From: Promethearchaeota archaeon
GTDB taxonomy: Archaea > Asgardarchaeota > Lokiarchaeia > Sigyniarchaeales > SOKP01
Assembly: GCA_048940645.1 (NCBI GenBank)
Contig: JBHLOI010000019.1
Location: 1 to 57,023, forward strand
DNA length: 57,023 bases
Direction: 5' to 3'
The position numbers and the translations under genes are program-made. A model generated the notes under the pieces. It did not search any database, had not been told where the DNA came from, and worked only from the letters and a program-made list of their open reading frames with translations. Within the stretch, counting starts at the first letter, position 1, and each line of letters opens with the position of its first letter. Of this stretch, positions 1 to 57,023 are shown in pieces.

Positions 1-33
1 AATAGTTGGAATTATAACTATTATTACTTCTCT

Positions 34-945
34 CTAAACTTTACAAAATTCAGGGTCATTAATTGATATTAGTTGTAAAGTTGACTCAATGACATTATAT
101 TTTTCAATTAAATAATTATTGATCTTAGAAACTAAGCTACCTTGATTATTATTCAAATTTTTATCATCAACTTTTATATACGCCGAAAAAACTAACATAT
201 CCGGAGTAATAGTCCATAAATGAACGTTATATAGGTCAATAATCTCTTGAAAATTTTCTTTTAATTCTTCACTAATAATATCGATATTCATTCCTTTTGG
301 AGTCATTTCTAATAAAATTCTTGTTGATTCCCTTAAAACACTCCAAGCCCAATAAAGAATTAGAACAGATATTCCTAGACTAACTAAAGGGTCAAGTATG
401 TTTAATCCAGTATAATAAATTATAATTGAAGCAATAACAATCCCTATCGATGATGCTGCATCAGCAATCATGTGGTAAAATACACTTTTTACATTCAGAT
501 TTTTATCTTGACTTCCCCGCAAGATAATAACACTTGTTATATTAACGCTTAAGCCAATCAAAGCAATAATGAACATATAAAATCCAAAAACTTCTTCAGG
601 ATTAATAAATCTAAGAATTGCTTCATAAACAATTATTCCAACAATTGGTAAAAGAAAAAGACCATTAATAAATGCTGCTAAGACTTCTGCGCGAAAGAGA
701 CCAAATGTTTTATGGTGACAAGGTGGTTTTCTTGCTATAAAAATAGCTAATAAGCTTATTCCAATCGCAAAAGAATGAGTAAACATATGACCGGCATCAC
801 TGAGTAAGGCGATGCTGTTAGTAATTAAACCCCCAATTATTTCTAAAATCATAACCGTAGATGTAATAGTTAAGGATATAAGTAATTTTTTCTTTTCTAC
901 TGAGCGAAATTGGAACAAATGCTGGGAAAAAGAATTTCTAATCAT
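34..945 (-). CDS. czcD: Cation diffusion facilitator (CzcD/ZitB-like Zn/Co/Cd efflux)
   Basis: SIALLSDAGHM, TFGLFRAEVLAAFING, HMIADA and C-terminal VHLW motifs; about 6 TM segments. Confidence 0.9.
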   Translation of the reverse strand: MIRNSFSQHLFQFRSVEKKKLLISLTITSTVMILEIIGGLITNSIALLSDAGHMFTHSFAIGISLLAIFIARKPPCHHKTFGLFRAEVLAAFINGLFLLPIVGIIVYEAILRFINPEEVFGFYMFIIALIGLSVNITSVIILRGSQDKNLNVKSVFYHMIADAASSIGIVIASIIIYYTGLNILDPLVSLGISVLILYWAWSVLRESTRILLEMTPKGMNIDIISEELKENFQEIIDLYNVHLWTITPDMLVFSAYIKVDDKNLNNNQGSLVSKINNYLIEKYNVIESTLQLISINDPEFCKV

Positions 946-1023
946 TGCATATCACTATAAATCTTTATAATTATAATAAAATTGAATATCTCTAATAAAA
1001 TAACAGTTTATCAAATATAACAA

Positions 1024-3117
1024 TTAATTGTTTACTATAGTCATTTTATCAATAAATATGTCTATTATTAAAGACTCAAGTGCAGGAATATCTTTTAGCT
1101 GAATTTCCTGATTCATTTTATAATATTTTTTAAAAGTTTCCCAAACATCTTTATTCCTCTGTATTTCATTGATAAAAAACTTAATACGATGCTTAGCAGA
1201 ATACGATTGACCTTTAAATATATAGCACATAAAAAAAGGTGATAAAGAGCTCATAAGGAGTGTATGTTCACCGAAGGAAGCACGATCAAGTCCTTCAGAA
1301 AACAATTCACCTATAAATGAATTAATAGCGGTTAAAAAACCTCCCAAAAGATGGTCCTCAAAAGGTTTATCTTCAATAAATGACTGCGAAAATAAAGGTG
1401 TTCCGCCCTCTGATACAATTAATAGGAGCACAGGCTCTTCATCTGTAAGTTTGGGAATGTCTATTACTCGTTTTTGGGTCATTCGCCCAATTTGTTCGTT
1501 TAGACGAGCTAAGTCCATACGTTCAGTTAAAGAAGTTTCAATTTTTTTTAGGTTTTCCCAAACTGTCAATTGTTTGAGCAATTCATCATGCTCATTCGAA
1601 ATTTTCTGAGCTAAAAGGGTAAGACCATACTTTTCAGCAATTTTCTGTCCTTGTGTTAATAATTTTCGAGCTTCTTTAAGATTCAATGAGATTAATGCTA
1701 ATTTAGCTTTAAGAAGGTAAGTTTCCCCCAAAATCCAAAAAGAATGGGATTTCTCAGATAAATCTAAAAGTTGAGTAATATGAAGTTTGATCTCTTCTAA
1801 AATTTCTACTTCATTAGTTATTTGTAATTCAGTGAGGAGTAATTCACATAAGTTTAATAATGCATTTATCAACAATTCAAGGTCCAAACTACCCCTCCCA
1901 AGAATCCTCCTTAATAATTCTTCAGCTTTTACTCGATTGCGGGCTCGAGGACTGGTTTTCAATAATAAAGCCTTATCAAAAAGATACATTAAATTAATGA
2001 GTTTGTCATTTAATTGACTATTCAGTTGCTCTAAATCACGAAGACAATTCTGTGCTCGTTCATGATCGCCCATCTCAATTAAAATCTTAATTAAGGAGTC
2101 ATGGTTAAAAGCTAGGTTTCTAATTGTTCCTAGCTCACGGTTTAATCCCATAGATTGTTCTATATTCTCTAAAGCACGCTCCAAATCTCCTTTCATTCTA
2201 TAATTTTCAGATAAATTGTTTAAAACAACAGTCATATAAAATTTATAGTTAAATTCCTTGAAAATTTCTAAACTTTGCTCATAAGATCTAATACTACGAT
2301 TTAGTTCCCCTTTCATTCCATAACTCATTCCCAAAGAGGTAAGAACCCTTGCTATCATAATATTATTGTTAATTTCAGTGCAAATTCTCAAACTTTGCTC
2401 AAAAAACATAATACTACGGTCTATTTCACCTCTAACCAGATGTACTTGCGCTATATAGTAAAGACAATATGCTATAACATTTTTATTACCACTTTCCTCG
2501 GCATAAGCCAAACTTTGCTTCAAATATTTTAAAGCACGTTCAAACTCACCTTTTCGACGCATAAATACATGGGCAAGTCCTACAAGTGAATAAGCAATTT
2601 CTTTTTTAGCATCAAGTTCTTTTCCCAATGATATACTGACCTCAAACTGCTTTATTGCCTCATCAGCCTTACTATTTTGTTCGTAAGCCCATCCTTTCAG
2701 ATGAGCTATATTTGCCTTTCTTTGCTTGTATTCTTCAACTGATTCCAGTGTCAAAGCTTTTAGCATTTCCTCTCCCTGGTTAATAATATCTTGAGCTTTT
2801 TCTGTTTGACCTTGACCCTGCATTAAAAGAGTCCAAGCCATTGTTAGTAAGATATCAACTGACAGAATGTTTTTTCCTAATCCTAAACTCTCTTTATAGG
2901 TTTGTTCAGCAAGTTTTACAGTATCTTCAAATAAACCTTGCCAAAATAAAAGCTCACACTTGAGAGAATGACATAAAACAACATCATAAGGAGTGTGAAC
3001 TCCTTTTTCCTCGAAATGTTTAATTAGCTGGTCCGCTTCATCAAGCTTATATTCGTCAATTGATTTTTTAGCCTGAATAAGCTCCTTAGATTCTGAGTGA
3101 GATATATTTTCAGCCAT
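1024..3117 (-). CDS. TPR-repeat protein with C-terminal longin-like domain
   Basis: Repeated TPR-like helices (A..Y...G....A...FE.SL); C-terminal LLIVSEGGTPLFSQSF...LLGGFLTAINSF resembles the other longin domains in this window. Confidence 0.75.
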   Translation of the reverse strand: MAENISHSESKELIQAKKSIDEYKLDEADQLIKHFEEKGVHTPYDVVLCHSLKCELLFWQGLFEDTVKLAEQTYKESLGLGKNILSVDILLTMAWTLLMQGQGQTEKAQDIINQGEEMLKALTLESVEEYKQRKANIAHLKGWAYEQNSKADEAIKQFEVSISLGKELDAKKEIAYSLVGLAHVFMRRKGEFERALKYLKQSLAYAEESGNKNVIAYCLYYIAQVHLVRGEIDRSIMFFEQSLRICTEINNNIMIARVLTSLGMSYGMKGELNRSIRSYEQSLEIFKEFNYKFYMTVVLNNLSENYRMKGDLERALENIEQSMGLNRELGTIRNLAFNHDSLIKILIEMGDHERAQNCLRDLEQLNSQLNDKLINLMYLFDKALLLKTSPRARNRVKAEELLRRILGRGSLDLELLINALLNLCELLLTELQITNEVEILEEIKLHITQLLDLSEKSHSFWILGETYLLKAKLALISLNLKEARKLLTQGQKIAEKYGLTLLAQKISNEHDELLKQLTVWENLKKIETSLTERMDLARLNEQIGRMTQKRVIDIPKLTDEEPVLLLIVSEGGTPLFSQSFIEDKPFEDHLLGGFLTAINSFIGELFSEGLDRASFGEHTLLMSSLSPFFMCYIFKGQSYSAKHRIKFFINEIQRNKDVWETFKKYYKMNQEIQLKDIPALESLIIDIFIDKMTIVNN

Positions 3118-3259
3118 ATAAAACCAATTTTGGAAATCTTGGATTGTAAACTTATGAATGTTTAAGTTAATTATAATTTTAAATATAACGTAAAAGATGA
3201 GAAAATAGAATAAATCTACTAAAAAAAGAAAGATAAAAAAATTTTAAAGTTATGAACAC

Positions 3260-3496
3260 TTACTTTACTGCTTCAAAATACATATACCATTGCTCATCGT
3301 CTTCTATGAAGTCTGTTCCTAAATGTTTATGTTTCGTTTTTGCTAAATCACGTGGTACGGATTCACTAGCAGGTTTGTAATCTGTTACCACCTTTAAAAC
3401 AGTTCCAGGTCTCATTTTCATGAGCTGTTTTTTGGTTTTTAAGGCTGGAACAGGGCACACTAACCCACAGACATTTAATTCCATATCAAATTTCAT
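3260..3496 (-). CDS. tusA: TusA/SirA-family sulfur carrier
   Basis: 78 aa; LNVCGLVCPVP (CPxP) and LKVVTD. Confidence 0.9.
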   Translation of the reverse strand: MKFDMELNVCGLVCPVPALKTKKQLMKMRPGTVLKVVTDYKPASESVPRDLAKTKHKHLGTDFIEDDEQWYMYFEAVK

Positions 3497-3528
3497 TATT
3501 TCTCTCCTTGGATATTTTATTTAATTTT

Positions 3529-5991
3529 TTAATCACATATAATTGAAAATACTGGCTCATCCATATCAGCCTTCATTTCTAGTTCCATTAGTTGAACTAA
3601 GCGTAAAGCTTCATATCTAACTTTCTTTAGTTCAAGCCCGATATTTCTTGAGATTTCCGATATCGTACTTGAGCCTTGAAGTGTTATATAATCTAATACC
3701 TGCTGTCTTGGTGTTTTCTCAAAGTTCATTAATTCACGCTTTGATTTAAGATTAACAGCAGATTTCAACTTTTCTTCATTAACTTCTCCTTGTTCGAATA
3801 ATCCCTTTTCAATTGCATTCTCGACAAGTTCCTTACCTCGAGCGGTCCATACTACAACCGTAGTATAACCATTTTTTGAGCCTACTTCTCCTGCAGTAAG
3901 ATCAGAGAATATTGCAGGGAAATCTTGACAGTGAGTACAGAAATGATTGCAACTTAAACATCTTCTTGCTTCTTGTAAAGCCATATCTTCATTGAATATT
4001 TTGTCAATTTCTTCAAAACTCCAACTTATTTCTTCAGTAGCATCATTTAGAGTCTCTGGTTTTAATGAATAATCTTTTGGAGGTTTCTTAGGCCCAGTGA
4101 AAAACGAGTTCTCGATCTTAAACCTTCCTTCGATTAAGCTTTCTCCTTTCAAATAGCGATTAATTGAAAATGCTGCTTCCTTTCCATGAGCTATTGCAGC
4201 AATCGCTACAGCTTTAGAATTGCTGATAATATCTCCGCCAGCAAAAACTCCAGGAATATTAGTTTCAAAGGTAACTTCATTTACTTTTATTTTATTTCGC
4301 TCTTTTTCTAATTTATTATTTGTTGCAACATCTATTTGTTCGAAATCTACAGCCTGACCAACTGCTATTACAATAGAATCAACAGGTATTTCATAATCTG
4401 ATCCCTCAATTTTATTCAAAGGTCGTTTCCCATTTTCATCAGGATTGCCCCATTCAATATTATAACAATTTAAAACTAATTTTTCATCTTTATTCTGAGT
4501 AATATTAGAAGTGGAAGTTATAAAGTGATATTCTATAAAGTCCATTTCATTTTCAGGGATATCTCTTAAAACCAATTCAAGTTGTTCTTTTGACATGATA
4601 TCAACAAGATGGACTTTTTCAGCGCCTAACCTAAGTGCTGTTTGAGCAACATCAACAGCAACCGCTCCTCCTCCAATTATACCTAGAGTTTTACCCTTAA
4701 ATTCTTCTTTATTCTCCCAGTAGCGATATTTCCTATCCATTAGAAAACTAATTGCTACATGGACATTTGGTAAATTTTCCCCTTCTAAGTGTAGAGTACG
4801 AGGTTTATATTGACCAGTTGCTATAAAAATAGCTTCAAAACCAGTATTTTTTAGATCGTCAATAGTCATTTCAGGACCTAATGGTTTATTGAGTATAACT
4901 TCGACGCCGGAATCTATGATCCTACCTACATCATAATCTAATACATAATTAGGTAATCTAAACTGTGGTACTCCAAATCTTAGCATCCCTCCTGTTTGAT
5001 CTGTCTTCTCAAATATGGTGGGTGCATAACCCATTCTCCTTAAGAAATATGCCGCTGTTAATCCAGCTGGTCCAGATCCAATAATAGCAACTTTTTTAGC
5101 ATTTTTATTTGATTTAATCTTTGATTTTGAAGAATTTTTAGTTCTTTCAATCTCCCATTCTGTTACAAATTTCTTTAATTCACGAATTGCAACTGGATGG
5201 TCATCTCCAATTAAAGTACAGCCATGTTCGCACTCATTTGTACAAATTCTTCCACAAATAGAGGGAAGTGGATTTTTTTCTCTAATTAAATCTACAGCCT
5301 CTTGATATTTCCCTTGACGTATTAATGAAATATACCCTTGAGCATTAACACCAGAAGGACACCCATTACAACATGGAGAGCATACTATTCCCTTATCTGT
5401 TTGCTCAGTTCGAATTTGGGAATTACAGAACAACCCTATCTTTAAAATTTTTCTACTCATTTCTCCTTCAAGTTCAGCAGCTCCACGCATTTCACATGGT
5501 ACACCAACAATACCAATTGGATCGAATGTTTCCCCTGTGAGTTCTACTAATCTTTGTAGCACACCAGATCTGCCATAAATAACACCAGCCTTTTGAACTA
5601 CTTCATTAGGATCTGAAACTACTTCAGCGATAGGTTTTTCATCTTCTTCTTGAACCATGACAATTTCTTTAAGTGTTTCGTTTTCTAACAATTCTTTAGC
5701 AAAAGTTGTAACAAATCCTCCGCTTGATGCCTTAGTTAATATCTCAGGATTTTTACTCCTTAAAGAATATATCGCAAGAGGTTCTTTCTCTTTAAATTGC
5801 TTTTGAATTACTTGGGGGCAATTTTGATAACATTTTCCACAATCTTGGCCTTCTCTTTCCAATATACAAAAATCTTTCAATTTTGGACGTTTGACTTCCA
5901 TTTCAATATGCTTACACGAACCAGCACATAAGCCGCATCCTTGACATAGACCAGCATCTACTATTTCTTCTCTTAATAATTCAAAACTCAT
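3529..5991 (-). CDS. FrhB-family (F420-binding type) protein with an inserted GltD/SudA-like FAD/NAD(P) oxidoreductase module and C-terminal winged HTH
   Basis: N-terminal 2x[4Fe-4S] (CQGCGLC..C; CGKCYQNCP); FrhB motifs SSGG, VGVPCE, IGLFC; GltD block PCCNGCP, NPLPSICGRIC, IIGSGPAG, GGMLRFGVP, FAGGD, EARRCLSC; FrhB C-half CTHCQDF..SDLTAGEVGS..GYTTVVV; terminal wHTH-like segment. Confidence 0.8.
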   Translation of the reverse strand: MSFELLREEIVDAGLCQGCGLCAGSCKHIEMEVKRPKLKDFCILEREGQDCGKCYQNCPQVIQKQFKEKEPLAIYSLRSKNPEILTKASSGGFVTTFAKELLENETLKEIVMVQEEDEKPIAEVVSDPNEVVQKAGVIYGRSGVLQRLVELTGETFDPIGIVGVPCEMRGAAELEGEMSRKILKIGLFCNSQIRTEQTDKGIVCSPCCNGCPSGVNAQGYISLIRQGKYQEAVDLIREKNPLPSICGRICTNECEHGCTLIGDDHPVAIRELKKFVTEWEIERTKNSSKSKIKSNKNAKKVAIIGSGPAGLTAAYFLRRMGYAPTIFEKTDQTGGMLRFGVPQFRLPNYVLDYDVGRIIDSGVEVILNKPLGPEMTIDDLKNTGFEAIFIATGQYKPRTLHLEGENLPNVHVAISFLMDRKYRYWENKEEFKGKTLGIIGGGAVAVDVAQTALRLGAEKVHLVDIMSKEQLELVLRDIPENEMDFIEYHFITSTSNITQNKDEKLVLNCYNIEWGNPDENGKRPLNKIEGSDYEIPVDSIVIAVGQAVDFEQIDVATNNKLEKERNKIKVNEVTFETNIPGVFAGGDIISNSKAVAIAAIAHGKEAAFSINRYLKGESLIEGRFKIENSFFTGPKKPPKDYSLKPETLNDATEEISWSFEEIDKIFNEDMALQEARRCLSCNHFCTHCQDFPAIFSDLTAGEVGSKNGYTTVVVWTARGKELVENAIEKGLFEQGEVNEEKLKSAVNLKSKRELMNFEKTPRQQVLDYITLQGSSTISEISRNIGLELKKVRYEALRLVQLMELEMKADMDEPVFSIICD

Positions 5992-5993
5992 TT

Positions 5994-7229
5994 TTATCCC
6001 TCTTTTATTTTTATTTCTTTTACAATTCCTTCTGAGTCAATCTTATATTCTACCAAACCATTCTTATAAGTTCCTTCAACGATATCAATGATTTGGGTTT
6101 TATATTCATCAAATTTATCATTATCTTTGATTTGAGACTTAAAACCACCATAAAATAAGTTAGAAAGATTCATATTTCCTGCAAGTTTTCTTATTTCTTC
6201 TGATACCTTTTTATATTGCTTAGGATTTTCTTCTTTTATTGCTTTTTGGAGATCTTCTTCTAATTCAAGTAAATTTTTACGAATTTTCTGTGTTTCTTGA
6301 CTTACTTTAATTCCATTATCTTTTTCATAGCTTTCAATAATCTTAAGGGTTAATGAAATTGATTTATCTCCTCCTAATAATCCAGAAATTAAAGGTAATT
6401 CTTCGATTAACCTCCCTATAAACACATCTTCAAGTAAAGTCCCTTCTGAAGGGATTCTTCCTTTAGGTAAGCCAGAGGTTGGTAATGTAAATCTAAAGAA
6501 ATTCCCAACTATATCAGGCAAACTTCGTGTTACATCATCCTCATTATCAGCGAGTTTATCCGTAGCTCCTTTCTCAGAATGCTCAGTAGCGACTTCAATA
6601 TTACCCATTAAGGTACCAAACATACCTAACATTCTAATACCAGATCGCTCAACGGAAGGCTTACATCCTCTACATGGAGTATTATAATCTATACATCGTT
6701 CTTTGCATTCTTTTGCTACGAAACCATTACAAAGGAAGCCCAGATCATTAAAACAAGTCTCATTATCCCTTAATTCTATTTGACGGTGAACTTCATCTAA
6801 ATAATCACAAGTCCTTTTTCTTTTGCATACATCGCACAGATTTTTCGGTTGTGGTTTTCCCGATCCATCGATTGCTAATATTAATTCTTCAATTTCTCCA
6901 AGACATCCATTAACTTCAAATGAGACATTAATTAATTTGTTCAAAGGAGTGACCCTATGTCCTCTTTGATTAGCAAGAGCAAAGACTCCACCTGTGGTTG
7001 TACAATTTCCATATGCAATAACTCGTGTTGAATTTAATTTGATTTTTTTAATAACTTCATTATCCTCAGGTAATAGATATCCAGTAATTACAGCAACTTC
7101 GATTTTTTCTTCTTTCCAATTTTTTGGATTTGTAATTAATTGTATTGAATATTTTGAATTCTCTTTTAAGAGTATTGTCTCATTAAAACATTTATTACAA
7201 CCATTAAATTGAAATATTCTAACATGCAT
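5994..7229 (-). CDS. MvhG-like hydrogenase small subunit with C-terminal degenerate large-subunit-like extension
   Basis: GCNKC, IAYGNCTTTGG, NGC, CDVC, CFNDLGFLCNG, PCRGC and PDIVGNFFRFTLP (typical MvhG end), followed by about 150 extra aa. Confidence 0.8.
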   Translation of the reverse strand: MHVRIFQFNGCNKCFNETILLKENSKYSIQLITNPKNWKEEKIEVAVITGYLLPEDNEVIKKIKLNSTRVIAYGNCTTTGGVFALANQRGHRVTPLNKLINVSFEVNGCLGEIEELILAIDGSGKPQPKNLCDVCKRKRTCDYLDEVHRQIELRDNETCFNDLGFLCNGFVAKECKERCIDYNTPCRGCKPSVERSGIRMLGMFGTLMGNIEVATEHSEKGATDKLADNEDDVTRSLPDIVGNFFRFTLPTSGLPKGRIPSEGTLLEDVFIGRLIEELPLISGLLGGDKSISLTLKIIESYEKDNGIKVSQETQKIRKNLLELEEDLQKAIKEENPKQYKKVSEEIRKLAGNMNLSNLFYGGFKSQIKDNDKFDEYKTQIIDIVEGTYKNGLVEYKIDSEGIVKEIKIKEG

Positions 7230-7671
7230 CTTTTATCGTACCCTCCTCTCTTATTGCATTAGCTAATCTTTCAACTATATCTTCAAAGTCTCCCACTGCA
7301 GTTTCACCTTCCGCTGCTCGTGAGGTATATTGATTAACGAGTTGATCGCTATACCCTAATTCCTTGAATAATTTTTTCATGAGCTTAATTCTATGCATCG
7401 ATAAAATATTACCATTAAAAAAATGACATGCCCCTAAACAACATCCTACACAAGCTACAGCATCAGCTCCGTTATTTAATGCATCCATAATTTGGATTGG
7501 ACCTACTTGACCAGTACATTGTACTCTAATAATTCGAATTGCTGGCTCATATGCCATTCGAGCAACTCCAGCTGTATTTGCTGATCCTTGTCCGCATTCA
7601 TTACACATAAATACTACTACATTTTGAATTTTCTCAAGAACTTCTGGTTCGATATATTCACATTCAGTCAT
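7219..7671 (-). CDS. mvhD: MvhD/FlpD [2Fe-2S] subunit
   Basis: FMCNEC, IRIIRVQCTG, GADAV..VGC..GACHF; likely ATG at 7671, directly after the hdrA stop. Confidence 0.88.
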   Translation of the reverse strand: MTECEYIEPEVLEKIQNVVVFMCNECGQGSANTAGVARMAYEPAIRIIRVQCTGQVGPIQIMDALNNGADAVACVGCCLGACHFFNGNILSMHRIKLMKKLFKELGYSDQLVNQYTSRAAEGETAVGDFEDIVERLANAIREEGTIKDAC

Positions 7672-7672
7672 T

Positions 7673-9691
7673 TTAGCAAACAACTCCTCCGCCTGACACG
7701 GCGATTATTTCATCTAATAATTGATCCTCTGTAAAATTTAGTAATTGAATTGCTCCTGTGGGACAAGCAGGCATACACATGCCACATGATTTACATGCAA
7801 TTTCATTTATAATTGGACTTCCATCTGGACTAATCTCAATTGCTGCAGGAGCACACACAGTTTTACATAATCCACAATTAATGCATAAATCATAATCAAT
7901 TGAAGGGACTAACATCTCTTTTTCTATATATCCTTTAACTAAAGGAGCAGCAGCTAAAGCAGCGGCATTTCCAGCATGAGCCACAGTTTCTGAGATATCT
8001 TTTGGACCTTGAATAGTACCTGCTAAAAAAATTCCTCCTTTACTACTTAACGTGGGATTCATTTTGATATGAAATTCTTTTAAGAAACCTTCCTTTGAAC
8101 GAAGCACATGTAATTTAGAACCTAATGGTCCAATTCCCTCAGGAGGTACCATTGCAGCGGAAAGTACTACTAAATCTGCCTTGAGTTTTAAAGGAGTCTG
8201 ACTTAGAGTATCTTCTACTATAACTCTTAATTCACCTGAAACAGGATCTTTAAGAATCTCTGAAGGGCGACCTCTGATAAATCTTACACCTACTTCTTGA
8301 GCTGATTTATATAATTCTTCAAAATTTAATCCAGGGGTTCTCACATCAATATAACAAATAGTTACATCTGAGTCAGGATACATTTCTTTTACTATTCTTG
8401 CATTCTTTATTGCAAACTTGCAACATACACCTGTACAATATTGATTTCCCACCTGATCGTTTCTACTCCCAACACATTGAATCATCACTGTATTTTTTGG
8501 AATTTTACCATCTGAAGGCCGCAAAACTTGACTATTAGTAAGTGAAGTCGGTGATAACATTCGTTCCAATTTAAGTTGTGTGATAACATCGTCATAACCC
8601 TCTTGCCCATAGTGATACGGTTCAATTTCAGTAGGATCATATTCATCATAACCCGCTGCAACTATTATAGAACCAACTTTGAATGTTTTTGTTTCTGGTT
8701 CCATAGAAAAATCAACTGCCTGAACAGGACAAATATTAATACAGGTATTACACTCAATACACGCTTTTTTATCTCTTACATAAGTTGCAGGAATTGCTTG
8801 TGGATAAGCTTTATATATAGCATTCCTCATAGACATTCCACTATCCCATTCACTAGGGACTTCAACTGGGCAATTAGCAGCACACTCCCCACAAGAAGTG
8901 CAATTATCTTTAACATATCGAGGTTTAATTTCAATTTCAACTTCGAAATTTCCCATTGACCCTTCAATATTTTTAATTTGGGCATTAGTATATAACTCTA
9001 TTAAGGGATGATTCGCTACTCCATTTGTTAATGGAGAGATTGAGCATTGTGGACATTCTAACGTTGGAAAGGTTTTATTTAATTGTGTCATATGACCTCC
9101 AATTGTAGAATTTTTTTCAACTAAATAAACTGGAATACCCAACTCCGCCATGTCATATGCAGATCTAAGTCCTGCGATACCTGCACCAATAACCAATGCT
9201 GCTTTAGTAGTTGGGATTTTCCTAGTTTCAACGTCTTCTAATTTTCTTGCTCTGTTAACTCCTGCTTCAACTAGTTTCATTGCTTTATCTGTTGCCTTTT
9301 CTTGCTCCTTTTGATGAACCCAGCTACAGTATTCTCGTACATTTACTTGCTGATGTTTATGCTTATTCAATCCCATTTCTTCAATTGCTTTAGCAAAAGT
9401 TCTTCCATGCTGATTTTTAGAACAAGATGCTACAACTGTTCGATTAACGCCTAATTCTTTAATAGAATCCTTAACCATTTGGACTCCAGGTTTTGAACAC
9501 ATAAACATATAATGCTCTGCTTTAACAACATTGGGTAATGTTGAAGCATATTCAGCAACTTTAGCTACATCTACAGTTCCAGCAATATTATGTCCACAAT
9601 GACACACAAACACTCCTATTTGTGGTTCATCAGTCTCAACTTTTTCCCCTAAACTTTTAACATTATCTAATTTTTCTTCTTTTATGGTCAA
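7673..9691 (-). CDS. hdrA: Heterodisulfide reductase subunit A
   Basis: IGVFVCHCG.NIAG, NVREYCSWVH, VIGAGIAG, KTFPTLEC, inserted and C-terminal ferredoxin motifs, IQCVGSR..YC..VCC; likely TTG start at 9691 after a GGAGG-rich site. Confidence 0.95.
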   Translation of the reverse strand: MTIKEEKLDNVKSLGEKVETDEPQIGVFVCHCGHNIAGTVDVAKVAEYASTLPNVVKAEHYMFMCSKPGVQMVKDSIKELGVNRTVVASCSKNQHGRTFAKAIEEMGLNKHKHQQVNVREYCSWVHQKEQEKATDKAMKLVEAGVNRARKLEDVETRKIPTTKAALVIGAGIAGLRSAYDMAELGIPVYLVEKNSTIGGHMTQLNKTFPTLECPQCSISPLTNGVANHPLIELYTNAQIKNIEGSMGNFEVEIEIKPRYVKDNCTSCGECAANCPVEVPSEWDSGMSMRNAIYKAYPQAIPATYVRDKKACIECNTCINICPVQAVDFSMEPETKTFKVGSIIVAAGYDEYDPTEIEPYHYGQEGYDDVITQLKLERMLSPTSLTNSQVLRPSDGKIPKNTVMIQCVGSRNDQVGNQYCTGVCCKFAIKNARIVKEMYPDSDVTICYIDVRTPGLNFEELYKSAQEVGVRFIRGRPSEILKDPVSGELRVIVEDTLSQTPLKLKADLVVLSAAMVPPEGIGPLGSKLHVLRSKEGFLKEFHIKMNPTLSSKGGIFLAGTIQGPKDISETVAHAGNAAALAAAPLVKGYIEKEMLVPSIDYDLCINCGLCKTVCAPAAIEISPDGSPIINEIACKSCGMCMPACPTGAIQLLNFTEDQLLDEIIAVSGGGVVC

Positions 9692-9692
9692 T

Positions 9693-10610
9693 TTATACAG
9701 CCTCCTCCTCTTTATTAACCTCAATTCCTCCAAAAATGTAATTCTTCCCCATTAATTGATAATGTAAACCAACGAATTCTTGATTCATACCCATACAATA
9801 AGCAGTCAATTGACACAGGTGAATTACAGGATAATCATAATTACAATTTTTATTTTTATTCAAATAATCTTGTCCAGTTTCATATTGGAGATGACAGAAA
9901 GGACAAATATCTAATATAAAGTCTGGCTTTACTTCATCAATATTTTTCATCTTTTCTGCAAAAATAGTCATGCTAGCGTTACCATCATAGGCTTTAACGC
10001 CTCCTCCAGCACCACAACAAGTTAATTGCTCATTGAATCGGACAGATTGAATTCCTAAAGCTTCAACAAATTCTTCTATAATTGTTGGTCCTTCTGAGCT
10101 TTCAATCTCTCTAATTCTAGTAGGTTTCAGAAAATGACAACCATAATGTATTGCAGCTTTAGCGTTTACCTTTCGAACAATCAAATCTTCTATACCCCAT
10201 GGCCCAATCTCATAGCCTAACACCTCAGCTACATGTCTAACATCTATAATTCCCTTAAACTCATAATCTCCTATGAGTTTTAATTTTTCATTTACTAGAT
10301 TGCGATGTTCTTCATTTTCTTTTAAATGTTTATTTACTTCTTGCAAGGTTCCAAAACAACCATTACACACAGTTAAAATATCTGCTTCCAATTGTTCTGC
10401 TATACAGAGATTTCTTGCTGCCGCAACCATCCAATCAACTTTATTAAAAGAGCGAAACACTCCTGGTGCTGGGCAGCATGTTGCTCTTTCCATATCTAAT
10501 ATAGTATATCCTAGTTTTTCCATTACAAATTTCGTTGATTTCTCAATAGCAGGATATCGATTTGGCATCAAACAACCTAAAAAAAATGCAAATGTGTTTT
10601 CTTTTGCCAT
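9693..10610 (-). CDS. hdrB: Heterodisulfide reductase subunit B
   Basis: FFLGC..PNRYP, TCCPAPG, CNGC, HYGCH, CCGAGGG, CPFCHLQ (two CCG domains). Confidence 0.95.
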   Translation of the reverse strand: MAKENTFAFFLGCLMPNRYPAIEKSTKFVMEKLGYTILDMERATCCPAPGVFRSFNKVDWMVAAARNLCIAEQLEADILTVCNGCFGTLQEVNKHLKENEEHRNLVNEKLKLIGDYEFKGIIDVRHVAEVLGYEIGPWGIEDLIVRKVNAKAAIHYGCHFLKPTRIREIESSEGPTIIEEFVEALGIQSVRFNEQLTCCGAGGGVKAYDGNASMTIFAEKMKNIDEVKPDFILDICPFCHLQYETGQDYLNKNKNCNYDYPVIHLCQLTAYCMGMNQEFVGLHYQLMGKNYIFGGIEVNKEEEAV

Positions 10611-10613
10611 TTT

Positions 10614-11171
10614 TTATGCCTCCTTCTTTTCTTTTTTTTCCTCCTTAATTGGAGGTAAATCAAACATAAATTCTTCAATTTTTTTTAAATCTCTATCATC
10701 TCCTTCCTGCTTAAATTTAAATGCAGTAGGAGGTAACTCTTCTAACCCTAATTCGATTCTTCGTTGTTTAACTTCATCATTTATTGGTACTGCATGACCA
10801 AAGTTTTTTAAATACCCTACAACAGCCCTATGATTAGGAGATATATTGCCTAATTTGGTAGCATAATTTCGCAACTCCATTATTACATCAGTTGGTCTAA
10901 CATCACGAGGACAGCGTTCATAACACTGGTAACAAGTAGTGCAAAGCCATATATCTGGATCTTTCAATACTGACAAATCTCCTAAGACAACTTTTCTCAC
11001 AATTGAACGAGTTTTTAAAGCAGTCCATCTTCCACTTTCACAGCTCGCTGTACATGTTCCACATTGAATGCACTGCCAAATTTTTGATTTTCTTTCGATA
11101 TTTTTAAAAAATTCTTTATCAAAATCTTCGTCTGTTTTATACTCCCTTGCTTGTTCTTCTACATCAGACGT
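10614..11171 (-). CDS. hdrC: Heterodisulfide reductase subunit C, extended to a probable ACG start
   Basis: The frame is open 57 codons upstream of the called GTG (11000) and encodes IWQCIQCGTCTASC; second motif IWLCTTCYQCYERCPR; the frame begins TAA ACG TCT GAT GTA GAA GAA behind AAGGTGA. Confidence 0.9.
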   Translation of the reverse strand, partial: TSDVEEQAREYKTDEDFDKEFFKNIERKSKIWQCIQCGTCTASCESGRWTALKTRSIVRKVVLGDLSVLKDPDIWLCTTCYQCYERCPRDVRPTDVIMELRNYATKLGNISPNHRAVVGYLKNFGHAVPINDEVKQRRIELGLEELPPTAFKFKQEGDDRDLKKIEEFMFDLPPIKEEKKEKKEA

Positions 11172-11218
11172 TTATCATCACCTTTTTTGAAATATAAAAT
11201 AAAAAAAAAAATAATAAT

Positions 11219-11644
11219 TTATAATGAGACTATTCTGCCTCCATCACTCATTTCTAGAAATGTAGCGGCACCAACAGGTTCTTCTACCCAATCAAGTAAT
11301 TCTTCTCTTTTTATTCCCATTAAATCCATAGTCATTTGACATGGATATAACTTCATATTTCCGTTATCAACAGCGTCTTTAATCATTGCCCATGGATCTT
11401 CAATTCCGAATTTTTTCATTCTTTTCTTAAACATATTTGCTGCCATACCTTTCATAGGAGCAGGCATTCCAGCAACTTTAGGTTTAAATTTCTTTTTTAA
11501 AAGGTTTAATCCCCAAAAAGTGAAGAAGAAATTCATTTTAGTGTCCATGGCATCACCTGTTGTTCCAAGGATCATCATCATTGCGAATTTTTCGAATGAT
11601 TTATCCTTTACAATAAAATTTACTGTTTCAGTCATAATTTCCAC
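11219..11644 (-). CDS. DsrE2-like (DsrE/DsrF/DsrH-like) sulfur relay protein
   Basis: FFFTFWGL, LYPCQMTMDLMGI and VGAATFL motifs. Confidence 0.85.
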   Translation of the reverse strand: MEIMTETVNFIVKDKSFEKFAMMMILGTTGDAMDTKMNFFFTFWGLNLLKKKFKPKVAGMPAPMKGMAANMFKKRMKKFGIEDPWAMIKDAVDNGNMKLYPCQMTMDLMGIKREELLDWVEEPVGAATFLEMSDGGRIVSL

Positions 11645-11683
11645 CTTAATTTTCTTTTTTTTTGAATTTATTATCTAATTTGC

Positions 11684-11700
11684 GTTAACAAATTGTTAAC
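11684..11700. promoter_or_regulatory. Perfect 17-bp palindrome, candidate operator
   Basis: GTTAACAA-A-TTGTTAAC, 40 bp upstream of the dsrE2-hdr block. Confidence 0.45.
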
Positions 11701-11767
11701 CATGATTATTGGTTTTTTTAAAAAATTTTTATTATATTTACTTTAAAACATATTGTACATTCTTAAA

Positions 11768-12109
11768 TTACATCCAGGATATAACTTTCTGAGAATTATC
11801 TAATAGATCAACGAGCTCTGTATACTCAATGGGTTTAATTTTTTCATGTATGTGTTCCAACGGAATCCCTCTTGCCTTAAAATCTGGTTTCATAACATAC
11901 AGTTTAAAACTTAAGTTTCCAAGTTGCTCCATTGATAAAGTCATTTTTCCTTTTGACGAAGCGCCAATAACTCCATCATGAATTAGAACCATTCCTATGG
12001 ATTTTCCTTCTTGTAAATGGTGTTTAATAATTGGTAATAATCGATTTAATTCATTTCCATATCTAGGGCTAAATCCAAATAAGTAAATCATGTCAAAATT
12101 TTGTTCCAT
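11768..12109 (-). CDS. dsrH: DsrH/TusB-family sulfur relay protein
   Basis: VLIHDGV, DFKARGI, IEYTELVDLL...KVISW. Confidence 0.85.
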   Translation of the reverse strand: MEQNFDMIYLFGFSPRYGNELNRLLPIIKHHLQEGKSIGMVLIHDGVIGASSKGKMTLSMEQLGNLSFKLYVMKPDFKARGIPLEHIHEKIKPIEYTELVDLLDNSQKVISWM

Positions 12110-12123
12110 CTTATTTCATCACC

Positions 12124-12501
12124 TTAAAATCTAAAAATTGTATCTGCATTTTCAAATAATTTTGAAAGCTCATCAATGTTAATTATCGATAAACCTTCAT
12201 AATTTACGAGATCTTGTTCAGTTAAGCCTGCGTCCTTCAGTGCTGTATCAAGTGCTAAGATTTCTAAATCTGATAACTCCGCCATCTCTAATGGTTCATC
12301 AAAAGAATCTATTCCAAGTATTGTTGGGTCTGCGTGTTTACTTATTAAGTAAACCGCATCACCCATTAGCACCACTTTGCAGTCAATCTCTTCCCCTAAT
12401 CCCATAAATCCCGCACCTAACCTTAAACTTTCACGGGCAGAATTCTTTCCAATTGGAGATTGGTCAGTCACTATTATCACTGATTCTATCATCGCGTTCA
12501 T
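12124..12501 (-). CDS. dsrF: DsrF/TusC-family sulfur relay protein
   Basis: SPIG...ARESLR, VLMGDAVY, ADTIFRF; lies between dsrE and dsrH. Confidence 0.8.
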   Translation of the reverse strand: MNAMIESVIIVTDQSPIGKNSARESLRLGAGFMGLGEEIDCKVVLMGDAVYLISKHADPTILGIDSFDEPLEMAELSDLEILALDTALKDAGLTEQDLVNYEGLSIINIDELSKLFENADTIFRF

Positions 12502-12866
12502 CCCCCTGTTCCGAACGTAATTAATTTTTCTGATTCAGCAGTCCAGTTTGACAATTCACCTAAACCCTCTTCCTTTGCTCCATCAATAAAACACTGTTCC
12601 TTCAATCCACACAAACCAATCCATGTTGTACAACCTGCCACAGGAATATTATGCTCTTTAATGAATTTTTCCAACTGTGTTGGTAAATTCCGAACCGTTA
12701 TACCAGTTTCAATATCTTTTTTTATATTATAAACTCCACTTCCATAGAAGAAAATTCCTTTAATTGAATGCCCTTTTTCTAAAACTGCTTTACATAAATT
12801 TAATAGAGAGTCCACTGCTTCAAACTTATATGGTTCAGTAGATATCATGAATGTATATGTTGCCAA
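12498..12866 (-). CDS. dsrE: DsrE/TusD-family sulfur relay protein
   Basis: EPY, KGH.I..IFFYGSGVY, conserved Cys (AGC), GLGEL...SEKLITF. Confidence 0.85.
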   Translation of the reverse strand: MATYTFMISTEPYKFEAVDSLLNLCKAVLEKGHSIKGIFFYGSGVYNIKKDIETGITVRNLPTQLEKFIKEHNIPVAGCTTWIGLCGLKEQCFIDGAKEEGLGELSNWTAESEKLITFGTGG

Positions 12867-12893
12867 ATATAAACCCTCTTTATTATTTTGATT

Positions 12894-13145
12894 CTAAGCT
12901 TTATGTATTATGAATGTAATTTTACCATTATCTTGTCTGGTCTCTATTAATTCATCCCCTGTCTTATTTAAAAGAGCAGGTACATCTTTTAGAGCTCCAA
13001 CATCATCCACAGTTAATTCAAGAGTCTGACCAGATGTCATTTTTTTAAGTTCTTTTTTTGTCATTAAAACAGGCATCGGACATTTTTTACCTAAACAATC
13101 GAGTTTTATCACTTCACCTATTGTTAAATCTGACATTTTTTTCAA
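12894..13145 (-). CDS. tusA: TusA/SirA-family sulfur carrier
   Basis: LDCLGKKCPMP, LELTVDD.GA..DVP. Confidence 0.92.
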   Translation of the reverse strand: MKKMSDLTIGEVIKLDCLGKKCPMPVLMTKKELKKMTSGQTLELTVDDVGALKDVPALLNKTGDELIETRQDNGKITFIIHKA

Positions 13146-13183
13146 CTCTTTTAGTTTTTTTCACTATTTTTTTTGTTTTTCTT

Positions 13184-13205
13184 ATCACAAAAATTTAATT
13201 GTGAT
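13184..13205. promoter_or_regulatory. Inverted repeat in the tusA/lrp divergent promoter region
   Basis: ATCACAA-N8-TTGTGAT. Confidence 0.4.
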
Positions 13206-13422
13206 CTCTGTTGTAGATTAAAATATAGATTAATATTTAAATTATAGTTTTTTCATTTATAAATCACTATAATTAATAGCGAATTTATCTAAAGTGAAAC
13301 ATTTTTTTAGAGGAAAAAATTATATATGATTAATCTATAAATTTAATTAGAATAGATATTTTAATTTAAATTTTTTACAATTTTCAAAGTTCTATAGTAT
13401 TATAATAATCAAGGAAGATAGA

Positions 13423-13899
13423 ATGACGATTAGTAAAATAAATGATATTGATATTGATGAATTTGATAAGCAAATTCTAGATCTTTTACAAAATGATGCA
13501 AAACTAACGATAGCGGCAATAGCAGAAAAAATTGATAAGAGTCCTACAGCGGTTAGAGCTAGAATTCAAAAATTAGAAAAGGTTTTGATTAAGAAATATG
13601 TGGCATTAATAGATTGTCGGCAATTAGGCTATCGTGAAATGGTTATGGCATCTTTGAGAGTAAATTCTTCAGAACCATTAGATAAAGTAAAAGATAAAAT
13701 AGAAGATATGGAAACAGTAAAGTATGCTTATATAATAACAGGAGATTATCCCATTTTTATCATGGCAAAATGTCTCAATCATGATGATTCCATGAGCTTA
13801 ATTGAAAAATTGCGTAACCTTCCTGGGGTAGAAGAAGTAAAAACCCAAATTGTATTAGATAGAATAAAAGAAGACCCCTCTATAATTATTCCAGAGTAA
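13423..13899 (+). CDS. Lrp/AsnC-family transcriptional regulator
   Basis: DEFDKQIL.LLQ.DA HTH; ITGDY; GVEEVKTQIVL. Confidence 0.92.
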   Translation: MTISKINDIDIDEFDKQILDLLQNDAKLTIAAIAEKIDKSPTAVRARIQKLEKVLIKKYVALIDCRQLGYREMVMASLRVNSSEPLDKVKDKIEDMETVKYAYIITGDYPIFIMAKCLNHDDSMSLIEKLRNLPGVEEVKTQIVLDRIKEDPSIIIPE

Positions 13900-14166
13900 A
13901 TTTTGCATTAAATCCTAAAAAATTTCTTCAAAAATTCGTCAATTTGATTCGTTAAATAACTTTCATTATATATGTTGTAATATTTCACCAAAATTATGAA
14001 TACTTTATGATTGTTAACTAGATATGTGATGAGAGAGTTTATAACAATATCTTAAGGAGATAGAGTTGTTGGTTCGAACCGCAATCTCATGAAAACGGTT
14101 TGTCTATTCATCTTGAAAGTTAAATTAATAATGTCTTTAAAGATACTTGAGGAATACCGTTATAAT

Positions 14167-14439
14167 TTATTTTAACTTTCTTAGTTTCTTGATCCTTTCT
14201 TTGTTAATTTGTTTAATCTCTTTCTTTAAATTTAGAATTGAAGCGTTTATTTCATTGCGCTTAGATTTTAATATAGAAAGTTTAGAGTGGTAAATTTTTT
14301 TTGATTCATGTTTGATTCCTTGTTTAATTTGGGTTAATTCTTTGTGTTTTACTGCTAGTTTTGCCTCTAATTCTTTTAACTTTTGATGGTATTCTAACTG
14401 AATCTTTTTAATCATAGCTGCTTTCGATTCATTTTTCAT
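14167..14439 (-). CDS. Small basic coiled-coil hypothetical protein
   Basis: 90 aa, K/E-rich heptads; AGGAG upstream of ATG. Confidence 0.6.
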   Translation of the reverse strand: MKNESKAAMIKKIQLEYHQKLKELEAKLAVKHKELTQIKQGIKHESKKIYHSKLSILKSKRNEINASILNLKKEIKQINKERIKKLRKLK

Positions 14440-14585
14440 AAAATCTCCTTTTGAAAAGATTCCTTCTTATTAAATATTATTTTGAATATACGAGAATAAA
14501 TAATTTGTGTCGTTAAATTTTTTTAATTGTGTATTCACCCTATTGCTCCAGTTGTGCTAGCCTTAGCTATATTTCTTAGTATGGT

Positions 14586-14628
14586 TATAAAAACTAAAAA
14601 GTTAAGAACTATTTAGTAAGGAGTATTT
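14586..14628. repeat. 43-bp direct repeat copy 1 (promoter-like)
   Basis: 41/43 identical to 17228-17270; reads ...TTTTTATA (TATA-like) on the minus strand. Confidence 0.75.
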
Positions 14629-14795
14629 AAATGCATTATATTGTAGGTAGGTACCTAAAGCACCACAATTACACAAATTTCATTTTAATTTAATTACTTC
14701 CAATTAGATATCTACTACTACATAACAATGTAGAGAAAAAATTTAATGCGGACAGTCAACTAATAGATCTTGATTTAAATAGTAATAAATATTTA

Positions 14796-15293
14796 TTGTT
14801 GATCATGACGAATAAAAACGAAATCCAACCAGAAAAAATTCCCATTTCTAAAGAAGACGAAATATTTAAATTGTTAACGCATCAAACGCGCCGAAATATA
14901 ATAAAAGTACTAGGAGAACGCGATCTTACGTTCTCGCAAATCAAAATGAATTTAGAAATCGATAGTCCAACGCTTTCCTATCATCTTAAAAGCATGAACG
15001 AATTTGTCGTACAAAAAAATTCGAAGTATACTTTTTCCGATATTGGAAGGGCGGCATTACTTCTTCTTACAAAAACCGATCATTCGTTTAAAATTTCGAG
15101 ATATAGAAGAAATTTTTTTTATGCATATATAATAACTCTATTTTGCTGGATAGCGGCAGAGATATTTACTCCTCTTGCTTTTTGGTTCGTTTCACCAAAA
15201 CCTCTCTCTAATTTAATAATCCAAATCATAATAAACGGAATTTGTACGATCAATTTAATCGTTCTTGGACTCTTAAAAAGTCGTTATACTTAA
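14796..15293 (+). CDS. ArsR-like wHTH regulator with 2 C-terminal TM helices
   Basis: IFKLLTHQTRRNII..LG....FSQI...IDSPTLSYHLK followed by two hydrophobic segments. Confidence 0.85.
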   Translation: MLIMTNKNEIQPEKIPISKEDEIFKLLTHQTRRNIIKVLGERDLTFSQIKMNLEIDSPTLSYHLKSMNEFVVQKNSKYTFSDIGRAALLLLTKTDHSFKISRYRRNFFYAYIITLFCWIAAEIFTPLAFWFVSPKPLSNLIIQIIINGICTINLIVLGLLKSRYT

Positions 15294-15583
15294 GATTAAC
15301 AACTTTGTACCAATTTGAGTTCACTTTCTTAATCGAAAATAAGGAAAGCTATAGAAAAAGTCTACAGGCTAAAGATAAGCAAATAGTAAAAATCAAGGAG
15401 GGGGCTACAAAAACGTAAGGCAGTTTATTTTGTGATTTGCTTATTCTGAGATAAATTCGTAAAATTGGATATTTAACACCTCTCAATATATTGCCAATTG
15501 ACTATATTATCCTAAGTATTATTAATCCGTGAAAAAATTCCTACTTTAAGAGTTTTAAAAAAATTAAAATTTAAAAAAAAAAA

Positions 15584-16336
15584 TTATTTCCCATATTTTT
15601 TAAAAAGTAAGATTCCTACAATAACTAGTATAACGCTGAATATTGTAAGAACAATTAGATCCCACCAGATAGTTAGTTCACCTAAAGAGCCACCATTAAA
15701 GAGTTTAGTTAATGCGTCTGTTGCATAGTACAAGGGCATAAATTTACTGATCATTTCAGCTTCATTGGGTAACGGATACAAACCCGATGCTAGCATCTGT
15801 TGTGGTAGTATAAAAATCCAAATAATTCCAGCAGCCGCTTTGGCATTTTTAGCGATAGTTGCTGTAATTAACCCAAACCCAATCGTAGAGAGGGAAAATA
15901 CTATCATAAATATAAATGCAGATATTATGTTAACAGCTGATCCAACAGGACGATAACCCAACAAGTAACAGATAAGTGCAATTATTGCGACTTGAATGAT
16001 TGCCATTCCTATATTTGAGATTATATGACTCATTATAAACTCTAATGCCGTCGTTGGCGTTGTTTTAATCCGTTTCAACATACCTTGCTCCCGATCTTCT
16101 GCAAATGAATATGATAAGGGCATTGCCATATAAAGTGCACTAAGTGCAAACAGTCCTGGAACTAGAAATTCAAAAACGGTTAGTCCAGTTCCATCTATTA
16201 TTATCGATCCAAATAGCAGTCCAAAAGTTAAGGCTAATACAACTGGGAGTAACAGTATCATACATAACGCTGATGGTACTCTTATTAAACTCTTAAATTG
16301 TATAGTCATAAAAGCTGATACTCGTCTGAAATTCAT
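15584..16336 (-). CDS. ABC-2 type exporter permease
   Basis: FLVPG, DREQGMLKRIKTTP, SGLYP, MPLYY; about 6 TM. Confidence 0.9.
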   Translation of the reverse strand: MNFRRVSAFMTIQFKSLIRVPSALCMILLLPVVLALTFGLLFGSIIIDGTGLTVFEFLVPGLFALSALYMAMPLSYSFAEDREQGMLKRIKTTPTTALEFIMSHIISNIGMAIIQVAIIALICYLLGYRPVGSAVNIISAFIFMIVFSLSTIGFGLITATIAKNAKAAAGIIWIFILPQQMLASGLYPLPNEAEMISKFMPLYYATDALTKLFNGGSLGELTIWWDLIVLTIFSVILVIVGILLFKKYGK

Positions 16337-16338
16337 TT

Positions 16339-17157
16339 TTAAAACCCCTCCAGTATTCTTCTTCCTGTAATATTTAAAAATACCTCTTCCAAATCCTCGG
16401 AATGATATTTCTCAACTAATTCTTTTGGTGTTCCTATAGCTATTAACTTTCCAAAATCTATTATTGCGACTCTATCGCATAGTGATTCTGCTTCTTCAAT
16501 GTAATGGGTTGTCAAAATAACTGTTATATCCTTTTCTTTTAAAGAATTTATGAAATTCCAGGTTGTTCGTCTAACTCGAGGATCCATTCCAATTGTCGGT
16601 TCATCTAAAAATAAGATGGGAGGATCATTTATCAATGCCATGATGAGATTTAATTGTCTAATCATTCCACCGCTATAATGCTTTGCTTTTCTCTTACTTG
16701 CCTTAGATAAACCCAATAAATTAAGGAACATATTCATTCTTTTGTTTATATCTTCTTTTTTTACGAGATGCAATTTACCAAAAAGTTCTATATTTTCTTT
16801 AGCATTAAGATATTGATAAATAGCTGCTTGTTGTGGACATACACCGATTAATTCTTTGATCTTTTTAAGATCATTTCTTACATCATATCCTCCTACAAAG
16901 GCATCGCCATCGGTTTGGCTAATTAAACCACACAAGATATTTATTGTGGTGGTTTTTCCAGCTCCGTTGGGACCCAATAGACCAAAAATCTCACCTTTAT
17001 TTATTGAAAAAGATATATCATCAACAGCCTTAATTTCTTCTATGGTATTCTTTTCCGTATATATTTTTCTCAAATTCTTCACTTCAATAGCATTAGTATT
17101 ATAAGGACCAAACATTTTTTCACTATCAAGTAAACCTACATTTTTCAAATCTATCAA
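16339..17157 (-). CDS. ABC exporter ATP-binding subunit (DrrA-like)
   Basis: GPNGAGKT, YSGGM, LFLDEPT, LTTH. Confidence 0.95.
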   Translation of the reverse strand: MIDLKNVGLLDSEKMFGPYNTNAIEVKNLRKIYTEKNTIEEIKAVDDISFSINKGEIFGLLGPNGAGKTTTINILCGLISQTDGDAFVGGYDVRNDLKKIKELIGVCPQQAAIYQYLNAKENIELFGKLHLVKKEDINKRMNMFLNLLGLSKASKRKAKHYSGGMIRQLNLIMALINDPPILFLDEPTIGMDPRVRRTTWNFINSLKEKDITVILTTHYIEEAESLCDRVAIIDFGKLIAIGTPKELVEKYHSEDLEEVFLNITGRRILEGF

Positions 17158-17227
17158 TCATTTACACCAAATTATTTTTTGTAAGATTTTATTTTAAAAT
17201 TTCCTGATTTAACTAAGAAATCCAACA

Positions 17228-17270
17228 TATAAAAACTAAAAAGTGAAGAACTATTTAGTAAGAAGTATTT
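17228..17270. repeat. 43-bp direct repeat copy 2 (probable ABC operon promoter)
   Basis: Near-identical to 14586-14628; about 70 bp upstream of the ABC ATPase start. Confidence 0.75.
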
Positions 17271-17593
17271 GACTAAAAAAAATTAGTAAAGAACTATTTA
17301 CTACCCAAGAATTTTTCTCTAAGAAATTTATATTTTATGCGATTAAAATCTCTTTTTTTTAGTTTAAACATGTAAATACCCAAAAAAACATTTTGACGAT
17401 TTTTAGTTAGTGAAATCTAATTGCTTTATTGTCCAAACATTTAGAAATAAGTGAAATAATTGAGGTAATCAAATCCTTCATTAAAAAAAAATAAATTCAA
17501 AAGATCTTACCTACATGAATGAATCAAAAAATTAAAAAATAATATTATTAATGAGGAATAAAATTATAATTGTTTAATATTGAAATATTTTAA

Positions 17594-18088
17594 ATGATCA
17601 AAATGAGTAAAAATAATAAATCCACAGAAGAACTTCCCCTTTCTGAGGAGGATGAAATTTTTAAATTATTGACCCATCAAACTCGTCGGAATATCATTAA
17701 AATATTGGGGGAACGAAACCTTTCTTTCTCACAAATCAAAAATACTTTAGATATTGATAGCCCTACTCTTTCATACCATCTTAAAAGTATGAAACCATTT
17801 GTTATTCAAAAAAAATCTAAATATTCCTTTTCCGAGATTGGAAAAGCTGCATTATATCTTCTTACAAAAACGGATCAATCAATAACTATGTCCAAATACA
17901 AAAGATATTTTTGGTATATATATTTTGTAACCTGGATCTGTTATTTTGTTATTGGGGCTATAATGCCCCTTACAATACTGTACATCCCTTCGATAGATGA
18001 TTCAATTTTCATTTTTGAAATTTTACTAAATGTTGTAGGTGTTATTAACATGTCAGTTATAGGATTCTTAAAAAGTCGCTATATATAA
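17594..18088 (+). CDS. ArsR-like wHTH regulator with 2 TM helices (paralog of 14796)
   Basis: Shares EDEIFKLLTHQTRRNIIK, IDSPTLSYHLKSM and LLTKTD with 14796. Confidence 0.85.
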   Translation: MIKMSKNNKSTEELPLSEEDEIFKLLTHQTRRNIIKILGERNLSFSQIKNTLDIDSPTLSYHLKSMKPFVIQKKSKYSFSEIGKAALYLLTKTDQSITMSKYKRYFWYIYFVTWICYFVIGAIMPLTILYIPSIDDSIFIFEILLNVVGVINMSVIGFLKSRYI

Positions 18089-18189
18089 TATAAGACTCAA
18101 TTGAAAAGACTCATAGAAAGATGTATTAAATTAGTATGTGAAAACGCAACCAAAAATATATTCATCAAAACTGATAATACTTTTATAAA

Positions 18190-19221
18190 TCAATATTTCG
18201 CTATTTTATGATTAAAACTATCTTCTGAATTCGTATTTATGTTTTCTTTTTCTGAGGATTTAAAGTTTACAAGAGTGATTCCTAAAATTACAAATAGTAA
18301 GGAAAAAGGATATACCAAAACATCAAAATTTTCTTGAAGAAAGATTGCAGAAAATAAAACACCAAATAAAGGAACCAGTGTCTGAAAAATGGCTGCCCGG
18401 CTAGCATCTAATCGCTTAATTCCTTCTAAATAAAATGTATATGCTCCAATTGTAGAAAGAAATGCCAAGTATGCAATTCCAAACCAAACTCGGGGAGGAA
18501 CATATATATACATTATAGGATTAAGATATTGTGGGCTTATAATTAAAGCTATAGGAGCTGTAATTATTAATCCAAAGAATGATACCCATGTTATAATCCA
18601 TAGTGAGGAAGGTTGCCCATTTTCATTTTCTTTTCTATTTAAGTTCATAAAATGACGGGAAATAACACTATATGACGCATAGGATAAAGCACCCACTAAA
18701 ATTAAAATATCACCAAGAATCCGATTCGGTACATCTACATTTGGAGAATAACCAACAACGATTATAACTGCGAAAAAAGCTAGCAATGTACCAATAATTT
18801 TTTTCCATGTAAAGGATTCTGTTTTTAAAAATTTGCTGGAAAGAATAACAACCCAAATAGCGTTTGTTGCGACCATTATGCTGGCATCACTTGCAGCAGT
18901 AAATAACTCACCCAAAAGATAACCTGTTTGATAAATTGTTACAGACAGTAAGCCCATTAAAGTTAAAATTCTCCAATTTTCCTTAGCAAATTTCCAATTT
19001 AAAGTTCCTTCTTTATATTTAAGAATAAGAAAAAAACATATTATAGCCAAGAAATAACGAATTACTGCGATCATAAGTGGTGGGATGGTAGCTCCTCCAA
19101 CCTCTTCAGATACTAACCATCGGCCTAACGGCCAAGTACCTCCCCAGATAACAGCGGTTAAGATTAATAAGATATATGCTCCAATTTCCTCTTTTTTATT
19201 AGAATTTGATTTCGAATTCAA
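18190..19221 (-). CDS. DMT/EamA-family transporter
   Basis: About 10 TM; IWGGTW, GDILIL, YLAFLST, EGIKRL.AS.A. Confidence 0.9.
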   Translation of the reverse strand: MNSKSNSNKKEEIGAYILLILTAVIWGGTWPLGRWLVSEEVGGATIPPLMIAVIRYFLAIICFFLILKYKEGTLNWKFAKENWRILTLMGLLSVTIYQTGYLLGELFTAASDASIMVATNAIWVVILSSKFLKTESFTWKKIIGTLLAFFAVIIVVGYSPNVDVPNRILGDILILVGALSYASYSVISRHFMNLNRKENENGQPSSLWIITWVSFFGLIITAPIALIISPQYLNPIMYIYVPPRVWFGIAYLAFLSTIGAYTFYLEGIKRLDASRAAIFQTLVPLFGVLFSAIFLQENFDVLVYPFSLLFVILGITLVNFKSSEKENINTNSEDSFNHKIAKY

Positions 19222-19360
19222 TAAGGCTTCTCCTATCCAAAATTTAAATTAATCTCAAAATAAGATTTTAGATAATAATTATGTAAAATTATTGGTTACA
19301 TAAATAGATTTAATCTCTAAGGGATAATTATTCGATCAATACGTTCTATATATATAACCC

Positions 19361-19708
19361 TTAGATATACATCTCTTCAGGAGGAGGTTTATAGTATGGT
19401 GTTCTATATCCATACATCTCTCGTAATATTTCCCTTATAGTCCTAAAATCAGTTGTTCTAAAAATATCGTTCCAATCTATATTTCGGGGATTATATCCTG
19501 CTTGATCATAGATTCTACGTTTGATAGGATCGATTAATGTATCATATGCTTCCTTTATTTCGATGAATTTATCCTTTGCATAAGGATCACTCTTATTAAT
19601 ATCTGGATGATATTTTTTGGCCAGTTTCCTATATGCTAGTTTAATCTCCTTTTCAGTCGCATCTTTTTCAATCCCTAAAAGATCATAATAATCTGTATTC
19701 TTAGTCAT
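19361..19708 (-). CDS. Small J-domain (DnaJ-like) protein
   Basis: DYYDLLGI...[16 protein letters not shown]...F.EI.EAY.TL.D; likely ATG at 19708. Confidence 0.9.
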
Positions 19709-19925
19709 CTCTCTTTGTATTAAAAGAAAATTAGGATATTTAAAGATAGAGCTGATGTAATATTGAATTTTTAACACCCTTTTTTTAGTTTAGAAGTAAT
19801 TTAATGAATTCTTTTTTGAGGTATAAACAAATTAATAGAAATAATAAATGGACAAATTTGTATTGGAATTGGTGAAATTCTTAAACCATTTTTATTTTAT
19901 GAAAAATATTTAAACTATTAAGAAA

Positions 19926-21389
19926 ATGAAAATATGTTTTATTAATCCGGCGCCTCGTTCATACATAACTGAAAGAGGACATGAAACTACTGGGGCGTAT
20001 CCACCCTTAGGAATTCTTTATATTATGGGTTATTTGAAACGAGAAGGATATGATTCTACACTTATCGATCAACATGCCACTAAAATTCCTACTACTCAAG
20101 TTCTTGAAAAAGTAAAAAAAATAGATCCTGAAATTATAGGATTTAACACCTTGACAGATATAAATCATGGTATGCGGGCTACTTTTATAGCTAAAATTAT
20201 AAAAGAATGGAATCCAAATTTAAAAATTGCATTTGGTAACTGCCATGCTACCTTTAACCATAATAGAATTTTAAATAAATATCCTTTTGTAGATATCTGT
20301 GTTAGGGGAGAGGGAGAAATAACATTTTATGAATTAATTAGAGCTATAGAAAAGAATAGAGATTTAAAAAATGTTCTAGGGATTACTTATCGTGAAAATG
20401 GAAAAATTCATATTAATCCAGATCGGCCTTTAATCAAAAATCTTGATGAGTTGCCATTTCCTGATAGAGATGCTTGCAAAGATATTAATTATCGCCAAAA
20501 TTATGGTGGATTCAATGCAGATTACGGAAGATTTATCACTATTCAATCAAGTAGAGGGTGTACATTTAATTGTGCCTTTTGTTGTCAAAGTAAATTATCC
20601 AAAAGGCAATGGAGGGCTAGATCCATTTCCTATGTTATAGATGAGCTAGATTGGTTAGATAGTGAAGGCTACACAAATCTTTACTGGGTAGATGATAATT
20701 TTACTAATAATCCTCGCAGAGCTATCCAGTTATTTCGAGAAATTCAAAGGAATAAGTTTGACTTTATCTGGGTTTGTGATCAGCGTGTAGATCTTGTAAG
20801 TGATTTATTACTTTATGAGATGCGAAAAGCAGGATGTCGATCAATCGCTTTTGGCATAGAAAGCGCAAACCAAAGAATACTTAATTACTTCAATAAAGGA
20901 ATCACTCCAAAAATGGCGATTGAAGCAACTAAAAAGGCAAAAAAAAGAAATATTGACTTTATTTTAGGTACTTTTATTGTTGGAGCACCCACTGAAAGTT
21001 TCGAAGAAATTAAAAAAACCCTATCCTTTGCCCAAAAATTAGAGATTGATTTTCCACAATTTCATATTTATGGTGCAATTCCCGGAACAGAAGTTTGGGA
21101 TAATTTAGTCCGTGAAAAGAAAATTGATCCAGAGAAATACTGGGAAAATGGTGTTAAAACTTTAGTCCCACCTCTAAAAATTGTAGAAAGAGAAGTAAAG
21201 GATGCCTATTTTAAGTTCCTTATGCGTCCAAAATACCTTCTTAACCAAAATTTGCGAACACTAAAAAGCCTTCATAGATGGAAAATTATATTATCAAATC
21301 TCAAATATATTTCCCACTACAGAAACTTCAAAATATTTTATAATTTTATCAGTGGTGAAACATGGACTCACGGAGACAAACAAGAATAA
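19926..21389 (+). CDS. B12-binding radical SAM protein
   Basis: YPPLG, RGEGE, SRGCTFNCAFC, DDNF, FGIES. Confidence 0.92.
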   Translation: MKICFINPAPRSYITERGHETTGAYPPLGILYIMGYLKREGYDSTLIDQHATKIPTTQVLEKVKKIDPEIIGFNTLTDINHGMRATFIAKIIKEWNPNLKIAFGNCHATFNHNRILNKYPFVDICVRGEGEITFYELIRAIEKNRDLKNVLGITYRENGKIHINPDRPLIKNLDELPFPDRDACKDINYRQNYGGFNADYGRFITIQSSRGCTFNCAFCCQSKLSKRQWRARSISYVIDELDWLDSEGYTNLYWVDDNFTNNPRRAIQLFREIQRNKFDFIWVCDQRVDLVSDLLLYEMRKAGCRSIAFGIESANQRILNYFNKGITPKMAIEATKKAKKRNIDFILGTFIVGAPTESFEEIKKTLSFAQKLEIDFPQFHIYGAIPGTEVWDNLVREKKIDPEKYWENGVKTLVPPLKIVEREVKDAYFKFLMRPKYLLNQNLRTLKSLHRWKIILSNLKYISHYRNFKIFYNFISGETWTHGDKQE

Positions 21390-21412
21390 TTACTAAAATT
21401 TTAAGATTTAGT

Positions 21413-22519
21413 TCAATTTTTACTTTTTCTTAGTTTGGTTGCCAAAATAAAGCTCATTGCACTAATACCTGTCTTTAAAGAAGCTTTTGCACCGAATTTT
21501 AGATACATTGCTCTAAATAGAAATCCAAATAATATACTTCCTCCTATTATAGGAATCCATATAGTAATAACATTTAATTGATCCACAAAAAGAATATATA
21601 ATACATTATGCCCTAGGTATATTGTAAATGAATAATATGAGTAAAAGTATAGATATCTATAACTTTTTTTTGTTTTAATGAGCTCAAATATCTGAATTGC
21701 CGTAAAAAACGATAAGATAATTAATATAATTCCTAATGAATAAGCAAATGCTGAAATTGTATTAAAAAACAAAAAATCTGGAAAGAAGTTTATAATTCCA
21801 AAAATTAATAATATTGTTCCGAAAATTGAAGTAGGAATTATGAATTTATTCTTAAACAATAATTTCCTTTCATTTTGATCTTCTACAATGTTTATTTCAG
21901 AAATTCTATCTCCTACAACAGTTCCAATAAGAAAAACACTAAAATACATTAAGATGGGATATTGAGTTAAAGGATTATAAAGTAAATGAAATAAGCTTCC
22001 TCCAAAATTGGGTTGCTCTTGGTAAGGCAATAAAATTCCCAAAATAAAGTAATTTAATACAAATATAAAAATTCCAAAAAATGTTCTGAAAGTTTTTGAT
22101 GTTCTTATAAACGGCCAAGTTAATATTAATGAAAAACCTATTGTTTGTAAAACAAGCCAACTCCAAAGATCTGTAATATCACCTCCCCATAAAACAGCAA
22201 CTAAAAAATTGTAGATAAATCCGATTAATAGTATAATAATAGCTCTTAAAAAGTATACATCTCTTACTGTGAGCCTATTAAAATCAGTTAAAGCCTTAAG
22301 TTTTAATTCATTGCTTCTAAAAGCTAAAGCAGCACTTGCTCCTGAAATGAACAAAAATCCTGTGGCCCCAATTGATTCTAAAAAACCAAATAACCACTGA
22401 CGAAGCCAATCATCACTTTGTATTAGCCACCAATCAATCATGTGCCCATATATCATAATCCACATGCAAAATCCACGAATAGTATCAAGACCCCTAATTC
22501 TTTCCATTATAATCATCAA
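21413..22519 (-). CDS. Membrane acyltransferase-like protein (HGSNAT/DUF1624-like)
   Basis: RI.GLD.IRG...MIYGH, FLFISG, VLQTIG, YSFTIYLGH. Confidence 0.7.
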   Translation of the reverse strand: MMIIMERIRGLDTIRGFCMWIMIYGHMIDWWLIQSDDWLRQWLFGFLESIGATGFLFISGASAALAFRSNELKLKALTDFNRLTVRDVYFLRAIIILLIGFIYNFLVAVLWGGDITDLWSWLVLQTIGFSLILTWPFIRTSKTFRTFFGIFIFVLNYFILGILLPYQEQPNFGGSLFHLLYNPLTQYPILMYFSVFLIGTVVGDRISEINIVEDQNERKLLFKNKFIIPTSIFGTILLIFGIINFFPDFLFFNTISAFAYSLGIILIILSFFTAIQIFELIKTKKSYRYLYFYSYYSFTIYLGHNVLYILFVDQLNVITIWIPIIGGSILFGFLFRAMYLKFGAKASLKTGISAMSFILATKLRKSKN

Positions 22520-22616
22520 CCATCAGAATAATCAATTGAAATTCTGAATTTTTATTAAGATTTAATAAGAAATAGGATTCAACTTTTTAAAGGTTTAAGA
22601 AAAATGCTTTTCTAAT

Positions 22617-22660
22617 TTACAATTTTGTAGAATATTACAATTTTGTAAAAGATTTTACAA
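22617..22660. promoter_or_regulatory. Tandem quasi-palindromic boxes
   Basis: TTACAATTTTGTA at 22617 and 22635; partial third copy at 22655. Confidence 0.45.
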
Positions 22661-22682
22661 GAATTAACAAAAATGGGGTACG

Positions 22683-23780
22683 TTAATACTTTTTGCCTTT
22701 ATTAATTTTAGTTGCTATTATAAAACTTAATACTGTTATTCCAGTTTTCAAAGAAAGTTTAGGTCCTGCTTTTATAAACATGGTTCTGAGTAAAATGGTT
22801 AAAATACTCATAGTTACAATAATGGGAATCCAAAAACTCACTACGTCTAATCGATCCATAAACAAAAAATATAATAAATTATGTCCTAAATAGATGGTAA
22901 ATGAGTAGTATGAGTAGAAGAACATGATATTATAATTTTTTCTGGTTCTAATAATTTGAAATTCTTCTAGTGAAATTAGCAATGAAAATACAAATAAAAT
23001 GATTCCAATAGAATAAATAAATGAGGGAAATGTATTACGAGAAATAAAAGTAGGAAACTGAAATAATACTCCAATTGGTACTAATATGCCCCCGAGTATT
23101 AATATTCCAATTAAAAAATTATTCCTAACCATAGTTTTCCTTTCCTTCTCATTATCAAGAAGAGTGATTTTGAAAACGAAATCTCCAACAACAGTACCAA
23201 ATAAAAACATAGTAAAGAATGAAATCAGTGTAAATTGATTAAGAGGATTGTATAAAATATGAAATAAAATCCCATATAAATTAAAAACTCCTTCAAAATT
23301 CCTTAAAAATGCTAAGAGTAATTCATTAATTAGCAATAATGTAATCCCAACAAAAATTCTAAACATTTTCGAGGTTTTTAAAAATGGCCACACCAAAATG
23401 AGAGAGACTGCAATAGTTTGTAAAACATTCCAACTCCATATATCTGAAATATCACCAAATCTAAAAACCAAGAAAATATTATATAATAAAGCAATCAATA
23501 GAAGTATAAACGCTCTAAAAAGGTAAATATTTTTTATACTTTTCCAATTTAATTCATTTGAATCTTTGAGCTTTAACTGATTGTTTTTATACGATAAAGC
23601 TGCACTAACGCCCGAAATAAATAGAAAACCTGTAGCACCAATGGGTTCAAAAATAATATGTATTAAATCTCTAAACCAATAAGCTTCAGAAACTAACCAC
23701 CAATCACATAGATGAAGAAAAACCATCAAAAAAATATGCAATCCGCGTAGAAAGTCTATACTCTTAAATCTTTTCTTCAT
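22683..23780 (-). CDS. Membrane acyltransferase-like protein (tandem paralog of 21413)
   Basis: RFKSIDFLRG, IGATGFLFISG and YSYYSFTIYLGHN shared with the neighbour. Confidence 0.7.
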   Translation of the reverse strand: MKKRFKSIDFLRGLHIFLMVFLHLCDWWLVSEAYWFRDLIHIIFEPIGATGFLFISGVSAALSYKNNQLKLKDSNELNWKSIKNIYLFRAFILLLIALLYNIFLVFRFGDISDIWSWNVLQTIAVSLILVWPFLKTSKMFRIFVGITLLLINELLLAFLRNFEGVFNLYGILFHILYNPLNQFTLISFFTMFLFGTVVGDFVFKITLLDNEKERKTMVRNNFLIGILILGGILVPIGVLFQFPTFISRNTFPSFIYSIGIILFVFSLLISLEEFQIIRTRKNYNIMFFYSYYSFTIYLGHNLLYFLFMDRLDVVSFWIPIIVTMSILTILLRTMFIKAGPKLSLKTGITVLSFIIATKINKGKKY

Positions 23781-23869
23781 GAATTTAGTTCCTTAAAAAA
23801 CCACATTTTTGTATAAAGATACGTTCTTTAATAATAATAATTTTATGGAAACCTAAGACTTTTCATATG

Positions 23870-24715
23870 CTATAATAATAAAAATAACTCAAGCAAAAAA
23901 GTGTCTATTTTCAAATCTTTTAATAATTTCATATTATTAAAGAGGTATGCATACATATTTTCTTCACTGAAATATTTCAAGCATAAATTATTGCCTTTCA
24001 CATCCTTTAAAATATCAATAATATCAGTAAGTAATAATTTCAAATATTTTATAACTAAAATTGTATCACATCTAATTAGTTTTTCATCGATAATGTTAAA
24101 CCAAGATTTTTTAGAAAAAGTTATATTTTTCATTTCAGCTTGATTTTTAAAAACTTCTTGATTTCTTAAGGATTTAAATTTTTCTTCAATCCTGTTTAGA
24201 ATTAAATTCTTAGATTTTGTATACATTTTGTTTTCGATTATATTTCTAATTAAAATTAATATTTGCTGAAATATTCCAAGAATATCGAAGAAATCAGCCA
24301 CCTGAGCTAAAGTCTCTACTTCCTCCCATTGATTGTAATAATCTTCAATAACCTTAATAAAAGGTGCAAAAATCCCGATATTTCCGTCCCAGATTTTTAT
24401 CCTCTTTAATAAAATTAATTCAAATTCTTTGATAAAGGCTTCTTTTATTGCATTTAATCTTCCCATTAAGATCTCTGTTTTAATAAGCTTTGTTCCTGCT
24501 GCTACGAAAAGTAAGTTATAGTCTTGTGCTAATGTATATATCCATTTAAGTCCCCCCATTTCTATAGAATCTAGTGATTGGTGAAACTCTTCCATAGAAA
24601 AATGATGAAAGGCGGTTAAAAAGCCAGAAACTATATCTTCATCTGCATCAGTTTTTAAAAATGATTTATATAATAATTTTACTCCTGAATCGCTATCAAG
24701 AATCCAAATAATCAT
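23870..24715 (-). CDS. Longin-domain protein
   Basis: IWILDSDSGVKLLY...DIVSGFLTAF..FS.E.....LDSIEMGG. Confidence 0.65.
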   Translation of the reverse strand: MIIWILDSDSGVKLLYKSFLKTDADEDIVSGFLTAFHHFSMEEFHQSLDSIEMGGLKWIYTLAQDYNLLFVAAGTKLIKTEILMGRLNAIKEAFIKEFELILLKRIKIWDGNIGIFAPFIKVIEDYYNQWEEVETLAQVADFFDILGIFQQILILIRNIIENKMYTKSKNLILNRIEEKFKSLRNQEVFKNQAEMKNITFSKKSWFNIIDEKLIRCDTILVIKYLKLLLTDIIDILKDVKGNNLCLKYFSEENMYAYLFNNMKLLKDLKIDTFLLELFLLL

Positions 24716-24925
24716 GATTAAATAGTAACTTTAATTATTGCTTAAAATTCTTATACACTTAGATTTAAAATAAATTTTTCATTCTATTTAGGTTATTAGA
24801 TTAGTTATTAATAACAAAATCATTCTCGCGGAATTATTTTGCTGTTATCTTCTCTTTGTTAGTAAAAGAATAGATAATAAAATATTTAAACTTAAGATAA
24901 TAAATCTCGAATCCAAAAGTAATGG

Positions 24926-25567
24926 TTAAATTTGTCTTAAAGGTAATAAATTTCCACATTTATGGCATTTTGTGTAAAATCTTTTAATTTTTACTCCGCA
25001 ATGAATACATTTTAGGATATTTGAATCTTGATTTATTTCATAGAATTTAGTATCACAATTTTCCTGATAATATCCCTCATACATAATCTCCCTTATCCAT
25101 TCTAGATATGGAATCCAAACTAGTGAATTTTCTGGCTTTATATAAATATCTCCATTTTTTGAGTAATAAATATATTTTTTTGGGTAAAATTCCATTTTCT
25201 TCTGATATTTTCGACTTTGAAAATTATACTTTAATAAAATGCCAATAATTAAAATTAGTAGAGAGAAATTAACCCAAAAGTTTTCAATTATCACCCACAT
25301 TAAAGAAAAAGCTGTAATTATATAGAAAATAGATTCAATATTTTTCCTTTTGTAATTTTTATTAAATCTCTTCCATCTTTGGAACTCTAGACTACATTTT
25401 AAACAAACAGGTATATAAACTTTTGATTTACTTTTTCTAAATTTCTTAATCTTAATTTTTTGAATCTCATTAATAGGATAAGGAATTAAATTCCTATTAC
25501 CTTCACATTTAAAACACTTTAAAAATTTTAAAGCGCTTTCAATTTCAATTTTATTATTGGAGAACAA
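24926..25567 (-). CDS. Membrane protein with zinc-ribbon motifs
   Basis: CFKC..CLKC, 2 TM, C-terminal CIHCG...CHKCG. Confidence 0.65.
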   Translation of the reverse strand: MFSNNKIEIESALKFLKCFKCEGNRNLIPYPINEIQKIKIKKFRKSKSKVYIPVCLKCSLEFQRWKRFNKNYKRKNIESIFYIITAFSLMWVIIENFWVNFSLLILIIGILLKYNFQSRKYQKKMEFYPKKYIYYSKNGDIYIKPENSLVWIPYLEWIREIMYEGYYQENCDTKFYEINQDSNILKCIHCGVKIKRFYTKCHKCGNLLPLRQI

Positions 25568-25952
25568 TTTTCTTTCTAAATTTATAATTGTTTTTAAAAA
25601 CTTTTTTCATTAACAAACATTAATTGGAAATTTAATAATGTTATGATCTTATTTAATTATACTTCATTAGTTTCATCTTCAAGGAAAATGATCCTATAAC
25701 ATACTGTACTTGATTTAGGGAGAACACTTTCATTTAGTAATTAAATTAATATAAAAGTCATTTTATTTTTTTTGTCCTTTTTTGCTATTACGTAAAATTA
25801 AATTACCGAATTTTTTTTAATTATAAAATTATCATTAATAAGTTACCATTTAATTCTCCTAAAATGTCAATTTGAGAATAATTAGGAGTGTTTTAATGAT
25901 TAATTTTTGACATTACAAATAATGTCTATAATGGAATAACAGGGTTATTTAA

Positions 25953-27725
25953 TTGGTAGAGCCGTCAATTATCAAAATAGATTACAAATTTAAAAGTACA
26001 AGAATATTAGTCGAAAATCTTGTAGCATTTCTTACTATTAAAAGGATTAGTCATCTTTCTGTTCTCCTAAATCCAATTTGTATTATTTGTGGTATTTCAT
26101 ATCTGATACTGCCCATCTATACGATTTTTTGGGATATATTTGGCATATTGATAATTGTTACCTTAATTTTAAATAGTTTACTCGTTTATCTTAGCTCTCT
26201 TAAAGTGAATAAAGCGACTAAATTAGGTAAAAAGTTAAATTTGATTTGCTATGTGTATTTAGTATTTATGATTCTTGCTTTAATGGCTATTATCGGAGGA
26301 AATTTACTTATTTATGCAAATTATACAAATTCAGTAATCAATAGTCTCGGGGGATATTTTTTAATTTACTTCTTTTATATCAGCTTATTTGCATTCAGTT
26401 TTCTAATTGCTTTATTTGATATTAAACATATCAACAATAGAATATTATGGAATTCAGAAAATAATATTGATAAAGCATTTTCTAATAGGCGTTTTAAAAG
26501 AGTCTTAAAAAGAATTCTGACAGCTCTCAGTAGTATTACCTTCATTATTGGGGGTTTGTGCGCATTTGTTACATTATTTGGCTCATTTGAAATAGTCACT
26601 ACTATTTTTGCTATGTTTTCTTCTCAATTTGGAGTGTTTTTCTCTTTAATTTTTCTTGCTAACATGCTTTTACTATTCAAGCTAAAGAAACACAAATGGA
26701 AGCCTAAAAAGATTAAAAGAAAAACGATAATAGGGCTACTTATTTCATTTGTAATGCTTTTACCTTTATTATTAACACATCTTACTATTTTTACTGCAAA
26801 TAAAAACTTTTCAAACGCATTTGGCGAAGATTGGCAAAGTAAAATCCCTGCTAATGTAAATAATTACTTATTGAAAACTCCGTTTACAACCCCAGGATAC
26901 TTTTTAGGAATTCCTCCCAAAAACTGCTTGGTCGAAGAACATACCTTATTTTATGATGAAGAGGGGATTAACCTTTATTTTGATGCTTATATGCCCTTAA
27001 AAAAAGGAGCGGGCCTTCCAGGACAGAATTCAACAATTTTAAGCATCCATGGTGGCGGCTGGATATTAGGGGATAAGGGGGGCTCAGATAGAATTCCATT
27101 TAATAAATATTTAGCAGCTCAAGGATACGTTGTATTCGATATCCAATATGGCTTATTTGATTCGTTTCTAACACCAATAGACCCAGTTACGCCAAAATAT
27201 ACTAAAGGAGATTTTAATATTGATGATATGGTACGGCATATAGGTATTTTCACAAATTATCTTGCTAAAAATGCCCAAAGATATGGTGCTAACTTGGATT
27301 CTGTTTTTGTTACCGGAGGTTCTTCAGGGGGACATCTTACTTGCGCTACCGGTTTAGCTATAGCAAATGGTAATTATTCAGATATTCTTAATTCTACTCT
27401 CATAATAAGAGGAATTATACCTTATTACCCAGCAAATGGGATGGCATCTTGGTTTGGGATTGATGGTAGAGAAGAATTTAAAAATCCTGAGATATTGATA
27501 GAAGAAACTAGTCCTCCTTGTTTAATTTTCCAAGGAACTCATGATATTTTAAATTATTTTGGTATAGCAACTAATATCAGAGACATCTATTTATCCCACA
27601 ATAATGAACAATGTGCTATTATTTGGATGCCTTTAGGAGGACATGGATGCGATTTTTATTATCCCGGATATTATACGCAAATATTCTTGTATTATATGGA
27701 ACGGTTTTTATATCTCTATCATTAA
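25953..27725 (+). CDS. Membrane-anchored alpha/beta hydrolase (esterase/lipase)
   Basis: N-terminal multi-TM region; HGGGW, GGSSGGH, QGTHD, GH. Confidence 0.85.
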   Translation: MVEPSIIKIDYKFKSTRILVENLVAFLTIKRISHLSVLLNPICIICGISYLILPIYTIFWDIFGILIIVTLILNSLLVYLSSLKVNKATKLGKKLNLICYVYLVFMILALMAIIGGNLLIYANYTNSVINSLGGYFLIYFFYISLFAFSFLIALFDIKHINNRILWNSENNIDKAFSNRRFKRVLKRILTALSSITFIIGGLCAFVTLFGSFEIVTTIFAMFSSQFGVFFSLIFLANMLLLFKLKKHKWKPKKIKRKTIIGLLISFVMLLPLLLTHLTIFTANKNFSNAFGEDWQSKIPANVNNYLLKTPFTTPGYFLGIPPKNCLVEEHTLFYDEEGINLYFDAYMPLKKGAGLPGQNSTILSIHGGGWILGDKGGSDRIPFNKYLAAQGYVVFDIQYGLFDSFLTPIDPVTPKYTKGDFNIDDMVRHIGIFTNYLAKNAQRYGANLDSVFVTGGSSGGHLTCATGLAIANGNYSDILNSTLIIRGIIPYYPANGMASWFGIDGREEFKNPEILIEETSPPCLIFQGTHDILNYFGIATNIRDIYLSHNNEQCAIIWMPLGGHGCDFYYPGYYTQIFLYYMERFLYLYH

Positions 27726-27732
27726 AATATTC

Positions 27733-28551
27733 TTAATTTCTTACATAACTTCTCGGATTCTTTTTATTATTTTGATAAAAAAATAATAATGCAAGACTAT
27801 TTGTAGTCAAATGCAATATCCAAGGGTATAATAATCCCAATTGAATTAAAGCAAAGAAGTATATAATGGATGATAATAACGTAGAGAGAAAATGAACCCA
27901 ATTTTTCGAAGAGGAGTAATGAAGAATTCCAAATATTAATGATATAACGAGAATGGCTGTAAAGAGGTTCCAATTCAAATAATTTACAATAACTGTTAAT
28001 AATAAACTTCTAAAAATGAGTTCTTCGACGAAGGCAGCCATAGGAAGTAAAAGAATTAAAATAATCAACTTTCTTTTATTAAAATCCTCAACAAAATATC
28101 CAATATAATTATCCAGTTGAGGTTCTTTAATTAAATTAGTAAGTTTTTTATAAAAAAATCTAATTGGTAATAGTTTTAAGATTGTTAATGATAAATAGAA
28201 AAAAAATAATAGAATATCATGATTGAGCTTTATTCCAATTAAACTATCATATGAAATAAAAATTGCAGGTAAAAAGGATTTATAGAAAAAGAGAACTTCT
28301 ATTATAAAAAATATTGAAATTAGAATAAGGATTAAATGAATGACTTTTACAGAAAAGTTGTTGTCTATTTTTTTATTGTAAATAAATGAGTAAAGTAACA
28401 AAATAATGATTGAAAAACATATTAAGATTGCTCCAATAACACTATCATAAGAAGAATGAAAAAACCAGAAGAAAAAGAACAAAAAAATTATAAAATTGTA
28501 AAGGATTGTCCTTATAATCTTCTGTTCTGTTTTTATCATATTAATCGACAT
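27733..28551 (-). CDS. CPBP (Abi/CAAX) intramembrane protease
   Basis: EELIFR, FGILH, ILH.T.N. Confidence 0.85.
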   Translation of the reverse strand: MSINMIKTEQKIIRTILYNFIIFLFFFFWFFHSSYDSVIGAILICFSIIILLLYSFIYNKKIDNNFSVKVIHLILILISIFFIIEVLFFYKSFLPAIFISYDSLIGIKLNHDILLFFFYLSLTILKLLPIRFFYKKLTNLIKEPQLDNYIGYFVEDFNKRKLIILILLLPMAAFVEELIFRSLLLTVIVNYLNWNLFTAILVISLIFGILHYSSSKNWVHFLSTLLSSIIYFFALIQLGLLYPWILHLTTNSLALLFFYQNNKKNPRSYVRN

Positions 28552-28641
28552 TATAAAAAATTTAGATTCTAAAAAAGAAAAGGGTACATTTTTTTATTTG
28601 TTTTTTGACTAGAAATTTAAAAATAAAACATTATAGAGGAA

Positions 28642-28998
28642 TTGAAAATGGGTGATGAGTACAGTCTTAATAAAGAAGAACTTGAATTATTTTATGATGT
28701 TCTTTTTAAAAAAATAATGGAATTAATGAAAAAGCCTGGAATTGACATAGATCCGTTTGGAGAGATGATAACAATCTTGAGTACGTTAAGTGGAATATTT
28801 AGCTTTAAAACCATGATTTCTATAATACCCGAATTAGTAGCTTTTGCAATTAGATATGGAATGATGGTTGAGAAGTCTTATGAAGACGATCGCATGAGTT
28901 CAACTGAAGATTTGCAAGGATTAGATGAAGAAGAGAAACAGATAAAACGTATTTCTAAATTAAAAGATGATATCGATAAATTAAGCATTTATTTATAA
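28642..28998 (+). CDS. Hypothetical helical protein ending in IYL
   Basis: 118-aa ORF; no family recognised. Confidence 0.6.
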   Translation: MKMGDEYSLNKEELELFYDVLFKKIMELMKKPGIDIDPFGEMITILSTLSGIFSFKTMISIIPELVAFAIRYGMMVEKSYEDDRMSSTEDLQGLDEEEKQIKRISKLKDDIDKLSIYL

Positions 28999-29204
28999 TA
29001 AAAAAAAGAAATTAATTTTTTAATTACTTATTTTATTCACGTTTTTTAAGTATTCCCTGAATACCAGAAAAATGACTATGTCATTTTTTTATAGAGGTAT
29101 TATTATCTTCTATTGAAATTACAATTTTGTTAATAGTCCTTTTAATAAACCAAAAGTATTAATTCATAATTTAAATTAGTCATTACTAAAACGAAAATAA
29201 AGAA

Positions 29205-29618
29205 GTGATTAATGAAATGATATTTCAAATTTTTAATGAGGATTGGCTTGAATCATTAGATACTTTCGAAGAAATAATGTGGTTCTTAGTGATATATTTG
29301 ATCATTCTGGTATTAATGGCAATTTTTCTGAAGCTTGCTTTAAGTTTTTTCAGTAAAGCTCGTCATACTGAATTTGGCAGTGTATTTCTTACTTCATTTA
29401 TAATAACCATTTTCTTTGCAATTATTTTTCTTTTTTTGGGGGGATGGGTAGCGTGGATTGTAGCTTTAATTATAACATGGATAATAATCGCTGCTAGACA
29501 TCATATTGGCTTTCTTTATGCTATTATCGTCACAATCCTTGCATTTTTGCTCTATGTAATCGTAGCTTTAATAATTGGAGCTTTATTAAACATAACTATT
29601 GTAGTTTTACCATTTTAA
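29205..29618 (+). CDS. Hypothetical membrane protein
   Basis: About 4 hydrophobic segments. Confidence 0.65.
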   Translation: MINEMIFQIFNEDWLESLDTFEEIMWFLVIYLIILVLMAIFLKLALSFFSKARHTEFGSVFLTSFIITIFFAIIFLFLGGWVAWIVALIITWIIIAARHHIGFLYAIIVTILAFLLYVIVALIIGALLNITIVVLPF

Positions 29619-29665
29619 ACTACATTTTTTTTCTTTTAAAGGAATTAATATTTTTTTGCTAGAAA

Positions 29666-30112
29666 CTAACAGATTTCTCCATTTTCTTCATAACAATCAA
29701 ATAAACTATCTAAATTGTCAATATAATTGACCATAGAGCTATACCACTTATCTAATAAATTTCTAAATTGAACTTTAACTTTATTCAAATCTTTTGCTTT
29801 ATACACATATAAGTATCCTCTTTTGTTATTATCCTCTATACCTTTAAGTTCACAATATTCTTTTAATGAAAGAGAATATCTTTTAATAACTCTTAAATCA
29901 AGTAAAACTTGTAAGGCTCTTTGAATAGAACTTCTATCTTTATCTAAAATCTCAGTTAATTCCATAGTACTTACATTATCATTTTTAAGCAAATATGTAA
30001 ATACATTGGATTCAATTTCGTTAAGACCGAGAATACACCTGAATAAATTCCCACTTTTAAATATCTTCTTTTCCTCTAAAATAACTTTTAACTGTTGAGA
30101 AATACTTTCCAT
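29666..30112 (-). CDS. TrmB-like wHTH transcriptional regulator
   Basis: CILGLNEIE..VF..LL...ELTE.L.KDRSSIQRAL..L; GYLYVY. Confidence 0.8.
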   Translation of the reverse strand: MESISQQLKVILEEKKIFKSGNLFRCILGLNEIESNVFTYLLKNDNVSTMELTEILDKDRSSIQRALQVLLDLRVIKRYSLSLKEYCELKGIEDNNKRGYLYVYKAKDLNKVKVQFRNLLDKWYSSMVNYIDNLDSLFDCYEENGEIC

Positions 30113-30173
30113 GGCTTTTATACTATCCTATTATATTAATTTAAGCTATACAAAAAAAATTAAAAAATAAAAA

Positions 30174-30584
30174 CTATTTTGAAAAAGATTTTAGTTTCTC
30201 TAAAACACGTTCCATATATTCAGCATTTACAACTCCAACAATTTTATGCACTACTTTTTCATTTTTAATAAATAGTGTTGTTGGAATGCCTGTAATTCGA
30301 TATCTCTGCGCAATAGAAGGATTTTCATCAACATTGAGTTTTACAAAAATAAATTCCTCGCCATGAACTTGTTGGAGCTTCTCAAAAATTGGAGCAAACA
30401 TCATACATGGTCCACACCAAACTGCCCAAAAATCTATTATTATTACTTTATTGGGAAAACTTTTCACCAAATTATCAAATTCCTCTGGTGAATGAATTTT
30501 TATAATCTCTTTTGGCATTGCATGTGCCTTCAATAAAACTTCCGCTTTTTTAATTCGAATCTTTTCAATTTCTTCATCTGACAT
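30174..30584 (-). CDS. trxA: Thioredoxin
   Basis: DFWAVWCGPC, KLNVDENP, GIPT. Confidence 0.95.
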   Translation of the reverse strand: MSDEEIEKIRIKKAEVLLKAHAMPKEIIKIHSPEEFDNLVKSFPNKVIIIDFWAVWCGPCMMFAPIFEKLQQVHGEEFIFVKLNVDENPSIAQRYRITGIPTTLFIKNEKVVHKIVGVVNAEYMERVLEKLKSFSK

Positions 30585-30616
30585 TTTTCTTCTCGATTTT
30601 CTAATTGTTTTGAGGT

Positions 30617-30635
30617 TGTGATATTAATTATCACA
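30617..30635. promoter_or_regulatory. Palindromic operator upstream of trxA-regulator pair
   Basis: TGTGATA-TTAAT-TATCACA. Confidence 0.5.
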
Positions 30636-30889
30636 TCCTTATTTAATTGAAAAAAATAACAGAATTTATTTAAATGTCTTTATTGTGTAATAAAAATCAC
30701 GACTTATTAACGAAATAATTAAAATTTAAATATTCTGTTAATCAATAAACAACAATTTAGCTTTTTTGAAAACCTAATAATTAATAAGTGTAAGAAATCA
30801 AAATATTATGAAAAATAAATTTAAATAATACTTAAAAAACTATATTTCTATAGAGAAATATTCAATATACTTTTAGAGTATAAACTGAA

Positions 30890-31642
30890 ATGAAAATTCA
30901 TTCATTATTTATATTAACTAAGAGCGGTGTTTGCATTTATAGTAGGAATTTTACGGATGATTTTGAAAATCTTGAACCCAATTTGATAACTCCTTTTTTT
31001 TCTGCTATATTTTCCTTTTCAGAGAATGTTATATCAAAGAAAACGCCTGAAGTTCTTGAAATGGGAGGATTTAGATTTGTATTTAAACTTGGAAATGAAC
31101 ATATTTTTGCTATTTTAGCAGATTCTAGCTCTAGTTTATTATTCATAACTTCTCGATTAACAGGTATAGCTAAAGTGTTTGATGATTTTTTAGATGTAAA
31201 TGAAATTGAAGAATATGAACAAATAGATAATACTGAATTTGATGCCAAAATAGATTCAATGATAGCTGGGGAAGAAGAGATAACTTCAAGTCACGCATTA
31301 TTTCGAAAAATAGTTGAATTAATAAAAAATTTAGTATTTGAAAATGAAATTCTTGGAGCTGCTCTTTTTGATATAAATGGAACGACAATCTACTCTTCTC
31401 TTCCCCAAGAAATATTATTATCCTCACTAAAAGAATTGGAAATTCGTTATAGGGTGGCAACAGAATTTAATACAACATTTTATAGTTTAGATAATGAACA
31501 AAAAGTTTTTTCCAAAATGATAAAAATACCTTGGAAATTGGACCCTTTATTAATAGTAGTTCTATTTGAATCTTCTGTTCCCCTAGGAATGGCGGAAGTA
31601 AATCTTAATAAAATGTCAAAGACAATTGAAAATATTATTTAA
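30890..31642 (+). CDS. Longin + roadblock/profilin-like two-domain protein
   Basis: IHSLFILTKSGVCIY...LITPFFSAIFSFS; second domain ILGAALFDINGTTIYSSLP. Confidence 0.7.
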   Translation: MKIHSLFILTKSGVCIYSRNFTDDFENLEPNLITPFFSAIFSFSENVISKKTPEVLEMGGFRFVFKLGNEHIFAILADSSSSLLFITSRLTGIAKVFDDFLDVNEIEEYEQIDNTEFDAKIDSMIAGEEEITSSHALFRKIVELIKNLVFENEILGAALFDINGTTIYSSLPQEILLSSLKELEIRYRVATEFNTTFYSLDNEQKVFSKMIKIPWKLDPLLIVVLFESSVPLGMAEVNLNKMSKTIENII

Positions 31643-31729
31643 ATTCGATTTTTTAAAAATACTTTTCTTAATTTATAATTTCAATAGAAAAATAATCTTT
31701 TTTTATGGTTAAGGATTAAAACTCTTAAT

Positions 31730-32995
31730 ATGTATGATGTAATTATCATAGGAGCTGGGGTCGCCGGCGCATCTTTTGCAAATAAAATCTCTAGATTTGC
31801 AGAGACGCTGCTTATAGAAGCTCAGGATTATAACAAAGAAATTCCAGTTAGAACAAACATATTTGCAGAGCATAACAAACCCTATATAGAAGAAACATTT
31901 TGGAATGATCAATCTATTTTTCCACGACCATTTCTACGATTGAATTATAAGAGCGATAAATATGATGGACTTTTAAATTCAGAAGAATTCGGGGCGCCCT
32001 TAGGAAAAATTTCTCATACTGAGATTTTCCTTAAAAAGCTTCTGCTAAGTTTTAAAAATCAAGGTGGAACGGCACATTATAATGAAAGAGTTATTAAAGT
32101 AAATAAACATAAGGATTACATCGAAATTATTAATGATAAAAGAGAAGTATATAAAAGTAAACTACTAGTATTAGCTACAGGTTCACGAGGATTTGACATC
32201 CAAAGATCTCTGGGGTTTGAGGTACCAGATTCCTATATGGGAATATACACAAATATTTTTGGAGATGAGGACTTATTGGATAAAAATTTTAATTTTCAAT
32301 ATATGTTTCACTTGAATCCTAATATAAGTCCAAATGGTCCTTTTTTTTTTAATGTTGGAAAGGGAAGAATTTCTACAGGATATTTGGGAAATAATGAATC
32401 TCACAAGGAATTATCTGATAAATTAGATCGTATCCTGCTAAATTATGAAAAGATACAGAAATTTATAAGCGGGCTTTCTTGGAATAAGAATGAATTTGTG
32501 AGCGGTTCAATCTCAAAACACCCCATAAAATCATTTTCAAATGATAGAATGATTATTTTAGGAGAAGCAGCAGGAATTGTGACCGCTTATTTTTATGAAG
32601 GAATCCTATGTGGTTTAGTTTGTGCTGAAGTGGCAAGTAAATTAATTAAAACATTATTAGAAAATAATAGTAATTTTACTAAAAAAGAACTAATAAAATA
32701 TCAACAGGAAGTCTCTCGAATTCTTCTGAAAGGCTATTTTAGAAATGGAGATGCATGTGAATATTTATTTTATGGCGGAGGGTCTTATGTAAAATCTCTT
32801 TGGAGCACATATACAAATCTCCTTTTGACAAATAAGACTGTTAGAAAATATGTTTATGAAGCACATACTATCCAAGATCTTTCGAAATATGATACAGAAC
32901 ATGATAGATACGTAGGAGAGCAGCTATTTAGTGCGCTTCCAACACTTTCAAAATTATCATTAGGTCCTCGATTTTTTAAGGCAATGTTAAAATAG
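31730..32995 (+). CDS. FAD-dependent oxidoreductase (geranylgeranyl reductase-like)
   Basis: YDVIIIGAGVAG, LVLATG, ILGEAAG......EGI. Confidence 0.75.
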   Translation: MYDVIIIGAGVAGASFANKISRFAETLLIEAQDYNKEIPVRTNIFAEHNKPYIEETFWNDQSIFPRPFLRLNYKSDKYDGLLNSEEFGAPLGKISHTEIFLKKLLLSFKNQGGTAHYNERVIKVNKHKDYIEIINDKREVYKSKLLVLATGSRGFDIQRSLGFEVPDSYMGIYTNIFGDEDLLDKNFNFQYMFHLNPNISPNGPFFFNVGKGRISTGYLGNNESHKELSDKLDRILLNYEKIQKFISGLSWNKNEFVSGSISKHPIKSFSNDRMIILGEAAGIVTAYFYEGILCGLVCAEVASKLIKTLLENNSNFTKKELIKYQQEVSRILLKGYFRNGDACEYLFYGGGSYVKSLWSTYTNLLLTNKTVRKYVYEAHTIQDLSKYDTEHDRYVGEQLFSALPTLSKLSLGPRFFKAMLK

Positions 32996-33193
32996 TCTCT
33001 TTTTTACCAAAAAACTATGAATAATCACTTTTTTGTACAAATCTATTACGATATATGATCACTAAAAATGAAAAAAAGAAACTAGTTTTTAAATTAACAC
33101 TTTTATCATAATTTCAAATTAGATAAAAGAGTCAATAATAACAGGGTTATATAAATTCTGACTCTTAATATTAGATCAAATGAGGTTTTCTAA

Positions 33194-33691
33194 ATGACAT
33201 CAGAATGGGCCATCCTTTGCAAATTAGGTGGATTTGTTAATAGCAATCCTGAGTTAATTAGTAGCTATCCTTCACTTGATCTTTCTTTAGGGGATTCTAA
33301 TGAAATAATTTCGAAATGCTTTCCTATAGGTTCAAAATCAGGAGACTATATAGTTGATAGATATAAAAAGTACAATGTACTTTCCTATATCTTTACAATA
33401 AAACAAACAGAGGATCGAGATGATCTTTTTTCTTTTTCAGTACTTCTAAATAAAAGGGATAAAGTTGAGATTTACAAACCAGCATTAAAACAATTAATTG
33501 AAATTTTAGACTTAAACGGGATTTTAAGCGAGAAAATCCTTTTAGATTATCAGGAGACAATATATGAAGGCATTAATGAAGAACAAAATATTTTTATCCA
33601 AAACATTTCAATAGAATTTTCAAAAATATTTAAAGAAATTAAATCAAAAATTTTAAAAGAAAAACCACAATTAAAAGGAAGTTTTTTCTAA
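33194..33691 (+). CDS. uDENN/longin-like domain protein
   Basis: PELISSYP...IISKCFPIG resembles the uDENN P.i...YP...i..FCFP.G pattern. Confidence 0.5.
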   Translation: MTSEWAILCKLGGFVNSNPELISSYPSLDLSLGDSNEIISKCFPIGSKSGDYIVDRYKKYNVLSYIFTIKQTEDRDDLFSFSVLLNKRDKVEIYKPALKQLIEILDLNGILSEKILLDYQETIYEGINEEQNIFIQNISIEFSKIFKEIKSKILKEKPQLKGSFF

Positions 33692-34335
33692 TGGTTGAAG
33701 ATATTTTATTAGAAAGTTTAAGGCAAACTGGATATTTACTTAGTACTATCCTTATTCCTTTGGCAACATTAATTGTAGGAAGGAAAGTTCTTAAAGAAAA
33801 GAAATCAACAGGGCGATATAATATTGTCCGTTTGCTCACATTTGGGATTTTTTTATGTTTTGCATTGATGAGTTTTTTAGAATTTCTTGTAGAGTTATCT
33901 CTGTCTCCACTATTAAATGAATTATTTGGTTTCAATATTGAAAGTATAAACTTATATTCAATTTTAATAGGTACAATGGTTTCATTAGGTCTGTGCTTAG
34001 TTTTTTATGCTAATAGATGGGAACCTTTCTATTTCGTTTCTTTTTTTATCTTTGGAGGGATGGTAATATTTTACTACCTGACGGGATTTGATGCTTGGTT
34101 GGAAACATATATTCAAATAGCTGGTATTATTAGCCTAATATTTATCTACTTTACAAGTTTTCGTGTTAAAGATAATGGAGCACTTGGTTTGGGAATTTTT
34201 TTCACGTTAGCATTTAGTACGTTGGTGATAGAGGTTTCTTATGTTACTCAAATCATTATTATCTCATATAATATCTTTATTGTAATACTATCGCTTGGAT
34301 ATTTTAGAATATTTAAAGAGGAGGTAATTTCATAA
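33691..34335 (+). CDS. Seven-TM membrane protein
   Basis: 7 hydrophobic segments; start overlaps the upstream stop (TAATG). Confidence 0.65.
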   Translation: MVEDILLESLRQTGYLLSTILIPLATLIVGRKVLKEKKSTGRYNIVRLLTFGIFLCFALMSFLEFLVELSLSPLLNELFGFNIESINLYSILIGTMVSLGLCLVFYANRWEPFYFVSFFIFGGMVIFYYLTGFDAWLETYIQIAGIISLIFIYFTSFRVKDNGALGLGIFFTLAFSTLVIEVSYVTQIIIISYNIFIVILSLGYFRIFKEEVIS

Positions 34336-34336
34336 A

Positions 34337-34987
34337 ATGCCAGACTTATACTATATAATCTTTGAAGGATTGATTATATTATTTGGAGTTCTTTCCTTAA
34401 TCCCAGTTTATAAAAATTGGAAAGAAAGTAAAAATAGAATGTACATTGCAATCTTTATATATACTATTGGAGTTATAGGATACTCATTGATTAATATATT
34501 TACCTACATATTAGAAATTGATACAAATGTTTATTTAGTCGGAGACTTGAGATTTGGATATGTATTAGGATATATATTATTTACAATCCAATTCGTTTTT
34601 ATGTTGTATTTAAGAGGACTAAATAAACTATATACCTTGCCATTTATTGTAGCTTTTTATCTTATAATAGGACACATTCTGAAGCCATCAACAATGTCTT
34701 TCATTATATACGCTATGTTTGTTAGTTATACTCCTGCATATTTTATGTTAAGGGATGGCAAGAAGAAAAGAAATGGTTTAGCTTTCGGTATGGGATTATT
34801 TTTTCTTATTTGGGGCATAGGGCAAGTAATTCCAGTAGATTTTGTAATGGAGATATTTAGAACGATAGCAATCTTTATGTTTTTCCTAGGAACCCGAGGT
34901 TTTTATGAAAAATATATTTTTGTAAACCAAGAAGAAGAACAAAAAATAATGGGAACTTGGATTGCAAGGTTTGTAGTAAAAGAATAA
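34337..34987 (+). CDS. Seven-TM membrane protein (probable distant paralog)
   Basis: 7 hydrophobic segments; KRNGLAFGMGLFF versus KDNGALGLGIFF in the neighbour. Confidence 0.65.
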   Translation: MPDLYYIIFEGLIILFGVLSLIPVYKNWKESKNRMYIAIFIYTIGVIGYSLINIFTYILEIDTNVYLVGDLRFGYVLGYILFTIQFVFMLYLRGLNKLYTLPFIVAFYLIIGHILKPSTMSFIIYAMFVSYTPAYFMLRDGKKKRNGLAFGMGLFFLIWGIGQVIPVDFVMEIFRTIAIFMFFLGTRGFYEKYIFVNQEEEQKIMGTWIARFVVKE

Positions 34988-35246
34988 TTTGATCTTTTTT
35001 TCGTTAACTTTTTATTATTCTGATAAGTACGTGAAGTAAAAGTAGGATAACAGAAATATATAATCGATCGCATATCTTAATTTCATATATTTCTAATGAG
35101 TTTTTAGATCCTTTACTTTGATAACCAACCTTTTATTCTGTCGCAATATAACAAAAATTTGGAAGAATATATGTACTTTTATTCAAAAATTATTATTAAT
35201 TTTTAAATTAAAAATTCCTTAATAACAAATTCAAATCTGAAAAAAA

Positions 35247-36143
35247 ATGGGAGTTAAAAATATATTAAAAAGGATTTTTACAAAAGAAAAGAAAGTAGTT
35301 ATCACAGGATTAGATTCTTCGGGTAAAACAACTCTTGTATCATTTCTACAAAATGGAACATTCATTGAACATACACCAACAATGGGAAAAGAATTGACTA
35401 CTATGGAAGTCCAAGGAATTCGTATTAATATTATGGATATGGGGGGTCAAAAGGATTTTCGTGAATTATGGCTTCACGAAATGTCAGATGCGGAATGTGT
35501 AATATTTATGGTTGATGCCTATGCTAGAGAAAGATTTAACGAGGCAAAAGATGAGTTGTGGAAGTTATCATCTGTTTTTAAGAAAAAAAGTTTAATCGTC
35601 CTAGCTAATAAATATGATTTACAACCCATTGCTCAGGTAAGTGAAATTATTGAAGCTCTCGATTTATCAAAAATCTCATCATTTGAAATTTTACCAATTT
35701 CATGTAAAACTGGTTATGGAATTGTTCCTGCATTCATGAAAATTTATTATAAATTAACGGGTAAACAACTAACTAAAAAGCTTAATATAAAAGCAGTTAC
35801 TGTTTTTAATCAAGGAGGTATTCCATTGACTTCTTCTGATAGCCAGCAGATTTTACAAGGCGGTTTATTCTCAGCTATTAATAGTTTTGTGCAAGAATCA
35901 TTTAATTCTGAATTGAACCAGTTAAAGATGGGTGAAAATTTAATTATCTTCAAGCGTTCAAAACATTTATTAGGTTCGATAGTAGTAAATGAATACGATG
36001 GTGTAAACCTTAAAGATGCAGAAGAAGGATTAAATGAATTATTATGCCATTTAGAACATATGTGCCCTGAACTCGAAAAAGAAGAACTAGATCAATCAAA
36101 AATAGATTATCTTGTTAAACAATACGCATCTAATCTTCTGTAA
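35247..36143 (+). CDS. Arf-family small GTPase with C-terminal longin domain
   Basis: GLDSSGKT, PTMG, DMGGQ, ANKYD, SCK; C-terminal VFNQGGIPL...GGLFSAINSF. Confidence 0.88.
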   Translation: MGVKNILKRIFTKEKKVVITGLDSSGKTTLVSFLQNGTFIEHTPTMGKELTTMEVQGIRINIMDMGGQKDFRELWLHEMSDAECVIFMVDAYARERFNEAKDELWKLSSVFKKKSLIVLANKYDLQPIAQVSEIIEALDLSKISSFEILPISCKTGYGIVPAFMKIYYKLTGKQLTKKLNIKAVTVFNQGGIPLTSSDSQQILQGGLFSAINSFVQESFNSELNQLKMGENLIIFKRSKHLLGSIVVNEYDGVNLKDAEEGLNELLCHLEHMCPELEKEELDQSKIDYLVKQYASNLL

Positions 36144-36248
36144 ACTTATTTCAAATTAAATTATTTTCATTCTTTTTTCTCAACTTTTCTACTACTAGGT
36201 AATTGAAATAACTAGAAAAAGTTATACTAGAAAAATTTTAAGAAAAAC

Positions 36249-38606
36249 TTATCTGTTTTCAAATTCATTAGATAATTTTTCTTCGATTTTATCAATAGTA
36301 CTTTTGAAACTTTCAAGAAGAGGAGAAAATTCTAAGCTTAAATGGTCGTTCAAATCAACTGCTTTATTGATATTTTCTATTACAGCATAATAATCTCTTT
36401 TATCTAGATATGTGTAACCCATAAATAAATATGCCAAGGCATAATCAGATTCTATTTCTATTGCTTTTTTGTAATTCTCTATAGCTCCACTATAATCTTT
36501 TTTCAATTTGAAAGAATTTCCCATATTATAAAATGCTTCAGCATATAAAGGTTCAATCTCAACCGCTTTTTTATAGGATTCAATGGCATTATCATATTCT
36601 TTTTTCTTTTCATACACTAATCCCATATGATTCCATGATTTTGCGTGATTTTTATTCAAATCCAGAGCTTTTCTGAAATTTTGAATTGCTATCTCATAAT
36701 CTTGTTTTTCTGTATTAGTGATTCCTATGTAAAAATAAGCTTCGATAAAGGCACTATCTAAACCAAGAGCTTTTTTACAATCATCAATGGCTATATCATA
36801 ATTATGCTCACCAATAGCTAATTTTACCTTATCAATTAGAGTATTTTTATATTTTGTCTTAATTGGTATTTTGTCTTTGAATTCTGTTTCTTCAATTAAA
36901 TTATTAATTGAGATTGCCTTTTCAAAAAACTTAAAGGATTCAACGAAATTATGTTCTTCTGCTAATTGTTCTGCTTGTTCAACAAGTAATTTTATTTCAG
37001 AATGATGAACTTCATCAATCTGTTTTTTTAATTTGTTCATTTCCTCAAATCTTCTTTCAGGATCATCAATAGTTTTTGCATATTCCATTTTTTTGTTTAA
37101 TTTTTCAAGTTCTTTTTCAAATTTCTTTTGTTCTTCAACTAAATCACCTCTTCCTACTAGATGTTTTAGTTCAGCTTGATAAATCAGACTTTTAATTTTA
37201 TTTACTTCTTGTTCCATAGCCTCATTAAGGTACATCTTATTAGTAATATCTAAAGCTTTATTAAAAATATCTAAAGCAGTATTATAGTTTTTTTGCTCCA
37301 ATAATGCTCTTCCTTCTCTAAGAGTATTTTCAATTTGAGAGGAATATGCATTATTTACAGCACCCTTTAACCTTTCAAGCTCTTCATTCTCTTCTTCCGG
37401 TATTGGCATTCTTTTTGCAATACTAATTGCCCCATATAATTCACTAGCTGCTCCATCAAAGTCTCTTTGAGCTGTCTTCCTTAAAGCGTTATCTCTTATT
37501 AAATCTATTCTAGCTTTACAGGTCTTATTCATTAAATCCTCAATTTCCTTTAGTTTTAATCTACTCTCTGTTGAATCAGCCATTCTCCGCGCAATTTCCA
37601 AGGCTTTTTCAAAATACCCCAAAGCGTCAGTAACGATTACTATATCTTCAGCATAATTCTCTTTTATAATTAATTCTTTTCCTTTATTTAAAATAGGTTC
37701 TATTCTTTCTTCATAAATCGGATTTAAAATATCAGCAGCTACTTCATTAACTTGATTTATTTCTCTCTGCTTTTGTTCAGAGTCATACATTTTATAGGCT
37801 AAATCTAAAGCTGTTTCAAATTCTTTAACCGCATCTTCAAAATATTTCTGTTCAATAAAGTGTTTTCCCTTATTCACTAAAGGCTTAATATCATTGCTAT
37901 AGATCTGATTTACTAAATTTCTTAAATTAGTAATCTCTGTATTTTTAAGATTAGACTCAAACATCTCTTCAGTAATTTTTAAAGCATCTTCATATGACTT
38001 TATTGCCAAGTCTGAATTGCCTAGTACTTTTGATTGATTACCTTTTTCAACTAGATTGTTAACTTTTTTAAAATAAACTTGATTTATAATCTCCTTTATC
38101 CTAACGATAATTTCATGACCGGGTTTTGTTTTATAAACCTCTGCCGCTCCATTTAATGTATCTTTTAAATAACTAATTGCATTATCATATTTCTCTTCTT
38201 GAACTAATTTTTCTCCTTGATAAATTGATTCTTCTATTCGATTATGGGCGATTAAAGCATTAATATCACTAAGTTCACTATTTTTTAAATCAAAATCCTC
38301 AATTTTTTCTGCAATTCTGATAGCTTCATCAAAAGTTGTGAAAGCATCATTAAAATCCTTTTTATCTATTAACATCTTAGCCTTTTCAAGAATATCGATA
38401 ATTTCTACAGCATAAATTTGGTCTATTAGGGATTTAATGTTGTTAATTTCATCCTTTTTATCTTCATCTTCTTTTATTCTCTCTTCAACAAAATTAATAG
38501 ATTCTAAATATTTGTCAACTGCTTTATTATATTTTTTTTCCGTTTTGAGCTTTTCAGCCTGTTCCATTATAGAATTTAATTTTTTTAGATCTGATTTTTT
38601 TACCAT
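36249..38606 (-). CDS. TPR-repeat protein
   Basis: Helical repeats throughout; canonical TPRs at the C-terminus (AIESYKKAVEIEP.YAEAFYNMG). Confidence 0.85.
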   Translation of the reverse strand: MVKKSDLKKLNSIMEQAEKLKTEKKYNKAVDKYLESINFVEERIKEDEDKKDEINNIKSLIDQIYAVEIIDILEKAKMLIDKKDFNDAFTTFDEAIRIAEKIEDFDLKNSELSDINALIAHNRIEESIYQGEKLVQEEKYDNAISYLKDTLNGAAEVYKTKPGHEIIVRIKEIINQVYFKKVNNLVEKGNQSKVLGNSDLAIKSYEDALKITEEMFESNLKNTEITNLRNLVNQIYSNDIKPLVNKGKHFIEQKYFEDAVKEFETALDLAYKMYDSEQKQREINQVNEVAADILNPIYEERIEPILNKGKELIIKENYAEDIVIVTDALGYFEKALEIARRMADSTESRLKLKEIEDLMNKTCKARIDLIRDNALRKTAQRDFDGAASELYGAISIAKRMPIPEEENEELERLKGAVNNAYSSQIENTLREGRALLEQKNYNTALDIFNKALDITNKMYLNEAMEQEVNKIKSLIYQAELKHLVGRGDLVEEQKKFEKELEKLNKKMEYAKTIDDPERRFEEMNKLKKQIDEVHHSEIKLLVEQAEQLAEEHNFVESFKFFEKAISINNLIEETEFKDKIPIKTKYKNTLIDKVKLAIGEHNYDIAIDDCKKALGLDSAFIEAYFYIGITNTEKQDYEIAIQNFRKALDLNKNHAKSWNHMGLVYEKKKEYDNAIESYKKAVEIEPLYAEAFYNMGNSFKLKKDYSGAIENYKKAIEIESDYALAYLFMGYTYLDKRDYYAVIENINKAVDLNDHLSLEFSPLLESFKSTIDKIEEKLSNEFENR

Positions 38607-38794
38607 ATTAAACTCGCCTATTTAACAATTCTAAGAATTAATAGTAATTCATTGTTGATCCTTAGAATTAAATTTAATTTTTTAAACTTTCTTAAGAAAT
38701 GTTGTTATAGATTTGAAAAATTAAAATTTAATTAAAATCTTTAATTATTTTTAGTCAAATTTAGGTTTAACGAACAAATATATCTTTTAGTATT

Positions 38795-40408
38795 ATGGAT
38801 CCTCAAAATTTAAGGAAGAAACTCTTTTTTGGCGGCCCTATTCTAACAGTTAATGAATCACAACCTGAAGTCGAAGCTGTTGGTATTGAAGGGGAAAAAA
38901 TAATAGCTGTTGGTTCTCTAAGTGATGTAAAAAATATTCTTAAGAAGGATTATGATATATTTAATTTAAATGGTTTCACACTTTTACCAGGATTTACTGA
39001 TTGTCACCTTCATCCCATTTTATATACTTTATATTTCTTGTTTCCTGATTTAACAAATGTTAGTAGCTTGGGGGAATTAAAATCTCTTTTAAAAAAATTT
39101 ATTAAAGGAAAAAATAAAACTGAATTGGTATTAGGATTTAATTTAAGTGAGGAAAAATTTAAAAAACCCGCTTTACCTACCCGTTGGGACTTGGACGATG
39201 CTTGTCCTGAGCATCCTGTATTTATCTTAAGATATGATAGTCATATTGGCATTGCGAATTCAAGAGCATTAGAGCTTGCTGAAATACATGAAGGAACTAA
39301 AGTTCCCGATGGTGGAGAATTTCGAAGAGATCACACAGGAAAACTTAATGGAATTATAACTGAAAAAGCAATAAATTTAATTCTATCAAAAGTAAAATTT
39401 CCAAAAGCAAAAGAAATAGAAAGCGCTGCTACTAAAGCCTTCGAAAGTTTTGCTAAGAAAGGGCTCACATCTTTACATGGCATACTCAGCGCAGATAGAA
39501 GCGGTGAATTTGGCGACGTTGGCGCTATAGAATTGCCATTGTTCAAATATTTACAAGAGAAAGTACTTCAGAACTGTTATATTTTGGTTAATGTCGAGAA
39601 ATTAAGAAAACTATTTAAAATAAAAAAATCCTATTTAAATGGAGAGAAGATTGACAGTAAATTTAAAATAGGTGGACTAAAGCTCTTTCTTGATGGATCA
39701 TTTGGAGCAAAAACCGCTTGCATGTTTGAACCTTTCTCTGATGCCCCGGATATGTGTGGATTTTGCGTTATCGAAGAGGAAGAAATATATGAAAAAATGA
39801 AACTGGCACATAATAATGGTCTTCAGATTGTAATTCATGCAATTGGAGATAAGGGAAATAGAATTGCGATGAATTTATATAAAAGGCTTCTAGAAGAATT
39901 CCCCAGAGAAGACCATAGACACCGAATTGAACATGCTTCTATGTTAACCAGTGATGTTTTAAATGATATGCGAAAATATGGAATTATTGCTTCATGCCAA
40001 CCACCATTTATAAATTCAGAATATATGTGGTTAGAAAAGCGCTTAGGTAAAGAAAGATGTAAATATACATATCCGTTTAAATCAATAATTGATGCTGGAG
40101 TAATGTTAATCTCTGGTTCTGATTGTCCAATAGAGGATCCAAGCCCAATATTAGGAATTCATGCTCTTGTAACACGCAATGATTTTATACCAGAACAATG
40201 TATCAGTATAGAAGAAGCAATAAAGACATATACAATAAATGCAGCCTATGCTGCTTTTGAAGAAAATGTAAAAGGAACTATTGAAGTAGGAAAATTAGCT
40301 GATTTTGTGATATTAGATAAAAACCCAATTGAATTACTTAAAGCAAACATAAAAGAGATTCAGATAATGGAAACTATAATTAGAGGAAAATCAGTTTATA
40401 AAAGTTAA
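38795..40408 (+). CDS. Amidohydrolase (YtcJ-like)
   Basis: PGFTDCHLH, KLFLDGS, HAIGD, RIEHA, GSDCP, GKLADFVILD. Confidence 0.92.
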   Translation: MDPQNLRKKLFFGGPILTVNESQPEVEAVGIEGEKIIAVGSLSDVKNILKKDYDIFNLNGFTLLPGFTDCHLHPILYTLYFLFPDLTNVSSLGELKSLLKKFIKGKNKTELVLGFNLSEEKFKKPALPTRWDLDDACPEHPVFILRYDSHIGIANSRALELAEIHEGTKVPDGGEFRRDHTGKLNGIITEKAINLILSKVKFPKAKEIESAATKAFESFAKKGLTSLHGILSADRSGEFGDVGAIELPLFKYLQEKVLQNCYILVNVEKLRKLFKIKKSYLNGEKIDSKFKIGGLKLFLDGSFGAKTACMFEPFSDAPDMCGFCVIEEEEIYEKMKLAHNNGLQIVIHAIGDKGNRIAMNLYKRLLEEFPREDHRHRIEHASMLTSDVLNDMRKYGIIASCQPPFINSEYMWLEKRLGKERCKYTYPFKSIIDAGVMLISGSDCPIEDPSPILGIHALVTRNDFIPEQCISIEEAIKTYTINAAYAAFEENVKGTIEVGKLADFVILDKNPIELLKANIKEIQIMETIIRGKSVYKS

Positions 40409-40424
40409 ATCAATTGAGTCGTTT

Positions 40425-41648
40425 CTAATCCCTAAATACGTGTTTATTAATAGAATAATATAATAAATAGATAAACACAGCTAAAGCAACCAAAGCTATA
40501 ATCCCTATAATTATAATCATCATAAAATCATCCTTGGGTGGAGGGATATTAGTCTTCGGTATTAAATAGACCCTATTACTATCCACTGCTGCAATATATT
40601 GCCCATTAGACGAGATTGCTACTGAATAAACAGGGCTTCCTGTATAGCATACCCATGTAGGGATATTGCTGATTGTGTCAAAAAATAAGACTTTATGATC
40701 TTTACTTCCTGCAACAATATATAGTCCATCGGACGATATGGCGATAGAATGAAGGTAATCTCTTGCTTCATAGCTCCATAAAGGATTCGAGTTGGTTCTA
40801 TTGAAGACATAAACTTTTTTATCTGCCATTCCCCTTGCAACAATAAAGCTCCCATCAGATGAAGTTGCAACTTGCCATACGACGTATCCAGTAGAATAAG
40901 TCCATAGCGGGGTACTACCTGTGCGATTGAAAAAATAAACTTTATGATCCCTGCTCCCTCCAACAATATATTGTCCATCTGATGAGATGCCTACAGAAGT
41001 AACTTCACTTCCAGTTTCATAGCTCCATAAAGGAGTGGAGCTAGTCCTATTGAAAAGATAAATCTTTTTATCCCATCCTCCTGCCGTAATATACTGCCCA
41101 TTTGATGAGATTGCTACTGAAGATATAAAATTTCCTGTAGTATAATTCCACAAAGGAGTACTAGTGGTCCTATTAAAGATAAAGAGAGCGCCTATAAAAG
41201 GATTAAGCCCTGTTCCCGCAGCAATAAATTGCCCATCAGATGAGATTGCTACTGAATATACCATATAGTGAGTAAAGTAATACCATAAAGGAGTGTGGTT
41301 GTTTCTATCGAAAAGATGTATCCTGCCATTATCGCTCCCCTCTGCTATATAATGCCCATCAGACGAGATCGAGATTGAATTCACCGCTGAATCTCCCTCT
41401 ATAGTGAAGTCCCATAAAGGCGCGTAATTGTTTTTTTTAAAAAAAAATATCTCATAACCACTTCTTGCAACAAAATATTGCCCATCAGATGACATTACGA
41501 CGCCATAAAGATCACTATCTGCAGTATAAATTTGTTTTTTATCTTCTTCTCCCAAAACTCCATTTATGTTTAAAGCTATATTGAAAAGTAAAAATTCACA
41601 TATGAATGCCCAAACGAGAATAATTTTATATAATTTGAGTTTTCGCAT
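40425..41648 (-). CDS. Secreted, membrane-anchored WD40/PQQ-like beta-propeller
   Basis: About 8 repeats of V.SVAISSDGQYI.AG..D..VY.F....TPLW.Y; N-terminal signal and C-terminal TM. Confidence 0.88.
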   Translation of the reverse strand: MRKLKLYKIILVWAFICEFLLFNIALNINGVLGEEDKKQIYTADSDLYGVVMSSDGQYFVARSGYEIFFFKKNNYAPLWDFTIEGDSAVNSISISSDGHYIAEGSDNGRIHLFDRNNHTPLWYYFTHYMVYSVAISSDGQFIAAGTGLNPFIGALFIFNRTTSTPLWNYTTGNFISSVAISSNGQYITAGGWDKKIYLFNRTSSTPLWSYETGSEVTSVGISSDGQYIVGGSRDHKVYFFNRTGSTPLWTYSTGYVVWQVATSSDGSFIVARGMADKKVYVFNRTNSNPLWSYEARDYLHSIAISSDGLYIVAGSKDHKVLFFDTISNIPTWVCYTGSPVYSVAISSNGQYIAAVDSNRVYLIPKTNIPPPKDDFMMIIIIGIIALVALAVFIYLLYYSINKHVFRD

Positions 41649-41788
41649 TACTATACTATTTGGTAAATAGAAAAAATCGGATATAAATCTATGTCCTTAA
41701 ATTTCTGAGAAATAATCTAATATAAATTATTAACTTTCAAAAATAATCTGGAAAAATGTAGCAAGATTACTATATTTATAAATATTAA

Positions 41789-42964
41789 TTAATCTGTAAA
41801 ATAGAGGTGCTCATCAAAGCCAGTTTCGGCTATCAGATCTTGCCCAAGCTTCTGAATTGCTTTTTTCGAAGGATTTTGCAATATTTTTCGAGTTATATTT
41901 ACAACCTTAGTTAATTTATTATCCGGAAATTCTCTTATGATATTGTCATAACGGGAAAAATCAATGCCAGCAGTATATACTCCGGCACTTCCATGTCCTG
42001 CTGAAGAAGATACTTGCCAGTGTTCTACCTTTAATTCAATTTTCGAAAGAAGAAAACTTTCTGAAAACCATTCGAGATAAAGTTGCATTCGTTTTGATTT
42101 TCGCTTGGTAGTTCTAAGCATTTTCAATGCACGATTTAATCTATCAGGATGCATTTGTCTAAATACTTTTTCTTGCAATTCTGACATATTATCTTTAACA
42201 TGAGCTTTTATCTCTTGGAGGATTTCATCAACCTTTTGCGCTCTCTCTTCTGTAATATCTTGATGAATTGATTGGACATGACGAGCAATCACATCATTGA
42301 AACTTTGATTATTATCTACATCTGATTCTGAAGTGCTAGGAGGAGAAGCTGTAGAGGATTGCTCAATTTCAGTAGGTATGCTGTAGATCTCTTTTTGGGG
42401 AAGTGTAAACAATTCTCCGAGCTTAGAAGGATGTTGTCTCACCTCATTAAATTTTTCTTGAATTTCTTTCTCTGAATATCCCATATTTATTAAATAAAAT
42501 GCTGCGCTTGAAAGCTGATTTTCTAACGCATCGGCGGCGCTATAATTACCAGGAGCACCAAATTGTTCTCTCAATAAATCATCTGCCATTAAGCTAATCT
42601 TTTCTTCATTAATTTCTTCCAACTTAAGCGTTTTAATTTTTGTTAGGATAAAATTTACTTGTTCAGGTGTAAGATAATTTAAATTGCCTATTGGTCCAAC
42701 CATAATGGAAATTTTTTCCATCTTTTTTAATATATCTTTAATATCATTTTGAGTCTTACCCCTTGAGATTTTTAAAAAATGTTCTAAGAAATTTTTATTG
42801 AACCCTGCAATTACTTTCAGTCCATACTCATCAAATTTACTAAGATGATCATTTAATCCGTTGCCTTGAAATTCTGGTGGAAGATTTATACTAAAAACCA
42901 AAATATTATCAAGAATCATATAAAGATAGTCTGTTTTATTCATAAGCGAGCCTAAAATCTGCAA
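41789..42964 (-). CDS. Hypothetical protein
   Basis: 391-aa ORF with a S/P-rich linker; start uncertain. Confidence 0.65.
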   Translation of the reverse strand: MQILGSLMNKTDYLYMILDNILVFSINLPPEFQGNGLNDHLSKFDEYGLKVIAGFNKNFLEHFLKISRGKTQNDIKDILKKMEKISIMVGPIGNLNYLTPEQVNFILTKIKTLKLEEINEEKISLMADDLLREQFGAPGNYSAADALENQLSSAAFYLINMGYSEKEIQEKFNEVRQHPSKLGELFTLPQKEIYSIPTEIEQSSTASPPSTSESDVDNNQSFNDVIARHVQSIHQDITEERAQKVDEILQEIKAHVKDNMSELQEKVFRQMHPDRLNRALKMLRTTKRKSKRMQLYLEWFSESFLLSKIELKVEHWQVSSSAGHGSAGVYTAGIDFSRYDNIIREFPDNKLTKVVNITRKILQNPSKKAIQKLGQDLIAETGFDEHLYFTD

Positions 42965-43048
42965 AACATTTTGAAATAATATTTTTATACCAATAAATAA
43001 ATTCAGAATTTAATAAACATATAAAAGCAATATAATATAAGCTTTTCA

Positions 43049-43546
43049 CTAATGATTTTTTTGATATGCTTTAACTAATTTTCTAGCTTGAGCCATCTGT
43101 TCTTTAGTTTCTAAACTACAAGGTCTTAATTTTCGTATCCATTTTACAGGATCTATACTATTTGGAATATATCCAGTGCTAGCTGCCCAAACAATAATAA
43201 ATTGGGCGGTTCGACCACATCCAGCTACACAATGAACTACTATCGCTTCCTTTTTTTGAATATGTGTTTCACAAATCTGAAGAAATTTAACAATTTGCTT
43301 ATTATTTGGAATTCCATAATCAGGGACATTAATATGGTAATAATTAAATTCTTTAGGAACATCTTTATGATTATCGAATTCAGAACAATTTATTATTACT
43401 GAAATCCTTTCTTTCTTATAGATCTCATACAGAAAAAGGTCTGGCCACCAACTGGCTGCCATCTTTCCCTTAATGATCCAAGTAAATGGCTCGGTTTTTT
43501 CAGGCATCCCATTTTTAGGCCAATACCATGGCCAAATTCTATTCAA
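43049..43546 (-). CDS. Dual-specificity protein phosphatase
   Basis: VPDYG.P and VHCVAGCGRT (CX5R). Confidence 0.92.
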   Translation of the reverse strand: MNRIWPWYWPKNGMPEKTEPFTWIIKGKMAASWWPDLFLYEIYKKERISVIINCSEFDNHKDVPKEFNYYHINVPDYGIPNNKQIVKFLQICETHIQKKEAIVVHCVAGCGRTAQFIIVWAASTGYIPNSIDPVKWIRKLRPCSLETKEQMAQARKLVKAYQKNH

Positions 43547-43708
43547 ATTTTTTCTGACCTTAATTTTTAGATTGAAGTGATTTTTAGATAATTTACGTTA
43601 ATTTATCTAATTAACTAAATAATTTGAAATTTGATACCTTTTAAAAGGAGCCAAATATCTTTTTCAATCTTGAAGATCCATAAGAATTAAAAATTAAAAA
43701 AAAAAAAA

Positions 43709-46700
43709 TTAAAAATTCTTGATTTTTTTAAACTTTACTTTTGCTGAGAGGAGTATTATTACACCTAAAGACGCAATAATAAATAGTAAGTTATAGCCTG
43801 GGATACCATTTCCTTCTTCAACTTCAAAGTAATTAGAATAAACAAGTGTAAGTGAATAATTACCAGTTGTCATCCCGACATCATAAAGAAACGTGCTATT
43901 TAATAGTAGGCCTGATTTTTTCTCATACCACGCAAAACCGCCTGGGAAATCTAAATCTTCCAACACCCATACCTCTACCGTTCCATAATCAGAAAGATTA
44001 TAGGTTAATTCATCTGATACGTTAAACTTGTGGTCTAAACCAGCAACTGATATGGGAATTTCATCACCGAGAGAACTATCTGTAAAGATCCATAAAGGTG
44101 TGTGTAATCCGACATCCAGAAGAATAAACCCTGTAATAGAAGAATCAGTTATAATTCTTGTTTGACTATTTACCTCCCAATAGCCTTTTAGGAGAAGAAT
44201 ACTTCCATCATATATTGAGTAATCAACATGAAAATCTTTCTCTGAAAGAGATGAATATCCACATTGCATAAGATAAGTTTGACCAGATATAGTAAATGAG
44301 TAGTTGAGTATTAATCCATCAAAAAGTATTATCTCGTGAATTGGTATTAATTTCAATTTAACATTATCCATTGTATAAGTCTCCCCTATTACTGGTGGAG
44401 CATATGCCTTAAAACTATAATCTCCATAGTCAGTGGGGGTCCATAGATAATTAATGGTTTGGCTGGTCCCAGAAAGAAAATTTGATATATAAATGGAATC
44501 TATCAAAATCCCATCCAAATAGAAGAATAGATCTACGTCCGATTCGTCACTCGTTCCAGTATTAGTAATCGTAGCATTAATAGAGTACGTATTAGAAATT
44601 GTAGGAAACTCAGGAACTTCTAATGAAACTCTTAAATCATGTGGTATAACTATTCCAGTACCCTTAATCATTATGTCATCTATTAACCAGCCTCTATAAT
44701 CATTTGCAATATGATCAATTGTATCAAACTCAAACATTATTTGCACTGAAGGATTTCCAGTATAAGCCGAGATATCTATAGATACCTTTTCCCATGGCAT
44801 AATGTAATATTCATCAGTTTGATAAATGAGATCCCAATCAACACCGTTAGTAGAGATGTATACGAAAGAAATATCATAAGAACCTCCCTCTCCTTCTCGC
44901 CAATGATAAAATTCTAGGAAAGCCGCACCAATACCTGATAAATCAATAGAAGTTGATGTTATACTTCCAAATTCTTGAAAACCTGTTTCATAGTTTCCAG
45001 TAGATTCATTACCGAACCACATAGAATGAATCGGTGAATGGTATGGATTTAGCCATGCACTACTATTGTCGGTTAAATGCCAAAGCCCTGTTATGGATAC
45101 CCACTGAGATAAACCGCTTTCAAAATCATCATAAAAAATGGGACCTAGTATATATAATATTTCAGTAGCATAATTGTTAGATCTATACGTTTCTCCAGGC
45201 ACCGGCGGCACATATGCCGTGAAATTATAAACCTCATATTCTGTAGGTGTCCATAGATAAATAATTGTTGTATTTGTTCCACTTGGAAGACTAGGAATTG
45301 TAGTTGAATGAACTGGAACATTATTGAGCAGTAAATCAAAATCTACGCTGGTTTCACCACTAGCACCATTATTGATTACTAACGCTTCAATCTGATAAGG
45401 ATTGTATATTTTAGGATCTGTTGGAGCTTTTAAACACAGTTTTAGTTCATGATTAAAAATCATAAATGTAGCATTTACATATCCCGGAGTATCTTCTGGA
45501 ACATCAGGTGATTGTTGGGAAATTTGTTGGAGAATTCCCCCCAGATATCTTTCAAGTTTAAACGATGATATTATTCCATTTGTACCAGCTGGACCAATCT
45601 CAAGATAAAAAAATACATCGTTATTTATGTTATAATAGGTATAAAAATCGGTCATATCGAATGTCATAAATTCCGGAAACAAATTATTAACATCAGTATC
45701 ATAATGGGGAGTTATATAGTCTAAAGGGGCATCGTGTGGACCTACTCCTAAGGTGACAATATCACTCATTCTAGTAGGTGTTGAACTAAATTTCCAAGTA
45801 GCGATTATATTTGGATTATAATCAATTCGATCTGTTAGATATAGTATAAATTGGCTAGCATGAGCTCCGAATTCGTCAAACGCATCATATGTTAACCAGT
45901 AATATCCATCATCCATCCAGTTAGCCCCCCATGAATTGACCACTCTAAAGGCTCCTACATCACTTCCTTCTGAAATAGAATCATCATATCCCACAAAACA
46001 TTGTGCGTGATTTAATCCGCCTCCAGTATATTCATCCGAAGATAGTATATAATCTCCTGAAGTATCATTCAATCCATTGTAAAATTGATATGCATCAATT
46101 CCGATAGTAACTGGAGTTCCGCTGTCTAATACACTTTTGATTACATCAATAGTCGAGAAACCTACATAGGTAATTAGAGTATAATCAAGAGGCCTGTGAT
46201 AAGGAGCTTCTCGCCAAGCAGATTCATCTCCCCAACTATTAACATCCATATCATTATAAGGCATAGTACTTAATGTTGCTACACCCCATTCTATTATGAG
46301 TTCAGCAGTCTCTACTGGCATAGAACCATAATCGAAAGCAGCTATTTTATTATATGACCATGCTGGACTTAATAAATAGTCAGAATTTCCAGAACTTGCG
46401 TCCCATCCATAATCTTTTGCTTCTAAATATCCAAAAGCATAATACACATTAGCCCATGAAGTACAAGAACCCTGCATTCCTTGATCTCCAACTACTGGAA
46501 AGTAAATTTCTGTTGAAATATCTGCTGCTGCTTTATATCCTTGTTTATAATTTGAAACTAATCCTAATAATGATATTTTTCCAATAAGAGAATCTAAATC
46601 CTCTTCTGTGGGTTTAGAATATCCTGTACCATGGCCATCGATAATATTATTGTAATCCCTACTTGTTTCCTCGAATATATAATCTTTTTTCATCTCCTCA

Positions 46701-46924
46701 ATTTTATCTCTTGTTAAATATTCTGCTAAATATTGTATACCGTTTACTGTATAGATAAAAGTATTTTCTACATTCTTATAATTTAATAAATCTTGATCAG
46801 TTGATTTTAAATCGATATTCGAAGATTTATAAAAGTTAGAAGGAATATTAACTGAAAGCAATAACATTATAGTAATACATAGCAGTAAAAAGATACCTTT
46901 AAATTTCTTTTTTAATCTATGCAT
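43709..46924 (-). CDS. Surface papain-like (C1A) cysteine protease with CARDB-like/beta-sandwich domains and C-terminal IPGY sorting signal
   Basis: QGMQGSCTSWA, NHAQCFVGYDD, VVNSWG; two CARDB-like repeats; IPGY + TM + basic tail. Confidence 0.88.
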   Translation of the reverse strand: MHRLKKKFKGIFLLLCITIMLLLSVNIPSNFYKSSNIDLKSTDQDLLNYKNVENTFIYTVNGIQYLAEYLTRDKIEEMKKDYIFEETSRDYNNIIDGHGTGYSKPTEEDLDSLIGKISLLGLVSNYKQGYKAAADISTEIYFPVVGDQGMQGSCTSWANVYYAFGYLEAKDYGWDASSGNSDYLLSPAWSYNKIAAFDYGSMPVETAELIIEWGVATLSTMPYNDMDVNSWGDESAWREAPYHRPLDYTLITYVGFSTIDVIKSVLDSGTPVTIGIDAYQFYNGLNDTSGDYILSSDEYTGGGLNHAQCFVGYDDSISEGSDVGAFRVVNSWGANWMDDGYYWLTYDAFDEFGAHASQFILYLTDRIDYNPNIIATWKFSSTPTRMSDIVTLGVGPHDAPLDYITPHYDTDVNNLFPEFMTFDMTDFYTYYNINNDVFFYLEIGPAGTNGIISSFKLERYLGGILQQISQQSPDVPEDTPGYVNATFMIFNHELKLCLKAPTDPKIYNPYQIEALVINNGASGETSVDFDLLLNNVPVHSTTIPSLPSGTNTTIIYLWTPTEYEVYNFTAYVPPVPGETYRSNNYATEILYILGPIFYDDFESGLSQWVSITGLWHLTDNSSAWLNPYHSPIHSMWFGNESTGNYETGFQEFGSITSTSIDLSGIGAAFLEFYHWREGEGGSYDISFVYISTNGVDWDLIYQTDEYYIMPWEKVSIDISAYTGNPSVQIMFEFDTIDHIANDYRGWLIDDIMIKGTGIVIPHDLRVSLEVPEFPTISNTYSINATITNTGTSDESDVDLFFYLDGILIDSIYISNFLSGTSQTINYLWTPTDYGDYSFKAYAPPVIGETYTMDNVKLKLIPIHEIILFDGLILNYSFTISGQTYLMQCGYSSLSEKDFHVDYSIYDGSILLLKGYWEVNSQTRIITDSSITGFILLDVGLHTPLWIFTDSSLGDEIPISVAGLDHKFNVSDELTYNLSDYGTVEVWVLEDLDFPGGFAWYEKKSGLLLNSTFLYDVGMTTGNYSLTLVYSNYFEVEEGNGIPGYNLLFIIASLGVIILLSAKVKFKKIKNF

Positions 46925-47098
46925 TTTTAATTTCGCCTAAAATTTGTTTATAAAATTGTTAAAATTATCAAGTTAATATAAATAACATTATTTATATCTT
47001 GGTCAAAAAAGTATGATAAAATTAATAAAAAATTAATAAATTTGAGCAAATATTATTTCAATCTGGAGAAGATTGATAACGATTTTAAAATGAATTAA

Positions 47099-47569
47099 AT
47101 GGATGATAAAGATAAATTAACTGCTTTTGATACAAGAAAATACCCGGTTCGTCCGCATATAGGAGTAGGAATTCTTCTAATTCGAGATAAATCATTGTTA
47201 TTAGTAAAGAGAAAATATGATCCAGATGCTGGATACTGGTCAATACCAGGTGGGCATTTAGAACTTGGAGAAAAAGTAATCCCCGCAGCTGAGAGAGAAG
47301 GTTTTGAAGAGACAGGATTTAAAGTAAAAGTTACAAAATTGGCAGGGATAATTGATAAAATAGTGTATGATAACGGTGGAAAAGTTGAATATCATTATGT
47401 TTTAATCAATTATTTCGTAGAACAAACGGGAGGCAATCCAAATCAACCACCAATACCTGATTCTGATGCACTAGAAGCTAAATTTGTCCCTTTTAAAGCA
47501 TTAAAAAAATATAAGTTAACTGATTCTTTAATCGAGTTATTAAAACAGTTAAAAATTGGGTATACTTAA
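47099..47569 (+). CDS. Nudix hydrolase
   Basis: PGGHLELGE....AAEREGFEETG. Confidence 0.92.
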   Translation: MDDKDKLTAFDTRKYPVRPHIGVGILLIRDKSLLLVKRKYDPDAGYWSIPGGHLELGEKVIPAAEREGFEETGFKVKVTKLAGIIDKIVYDNGGKVEYHYVLINYFVEQTGGNPNQPPIPDSDALEAKFVPFKALKKYKLTDSLIELLKQLKIGYT

Positions 47570-47604
47570 CCAAGAGAAAAAAAATATTTAGATTAAATCA
47601 TTAA

Positions 47605-48507
47605 TTATACTTTCTTTAAGTTTTTTTGGATAAAGTTTCCTATTTTTTCAATTGCTTCTCGGCTTTCTGGTGCCCAAGCTGCAAATGCAGCAAACACATG
47701 AATCATATCTTCCCAAACGTCTAATTCAACATCAATACCTACTTCTTTAGCCCGTTCTGCCAAACGCACGGAGTCATCAAGTACTAGTTCTGCGGTTCCA
47801 ACTTGAATGTACATAGGGGGAAGTCCCTTAAGGTCTGCATATAAAGGAGATGCCAAATAATTTTTTGGATCAGTATTTTTTAAATATGCTTGTGCCATGA
47901 ATTCACCAGCCTCTGGAGTCAAAAAAGGATCCAATTCCGCTTTGGTTTTTATAGATTCACCAGTTCCTGCTAAATCTGTCCATGGAGAAAGACATACACC
48001 AGCAGTAGGTAACGCTATACCTTTTTCTCTTAATTTCACTAAAGTAGATATAGTTAAACCGCCACCAGCAGAATCGCCCCCAATTATTACATTTTTGGGA
48101 TTAATCTTTTCATTAGAAATAAGCCATTGATAAGCCGTCATTGCATCGTCTAAAGCAGCGGGAAAAGGATATTCCGGAGCTAAGCGATAATCTATTATTA
48201 AAACCCGGACTTTTGCTGCTCGGGAAATCCTTGCTACTAAATCTCTATGGGTTTCGATTGATCCTGCGATATATCCCCCTCCATGAAAGTAAAGCATTAC
48301 ATGGTCATAATCGATATCTGGAGTAGAAATCCATTCTGCAGGAACACCTCCAGCATTTATCGGCTCACATTTCACATCACTAGGTAGTTTAGTCATAGTA
48401 GCTAGCTGATTTAAGCCACTACGTATAGCTTCAACGCTAGGTTCCTCTGTTGCATCCTGAAATTGTTTCAATAAATTAATTACCCTTTCCATACCTTTAC
48501 TAACCAT
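47605..48507 (-). CDS. HSL-family esterase/lipase
   Basis: HGGGY, YRLAPE, GDSAGG, MIHVF. Confidence 0.93.
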   Translation of the reverse strand: MVSKGMERVINLLKQFQDATEEPSVEAIRSGLNQLATMTKLPSDVKCEPINAGGVPAEWISTPDIDYDHVMLYFHGGGYIAGSIETHRDLVARISRAAKVRVLIIDYRLAPEYPFPAALDDAMTAYQWLISNEKINPKNVIIGGDSAGGGLTISTLVKLREKGIALPTAGVCLSPWTDLAGTGESIKTKAELDPFLTPEAGEFMAQAYLKNTDPKNYLASPLYADLKGLPPMYIQVGTAELVLDDSVRLAERAKEVGIDVELDVWEDMIHVFAAFAAWAPESREAIEKIGNFIQKNLKKV

Positions 48508-48767
48508 TTTAAATTACCCTCTTTTAAATAATTAAATTGAGTTAATCATATGTTTAATTTATATATTAATCTTGTTTGAAATTAAATGCAATTTGATTAA
48601 TTCATTCATTTTTAGACATTATTTCATTTTGAAGAATTAATTGTTGAAAAGTTTGAATTACTTGACAAAAATGTTAAGGACTATATTTTTATTGTATCTT
48701 CATAATTACTAAACCAACCTATAATTCTTATAAAATAACAAGAGGCTAGATTATGCCTTATATTTTT

Positions 48768-48786
48768 ATAACCTCCGGGAAGTTAT
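48768..48786. promoter_or_regulatory. Palindrome upstream of thiC, candidate operator
   Basis: ATAACCTCC-G-GGAAGTTAT with one mismatch, flanked by a TATATTTT/AAAATATA inverted pair. Confidence 0.4.
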
Positions 48787-48937
48787 GTAAAATATAGTAT
48801 TTATTTTTAGAAAAATATTTACGAACTGATACTTTTTTTTTATTAAACGAAAGAATTTAATTCTTTAATAATTACTTTGTAATAGGTATTTTATATAAAA
48901 CTATTAACTTAAATGCGAAGTTAAAAGGTCATAAATC

Positions 48938-50251
48938 TTGTCCACATTAATGAAACTTGCTAAAGAAGGAAAAACTACCAAAGAAATGGAAATTGTTGCT
49001 AAAAATGAACAAGTTGAATTAGAACTTATAAGGCGGGGTATAGCGAACGGTCGGATAATTATTCCTAAGTCGAATCAACGAGATACAGATCCTTTAGGAA
49101 TTGGAGAAGGGTTATTAGTGAAAATTAATGCTAATATTGGTTCAAGTAAAAGAGTATGTGATATTCAAGGAGAAGTAGAAAAAGCTAAAATAGCTGTCAA
49201 GTATGGTGCAGATACAGTTATGGATTTAAGTACAGGAATAACTGAAGAGGACGTTAAAAAAATTCGAAGTTTAATACTTAGCGACACAAAAGTTCCGATA
49301 GGTACCGTACCTATTTACCAATCAGCTTTGCGAGCTATTGAAAAAAAAGGTGCTATTATTAATTTTGATGAAGATGATTTATTTAATGTGGTTAAAGAAC
49401 AAGCTAAAGAAGGAGTAGATTTCTTTACCATACATGTAGGAGTAACTAAAGAGATTATTAATTATTTACAGGAGCATCCAAGAAATATGGGAGTGGTATC
49501 ACGTGGTGGAACCTTTTTGGCTGCTTGGATTCTCGAAAATGATTTAGAGAACCCTTTTAATAGAAATTATGATTATTTACTTGAAATGGCCATGGAATAT
49601 GATTTTACACTTTCACTTGGAGATGGCATGCGTCCAGGCTGTATTTTTGATTCTACAGATTATGCTCAGGTTCAAGAATTAATGGAAATATCGAAGTTAG
49701 TTAAAAGAGCTAGAGATAAAAACATTCAAGTAATGGTTGAAGGACCTGGTCATATTCCTGCTCATGAAATTGAAAGAAATATTAAAATTATGAAATCTGT
49801 ATGTGATGGAGCTCCATTTTATGTATTGGGTCCATTAGTTACAGATATAGCTCCTGGTTATGATCATCTTGTTAGCGCTATTGGTGGTGTGCTTGCTGGA
49901 TTAGCGGGTGCTGATTATTTATGTTATGTTACTCCTTCTGAACATTTAGCTCTTCCCAATAAAGAAGAGGTAAAACAAGGTGTTATTGCCTCTAAAATAG
50001 CCGCTCATGCGGTGAATATAGCTAAATATGGTAAAAAAGCTTCAGATTGGGATTATAAAATGGACGTTGCACGAAAAAATCTTGATTGGGAAGAAATGAT
50101 AAAGCAATCAATAGATCCTGAACTCTCAAGAGAAACGCATTATAGAAATGGTAACATAGATGATGATGTGTGTAGTATGTGCGGAGAGTTTTGTGCTATT
50201 AAACTTTTAAAAGATGCATTAGACAAAAAAGCCTTAAAAAAAGAATTTTAA
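48938..50251 (+). CDS. thiC: Phosphomethylpyrimidine synthase
   Basis: KINANIG, GADTVMDLSTG, VSRGG, EGPGH, APGYDH, CSMCGEFCA. Confidence 0.95.
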   Translation: MSTLMKLAKEGKTTKEMEIVAKNEQVELELIRRGIANGRIIIPKSNQRDTDPLGIGEGLLVKINANIGSSKRVCDIQGEVEKAKIAVKYGADTVMDLSTGITEEDVKKIRSLILSDTKVPIGTVPIYQSALRAIEKKGAIINFDEDDLFNVVKEQAKEGVDFFTIHVGVTKEIINYLQEHPRNMGVVSRGGTFLAAWILENDLENPFNRNYDYLLEMAMEYDFTLSLGDGMRPGCIFDSTDYAQVQELMEISKLVKRARDKNIQVMVEGPGHIPAHEIERNIKIMKSVCDGAPFYVLGPLVTDIAPGYDHLVSAIGGVLAGLAGADYLCYVTPSEHLALPNKEEVKQGVIASKIAAHAVNIAKYGKKASDWDYKMDVARKNLDWEEMIKQSIDPELSRETHYRNGNIDDDVCSMCGEFCAIKLLKDALDKKALKKEF

Positions 50252-50554
50252 CCATTGAAAGTTAAGCTTTAAATCAAATTAATAATTTTTTTAAGTTTCT
50301 TAATTAGTTCTTTTGAATTTTTACCTTATCATTGCTTCTTTTCCTACTGACCCTTTATACCATAGAATATCAGGAATTTTTCCAGTTTTGTTAAGGCTTT
50401 CCTTAATTAACCACTGAATTGTAAAAAAATCGTGGTTTTTTATTTCTTTTTTTTCATTAACGAAACTATTATATATATAATTCTCAAATTACAAATTGAC
50501 TTCTTTTTTTTAAGGAAAAAGAAGAAATTTAATTAAAAATTAACCGGTGTTATT

Positions 50555-52453
50555 ATGGAAAAAAATGTAAAAACTAGACTATTTTTCTTTATTGCAGTTG
50601 TGATAGTATTTTTTTCAGGAATTATGGCTTATGAATTTCAAACAAATTTTGGAACTATTGACATTCAGGAAGTAGCAATAACACATTCCGATGGAACAAA
50701 AATCGTGGGGAAATTATTTCGACCAATTGACGTAGATGATACTAATCCTGCTCCTGGAATCCTTGGTATCCATGGATATAATAACGATAAGGACGTGCAA
50801 CGAGGAACTGCTCTAGAACTAGCACGGGCTGGATTTGTGGTTTTGACAATTGATCAAATAGGTCATGGCGATTCTGAAGGGTTATTTACCACAACCACTC
50901 AAATTCAAGGCGCCAGCACGGCTTATGTTTGGCTAGCAAGACAATCTTTTGTTGATGGAGGAATGGGTGTATATGGTCATTCGATGGGCTATGTATCTGC
51001 TTTTTATTTTCCACTATACGGTTTTCCTGCAGATGTGTATGCTCCTAATGCTTCAATTTTTGAAACATTCCCACCTAGTCTTCAAAACTTTTTCGTCCAT
51101 AGAAATGTTTTGCATTTATGGGCAGAATACGAAGAATGGTATACTGTTGACTTGACTATAGTTGGACCAAATAATATCACTGCAGATATGACGGTGGATG
51201 AAGTTATCGAACAAGGATTAATCGTTGCTGGAATAAATGCAGGATTAGGTCCTGGGGTGCCTGGTGAAGTAGATACAACTTACGGTGACTTTTCAGTTGG
51301 TAATGCTTATCGAGAACATTTAGCTCGAGGCGTCACTCACCCTGGTTTAACTATGGATTTAGGATGCCAACAAGAATCTGTTGCTTGGATGTTGCAAGCT
51401 TTAAAGGGATACAATGAATCTGAGGCTTGGAATGCTGTTGCTGCTTTAGGTCAATTTTACTTGGGTGGGGAGATTTTCAGTGGTATTGCTCTACTTTTTA
51501 GCTTTATTTCAATGATCTTCTTATATCAATGGTTAATGTCAAGAAAATATTTTAGTGAAGTCGCACAACCAATGCCTACACGTGTGAGCATGATTACAAC
51601 GAAAAAATGGTTGTGGTGGACGGTTGCTGCCGTAAATGCAGCGATTGCAGGAGTAGTATATATCTTTTTCACTCATACAGATCTGGATTGGGGCTTTCAA
51701 ACTTCCCCGTCAAGCCCACTTGTAATGGGAATGATGAATAATTTCCTTGGATTTTATCTCATCTGTGCAGCTATCGCTGGAGCATTAGTGATCGTATGGG
51801 CACTTATCTCCCATTATACTGGTAGAGATAGAATTAAATTATATGATTTAGCGGCCACCTATGGAGAAGATAGTTTCGTAAAAAACCTTAAGAGCAAATC
51901 ATACTGGCGAATATTCGGAAAGACCTTATTAATAGTTATGATTCTTTTCTTTTGGTTGTATCTATTAGTTAGTATCTTCCAAACCTGGTTCATGATTGAA
52001 TTTAGAATCTTCTGGTCTTTTATGAAAATGTTTACAATCGAGCGTTTTTGGATATTCTTGCTTTATTTACCAATATTTTTACCATTTTTCCTCATAAATG
52101 GTGGAGTGTTTTTATTTGCAGAAATTCGACAAAAAGAGGCCAGTTCACCTAATAAAACTCAGATAATTTGGACGATCAAAGCTTGCTTTGCCATGTTGAC
52201 TGGGTTGTTGGTTGTTTTTCTTATTCAATATCTAGGACCTGTTTTCCGTGCAAATTACATATTTGAAGGTTGGGATTTTAATCCCATAATGCCTCTCCAG
52301 CTGATGGGAGTAATACCTCTATCTGTCTTAATATATTTCTTGATGGTTTATTTCTTCCGTAAGACGGGAAAGATATATCTTGGATCAATATTTGCAACAG
52401 TTATCACTGTTTGGTTCTTAACTACTGCAACTGTTGTAGGTTCATCATTATAA
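50555..52453 (+). CDS. Membrane-bound alpha/beta hydrolase
   Basis: HGY, GHGDS, GHSMG; C-terminal multi-TM region. Confidence 0.8.
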   Translation: MEKNVKTRLFFFIAVVIVFFSGIMAYEFQTNFGTIDIQEVAITHSDGTKIVGKLFRPIDVDDTNPAPGILGIHGYNNDKDVQRGTALELARAGFVVLTIDQIGHGDSEGLFTTTTQIQGASTAYVWLARQSFVDGGMGVYGHSMGYVSAFYFPLYGFPADVYAPNASIFETFPPSLQNFFVHRNVLHLWAEYEEWYTVDLTIVGPNNITADMTVDEVIEQGLIVAGINAGLGPGVPGEVDTTYGDFSVGNAYREHLARGVTHPGLTMDLGCQQESVAWMLQALKGYNESEAWNAVAALGQFYLGGEIFSGIALLFSFISMIFLYQWLMSRKYFSEVAQPMPTRVSMITTKKWLWWTVAAVNAAIAGVVYIFFTHTDLDWGFQTSPSSPLVMGMMNNFLGFYLICAAIAGALVIVWALISHYTGRDRIKLYDLAATYGEDSFVKNLKSKSYWRIFGKTLLIVMILFFWLYLLVSIFQTWFMIEFRIFWSFMKMFTIERFWIFLLYLPIFLPFFLINGGVFLFAEIRQKEASSPNKTQIIWTIKACFAMLTGLLVVFLIQYLGPVFRANYIFEGWDFNPIMPLQLMGVIPLSVLIYFLMVYFFRKTGKIYLGSIFATVITVWFLTTATVVGSSL

Positions 52454-52495
52454 TATATAACTAATTATCTTTTTTTTTTTATTTTCAATATTTTC

Positions 52496-53902
52496 CTAAT
52501 GATCTTCAATCAATTCTATAATATTTTGAAGTTTATTTATCATGTCCTTTGAATCTTTAGCAAAAACTCTGATGATAGCTTCTTTTCCTATAGATCCTTT
52601 ATCCCAAATAATGTCTGGTATTTTTCCTGATTCGTTAACGCTCTCTTTAATTAACCACTGCATAGTAGAAAATTCTTGCTCTTTTATTTCTTTAGGCTGT
52701 TTTTCCCTTACTATTTCACGTAATTTCAATGTTGTATTATTTCTAATTAAAGATATCCAATCAGGATGATATTTTAAATTCATTACAAAATTTATAGAAT
52801 TATCAAACTTTTTAGCAGCAAGGATTAGTCTTGCAGTATGATCTGAGACTCCAAATTTTATTTCACCAGAAGCCTTTGGATAATCGTTTATGATTGTAAT
52901 TCGACCTTCTATTCCAGCGACTTCAGACTTATCTCTTGCTTGTGGGAGAGAACATGAAATATTTAACCTTACTTCTGGAATTAATTGTGCAAATTTCTTA
53001 ATATTAGAAATATAATTATAAACTTCCTTGATTTGATTTATTACTTCTAATCTTTCTCTAGAAACAGTTAAATCAATTAATTGACCTGAATCTGGTAATT
53101 CAATAAAATTTTGGAACTTTTGATCGAAAAAATCTTCTGCCATTTCAATAGCTTTTATTATAGAATATCCTTTGGAAATAAATGCAGTTATAGCAGAGGA
53201 AAATACACATCCTGATCCGTGAACGTTTCTTTTAATTGAAATTTTCTCTTTTTTAAAAAGTTTAAAATCTAACTTCAATTCAGATTCTGTTTTTTTAGTA
53301 TAACTAACAATATCATAGATTTCATTTTGATTACTCAGTCCACTCTTAATAATAACAGCTTTTTCTATGTTCTTTACTTTTTTACCAGCATATAGTTTTT
53401 CCAAAAGATTATTTGCTACCTTTTTGAGTTTATCTCCATTTACTACTGTAATATCTTTTAAATTCATATTAGAATACCATTCTGCCTCTGAAATATTAGG
53501 TGTAAGAACTCTCACATGAGGAAAGAGATTTTTTTCAATTTCTAGCTCTAATCCTTCACTCGAAAGTCTTTCTCCTACACTAGATATTGAAATAGGATCA
53601 TATATAACAAATAGATCATCTTTTTTGATAAAATCAACAATAATATCGAGTGCTTTTACATCCGGGATCATACCCACTTTTACAAATTTAATGGGATAAA
53701 CACTTAAGATAGCATCTAATTGAAAATCAAGAGTATCTGAAAGAGATTTATATCCAAGGAATTTTGTAGCAGATTGATATGTAATGGCTGTTATAACAGA
53801 AAAAGGATGAACTCCGCATCTGTCAAAGGTTCTAATATCTGCTTGAATACCAGCCCCAGAAGTGGGATCTGAACCTGCAATTGTTAAGCAAAAATTTTTC
53901 AT
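52496..53902 (-). CDS. thiDN: Bifunctional HMP(P) kinase / thiamine-phosphate synthase ThiN
   Basis: LTIAGSDPTSGAGIQAD, TPN..EA, HGSGC; ThiN part LIPEVRLN, FGVSDHTAR, GKEAII. Confidence 0.92.
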   Translation of the reverse strand: MKNFCLTIAGSDPTSGAGIQADIRTFDRCGVHPFSVITAITYQSATKFLGYKSLSDTLDFQLDAILSVYPIKFVKVGMIPDVKALDIIVDFIKKDDLFVIYDPISISSVGERLSSEGLELEIEKNLFPHVRVLTPNISEAEWYSNMNLKDITVVNGDKLKKVANNLLEKLYAGKKVKNIEKAVIIKSGLSNQNEIYDIVSYTKKTESELKLDFKLFKKEKISIKRNVHGSGCVFSSAITAFISKGYSIIKAIEMAEDFFDQKFQNFIELPDSGQLIDLTVSRERLEVINQIKEVYNYISNIKKFAQLIPEVRLNISCSLPQARDKSEVAGIEGRITIINDYPKASGEIKFGVSDHTARLILAAKKFDNSINFVMNLKYHPDWISLIRNNTTLKLREIVREKQPKEIKEQEFSTMQWLIKESVNESGKIPDIIWDKGSIGKEAIIRVFAKDSKDMINKLQNIIELIEDH

Positions 53903-53928
53903 AATCTAAGTATTATAAAATTAAAGGC

Positions 53929-54501
53929 TTATTTAACTCTTTCATAAGCCCACTGTGCCTTATCAGTTAATCCAAGCGCCTCATATGCTTTACCAAGATA
54001 AAGAAACCCTTCAGGATAATCAAATTTTTCCTTAACTAATTTGAACAAAAAGTTTATTGCTAAATCATATCTCCCTTTTAAATAATTTACTTTGCCTTTA
54101 AGAAAAATAATGTTTCTACCTTTCTCGGTTGAGATTTTTTGTTCATTATGCATTTCTAATCTAGATAATGCATAATCATATTCTTTTTGTTCAATCAAAA
54201 TTTCAATTGATTCAATAAATTTCATAAATGCAATTTGATCGGTAACTTTTTCAATCTTCTCTACCGTTTCTTTCTTAGTTTCTTCTTCAAATGCTTTTCT
54301 TTTTTCCAGTTCTTTCTTATTAATATAAGCTTTGAATTTCTCAATAATGTTTTGAGGGTATGGCTCATTACATAATGGGCAGTTTGTGGAGTGGAGTAAC
54401 CATTCACGTAAACAATCACTATGAGTAGGATGACCATTTGGGCATTCTTGAAAATTCTCAACTTCGTTTATTCCCAAATGACATATAATACAACTAGCCA
54501 T
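53929..54501 (-). CDS. RING-H2 finger + TPR protein
   Basis: CIIC...CPNGHPTHSDCLREWL....CPLC; C-terminal TPRs. Confidence 0.85.
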   Translation of the reverse strand: MASCIICHLGINEVENFQECPNGHPTHSDCLREWLLHSTNCPLCNEPYPQNIIEKFKAYINKKELEKRKAFEEETKKETVEKIEKVTDQIAFMKFIESIEILIEQKEYDYALSRLEMHNEQKISTEKGRNIIFLKGKVNYLKGRYDLAINFLFKLVKEKFDYPEGFLYLGKAYEALGLTDKAQWAYERVK

Positions 54502-54626
54502 TACAATCCGAAAACGCTTTAATAAAATATAAAATTACTATTTTTAAGTTTATGTTGTTTAACATTATCCATGTTTATAATACATTCTAATATAATAATA
54601 ATATTCATAGCTCTTGAGGATTTACG

Positions 54627-56195
54627 ATGGCAATAAATATTGATCCGCTCTTCAAAGAATTATATACCAAATTCTTGGAAATTGACGATGATCTCGAAGC
54701 AGTCATTGTATCTGATCATGAAGGATTTGTAATCGCTGGAGAAAAGAAAGTTAGTGTAGATCTGGAATTAGTGTCGGTTCTAACTGGATTAATCCAACCT
54801 ATTTTAGAACGTATGAGAGATGAATTCGCCTTTAAGAAATTTGGAACTGCAAGTTTTGATACGGAGAATTACCGTTTATTGTTTATCTCCATTGATGAAA
54901 CTACAACTTTGAGTATAGTTCTAAATACCCTAGGTTCAATTGATAAAATTAGCCCTTATGGATATTTTCTAGCAGAGAAGACTGCCCAAATATTAAATGC
55001 AAAAGAGGGAGACCTCATTCAATTAACAATTCCGAATTTTGAAGTTGAAGTAAGTCTTTCTGAAAATTCTGGTAGGATAAAAGAACAAATATATCAAATG
55101 AGACTAGATTCAGGAGGTAAATATAAATTTAAATGTATATTTATTGGTGATCATGAAGTAGGTAAAACATCAATAATTCGACAATTTGTAGAAAAGAAAT
55201 TTTCTCAAGATTATCGATCAACGATTGGAATTGATATCCTTTCTTATTCAATAGAGTTTTATGGAAATGATATTATTTTTAATATATGGGATCTTGGAGC
55301 TCAAGAATTTTTCAAAAGATTTCGTAAAACATATTATTCTGGAACTCAAGCTGGATTCATAATATTTGATATTACAAATAGAGATTCATTTCTTCATGTA
55401 AAAGGTTGGTATAATGAAATAAAAGATACTTTAAAGGATATGCAGATACCGATTGTCATTATTGGAAATAAAATTGATTTAACTAACCAGAGAGTAATAA
55501 GCTATGAAGATGGTGTAAAGTTAACAAGTGAATTAGCAAGCGGTCAATATGAGGGAGGAATTTCATTTATTGAAACAAGTGCTTTAACTGGAGAAAGTAT
55601 AGAAGATGCTTTTAATTTAATAGCTTACCATTATATTATGAGAAGTATAGAAATAGAGGAACAACGTTTAAAGCTAGATTTGATGAATATATTAAATTCA
55701 ATATTAGATAAAAATGAAAAACTAGTAATTTCTTTTATCACTGAAAATCCTCTTTGGAGTCCAGGATTACAAATTTTAACAGAAATTAATAAATTATGTG
55801 ATTGTGAGAAAGTAAAAGACGATAAAGAGAACAGATTATATGAATATTCAAATGGTTTAGTAATAAAGAATTTTCTCTTTAATGATTTTGATGTTTCTGA
55901 TTCTGATGGTGTATTTATAATTTTTGATGCCAGAGAAAAGGACCATATTGAACCAAAATGGAAAGAAACTGTGATAAATATTATAAATAATATTACTGAA
56001 AATAAAGTAGCCTTAATAGGAATTAGAGTATCTGAAGCAATTGATTGGTCTCAATTAATGGAAGAATTTAATATTAATAACTACTTAGAGAATAAAATGA
56101 TTTCCTTGTTATTTTTCAAAATTGGTATTGAATATCGCCTTGAAATCTATGATCAGCTGGAAGTAATGTTAAATACAATCAAAGATATAAGTTAG
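54627..56195 (+). CDS. Roadblock + Rab-like GTPase + degenerate GTPase-like C-terminal domain
   Basis: EAVIVSDHEGFVIAG roadblock; GDHEVGKT, YRSTIG, WDLGAQ, GNKID, ETSA. Confidence 0.88.
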   Translation: MAINIDPLFKELYTKFLEIDDDLEAVIVSDHEGFVIAGEKKVSVDLELVSVLTGLIQPILERMRDEFAFKKFGTASFDTENYRLLFISIDETTTLSIVLNTLGSIDKISPYGYFLAEKTAQILNAKEGDLIQLTIPNFEVEVSLSENSGRIKEQIYQMRLDSGGKYKFKCIFIGDHEVGKTSIIRQFVEKKFSQDYRSTIGIDILSYSIEFYGNDIIFNIWDLGAQEFFKRFRKTYYSGTQAGFIIFDITNRDSFLHVKGWYNEIKDTLKDMQIPIVIIGNKIDLTNQRVISYEDGVKLTSELASGQYEGGISFIETSALTGESIEDAFNLIAYHYIMRSIEIEEQRLKLDLMNILNSILDKNEKLVISFITENPLWSPGLQILTEINKLCDCEKVKDDKENRLYEYSNGLVIKNFLFNDFDVSDSDGVFIIFDAREKDHIEPKWKETVINIINNITENKVALIGIRVSEAIDWSQLMEEFNINNYLENKMISLLFFKIGIEYRLEIYDQLEVMLNTIKDIS

Positions 56196-56338
56196 AAATA
56201 CACTCTATTCTTCTTTTATTGTATAAAGTAATGATTAATAAATAACCATTTTTAAAAATATGGGTTGCTATATTATTTTTAAGAATATTTTTAAATTTAT
56301 GAATATCATATCACTAATCCAAAAAAAAGGCGTTATCA

Positions 56339-57023
56339 TTGGTAATTAAAAGAAATAAACTTTTTCGTGAGTTATTAAGCAATTTTTTAGAGAGATTTGA
56401 GCAAGTGGAGGCTGTAATTATTTCTGATATTGAGGGTTTAATTATCGCTGGAGAAAAAAGAAAAGATATTGGTAGTGACCTGGAGATAGTTTCTGTTTTG
56501 ACTACTTTAATTAATCCTGTACTTGAAAGAATAAGAAATGAATTTGCGTTTCAAAAATTTGGTACTGCTAGTTTTGATACAGATGAATATCGATTATTAT
56601 TTGTTTCCATTGATCAAGAAAGAATTTTAAGCCTAATACTTACAAGCATGGCGTCTATTGACAAAATCTCACCTTATGCTTATTTCCTAACCGAGAAGAG
56701 TGCACAGATACTACATGCTCAAGAGGATGATTTGCTCCAATTAACTATACCAAATTTTGAGGAAGAAGTGGACAGGCATGAAAGATTAAAACAACAGATA
56801 TACCAAGTCGGTGATCTTGAAGAAAGAGGAGCTTATGCATTTAAATTCGTCATTGTCGGGGACCATGAAGTTGGAAAGACCTCTATTATTCGCAGATTCG
56901 TAGAACGGAAGTTTTCATATGATTACAGACCAACCATTGGTTTAAATATTCTAGCACATACGTTTACTTTTCAAGGAAATGAAATTAATTTAACACTTTG
57001 GGACATTGGAGCCCAGCAATACT
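56339..57023 (+). CDS. Roadblock + Rab-like GTPase paralog, runs off the window end (absent from the ORF track)
   Basis: TTG at 56339: MVIKRNKLF...EAVIISDIEG...EFAFQKFGTASFDT...GDHEVGKTSII...YRPTIG...WDIGAQ. Confidence 0.88.
   Translation, partial: MVIKRNKLFRELLSNFLERFEQVEAVIISDIEGLIIAGEKRKDIGSDLEIVSVLTTLINPVLERIRNEFAFQKFGTASFDTDEYRLLFVSIDQERILSLILTSMASIDKISPYAYFLTEKSAQILHAQEDDLLQLTIPNFEEEVDRHERLKQQIYQVGDLEERGAYAFKFVIVGDHEVGKTSIIRRFVERKFSYDYRPTIGLNILAHTFTFQGNEINLTLWDIGAQQY

Follow-up and report, generated by a model that had tools for sequence, protein, structure and literature searches.

An MvhG-type small subunit fused to a cysteine-free remnant of the [NiFe]-hydrogenase large subunit in an Asgard archaeal Hdr gene cluster

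Does an Hdr gene cluster that carries a hydrogenase small subunit necessarily belong to a hydrogenase? The question is raised by an ORF on the minus strand of a contig from a Promethearchaeota archaeon (JBHLOI010000019.1; the window, i.e. the whole stretch of 57,023 nucleotides that was analysed). The segment 5994-6450 encodes the final ~151 residues and the stop codon of this 411-aa ORF, and a sequence-only reading had taken this tail for a miniature, metal-free remnant of the [NiFe] large subunit attached to an MvhG-type small subunit. We confirmed that the ORF joins an intact Fe-S small subunit to a Cys-free large-subunit remnant, arranged as follows:

5994..7229, minus strand: whole ORF of 411 aa plus stop, with an MvhG-type small subunit followed by the fused large-subunit relic
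6444..7229, minus strand: MvhG-like Fe-S body, residues 1-262 (Pfam, PDB sequence matches, Foldseek)
5997..6464, minus strand: large-subunit relic, residues 256-411, a four-helix core with a three-stranded sheet (0 Cys, 0 His)

The body was assigned by Pfam to Oxidored_q6 (PF01058, E 5.7e-13), and its best PDB sequence matches were the MvhG chains 9sw2_E (E 6e-19) and 5odc_E (E 2e-15). Residues 91-262 aligned with residues 135-306 of the 308-residue chain 9sw2_E and residues 91-255 with residues 131-295 of the 299-residue chain 5odc_E. Since the alignment reaches the C-termini of the solved MvhG chains, the 'normal MvhG end' that had been placed at PDIVGNFFRFTLP (residues 238-250) is real. Using the full-length model, Foldseek listed 5odi_E (E 1.4e-8) and 5odc_E as top matches and returned small subunits only, so that a tail-only model was required for the C-terminal part. 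The full-length model reached a pTM of 0.74, though 129 residues had a pLDDT <50; this pTM suggests that the N-domain and the tail are confidently placed relative to each other.

Thirteen cysteines are found in the body (positions 11, 14, 76, 109, 132, 135, 141, 159, 167, 175, 179, 186 and 189). All but Cys 141 are invariant or nearly so in the family alignment, which includes relatives down to ~33% identity, and twelve align to MvhG cysteines in the PDB sequence match, with Cys 11, 14, 76 and 109 at the proximal-cluster positions. Judged by these positions, the cysteines are enough for three predicted [4Fe-4S] clusters (proximal, medial and distal). Unlike in MvhG, the body is ~40 aa shorter and GCPP is changed to GCLG in the clade of the fusion. 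The tail, with ~150 aa about one-third the size of a catalytic large subunit, contains neither Cys nor His, because C189 is the final Cys and H217 the final His of the fusion.

To determine the origin of the tail, we compared it with large subunits at the level of sequence and of structure. A profile-profile alignment (hhalign) to the large-subunit profile gave 93.6% (P 2e-7, score 55.7), compared to 18.7 for the reversed profile and a mean of 14.0 (sd 2.5, max 20.7) for 30 column shuffles. When the tail profile was searched against the PDB with hmmsearch, FrhA came first (E 8.6e-4) and four further group-3 large-subunit sequences matched at the same position as FrhA. A six-frame genome search with the tail profile matched a true large-subunit fragment (G034:C283, E 5.6e-6). 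The tail residues E276, I281, G287, E299, E302, R317 and L320 are invariant in the family and shared with FrhA at the aligned positions, and R273 agrees with an Arg in the consensus of Asgard large subunits.

Simpler searches stayed below significance. Against Pfam, the tail had no threshold-passing match and yielded sub-threshold noise only (DUF6809, DUF6985, YbaB); PF00374 was found neither in the ORF nor in the tail at E values up to 0.1, and the curated threshold of this family was not reached. BLASTP of the tail against the three true large subunits of the genome did not reach significance (E 0.15 at best), and the best of these alignments, to P0124, falls on L1 and the VEAPRG hairpin. 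The lack of a Pfam threshold match and the non-significant BLASTP result were both counted against the explanation that we prefer below. A phmmer search of 1.84 billion representatives with the single tail sequence recovered only 18 proteins, each a member or a fragment of the tail's own family and none of them a large subunit; a single-sequence query is too weak here.

The tail-only AF2 model (pLDDT 91.9, pTM 0.86) was searched exhaustively against 48,161 PDB chains using VIA-align. Every one of the top 15 matches was a [NiFe] large subunit or a complex-I homologue of it (Z 9.6-13.6), with 145-156 of the 156 residues aligned at an rmsd of 2.3-3.5 and the sheet included, and after these the score falls to Z 5.3. 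FrhA (6qgt_A) reached Z 13.6 and MvhA (5odc_F) Z 12.2, with 148 of 156 residues at an rmsd of 2.5, while chains of complex I and MBS were among the matches at Z 9.6-11.2. FrhA is thus the best match of the tail in both sequence and structure. With the same model, the top 17 Foldseek matches came from the [NiFe] large-subunit superfamily, and an ESM-Atlas shape search gave TM values of 0.78-0.82 to large subunits. The tail therefore has the [NiFe] large-subunit core fold. The absence of any profile or structural likeness to [NiFe] large subunits had been set in advance as the outcome that would overturn the sequence-only reading; the comparison was run, and profile-profile alignment, PDB profile search, Foldseek, VIA-align and ESM-Atlas all agree on the likeness.

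A resemblance by chance or convergence, with the tail being a generic helical bundle, is largely refuted by these tests and we consider it hardly tenable. Helical domains may indeed score high structural Z values by chance, the Foldseek E-values, taken one by one, are weak (0.02 at best) and there is no Pfam match; however, a single superfamily occupies the top 15 VIA-align places over nearly the full tail length, the drop from Z 9.6 to 5.3 is abrupt, and independent profile evidence with shuffled controls agrees, with conserved residues coinciding. In addition, the tail directly follows MvhG, which is the usual place of mvhA. These results confirm the homology of the tail to the [NiFe] large subunit.

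Three large-subunit motif matches had been named in the tail, and all of them were reproduced above chance and in the order claimed. Together with the site of the lost nickel ligands they are located at:

6369..6431, minus strand: degenerate L1 region EDVFIGRLIEELPLISGLLGG, residues 267-287 (HMMER to FrhA residues 44-106; hhalign)
6363..6374, minus strand: GGDK, residues 286-289, in place of the nickel-binding CGxC (column-by-column HMMER and hhalign)
6141..6182, minus strand: AGNMNLSNLFYGGF, residues 350-363, counterpart of GGxxxHP....GG (HMMER, as a second, weak stretch; hhalign)
6015..6083, minus strand: IVEGTYKNGLVEYKIDSEGIVKE, residues 383-405, strands equivalent to the VEAPRG...D..G hairpin (segment hhalign; structural alignment)

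Within the L1 region, R273, E276, I281 and G287 are invariant across the family. The positions aligned to RxCGxC read L-L-G286-G287-D288-K289, which means that the first Cys of CGxC is replaced by G286 and the second by K289, whereas the invariant glycine is retained as G287; the L1 motif proper is absent. In the segment AGNMNLSN..GGF (350-363), G351, L355, S356, N357 and G362 are invariant. The L0 motif RxEGH is missing, as the alignment starts at large-subunit residue 38-40, just ahead of L1, and the MvhG end and a linker stand before the large-subunit-like stretch. The L2 motif DPCxxC(xxH) is missing as well, since the ORF stops ~10 residues past the VEAPRG-equivalent hairpin. Alignments and Cys positions thus bear out that the tail has no Cys, that the L1 cysteines are replaced and that the L2 end is gone.

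The last strands deserve a separate remark, as they could also represent the N-terminal RxEGH hairpin of a permuted relic. This candidate was rejected: the C-terminal 41 residues alone fitted best to the VEAPRG...D..G hairpin (hhalign P 7e-4, large-subunit columns 356-403), compared to P 0.095 for the RxEGH hairpin. The structural alignment of the tail ends at residue 398-402 of large-subunit chains that are 437-447 residues long, and ~175 central large-subunit residues are absent from the relic. A non-permuted, internally deleted relic is favoured because the VEAPRG hairpin fits better and a sequential alignment spans 148 of 156 residues.

To learn about the conservation of this architecture, we collected relatives of the fusion. 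There are 364 near-length homologues, and those with a source name are labelled as Asgard phyla. Lack of tail cysteines, expected to be consistent among homologues, was observed for 114 of 119 full-length relatives, and 16 tail columns are invariant over 22 sequences with identities down to 32%. A search for fusions longer than 720 aa (e.g. MvhG with a full MvhA) gave no scoring match, a result that carries little weight. A free-standing form of the tail was considered on the basis of 43 short proteins and dismissed; they are mostly located on contigs <4 kb, several are labelled 'partial' and a few have an internal Met start. In the literature searched, we found no description of an MvhG::large-subunit-relic fusion.

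The fusion is embedded in a gene cluster on the same strand, which comprises the following neighbours:

3260..3496, minus strand: TusA, last gene of the cluster (Pfam)
3529..5991, minus strand: FrhB-like flavoprotein of 820 aa into which a GltD-like NAD(P)H/FAD module is inserted (FrhB_FdhB_N/C, Fer4_20, Pyr_redox_2), directly downstream of the fusion
7219..7683, minus strand: MvhD (FlpD), directly upstream and overlapping the fusion start (Pfam FlpD, E 3.9e-32)
7673..9733, minus strand: HdrA (Pfam; conserved neighbour)
9693..10610, minus strand: HdrB with two CCG domains (Pfam; conserved neighbour)
10614..11000, minus strand: HdrC, listed as an ORF of 128 aa
11219..12866, minus strand: DsrE2, DsrH, DsrF and DsrE-like genes, upstream of hdrC

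As the HdrC orthologues have 173-183 aa, the true start of hdrC is probably upstream of the listed one. The order HdrC-HdrB-HdrA-MvhD-fusion-FrhB-like is kept in the window and in all five long loci (L036, L037, L052, L053, L054), and on the short contigs L038 and L039 MvhD is still directly upstream of the fusion. A plain FrhB of 345-389 aa occupies the orthologous position in L036, L037, L052 and L053. The DsrE2/DsrH/DsrF/DsrE-like genes recur near the cassette in L052, L053 and L054, and DsrE genes are found in L036 and L037. Based on its Oxidored_q6 domain, the solved MvhG proteins as nearest structures and the adjacent MvhD and HdrABC genes (a matter of neighbourhood, not of physical binding), the body belongs to the MvhG type. 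However, the adjoining full-length mvhA of that type is lacking in the cassette of the window and in the five long related ones, and none of these six cassettes contains a large-subunit gene.

True hydrogenases are encoded elsewhere in the genome. The six matches of a PF00374 scan lie on contigs C94, C85 and C31 and none on the contig of the window, and the three true large subunits, which are found on other contigs, each have their own adjacent small subunit. One of them is in the canonical order HdrA::MvhD-MvhG-MvhA, which fits an origin of the relic in place. Most likely, mvhG of an mvhD-mvhG-mvhA cluster would have fused with the following mvhA, after which about two-thirds of mvhA would have been lost, leaving core helices and a small sheet. 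The remnant would in this course have given up the N-terminal L0 strands, the ~175 central residues, the DPCxxC end and both L1 cysteines.

Could the fusion still work in a hydrogenase by pairing in trans with one of the full-length large subunits? Their presence on other contigs and the intact proximal-cluster ligands would allow it, but every true large subunit is encoded next to a small subunit of its own, the fused relic, by homology, would occupy the very fold position required by a large subunit, and the six cassettes are free of large-subunit genes. We therefore regard such pairing as very improbable. With L0, the L1 cysteines, the centre and L2 lost, no Ni-Fe centre and hence no reaction with H2 would be expected, and judging from these losses the Hdr operon, although it resembles a hydrogenase operon, is almost certainly unable to use hydrogen.

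Taken together, the group-3c small subunit and its large-subunit remnant probably form a non-catalytic Fe-S module of a flavoprotein-fed HdrABC-MvhD complex. The fusion would transfer electrons within this complex, and reducing power may enter via the FrhB-like flavoprotein encoded downstream, which is likely the electron-input subunit. The donor would be of the F420H2 type in the relatives, and the GltD insert suggests that NAD(P)H could serve here. The remnant may persist because it covers and stabilises that part of the small-subunit surface near the proximal cluster which a large subunit normally buries. While homology, ligand loss, intact cluster cysteines and gene order are shown by the data, the geometry of the cap, the route of the electrons and their donor, and with them the role as 'cap and Fe-S wire', are inferred.

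In the long related loci, the FrhB-like gene always directly follows the fusion with ~10-14 nt overlap, which is in agreement with another possible, still tentative reading: the relic would act chiefly as an adaptor for docking and not as a passive cap, its reduction to 150 aa would expose the proximal cluster, and an Fe-S cluster of the FrhB-like protein would feed in at the former Ni-Fe site, resulting in a three-cluster chain from flavin to MvhD. MvhD sits at the distal end in Mvh-Hdr (5ODC), leaving the proximal side free, and the 16 invariant tail columns seem to exceed the needs of a filler. However, in solved Frh, FrhB is found on the distal end of FrhG and not on the large-subunit side. 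In the solved structures, FrhB (Frh) and MvhD (Mvh) thus bind the same side of the small subunit, next to its distal cluster (4OMF, 5ODC), which also counts against the two-partner electron path of our preferred explanation. A complex prediction for the MvhG::relic protein of L052 with its own FrhB neighbour scored 0.01 and returned no answer.

The FrhB-like proteins carry N-terminal ferredoxin-type Cys motifs, and FdhB and ElpB likewise do so. This points to a third reading, in which the FrhB-like protein docks on the N-terminal domain of HdrA and on MvhD, and the fusion is a structural leftover outside the path that only scaffolds the mobile arm or stores electrons. It is modelled on the Elp-Hdr complex, where electrons pass from ElpB to the N-terminal clusters of HdrA and on to ElpC, bypassing the truncated ElpA (PMC12350162), a route that speaks against our preferred explanation, too. 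We consider this reading rather unlikely, as the near-invariance of the twelve cysteines in the MvhG part down to ~33% identity argues for redox-active clusters under selection.

How does the non-catalytic module that we prefer relate to known systems? Like Mvh-Hdr, it combines an MvhG with the cysteines for three clusters, adjacent MvhD and HdrA/HdrB/HdrC in the same order and a tail homologous to MvhA; unlike Mvh-Hdr, it has no full MvhA, only a fused relic of 150 aa without L0, L1 cysteines and L2, and an FrhB-like flavoprotein follows. FrhABG, the F420-reducing [NiFe]-hydrogenase (4OMF, 6QGR/6QGT), also combines a small subunit with the FrhB flavoprotein, but its FrhA is full-size and binds Ni-Fe, and it has neither an Hdr/MvhD association nor a fusion. 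In the complex I family, NuoD/Nqo4 and MbsL are large-subunit homologues without the nickel cysteines whose small-subunit partner keeps its Fe-S cluster. In contrast to the relic, which is one-third of their size, of soluble type and fused, they are unfused proteins of full size (~370-590 aa) and belong to membrane-bound complexes that have a new active site, for a quinone or otherwise.

The ElpABC-HdrABC system of Methanothermobacter marburgensis consists of F420H2-dependent electron-donating proteins, with ElpA being a truncated, cofactor-free FdhA in the F420H2-driven Elp-Hdr complex (PMC12350162). This complex is a precedent for the explanation that we prefer. The cluster studied here shares with it, as judged from the genes, an Hdr donor arm with a truncated cofactor-free remnant, an FrhB/FdhB flavoprotein, by which electrons actually enter in Elp, and an MvhD homologue. 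ElpA, however, derives from the formate dehydrogenase FdhA and is not joined to a hydrogenase small subunit, and Elp has no MvhG and occurs in methanogens, not in Asgard archaea. Since the remnant here stems from a hydrogenase large subunit and not from FdhA, the likeness to Elp is, by analogy, one of function and not of membership. Hybrid HyhS::HydA fusions (group F [FeFe] with group 3f [NiFe]) are present in archaea including Lokiarchaeia and likewise have a group-3 small subunit with a C-terminally fused domain, but there the domain carries an active [FeFe] H-cluster with a true HyhL alongside, whereas here it is an inactive [NiFe] relic (PMC11216029).

These findings are relevant for reading hydrogen metabolism from genomes. 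The warning that such genes might be miscounted as hydrogenases is justified, as JGI labels family members as 'coenzyme F420-reducing hydrogenase gamma subunit', and because the fusion adjoins MvhD and HdrABC, the cluster is easily misread as an H2-oxidising MvhADG-HdrABC in pathway reconstructions. A recent Asgard culture paper proposed group 3c H2 oxidation coupled to Hdr with TusA- or DsrE-bound persulfides. Models of eukaryogenesis revolve around hydrogen metabolism, and it therefore matters which Asgard Hdr systems truly use H2. A further-reaching idea, speculative at present, is that a flavin-fed arm has emerged from the electron-transfer arm of a soluble hydrogenase, with the relic as a new port at the proximal cluster for an FrhB-type flavoprotein (here FrhB::GltD), and that the Asgard Hdr-DsrE/TusA system is driven by F420H2 or NAD(P)H and not by H2; if true, this would alter the way in which Asgard genomes are searched for signs of hydrogen dependence. 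The relic is a clear fossil of the decay of a catalytic subunit once its chemistry was replaced. It parallels the ElpA of methanogens and the NuoD of complex I, with a far greater size reduction that was fixed by fusion. It also delimits the minimal part of a large subunit that is worth retaining beside a small subunit, which would be useful for expressing small subunits alone.

The fusion gene is a 411-aa ORF, and the segment 5994-6450 (-), to which the sequence-only reading had drawn attention, represents its last ~151 codons. It is part of a tightly packed run of genes, all in one orientation, and no [NiFe] large-subunit gene is present in the window's gene cluster:

12866-11219, minus strand: four DsrE/DsrF/DsrH/DsrE2-like genes, ahead of HdrC
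10614-11000 (listed ORF), minus strand: HdrC, between the DsrE-type genes and HdrB
10610-9693, minus strand: HdrB
9733-7673, minus strand: HdrA
7683-7219, minus strand: MvhD, directly upstream of the fusion ORF
5994-7229, minus strand: fusion ORF
5991-3529, minus strand: FrhB-like protein (820 aa) with an inserted GltD-like NAD(P)H/FAD module, directly after the fusion ORF
3496-3260, minus strand: TusA, after the FrhB-like gene

The listed HdrC product (128 aa, GTG start) matches dicluster ferredoxin models in its second half only. Since the orthologues in five loci have 173-183 aa, the real start in the window probably lies upstream of any in-frame ATG/GTG/TTG.

Residues 1-262 form the MvhG-type small-subunit body. 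Pfam detects Oxidored_q6 here (E 5.7e-13), and the best solved sequence relatives are the MvhG chains 9sw2_E (E 6e-19) and 5odc_E (E 2e-15), with alignments reaching 2-4 residues short of the MvhG C-termini. Using the full-length model, Foldseek returned 5odi_E and 5odc_E as top matches. All 13 cysteines of the fusion protein are located N-terminal of residue 190; twelve of them show no or almost no variation among relatives with identities as low as about 33% and align with the MvhG cluster ligands, which, at the sequence level, matches a body that has kept the ligands for three [4Fe-4S] clusters. Compared with MvhG, the body is ~40 residues shorter, and the fourth proximal-ligand motif reads GCLG in the window's clade instead of GCPP. 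A distant clade (P0134, P0135, P0137, P0138 and P0142) retains GCPP at the proximal cluster, as seen in the full-length P0137 and P0138, and shares a conserved end, ...GIIREWSCE[LF], with a single C-terminal cysteine absent from the window's clade. In P0125, a family member of 337 aa from the representative library, CRGCTP runs directly into ENVFVGRLIEE and ~75 residues between the last cluster cysteine and the tail are missing; P0125 either is a naturally shorter form or reflects an error in assembly or gene calling.

The tail had no match in Pfam, BLASTP against the three large subunits of its own genome was not significant, and phmmer against 1.84 billion representatives recovered 18 proteins of the same family and nothing beyond. 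When a tail profile of 24 sequences was searched against all PDB sequences, FrhA ranked first (6qgt_A, E 8.6e-4), with tail residues 12-74 aligned to FrhA 44-106, the L1 region, followed by four further group-3 large-subunit sequences at the same position. A second, weak stretch aligned AGNMNL..SN..GGF of the tail to IAGGEAIHPSNPRIGG. Against a reference alignment of 26 Asgard large subunits, assembled from genome matches, hhalign gave a probability of 93.6% (P 2e-7, score 55.7), compared with scores of 18.7 for the reversed tail profile and 14.0 ± 2.5 (maximum 20.7) for 30 column-shuffled profiles. The last 41 residues alone were best placed on the VEAPRG...H.Y..D..G hairpin (P 7e-4) and second on the N-terminal RxEGH hairpin (P 0.095). 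When 201 Asgard genomes were searched in six frames, the tail profile matched a single sequence outside its own family, a fragment at a contig end (G034:C283, E 5.6e-6); PF00374 independently assigns this fragment to the N-terminal part of a true large subunit.

AlphaFold2 predicted the tail alone (pLDDT 91.9, pTM 0.86) as four core helices and a three-stranded sheet. The first 17 PDB matches of this model in Foldseek are large subunits or complex-I 49-kDa homologues (top match 6qgr_A, TM 0.59 by query). An exhaustive VIA-align comparison with 48,161 representative chains resulted in top Z values of 13.6 (FrhA), 12.8, 12.3 and 12.2 (MvhA, 5odc_F); 15 matches, all from the large-subunit superfamily, reach Z of at least 9.6 with 145-156 of the 156 residues aligned (rmsd 2.3-3.5 Å), after which the score falls to Z 5.3. 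In the ESM-Atlas shape search, the protein's own family ranked at the top and was followed by large subunits (TM 0.78-0.82). Single-sequence methods are blind to the relationship; profiles and predicted structures point unambiguously to the large subunit, and we are almost certain that the tail is homologous to it. A tail with large-subunit motifs behind the MvhG end, as initially proposed, is confirmed by the body alignment and by the aligned L1, GG and VEAPRG segments, and the similarity expected of such a tail was found by hhalign, Foldseek and VIA-align.

On large subunits of 437-447 residues, the VIA-align span runs from residues ~38-40 to ~398-402, and in hhalign, tail 10-114 falls on columns 42-180 and tail 118-156 on columns 356-403. 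According to these spans, the relic lacks the first ~38 residues including L0 (RxEGH), a central stretch of about 175 residues and the C-terminal ~45 residues including DPCxxC (L2), and some of its helices are shortened. The VIA-align span and the placement of the last 41 residues favour a relic that has kept the large-subunit order and lost an internal part over a permuted one. The C-G-x-C of L1 reads G286-G287-D288-K289; throughout the family, G287 is invariant and both cysteine positions are non-Cys. At the positions aligned with the family-invariant E276, I281, E299, E302, R317 and L320, FrhA carries the same residues, and R273 corresponds to the Arg of the Asgard large-subunit consensus, as predicted by divergence from a real large subunit. 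The window's tail contains neither Cys nor His, and 114 of 119 full-length relatives have no tail Cys, the others carrying a few at non-conserved positions. The sequence-only reading was therefore right about the lost Ni-binding L1 cysteines, the missing L2 and the Cys-free tail, the last being consistent among homologues. Judged from its sequence, the fusion protein has none of the four cysteines that ligate Ni-Fe and hence cannot bind it.

A near-length search found 364 homologues, and among the 120 listed every source name is Asgard (e.g. Promethearchaeota, Hodarchaeota, Thorarchaeota, Odinarchaeota, Hermodarchaeota). Of the 201 genomes sampled from the phylum, 23 gave a tail match; apart from the window's genome and one fragment match, these belong to two families (17 of 40 genomes in one, 4 of 43 in the other). 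All longer loci examined (L036, L037, L052, L053, L054) show the order HdrC-HdrB-HdrA-MvhD-fusion-FrhB-like, with DsrE-family genes and often TusA nearby, and none of them contains a large-subunit gene; on the short contigs L038 and L039, MvhD is still directly upstream of the fusion. In families other than the window's, the gene after the fusion encodes a plain FrhB (345-389 aa):

L036, 9256-10293: plain FrhB
L037, 9199-10368: plain FrhB
L052, 8376-9446: plain FrhB
L053, 8782-9825: plain FrhB

The GltD-like insertion (~450 aa; FrhB-like gene 3529-5991 (-) in the window) is a local elaboration confined to the window's own family; the gene fragment that closes L054 agrees with this. The FrhB-like protein and the plain FrhBs all end in a conserved ~60-aa segment (LAE.LN....YHLLVLQ..G) that by eye looks like a winged helix.

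The genome encodes three true large subunits, all on contigs other than the window's. L055 (contig C31, 6823-11417 (-)) is a canonical HdrA::MvhD-MvhG-MvhA cluster, and L056 (contig C94) carries a further cluster, small subunit-VhuA-VhuU(Sec)-HdrC-HdrB:

L055, minus strand: HdrA::MvhD fusion, 848 aa, with an N-terminal DUF7347/wHTH-like domain
L055, minus strand: MvhG, 252 aa
L055, minus strand: full MvhA, 432 aa, with RICGLC and DPCISC
L056, 4827-6146, plus strand: unusually long small subunit (439 aa) beside the VhuA-like gene
L056, 6147-7463, plus strand: true large subunit (VhuA-like), 438 aa, ending ...KLPDPWIK without a C-terminal DPCxxC
L056, 7488-~7640, plus strand: short ORF, 25 nt downstream of the VhuA-like gene, ...RCFDCULSCAAH... 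with one TGA read as selenocysteine

Since the L056 small subunit has the MvhG-type end ...FTEKFTLA, its extra length is internal and not a tail. The VhuA-like gene and the short ORF look like the two parts of a split [NiFeSe] hydrogenase of the VhuA/VhuU type, with HdrC and HdrB next in line. In the sampled genomes, the ending of the VhuA-like protein recurs in many Asgard large subunits. The canonical cluster with its full MvhA indicates that the genome also has a genuine H2-linked Hdr arm, and together the C31 and C94 clusters make the relic-bearing operon an extra, paralogous Hdr system. The relic sits exactly at the canonical mvhA position, which fits an origin by fusion and decay in place.

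In the window and the longer loci, the fusion is flanked by MvhD and an FrhB-type flavoprotein. We infer that it acts as a non-catalytic Fe-S module in the Hdr donor arm, to which the FrhB-like subunit would supply electrons (F420H2-type in relatives, NAD(P)H-capable in the window), and that the relic may persist as a stabilising cover over the surface that surrounds the proximal cluster. With a pTM of 0.74, the full-length model suggests a confident arrangement of N-domain and tail; its 129 residues with pLDDT <50 are the cluster-binding middle, modelled without clusters. As to the mechanism in detail, the relic could let the FrhB-like protein deliver electrons through a new port at the proximal cluster, or the fusion could, by analogy with ElpA in Elp-Hdr, be an off-path scaffold, as electrons there take the route ElpB -> HdrA clusters -> ElpC (PMC12350162). 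The donor-arm function is plausible, and we consider the overall explanation likely.

By membership, the closest known system is MvhAGD-HdrABC, from which the fusion operon differs by having no functional MvhA. Elp-Hdr is closest by concept, combining a truncated cofactor-free catalytic remnant with FrhB-type input and an MvhD homologue, but its remnant ElpA is derived from FdhA. The complex I family is well known for large-subunit homologues that lack Ni, but these are membrane-bound, of full size and not fused. Another kind of fusion is seen in the archaeal HyhS::HydA hybrids, in which the domain is active (PMC11216029). A full-text literature search found no description of an MvhG::relic fusion, and other journals may hold one. 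The fusion draws a line between resembling Mvh-Hdr and being able to use H2, which makes it relevant to specialists in hydrogenases and Asgard metabolism.
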